A stretch of DNA of 20,194 nt from Chlorokybus atmophyticus (lineage: Eukaryota; Plantae; Mesostigma and Chlorokybus algae): NCBI GenBank assembly GCA_009103225.1, contig RHPI01002836.1, positions 375,590 through 395,783 of the forward strand. The letters are read 5' to 3'. This document shows, one piece after another, positions 1 to 20,194 of the stretch. Below the pieces are notes generated by a model, which was given only the letters and a program-made list of their open reading frames with translations, did no database searches and had not been told where the DNA came from. Numbering within the stretch: the first letter of the stretch is position 1; the number at the start of each line of letters is the position of its first letter. The position numbers and the translations under genes were made by a program.

Positions 1-414
1 GGTTGGGGGATGACATGCCCGCGCATGGGAATCGTATCTCATGGCTGTGCGCAGATTGACCATATGCTCTCAAGGGGACATCGCGTATGCTATTTACACT
101 TACAAGGTGGCACGTTTCTACTACATGTCAAGACCTCAACACACAACAAGTCAAGACTTACTGAACGAACTGGGTGCCGTCGGCAGCTGATAGCCTAAGT
201 GCAAGTTGTCTAGGTTGATGTCCTTATACGGACAGATCTTGGCGTGTTTGCCACCTTGGGCGGGCACTTCCTTGCCCGTAGCTGCTCGACACTTGATGCA
301 CGTTTTGGTTCCGCCTTTGCCTCCTTGACGCGATTTTTTGGTCTTGCGCATGGGCCCGATGGAGGGGACGTGCATGGGATGATATAAGGGATTCGCTACC
401 ATGGGCGGCGCATG

Positions 415-490
415 TGGATAAGGCACATATTAATAACGCGCGTGTGGATAAGGCGCCTGTAGATAAGGCGCATGTGGATAAGGCCAGCAG
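415..490 (-). repeat. Coding mini-repeat (PYPHA-like units) in the transposase C-terminus
   Basis: About 4 copies of gataaggc/gtggataaggc on +; translation WPYPHAPYLQAPYPHARY*YVPYPHAPP. Confidence 0.7.
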
Positions 491-3400
491 GCTGGGTGTA
501 CATGAGGGTTCGATGCATGCATGGCTTGCAATGGTCGCCAATAAGTTGTCGGAGCTGCCGCATTGTTGTTGATGCGTGGCTGCTGAGTTGTTGAGCTGGA
601 CAATAGAACCGGTTGAAGCACAGGCATAGTGGCTTCCGCTGTTCTAGGAGGGAGCGTTGTCCGATGCTCCGCCGCCGCCGCGGGTTGTGTCGATGAGGTA
701 GTCCGTGTCTCTGGTGGAGGATGTGCTGACAAGCGTTGTGGTGTTGTAGCATTGGAGCGTACTGCCAGGTGCCCGTCCCCGCCAGCTCCAGGTGTCTCGA
801 CGTGAGCAGCCTGCATTGCCGTCACATGAATTTGCGTGACAATAGTAGCCAGGTGTGCTTTCACAATCTGCTTTTCATACTCTTGCAGTAGTTTAGCTAT
901 TTTGAGGTACAGCACTCCATCGTGTCCTATAGCCTGATGCGCGTGCGTACGCGCATTCCATTCATATGCCATCCGCTTGAAATCGGTAAATTTATTTTTT
1001 GTAAATTCTCCATGTAATTCTTGGAACAAACGCTGCTCAGCTGGGGTGCGCACGGGTTGAACTAGCTTTAATGGTTTCAATGCACGCCGTGGTAGCTTAC
1101 GATGCGGCGTTTTACGTTTGCCACACACCTGGGAGGTTGATGCAGTCACTGGCGTTGTGCTACGTGGAAAGTGCAGCTTGAGTTGGCGGCGTACGGCAAC
1201 CACGCTCGACGCACTTGCTAGAGTAGCCGTCGATGGTAGTCGCGAAGCTGGGCTCAATTCCATAGCGTTGTGCGTGCGTGTGGCTCGTGGAGACGACATC
1301 AGCATTGCAGGTTGCTGCTGCCATTCATTAGAGACACGCGTCGAACGTGACTGCTGAGGTACATGCGAGCGAAACGGAGACAACGAAGCAACTTCATGCG
1401 TCAACGACTCAGTGTCCTCCAAGTTGTTATTGAGCTCCGTGCGGCACGAAGCATCACCCCCGTTGCCGTCATGCGGCACTGGGCGTTGTTCACTTGCTTC
1501 GAGGGGGCTTGTTTGCATTGGGCTGCTCGGCGAAGGGTTTGACGCATGTTCATTCGCCGGTGATGCGTTGGCTTCTTCTTCAAGACCATCATCGGTATCG
1601 TCATGAACAGTGGCTTCACCTTCACATGTTGGAAGCTCCGCATCATCGTCTTGGGCAAAGAAGGCCTCCTTCAATTCCGTTGGCACGAAATCTATACCAA
1701 ATTTTTCTGTCGCATCATACCTTTCGTGATCACGAGGACATACACATGGTGTTATCAACCCCTTGCTCAACTCACCTTCAGATATTTGCGGCGTGTCCTG
1801 GATCTGAAAAGGCACCTTCCAGCCATACCGTTTGTGGAGCTCGTTGATGTAATTCATGTCCTATCATGCGTCGCTTAAACAGCCGGAACCAACCACTATA
1901 AAAACAAGCATAATATCCCAAAGCACTCTACAACGTACCTGAAAGTCATACACGCCATAGAATGGCTCACCTGCATTGCGCGTTGCTGAATTAATGTTGT
2001 GGCGTGTGATGAAATCAGAAAAGAGCATGCTTGCTTTGGCCGCGCTGTTGTTGCTGCCTTGCAGCACGCGAGCCACCAACTTGTGGAAGCCCTCGAGGGC
2101 GTTGGTGCCCCGCGCGCACAGCCAATGTGGCATGCAACCAGGTTTTGCAATGTTTGTGTACAGCTCGACCCCGATAAGATCTGCAGCATGATCCCACATC
2201 ATATGCAATACCAACACACTATAGACCAGCTTATGTTGCATTGCATACCACTCAGCTTGCCGCATGCCACCTGACGGAGTGCTTGCTCGTGACAGTTATC
2301 TAGTTCTGCTGTCCAAATGATGTTGCCTGAGTCGATGTCGACACGCTCGCGCCATTTATCAGCGAATTGCTGCAAAGTAGCATGAACCTCATTGCATTGT
2401 CCAATGCGCCGAGGCAGTTTGGTGCGCCGCGTTCCCAACTGCTCGTCAACTTTTTGTTGGCTCCAACCCTGATAAGTACGACATTGCATAAGTATACGGT
2501 CTGTGCGTGTTGGCTTATGTGCGTGCGTGCGTGTCAGCATATTGAGTTCGCGGACATGTCATCCCACCCTCCCACCCTCCGGCCACGAGCCAGCTCCACT
2601 TCACCACTACCTCTCCCCTCTCAACATGCCGTTGCCCCNCCCCCTTCTCGCCCCTTGCGTGCATGCGTGCGTATGAGTGTATGTGGTGCGCGTGTGTGAC
2701 AGTGTGTATCACTTACCAACGAAACAAGATGCTTGGCTTGAAACAACGCCTTGTCGTCGGATGTGTAGATTGCCGCGGACAACTCCTTCGCAAAGCGATC
2801 TTAATACAGCCACAACACAAGTGATTATTGCCATAATGCATAAACTCAGATCATATTGCGTTGACAATGATTATATGCATTAGCGGCCTCAACTCATTTA
2901 CCATTCAATGCGGAGGAGTCTGGAATGCAACGCAAGTAGCGCTGCATTAAGTGAAAGGCGTCTTGTAACACCATGTCCTTGTTCACTTGAAAGGCATCCG
3001 CCAATGCCGTGTCCATGCCCAAAGCATTGTCGCAATAAATGGCCTGTAAAGTCTGCAACGACAACATATTGCTACTCACATGTAAATTTTTAAGCCTCAC
3101 AGTTGCATAGGTACAAACCTCCGCAAGCTTGCGCCCGCCACCGACATCGCGCTCAGCTACTTTGCGCAACTCGTGTGAGACGGCATGAAGCGACGTGTTT
3201 GGGACGAAGTAATATGCCACGACTTGCTTTCTTTCATTGTATATCGTCAATATGCTTCCGCCACCTAGAGCACAATGTCACAGCATGAGAGTGATGTACC
3301 GTTATGATGATGATTAATAAGAATGAACCATAAATCAGCATTGGCATGCGTGTCGATGTGTATAAGTGCGAGTGTGCATGTGCACGTGCACGCGCATACA

Positions 3401-4875
3401 TTACTATATGTGCGCGAGTTCATGCTCAAACGGTTGACACGTATTGCCACATGTGCAAGCATGTAGAGTATGCTTGCGCGTGCATGTGTACACGTGCGTG
3501 ATTGCGTGTACACACTGCACGTGTGCACTTGCGCACCTTGCGTTTGTCTTTGCGGATTTGCTTGGGGATTTTGAACGAATGGTCAATGGCGATGATGCGA
3601 CCAACGGACAGGCTCAACCGCCGGTTCTGCTCTTGCATACGCTTTTCTCCTTCGCGCATGTACAGGTCGGAGAAGTAGGCATCTCCAGGCACATATCCTA
3701 TAGAGATATCAATGTTCAATTCCGCAACCACGATGATGAGCAACAACTTACACTGCATGCATGCATGCAATCGCACTTACCCGAGTAGCCGTCTTTGTCA
3801 CAGAAGTCGCCAAAGTCTGGTATCGCGGCAGCCGCTGCTTGTGAGACACCTAGCATCCCTAGCAATCTCGTCTTTGGAATCTTCTGCGCATGGTCTTCAA
3901 CAAATGCCGCCGTGAAGAGCTTACGCGTGCTAATGTAGCGATGATGATGTAACTCCTGGGATAGGCGCACAAAGAGACTCAGTCAATACGTGAATTGACA
4001 TTGGTCAACACGTGTGATTGCGCATGCGTCGCAATATGCGTGAACTACCTCGAGCATGTCGGAAAAGTCCATAAAACTCTGATTGTTCACCACGTTACGC
4101 CGCAACATGATCTTAATGGCCTCCTCGACACCATGCCGTTGCGTGAGCACGTAGGGGAAGGCCTCTTGCACACTTACAGGGAGCTGCGCCATGATTTTGG
4201 CATCATAACCAGCAAATGTATGCCCGGTACCGTCTAGTATCAACCATAGCGTGGAGACACGCAATGTTAGAGTGCGAAAGGTCATCTCGCGTAACAAGCT
4301 TGATAACGTTCAATACTGAGTGTACTGACATAATACCTTTGCAGCTTTTGCACTTGTAGTCATAACTGTATAGCCAACAAGTCGCGGACAATGTGGTAAC
4401 CGGCCGCACACTCCCACGCCAACTATCACTGTACAGGGGCTTGTCACAGTACGGGCATGAAATCTTCTTCACCTTGTCCGAGAAGAAGATGTGCGGCGCC
4501 CAAAATGTCACCTAAGTCACCGTTAATATGAGCGCGGTACATCACAAGTGTTGCATGCAACTGTCAGCATGCAACTGTCACATGTTTATACCATTGTCCC
4601 GCGCGGAATCTGATATGCGCACAACTTGAGTGCGCCCAACATCAAGCCTGAGGGGACTGGTAATGTGAAATCAGGCCATACATCTATGTCAACCGGTGGG
4701 CATGCCCACTCCCCTTTATCGGCCTGCCAAGTTGCTTGTGGCAATAAAGGCTTTATGCCACGCTTCTCTTCTTCCACCGTGACCGTCTTGCGCGTGCGCC
4801 AAAGACACCAATTCAACACATACTTCTCCGCGGCTGAGGCTTCCTTTAATGAAGCGTCTGTAGCGATTAATGATA

Positions 4876-5405
<530 letters not shown>

Positions 5406-5560
5406 NNNNNNNNNNNNNNNNNNNNNNNNNNNNNNNNNNNNNNNNNNNNNNNNNNNNNNNNNNNNNNNNNNNNNNNNNNNNNNNNNNNNNNNNNNNNNNN
5501 NNNNNNNNNNNNNNNNNNNNNNNNNNNNNNNNNNNNNNNNNNNGGGGGGGGGGGGGGGGG
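5406..5560. other. Assembly gap (N 5406-5543) followed by G17
   Basis: Seen directly. Confidence 0.98.
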
Positions 5561-5673
5561 AGCGCCCAGTCATACATACCTGCTGCTCGGCCGCTCGGCC
5601 GCCGCTGCCTCTGCCGCCTCCCCTGCCGCTGGCCGCTGAGGGTAGGCAGGCCGAGTAGCTGTTAAACGGAATG

Positions 5674-5711
5674 TGGCGTGTCGCACGATCCGGGGGGACA
5701 ACTCAGGGACG
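5674..5711 (+). promoter_or_regulatory. Conserved 38-bp block upstream of the transposase 5' exon
   Basis: TGGCGTGTCGCACGATCCGGGGGGACAACTCAGGGACG matches the reverse complement of 7865-7902 at 36/38 positions. Function is inferred. Confidence 0.55.
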
Positions 5712-6262
5712 AAACAGTTGTTTACAGATGGCGTTTGATTTTTGTGTTTGCAGACAACAGCTGCCACCTTGTTAGAAAACGTTTGCCATCTCGAGGGGCA
5801 AGCTGTTGTCAATACTTTGCCAACCACGCCAAGTTATTGGCATAATTCATCACATTACAACGCAGATGGTGCATTTACAATGTTGTCAAATGTTTGCCAA
5901 CACGAAGCCTTTATTGCTTGTAATTTGCATGTTTCAACGCTGATGTGAAACATGTTATTGTCGTTATTGTTGGTAAATGTTCGCCAACACGCAATTTCAT
6001 GTTATCAATTGCGGATGCGCGCGTTGATAATATGATACGGCTTATGGAAGTGTTGTGCTACTTACATGCGCATATATCCGTAATCCCATACCCCAAGTAT
6101 ATCTCAAGTACATGGTGGTTCCAGGGGTTTTCTTTCTAGTTATTCAAGCGTTGCACCACTCGACGACGACGTGTTGGGAACATTTTGCCAACTGCTAGTA
6201 CTCGGCGCGCAATGAGCCGCTTCCGGCCACTGCATTTTGCGCGTGAGAAAAAGGCTACCATT

Positions 6263-6337
6263 GAAGTACCGCGGGTATCGAACGCACGACCTGTGGGTTA
6301 GAGAGCGGTGTAGTATCGACTACTGACTCAGACGCCA
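6263..6337 (-). ncRNA. tRNA-like Pol III unit (tRNA pseudogene or SINE-head-like), copy 1
   Basis: A-box-like TGAGTCAGTAG; B-box GTTCGATAC (6275-6283) within T-arm GTGCG-TTCGATA-CCCGC; TAACCCACAGGTC resembles the plant initiator tRNA-Met 3' of the anticodon (recalled, not searched); T5 terminator at 6248-6252; upstream TTTATA. Acceptor stem pairs poorly. Confidence 0.65.
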
Positions 6338-6513
6338 TCAGCTCCTATAAAGTACATATCCTCAATGATGCGCACAAGTACACACAACAGCCGCATACAA
6401 GCACAGGGTCTATGCCTATACTCATGTCAAAACGTGCTGATGGCCGAAAGTAATACTTGTGTTGATGTAATGCGATTTGTAGCCAGTGGCTGCTAGGTAG
6501 GCCTACGTTCTGC

Positions 6514-6565
6514 CCCCGCGAAGAGCATGCTGTTTCTCCTTCGCCGTCTTATGCTCATAGCGGGG
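6514..6565 (-). other. Stem-loop, homologous in position and closing sequence to 6956-7019
   Basis: CCCCGC(6514-6519)/GCGGGG(6560-6565) and GAGCAT(6523-6528)/ATGCTC(6551-6556) pair. Confidence 0.5.
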
Positions 6566-6654
6566 TAATGCTATTGGCGCTCTAAGAGCATAATACTCTC
6601 GTAGATGTCCATCGCATGTGTATCAACGTAAATGCAGATGTAAATGCATTTGTA

Positions 6655-6812
6655 CATGCATATCGACATACATCCATGTATCAGTATGTATGCATATATA
6701 TACATATATATCTGTGTATATATATATATGTATATACATATATATATATAAATGTATCTATATACGCTATATATATACATATGTATGTATGTACGCTATA
6801 TATATATATACA
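6655..6812. repeat. Degenerate (TA)n/(TATG)n low-complexity tract at the centre of the inverted duplication
   Basis: Seen directly. Confidence 0.85.
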
Positions 6813-6955
6813 TTGGTATTGTGTGCGTGTGTGGCCGATAAGCATATAACTTGAAAATAGTGTGCATCCATGTCTTCAATTGTGCACGTTATTTTAGACT
6901 AATGACTGCCGTTTCCGTTTCCATGTGTACCGGTAATGCTTTTAGTGCCGTATCT

Positions 6956-7019
6956 ACCCCGTCAGAGTCTCCCGGGCGCCTTTATTTGGCGCATAGCGCT
7001 CGGCCCAACTTTTGGGGGT
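6956..7019 (+). other. Stem-loop, copy 2
   Basis: ACCCC/GGGGT closing stem, AGAGT/ACTTT inner stem, GCGCC/GGCGC apical stem. Flanked by TACCCCG...GGGGG..GAACG as in copy 1. Confidence 0.5.
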
Positions 7020-7085
7020 GAACGGTATGTGCTTTGGTAGCGCAAAGTGAACATGATACTGTATTGAACCATTATTGCAAGTATG

Positions 7086-7157
7086 TTCTTCTTAGCTCAG
7101 CCGGATAGCGCGTCGCTTGACTCTAACAGATCGTGCGATCAAAACCCGCGATGCTCT
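7086..7157 (+). ncRNA. tRNA-like Pol III unit, copy 2
   Basis: A-box TAGCTCAGCCGG (from 7093); B-box-like GATCAAAAC (7137-7145) in the same GTGCG/CCCGC arm as copy 1; shared CTCTAAC; T4 at 7178-7181. Confidence 0.6.
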
Positions 7158-7864
7158 CGTGGAAGTAGCTTAGTAGCTTTTCTCTTTGCTGCTGCAAAAT
7201 GCAGTGGCCGAAATTGTCACTGCGCGCCGAGCTTGTAGTTGGCAAAATTTTCCCAACACGTCGCGTGCGGCACACAACAACGCTACCGTATGCGTGATAA
7301 TGTTGCGTGAAGGTCCACTTGTCAACAGCAATAACAGCAACAATCACCCTAGCACATTGTGTGACAAGCATCATAGTTAGAAACAATAACAATTGGTGTG
7401 TTACACGCAAGTTTAATTAGCTAAGTAAAATCACGCGGTAGGATCAGTTCTGTGTACCATCAAAAGTATCAAAATACTTCAAGTAAATAAGACGCTGCGA
7501 TCACATTGTTTAAAAAGCTTCACAACACGCAAGTGTAACATTCAACCACGAGCACACAATATGTATACCAACAGGAAATGATGCAGATGTGAAATGTTTG
7601 ACAACACATACGGTGTGTAGTTTGAAAATGGAAAAAACATGAAAAACAATACGGTCAAGATGGCAAAGGTTTCCCAACACGCAGTATGTGTTGTTTCGAT
7701 AACAGACGAATCATGTCAAGATTGAAAACAACAGGTGTACATCTAGTTGTTTCCAATCTCGTTTGATTTACAGATTATTCTGATTAAATGATGGTGTAGC
7801 TTACCGAGTTTCAATTTTTGTTGTTTGTAGATTGAAAGAATATTTGTGATTTCCGAGACAACTC

Positions 7865-7902
7865 CGTCCATGAGTTGTCCCCCCGGATCGCGCGACACGC
7901 CA
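7865..7902 (-). promoter_or_regulatory. Second, inverted copy of the 38-bp block
   Basis: 36/38 identical to 5674-5711 in reverse complement. Confidence 0.55.
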
Positions 7903-7947
7903 TGTGCGCAATGTCTACTCAGTATAGTTGTAGCAATCGTTAAATAC

Positions 7948-8047
7948 ATGGATTTCATTTACAACATCGAGCGCCTATTACAAACTCAAAGTAGTAAATC
8001 GGCGGTCAGGATAGCTCAAAGTAGCTCAAGGATTAGGTCGATCGACG
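7948..8047 (+). CDS. Possible orphan first exon (MDFIYNIERLLQTQSS...SID)
   Basis: ATG at 7948 and strong donor G|GTAAGA at 8048, in the position mirroring the transposase 5' exon. No downstream exon recognised. Confidence 0.3.
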
Positions 8048-8484
8048 GTAAGAAATAACTCAGCGACAGTTGCTCTGAGTTATCGCTGAGCGTCCGTTCA
8101 GTCCCGAACAGTGCCGCTGCCTCCTAATATGGCTCGAATATAATACGGGTATTTTACTTTGCATGTTGTAGCTTAATACGGGCAATACGCTAAATTCACC
8201 TATTGACATGACATGTTTTAGGGAGTTATAACGTAGTAAAGCGGTTTATTACAATGAAAACATAATGGTTATACGACAGCCGCACGTCTTCGAGTCGTAC
8301 GCCGCGGATCAGGGGCCCTAACATGCAGCGCAAGCCACTTTGGGGTCTCACATTCACCCTGATCGTTAACGTTGAAACCATAATACTAAATTCGCGTATA
8401 AGCGCGCATTGAGTACCGCCCGCGACAGATACGGGTATTATACCGTATGCAAGTTCCGGCTTAGAAGTATCGTGCAACTATGAT

Positions 8485-8635
8485 TATAAAGGACCATAAT
8501 TGGTTCGATTCGTACCGGTTCATGACCGGGAGCAGCCTTGATCCGGGTCATGGGGACCAAGCGTGACGGTTACGTAACTTTTGCGCCAGCTCCTGTCCCC
8601 GCGTTCGGACCAAGGCGAGAAAAAAAATCCGTGTG
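8485..8635. mobile_element. Right end of a CACA-terminated (CACTA/EnSpm-like) element; left end not found
   Basis: Ends AAAAAATCCGTGTG, compared with AAAAATCTCGTGTG at 18687. GTCCCCGCGTTCGGACCAAGGCG closely matches 18572-18595. GGACCA motifs present. Confidence 0.6.
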
Positions 8636-8739
8636 TATACTATAACCACTAGTACACTAAGGACTTAGCCATTTCAAGCCGACCGAACTTGTCCATAATA
8701 TGCACTCAACAGTGCAACCATGCAAGCCAACTTCTAACA
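8636..8739 (-). mobile_element. 5' fragment of an LTR (element F) inserted into Copia A reverse transcriptase
   Basis: The RT frame breaks after IFECRVLSET into TGTTAGAAG (8739). Contains TTCGGTCGGCTTG, similar to the motif in the other LTRs. Cut at 8635 by the CACA end. Confidence 0.5.
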
Positions 8740-11258
8740 GTCTCGCTCAAGACTCTGCACTCGAATATAGCTTGCAGCTGAGTCTTCACTCGCTGCACCC
8801 CTGACATTCCTGACGCTGCAATCAGAATGTCGTCCACGTACACAAACAATCACACTTGCTTGCTCTCGTGGTAGAACAGGCTTGGATCTGCCAAACTTGC
8901 TGGTAACCCCTGCTCCTGGAGCTCCTGGCACAGTCTTGCATGCCACACCCGTGGTGCCTGCTTCAAGCCATATAGTGCTTTCATCAATCTGCATGCTGTA
9001 CCAGGTGGCCCTTCCTGATACCCCTTTGGTTGCTGAATGTAGATTCTCTCTTGTAGCTCCCCATACAGAAACGCTGTTTTGACATCGAAGTGATGGAACT
9101 CCAAGTTGTCCGCTGACACAACAGCCACCATAGTTCTGAAGGTTGTCACCTTCCCCGCAGGTGCAAACACCTCATTGAAGTCCACTCCTTCTTGCTGCAA
9201 AAACCCCTTGGCAACCAATCTGGCCTTGTACCTCTCAATGTTGCCATTGCCGTCCCTTTTCACATTAAACACCCACTTGACAGGAATAGGCTTGACCCCT
9301 GCAGGTGGAACTTCAAGTTCCCATGTCGCATTGGCATGCAGTGAGGCTATCTCTTCATCCATTGCCTGACGCCAACTGTGTGCATTAGTCCTCCGGAATG
9401 CTTCTTCTGTATGGCTGGCTCCACACTGTGTGTTTCTGAGCTCGCCATATAGCCAAACTCCTTATGGAAACGTATAGGACCTTCATAATACGGTCAAGAT
9501 AATGCCCTCTGCTAGGCTGTTGGTTTTGCTGCTGCTGATGACTTTTCTCATCTCTGCGCGCGCAGCACTGTCCACTTTCTTAGGGGTGAGCTCCCTCTCC
9601 GAATCAGAACCACTGTCCACCAAATATGGAGCAGATGTTGCTGTACTGGACTCAGGCTGTTGCTGATCATCATTAATGCCTTCACCTTCAGATGAATCGC
9701 TGTCACTGATCTCCTGCAGCAGCACTCTATAAGCCTTGGAGTTAGGCTCATAACCAAGGAAGACACCTTTCTTGCTGACCAGGTCCAGCTTCTTCCTTTG
9801 CTGCTTGGGTGTCAACACATATGCAGTGCAGCCAAACACTCACTTGTTGCTGACATCTGGAGCTTTCGTGAAGAACAGCTCCCATGGCGTCTTTGCTTGA
9901 GCACGCGTTGGCGATCTGTTCTTATATAGTTGACTGTCGGAACCGCCTCTGCCCACCAGCAACTTTGCATTACTCAGCATGGCCCGAACTCTTTCCATCA
10001 AAGTCAGATTCAGCCTCTATGCTGCACCGTTTTGCTGCGGAGTGTATGGGGCTGTTGTTTGATGCACAATGCCTTGCGAAGACCAGAATGTAGATATCTC
10101 TTTGTTAAGGTACTCTCCTCCTCTGTCACTCCTGACTGTCTTCACAAGTTTGCTAGACACATTCTTCAACCACAGCACCACCTCCTTCACCACAGCAGGA
10201 ACATCTGACACGAGCTTCACAGAACGCACTAATGACAGCTTAAAGTACTTATTAAGGAAGGTGACAATGTAGGCTGCTCCCCCCTTCGATGGCTCTGCTA
10301 GCGGACCACACACATATGTGTGCACCAACTGTCCAACGTGCTCGCTGACACATTCAGACTTCTAGAAAGCTTGCCTATGCATCTTGGACAGCACGCATGG
10401 CTCGCACAACACACCTCTGGACTGCTTGATCTGCGCCTTGGTCACATTGATGCCACCAACCCAATCTTCTGCCACCAGACGATGAAGGTTGTCATACCCA
10501 AGGTGTCCAAACCTTCGATGTCAAAGTTCAGCTGTCTCAGGAACTGTCGCCACCAATGCCTTGTCAGTCTCTGCTTCTTCTATCACGTAAAGCCCGCCCT
10601 GTTGTTCTCTCGCGATGAGACACATCTTGCCATCAACACAAATACAGACCTCTGCTCCTTTTCCTAACAAATCAACTCCAGCCTTCGGTGGGAGAAGAGG
10701 CTAGCCTGTGCACGTGGGACATGAAGAACCTTCTTCAGCTCCACCCTGTACACACCTTCTCCCACCTTGCATTGAAGCACTGCCTGGCCTGTACCCGCTA
10801 CCTCCAGGCTCCCACCCAACACCTCCACAGTGCGTGGACTTGTCTGAACCTTGTAGTTTTGTAACAGTATTAGGAGTAAGATGCTGTGTAGCCAGACTCG
10901 GACACCCACCCATACCTCTGTCTTCCTGTGGATGATGTGAAGGCTATCGCACCTCCACCCCCTCCTTTTTGTCCACCCTGTGAATTGCCCTTTGCTGCCT
11001 TCAGCTGCTGGCAATCACTCCTCCAGTGTCCAACTTGGTCGCAATGAAAGCACTTTCCCTTGAAAGGCTTCTTGTGCTTCTTCTGATCTCCACCCAGCTC
11101 CTCCAGGCGACTGCGCTCGAGCAGCGAACGCACTAAACTCTCCATCAGCCTCGTTGCCCTTGATCCTTGATTCTGCCTTCAACAGGATTGGCACAATCTA
11201 TTTGAGGGTCAAATTCTGAGTGGTACTGATACCCTCCAGCATGATCACAACAATTTCA
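8740..11258 (-). pseudogene. pol: Ty1/copia element A: gag C-terminus, protease, integrase and RT (degenerate)
   Basis: Zinc knuckle CFHCDQVGHWRSDC; VLHVP protease tail; integrase VHTYVCGP, RSDRGGEY, YTPQQNG (first D altered to Y); FGCTAYV..GVFLGY; RT RYKARLVAKG, DVKTAFL, ALYGLKQAPRVW, YVDD (8829-8840). Multiple stops and frameshifts. Confidence 0.93.
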
Positions 11259-11592
11259 TGTTGACTAGAGCTATTGCATACAATCATGCACAGCATACAA
11301 CATGCACATGCAATGATTGAGCTTGTGATGTGTAGCACCGCCAGAGAACTGACTCGAAAGTAGACTGTACTGAAAGGACGCGGGCTGCGTCGGCTCTGGG
11401 CCCTAACTTGGGTCTTACCAGAAAGACCAGCCCGGACTGTACCAGTCCTAATTGCCTGCAGCCTGTACACAATTGCAGTATAGAGTAGCTTATCTAATGA
11501 CATTGGATAAGCTACTCAGAGTCCTAATAGACAAGCTGACTACATACAAGTCATGAGTCATAAACCATACATAACATGATCTATTCTCAACA
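11259..11592 (-). mobile_element. 3' LTR of copia element B (334 bp)
   Basis: TGTTGA...TCAACA termini; PPT-like GCTGCCTGCGTGGGAA adjacent (11593-11608); interrupts gag of element A at 11258. Confidence 0.85.
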
Positions 11593-11633
11593 TTCCCACG
11601 CAGGCAGCTTGGCTAGCTTCTCGCTCCAAGTCT

Positions 11634-12044
11634 TCAAGCATTCGCTCCAACTTCAATGCCAAGTCCTTCACAGCATGTCTTGAACTTTGCAGCAGACAAT
11701 GCCTTGGTCATGAAGTCCGCCAGCATGTCTTCAGTCCTGCAGTAACTGAACTCCAACTCTCCTCTCGCCACTCTGTCTCTCACAAAGTGATTATGCACAT
11801 CAATGTGCTTGCTCCTTGCTGAGAGGATTGGGTTCTTCAGCAAATTCACAGCTCCCTGATTGTCAGAGTTGATCTTCATGCTCTCCAGAGGGTGTCCAAG
11901 ATCTGCCATCAGTTTTTTGAGCCAAAGTGCTTCCTTTGCAGCTGAAGCCGATGCCATGTACTCTGCTTCTGTAGTGGATGCAGCCACAGTAGGCTGTAAC
12001 TTGCTGTTCCAGCAGATCACACCACCACCAAGCTTGCACACATA
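11634..12044 (-). CDS. pol: Copia element B RNase H (C-terminal pol fragment)
   Basis: WNSKLQPTVAASTTEAEY, SDNQGA, SKHIDV, MLADFMTKAL. Open to a natural stop; interrupted at 12044 by LTR C. Confidence 0.93.
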   Translation of the reverse strand, partial: YVCKLGGGVICWNSKLQPTVAASTTEAEYMASASAAKEALWLKKLMADLGHPLESMKINSDNQGAVNLLKNPILSARSKHIDVHNHFVRDRVARGELEFSYCRTEDMLADFMTKALSAAKFKTCCEGLGIEVGANA

Positions 12045-12460
12045 TGTTGACATACACACGTGCAAGTGACACGCCACTAACATCAACACAAGAGCATGAC
12101 TGCTACTGCCATTAATGCCATACAAGTCCAGGGGTTTTATACCCCGTCAGTTTCTACACACGTCTACATTTGCAAGCACCGCGTGCACAATACTTAGCCT
12201 TTCAACGCGCTTTAAGTTGCGCTGTTTAGCTCACGACCAGAGGTTTTCAACAAGCTAAGCCACACCTGCCTAGCTTACGTATCCACAAAGCTACGCGGTT
12301 TCTCCCAACGCTCTACTCAGCATCTGGTCCGGGGTCCATCCTGGCTCGACCATCTTGCCAAGTCCGGAGTCCACGTGCTCAGCCATACATTCGACTCTCG
12401 ACTCTTGTGTAGAGGGCAAGCTGACCAGATACAAGCATCACCCATGTGATACCTTCAACA
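12045..12460 (-). mobile_element. 3' LTR of copia element C (416 bp)
   Basis: TGTTGA...TCAACA termini; TATAAAA box near 12135-12141; PPT-like GCTGCCCACGTGGGAG at 12461-12476. Confidence 0.88.
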
Positions 12461-13444
12461 CTCCCACGTGGGCAGCTTGGTCTTCAACACCTCCAACATA
12501 TTTGCAATCCTTGCTTCTCTTCTTCTTCCGAACGATGGCATAGAAGCTCTTGACCTCCTCTTGCTCCAGCTCCTCCACGCTTCCCACCAACGCTTGAAAC
12601 TTGTTTGTAGAGAACATCTTGTCCTTCATAGCAACTCGGGCCCCTTGGTTGGCCTTCAACTTCTTGCCCTTGTCTCTGTGATGCTCTTGATGCACATGCT
12701 CCTTGCTAACCTTCACTTGCTGCACCTTGCTCGCCAGCGCTTCCTTGTAGCTGTTTGCAGCTCCCACGGGCTCCGAGCTCCTTGTGACAGCAACCTTCTG
12801 TGCCTCCTCCTTGTTGCCATGACCTTGTGGTGTCTTAAACGCTATCTTCTCGACCACCCTTGTCTTTGCAACAACCTTATGCGCACCGTCCTCCTCCACA
12901 TAGTAGAGTCCACCCATGTTGATGCCTACTACATGCGTGACACCGCCAAGCTCTATACGAGCCTTGTCCGCATCAAACACAGCCCTTGCACCGACTATCG
13001 TGGCTCTACGTACTGAGAACAAACTAGCACATGCACCTGGCACATACAGTACATCCCTAAGCACAACCTCCTTCACCATACACAGGGCTATTTACGCGCG
13101 GACCAGTCGTACGCGGTCCGCAGACCACGGCTGGTACGCTGTGGCGGACCAGTGCCGTGACTGGTCCGGCGTGACCGTACCACCGGTGGTCCTGTCGCGG
13201 AGCCGAACGGCATGGTCCCATAGACCGGACCAGGGCTAATCACGGGCCCCGCGGCCTGCGACCCAGTGCAGCACTGGTCAGCACGCGGCTTGAGCAGTAG
13301 GACAAGGGCTGGTCGCATACCCTGCGGCCTATAAGCCAAGGCACCACTGGTACAACAAGTGACAGTTGCTATGACCAGGTTTGGTTCGTACACCAACGTT
13401 GTCTTGCGACCTGACATGGCAAGTACCGCGCGTCCTTCTGTTCA

Positions 13445-18270
<4,826 letters not shown>

Positions 18271-19749
18271 TAGCTGTTAAAGCACAGTTGTTTCAATTGC
18301 TACCGGTTGAATTTTTACAAGTCCGGCTGCAGCCGGCCAATGTGTAAACTATCTCAAAGACGCGCACCAGCCATGGTTCGTAGGTGCGGACCATGGCTGG
18401 TGCGCGGCTCTTGTCACAGGCAACTAGGCTTGAAAAAACAAATCGGACCAAGGATGGTCCCTGCAAAGTACCATTCCCGGTCCGATTTACACCAGCTTTC
18501 AACCGGCACCAACCCTGGCTCGATTTTTGAGGGGACCGTGGGACAATTACGTACTGTTTGGACCAGCCCTGGTCCCCGCGTGCAGACCAAGGCGGGCGAC
18601 CCTGGTCCGGACCCCAAGCCGCCCGGGCAAGTTGGCCCTGGTCTGTACCCGCGGACCAACCCTGGTTTACGGGAAAAATCTCGTGTGATACAACCAACCT
18701 TGCACCTCAGATTTGCATCTCCCTTTGCAACAGCTTTCAGCATCTGCCGGTTCCCAAAATCCACCGTGATTGGCTCAGGTAAAGGAGTGAGGTTGGTGAG
18801 CTTGCTCCTGTCGCTTGTGAGATGCCTGTTCGCTCCCGTGTCCAGCACCCACCCAGGATACTCCGCTCCCTCATCCAATGCATGGAAAGCAACCGCTCGA
18901 TGCTCACCATCAGCCTTCTTCAACTTGGGACACTTCATCTTGATGTGACCACGCTCCCCGCATTGCCAACACTCCACGTTGATGCCTCGAACGCCCTTCC
19001 TCACATGATGCTTCGATGATGACGTGAATGCCATAGCACCTCCAGGTGCTCCCTCCCCATCATCGTCCTCCTTCCTCGAGCGCTGCTCTTCTTGAAGAAG
19101 CATTGGTGTCACCCCATCCATTGACAAGTCCTCCTTCCCAGACTCCAAGATAGTGACAACCACCATGTACTCTTTGGGCAAACCTTAGAGCACAGCCCAC
19201 ACCACCTCAACTTCCTTGAGCTCGTGGCCAACACCCAGCAAGTCCCTCCACAACGCCTTCGCTCGCGCCATGAACTTAACAATGGGCTCCCCGCTCTCCT
19301 TGCGCAATGAGTTGAGCTCCTGCCTGAGCAACAGTCTCCTCGCCATGTTGCGCGACTTGAAGTGGCTATCCAACCTCGTCCAAAGCTCCTGTGCACTCTT
19401 GCACTCCTTTACTAGCACCAGGTGATGATCAGCCATGTGCAAACTTATCAAAGACAAAGCTTTTCTCTCCCTTGTTTTGCCCAGACACTCGCTTCGCCTA
19501 CAGGGACTGCCTCCGCTGGATCCACATACTTCCACAGCTCCTTGTGGGCCAGTAGTAGCTCCATCTTCACGCTCCATATGTTGTAGTTGTCAACGTCCAG
19601 TGGTTCAATTGTGAACTTCAAGCCGTTCATGCTTGTGGCCGTGGTTGCCCCTCTGCTACTTGCAGACTTTACAACCAGCATAGTCTGCATCACAGTAGCC
19701 CTGCAGTTCTGTACTGCCCTGGCCATACTTGATGCCCACTGCCACTGTT

Positions 19750-20194
19750 TGTTGAAGATATTCTTGTATCCAGTCAGCTTGCCCTGTGGATAAGAATAGC
19801 CGCGAGAAGATTCAGGCGCGAGAAGGTGCCAGTCGAGAAAGGTCCAGGCGAGGACTTCAGTCGAGAAGGTTCCAGGCGCGGAGTCGAGTCCGGAGTCTGG
19901 AGACTTCCAGGCGCTGTAGAAGAAACGTTGTAGCTCGGTGGTTACTTGGCTAACTGGCACGTATGGCGGCTTGTTGGAAAGCTCTTGAAAGTAGCTACGT
20001 TGTGCAACTTAGAGCGCAGGAGTTGGTTGAGTGTAGAAGTCGTGGTGGCTTTTAAAGTAGACATGTGCAGAATTGGCGGGTATAAAAGCCCGCGATATAA
20101 CTTGTTGTAATCCTTAGAAAGCCTTTTGGATCAGCCTTGTGTGTATGCTCTGGTAGAGTGTGTGTACTTGTGCTTGCACCAACTCCATGCAACT
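19750..20194 (+). mobile_element. LTR (element E), plus strand, related to LTR C; runs off the window
   Basis: Starts TGTTGAAG. Colinear blocks shared with LTR C: CTTGTATC..GTCAGCTTGCCCT, GCTTGTTG.AA, GCAACTTA.AGCGC, GTAGAC.TGTG.AGAA..G.CGG.GTATAAAA. U3 has repeated CGAGAAG..CCAGGCG units (19803-19913). Confidence 0.85.

Follow-up and report, generated by a model that had tools for sequence, protein, structure and literature searches.

The two tRNA-like sequences that lie divergently at the ends of the interval 6248-7181 of the analysed DNA (a stretch of 20,194 nucleotides from Chlorokybus atmophyticus, hereafter the window) are best explained as mirror copies of one tRNA-derived sequence, carried as passenger relics in the arms of a palindromic, non-coding element that is bounded by terminal inverted repeats (TIRs). 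We give this reading a probability of roughly 55%. The units are not tRNA genes, and they are not halves of one tRNA split by the neighbouring Dada element. The element that carries them (referred to as the module; Table 1) is, judging from the sequence of the one copy examined, most likely a non-autonomous cut-and-paste DNA transposon of the foldback type. An earlier note on this DNA had described the two stretches as divergent Pol III units next to a transposase of a tRNA/snRNA-targeting lineage; both stretches were found to be present in that arrangement.

Table 1. Positions of the tRNA-derived units, the other parts of the module and the neighbouring gene within the window
Feature	Positions	Strand	Remarks
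Left TIR	5675-5711 (5674-5711 as reported by the tool, 38 nt)	+	95% complementary to 7865-7902
Right TIR	7865-7901	-	Mirror homology ends here
Candidate 4-bp target site duplication, ATGT	5671-5674 and 7902-7905		Needs the repeat to start at GGCGTG (5675); weak, being 4 bp with a free boundary
22-nt palindromic motif (consensus TGTTGNCAAANNTTTGCCAACA), left arm	5770, 5804, 5881, 5968, 6172 (span 5770-6193)		
22-nt palindromic motif, right arm	7237, 7585, 7658; weak copy at 7506 (span 7237-7681)		
Conserved block downstream of unit 1	6165-6254	-	T5 run, then GC-rich hairpin, then one palindromic motif
Unit 1, decayed tRNA-derived sequence	6263-6345	-	Good T-arm; extra bases in the D-arm region
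Module centre	6346-7085		Non-coding; AT-rich TA/TGTA microsatellite at about 6660-6820
Unit 2, decayed tRNA-derived sequence	7086-7157	+	A box/D-arm of canonical form, starting with TAGCTC at 7093
Conserved block downstream of unit 2	7176-7265	+	Includes the T4 run 7178-7181
Intron-containing Dada-type transposase gene	151-4819	-	Not part of the module

The module was identified as an inverted repeat of 2,229 bp (5674-7902) with one tRNA-like unit in each arm and with its boundaries, the TIRs, lying outside both units. The arms of the TIR match at 36 of 38 positions and occur as two copies in the window, against an expectation of zero. No similarity between left and right was found in the outer flanks of the module. 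The earlier note had suggested checking where a 6-7-bp target site duplication falls relative to the units; none was present around the Dada coding region or at the module flanks, where the 4-bp ATGT is the only candidate. Each arm was found to consist of the 38-nt terminal repeat, four to five copies of the 22-nt motif and an inner block of approximately 170 bp, the latter comprising one motif copy, a GC-rich hairpin, an oligo-A/T run and the tRNA-derived unit. With up to three mismatches, the motif was identified at six sites, all of them within 5804-7679 (none being expected in the window), and ten of the eleven half-motif matches fall inside the module. No ORF of 100 aa or more occurs within 5666-8849. 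The module centre showed no significant mirror homology and its folds were unremarkable, while Rfam miRNA matches within it were dismissed as low-complexity artefacts.

Comparison of the two arms showed that the units are homologous to each other, flanks on both sides included. The conserved blocks downstream of the units share 87% identity when gaps are excluded (HSP 6167-6294 / 7263-7126, E=1.4e-18). The hairpin within these blocks gave a fold z of -1.2 for the left copy and -1.9 for the right copy. The mirror homology as a whole is patchy, at 95% in the tips, approximately 70% in the motif patches and 74% over 142 nt of the inner block, with nothing elsewhere, a pattern suited to cis elements rather than to plain duplication. 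Furthermore, the arms differ in length by approximately 150 bp, and of the two copies only that of the right arm carries a tandem 8-bp duplication (7165-7180, read by eye). Conservation between the arms is higher in the inner block, including the T-arm, than in most of the arm. An inner element with its own termini (6167-7263) was considered, but it had no sharp boundary and no duplication and was kept as part of the module; a DIRS-like structure was also rejected, as the terminal repeat is present only twice and lacks an internal complementary copy. Three exact-pattern scans for copies of the module in viral contigs gave no matches, and eight loci from a metagenome scan, none of which possessed the T-arm or the motif, were regarded as chance matches. 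The termini (GGCGTG...) and the 22-nt palindrome had no match among the families tested.

The units were found to be oriented with their terminator sides toward the Dada gene and their A-box sides toward the module centre. An identical T-stem (GTGCG/CCCGC), with one C-C mismatch and 4/5 pairs, is shared by both, and each is followed by an oligo-T run within the distance of about 10-20 nt given in the earlier note, namely T5 (6252-6248, minus strand) 10 nt after the discriminator position of unit 1 and T4 (7178-7181) 20 nt after that of unit 2. The mismatched T-arm and the oligo-T are thus common to both units, but they do not amount to two independent observations, because the units mirror each other as copies in a single inverted repeat. 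Of the A and B boxes that had been ascribed to both units, B-box-like T-loops are present in each, with one mismatch to GGTTCRANNCC in unit 1 and about two (read by eye) in the mutated T-loop of unit 2, but a canonical A box is found in unit 2 only. There it reads TAGCTCAGCCGG, and the sole exact TAGCTCAG of the window is located here; in unit 1 the A-box region has three to four mismatches and extra bases. Unit 2 measures 44 nt from position 8 to position 53. The anticodon-loop region of the units has a possibly Lys(CUU)-like appearance.

The lack of a sound cloverleaf, already pointed out in the earlier note, was borne out by ARAGORN, Rfam and stem counts alike. ARAGORN identified no tRNA genes, and Rfam called no tRNA at the gathering threshold, nor at E<=10 in searches of 2.4 kb and 131 nt. 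Under relaxed settings ARAGORN called both units only once its thresholds were set to 80%, at which 13 further sites were called as well (15 calls per 20 kb). In unit 2 the acceptor is effectively without pairing (2/7), with 3/4 pairs in the D stem, 3/5 in the anticodon stem and 4/5 in the T stem, while unit 1 has 4/5 pairs in the T stem and at best 5/7 in the acceptor, three of these being wobbles. The folds of the units are no better than those of shuffled sequences (z=+0.7 and +0.6), and alignment of the two copies across the tRNA-like core contains 30 gap columns. A functional tRNA was ruled out on the basis of ARAGORN, Rfam, the broken stems and the fold z.

A tRNA signal above chance, weak but real, is nevertheless retained in the sequence of the units. 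Using BLAST, the best matches of unit 1 were on annotated phage tRNA-Phe T-arms and those of unit 2 on annotated phage tRNA-Arg and tRNA-Thr D-arms, whereas two control queries matched no annotated tRNA. Unit 1 was the top match of the window to a profile of 17 tRNAs (nhmmer, E=0.042), and both units could be aligned end to end with real tRNAs. A chance resemblance was rejected in view of the BLAST results against those of the controls, the rank in the profile HMM search and the alignments with real tRNAs. Unit 1 read on its reverse strand has no TGG start, and an interpretation as a PBS was rejected on that ground.

The neighbouring gene was found to be Dada-like at the motif level, as the earlier note had recognized. 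Its ORF pieces contain a CCCC zinc finger (4203-4511) and a C-terminal CCHC (151-426), along with the motifs AIDHSFK, IYCDN, QDAFHLMQRY and ARGTNALEGFH, which on visual comparison correspond to the D, D, DxxH and E blocks given in Dataset S1 of PMC3706591; the gene thus resembles Dada in these blocks and in both zinc fingers. DUF6729 was detected on it with an E-value of 4e-5, below the Pfam cut-off, and its ESM neighbours were eukaryotic hypothetical and transposase clusters, with MULE/IS256-type proteins further off. With the DDE exon as query, HMMER gave a single match, to an unrelated repeat protein, and the 475-aa C-terminal ORF gave none in a word-based search. A functional link cannot be read from the proximity of the units to this Dada-type transposase. 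For the right end of the module, a Dada junction of the U6-like or GCGCAA type was considered and dropped, Rfam giving no snRNA match.

Insertion at tRNA positions 8-13 (TAGCTC followed by AG) has been described for many Dada lineages (PMC8869645; PMC3706591), and short target sequences are known to be repeated at the ends of Dada elements (PMC3706591). The tRNA similarity of unit 2 begins exactly at TAGCTC, resembling the Dada target at positions 8-13, a coincidence that is not explained by the passenger reading. It is possible, though unlikely, that the units are tRNAs from position 8 onwards that were cut by Dada insertion, or a target mimic in the 5’ region of a Dada element, with the palindrome having formed later through inverted duplication. 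Such an origin would draw on the Dada motifs of the neighbouring gene, on the insertion preference and end repeats cited above, and on the start of the unit 2 similarity exactly at TAGCTCAG, the 7 nt upstream of which form 2/7 pairs with the 3’ acceptor strand; the 5/7 acceptor-like pairs of unit 1 argue against truncation at position 8. It is also at odds with the position of the units, as their A-box sides face the module centre and not the Dada gene, the nearest plausible exon of which ends approximately 1.4 kb from unit 1, with the left arm, the terminal repeat, a G-run, an assembly gap (N 5406-5543) and a 525-bp GT repeat in between. Comparison of the module with the remainder of the window by BLAST gave no similarity (the 3’ end of the Dada element being outside the window), neither the module nor its centre has a sequence or motif in common with 1-5673, from which the 22-nt motif is absent, and no tRNA or snRNA fragments were found in 1-4890 or at the module flanks. 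Described Dada elements possess no TIRs, having short subterminal inverted repeats and 6-7-bp duplications (PMC3706591), unlike the module with its long TIRs and lack of a 6-7-bp duplication; they are situated inside intact halves of small-RNA genes in the same orientation, whereas here the tRNA-like parts are mirrored, near full length and within a TIR module. The suggestion that the units are decayed target tRNAs therefore stands as regards decayed tRNA, but the term target is not supported, because the units lie inside a TIR module with their A-box sides toward its centre and with no 6-7-bp duplication or tRNA/snRNA flanks. Similarly, of the suggested element-borne tRNA mimic, the units do prove to be element-borne but not Dada-borne, belonging to a separate module with no sequence or motif in common with the part of the Dada gene region that lies in the window. 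Of a function as mimic, whether in restoring a Pol III promoter or as a targeting or decoy RNA, no sign was seen in the fold z values, the differing indels and the 8-bp duplication. We consider it highly improbable that the tRNA unit is a selected part of the cis partner or 5’ region of an algal Dada lineage, carrying a copy of the target from position 8. Such a copy, with working A and B boxes and a terminator, could attract TFIIIC or the transposase, or serve as a decoy or landing pad, and it would take further the known tendency of Dada termini to repeat short stretches of the target gene.

The arms may also be viewed as two members of an independent, dispersed family of tRNA-derived repeats (SINE-like, or a tRNA-like part with a palindrome) that came to lie head to head by chance, an improbable arrangement. 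A tRNA-related head with promoter boxes does open each arm and a well-conserved terminal sequence closes it, but the T5 and T4 runs after the tRNA part would halt Pol III ahead of the body, the ends of the arms are a GC-rich inverted repeat and have no A-rich or simple-repeat tail, no direct repeat was seen by eye around each arm separately, and the exact mirror symmetry with matching termini is more simply accounted for by one element. An origin of the units as SINE heads is likewise not supported, as T4 or T5 comes immediately behind the tRNA part and neither an A-rich or repeat tail nor a duplication around each copy was found; the argument that an oligo-T right after the tRNA-like part speaks against a normal SINE, made beforehand in the earlier note, holds. 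Local inverted segmental duplication of a tRNA-pseudogene locus, with no mobile element involved, is quite unlikely. It would be compatible with the single copy seen, with the repeat-rich and poorly assembled region (which includes the N gap) and with the lack of a convincing target duplication, but identity that peaks at the tips (95%) and is lowest between them, in arms differing by some 150 bp, does not reflect uniform decay, and 22-nt palindromes arrayed in the arms alone are what the subterminal repeats of transposons typically look like. Lastly, a perfect A box and a near-consensus B box are preserved at tRNA spacing in unit 2, the B box of unit 1 has a single mismatch, both units have a T-run at terminator distance and the T-arm is identical at 17 of 20 positions between the module arms. 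These features may suggest working Pol III units or TFIIIC sites under selection, as short non-coding RNAs or chromatin boundary sites. This is nonetheless very unlikely, with one box lost from each unit (the A box in unit 1, T54 in unit 2), differing indels, no fold signal and no covariation, and with a T-arm that is not significantly better conserved than the block around it.

In the preferred reading, that of a tRNA-derived passenger in a foldback-type transposon, the palindromic motifs would be where a dimeric transposase, provided in trans, docks. The tRNA piece would have been captured or adjoined before inverted duplication of the arm, and would then have decayed as a passenger by substitutions, indels and the 8-bp tandem duplication. 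The residual A and B boxes, as far as their sequence allows a prediction, could at most still bind TFIIIC, and any Pol III transcript would be expected to end at the T-run after approximately 85-100 nt, without a stable fold. The better conservation of the inner block could mean constraint and not passenger status.

Foldback and long-TIR MITE-like elements, and elements with subterminal motifs of the En/Spm and Ac/Ds types, are non-autonomous TIR transposons with subterminal repeat arrays. The module resembles these in its TIRs, its short subterminal motifs on both sides, its lack of coding capacity, its AT-rich centre and a possible short target site duplication, and differs from those known in the tRNA-derived segment that is present in each arm. 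With tRNA-derived SINEs it shares a tRNA-related head with A- and B-box-like motifs that opens a longer non-coding unit, but the T-run after the head, the lack of an A-rich or LINE-type tail and of a per-copy duplication, and the placement in the arms of one inverted repeat are unlike SINEs. The units also resemble tRNA pseudogenes in keeping tRNA geometry and arm motifs while losing stems and detector scores, yet they occur as two mirrored copies in a transposon-like structure and not as a stand-alone decayed gene. A further parallel is found in Cassandra, Helenus and Ajax (PMC10886601), which are non-autonomous elements with sequence derived from small-RNA genes, including Pol III boxes, in their terminal repeats; in these the repeats are direct LTRs, accompanied by PBS and PPT, and the Pol III transcript is the transposition intermediate. 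In contrast, the module is an inverted repeat of the DNA type, in which a Pol III transcript would have no obvious role in movement. No DNA-type element is known to require a Pol III unit.

The main value of these results is one of correction, as what had been taken for two Pol III units is one decayed tRNA-derived sequence present in both arms of the module. Should other copies of the module show that the tRNA-derived part is conserved, a new explanation would be called for. If the module were to prove the terminus of a Dada element of the green lineage, it would likewise matter more.

The divergent pair of tRNA-like units that an earlier note had described at the two ends of one stretch was recovered in the orientations listed in the table. 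As had been stated, the two units share the mismatched T-stem GTGCG/CCCGC, in which a single C-C mismatch leaves four of five pairs; the 20-nt T-arm pattern was found at only these two sites in the window, with none expected. An oligo-T run was likewise confirmed at 10-20 nt downstream, being T5 at 10 nt past unit 1 and T4 at 20 nt past unit 2. Regarding the internal promoter boxes, a B box with one mismatch was identified in unit 1, and unit 2 carries the only exact match to TAGCTCAG in the whole window, preceding its G53 equivalent by 44 nt, which is tRNA geometry. The A-box region of unit 1, however, is degenerate and contains additional bases that neither unit 2 nor real tRNAs have, so the earlier description holds except for the statement that both units have A boxes.

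The cloverleaf of both units had been judged unsound, and this was borne out by tRNA detection, stem pairing and folding. No tRNA was found for either unit by ARAGORN; with thresholds lowered to 80% both were called, together with 13 other sites in the 20 kb. Rfam gave no tRNA at the gathering threshold, nor even at E<=10, in 2.4 kb or in each unit alone (131 nt). In tRNA numbering, the pairs retained by unit 2 are two of seven in the acceptor, three of four in the D, three of five in the anticodon and four of five in the T stem, and the folds of the two units were no better than those of shuffled sequence (z=+0.7 and +0.6). With detectors empty, stems broken and folds like those of shuffles, the units were rejected as tRNAs.

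Both units are tRNA-derived, judging from sequence comparison. In a blastn search against 2.3 Gb of phage records, in which E-values were poor, positions 49-81 of unit 1 matched the T-arms of annotated tRNA-Phe and positions 2-26 of unit 2 the D-arms of annotated tRNA-Arg and tRNA-Thr, while two control queries of equal length from the same inverted-repeat module gave no tRNA match in these records. Using a sequence-only profile built from 17 annotated phage tRNAs, unit 1 was the top match in the 20-kb window (E=0.042), and in a MAFFT alignment with four real tRNAs each unit could be aligned over its full length. Among known sequences, tRNA pseudogenes are one of the closest kinds. In the trailer of unit 2, just 5' of the T-run, 8 bp are duplicated in tandem (GTAGCTTA followed by GTAGCTTT); missing from unit 1, this duplication is a sign of unconstrained decay.

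The tRNA-derived piece occurs twice because the arm of the module occurs twice, and the units are not independent of each other. A 38-nt repeat with 95% identity between the ends was found at the module tips, where the mirror homology stops exactly, the outer flanks being mutually unrelated. If the repeat is taken to start at GGCGTG, ATGT flanks both ends, a possible though weak candidate for a 4-bp target duplication. Each arm contains four to five copies of a 22-nt palindrome (consensus TGTTGNCAAANNTTTGCCAACA) that is essentially absent from the rest of the window, and these would be likely docking sites for a transposase. One arm is about 150 bp longer than the other, and their homology is patchy, at approximately 70% around palindrome copies and undetectable outside the tips, these patches and an inner block (74% over 142 nt, E=1e-18). 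Along the direction of the unit, this block consists of the tRNA-derived part, the T-run, a GC-rich hairpin and one palindrome copy, with its downstream 90 nt 87% identical (gaps excluded) as against 80% for the tRNA-like core with 30 gap columns. The outer stem of the hairpin (GCAGTG...) is kept in both arms, the sole difference preserving pairing (G-U versus G-C), while inner stem and loop are unlike; it appears to be a hairpin that the element conserves at the DNA or RNA level.

No ORF of at least 100 aa was found in the module. Its centre contains a 17-nt direct repeat, stem-loops whose folds do not surpass those of shuffled sequence (z=-0.8 and -0.3) and an AT-rich TA/TGTA microsatellite, in which sub-threshold Rfam microRNA matches (mir-297, mir-466 and others) were dismissed as low-complexity artefacts. 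The anatomy is that of a putative foldback-type TIR transposon of the non-autonomous kind, with arrays of binding sites in its subterminal regions; known non-autonomous TIR or foldback elements have the same architecture and are among the closest kinds.

Positions of the features in the window
Feature	Position	Strand	Remark
Transposase gene	~4819 to 151	minus	intron-split
GT repeat	region 4880-5560		~525 bp
Assembly gap (N)	5406-5543
Module	5674-7902		2,229-bp inverted repeat, units 1 and 2 in opposite arms
Hairpins	6208-6240; 7194-7226		directly past each T-run
Unit 1	~6263-6345	minus	one end of stretch 6248-7181
Centre stem-loops	6490-6615; 6900-7045
Centre direct repeat	6564-6580; 6932-6948		17 nt
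Centre microsatellite	6660-6820
Unit 2	7086-7157	plus	other end of stretch 6248-7181
Tandem duplication	7165-7180		unit 2 trailer
Copia-type gag/pol fragments	8706-9362; 11634-12125; 12438-13079; 18414-19960	minus
CT repeat	16560-18100		~1.5 kb, perfect dinucleotide

The neighbouring gene was accepted, at the level of motifs, as a Dada-type transposase. Its blocks AIDHSFK, IYCDN, QDAFHLMQRY and ARGTNALEGFH, a CCCC zinc finger and a C-terminal CCHC finger have their counterparts in the D, D, DxxH and E blocks and the two fingers of Dada transposases (Dataset S1, Kojima and Jurka, PMC3706591), and a weak match to DUF6729 was identified (E=4e-5). Feature-based neighbours were clusters of eukaryotic hypothetical proteins or transposases, MULE/IS256-type families lying at a greater distance, in agreement with the affinities reported for Dada; library searches for relatives found nothing. 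The gene termini and target gene lie beyond what the window shows.

No link between the module and this gene was found. The palindrome motif and module sequence are absent from 1-5673, and the reading of the units as Dada targets was not upheld, neither tRNA or snRNA fragments (in 1-4890 and at the module flanks) nor a 6-7-bp duplication at the flanks being found. Described Dada elements, also among the closest kinds, are without TIRs, have 6-7-bp duplications and split the target into two same-orientation halves (PMC3706591), none of which was seen in the module, whereas the neighbouring gene resembles Dada at motif level. Unit 1 turns its terminator side towards the gene and its A-box side away from it, with the left arm, terminal repeat, G-run, assembly gap and GT repeat in between; as the GT repeat runs into the gap, which is followed by the G-run, the join is not fully assembled. 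Positions 8-13 of tRNAs, TAGCTC then AG, are the insertion site of many Dada lineages (PMC8869645), and the tRNA similarity of unit 2 begins exactly at this TAGCTC, acceptor pairing being absent upstream. However, unit 1 keeps five of seven acceptor-like pairs and about 25 nt of upstream homology is common to both units, so the coincidence is a weak hint, and a Dada-linked origin or target mimic is considered unlikely.

Just as improbable is that the units belong to an independent family of tRNA-derived repeats and lie head to head; tRNA-derived SINEs are among the closest kinds, but here a terminator-like T-run follows each tRNA-derived part, and neither a SINE tail nor a duplication around each arm was found, which also argues against the earlier suggestion of SINE heads. 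A non-mobile local inverted duplication is slightly less probable again, and least probable are selected Pol III or TFIIIC sites. Surrounding repeats include a decaying Copia-type reverse-transcriptase fragment approximately 800 bp right of the module, further Copia-type fragments whose order misfits one collinear element, the copies therefore being nested or rearranged, and the CT repeat, in which GC skew and AT skew are both -1. All five readings hinge on other module copies in the Chlorokybus atmophyticus genome; scans of viral contigs gave no match, and one metagenome scan gave eight, all by chance, which were set aside.

The favoured reading, with a probability of roughly 0.55 and based on a single module copy, is that of a passenger relic of a tRNA-derived sequence, located in both arms of a TIR element of the non-autonomous kind. 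Cassandra, Helenus and Ajax (PMC10886601), also among the closest kinds, show that Pol III genes can be borne by non-autonomous elements; they differ in being small-RNA-bearing LTR elements that move through RNA. Any Pol III transcript from the units of the module would halt at the T-run.
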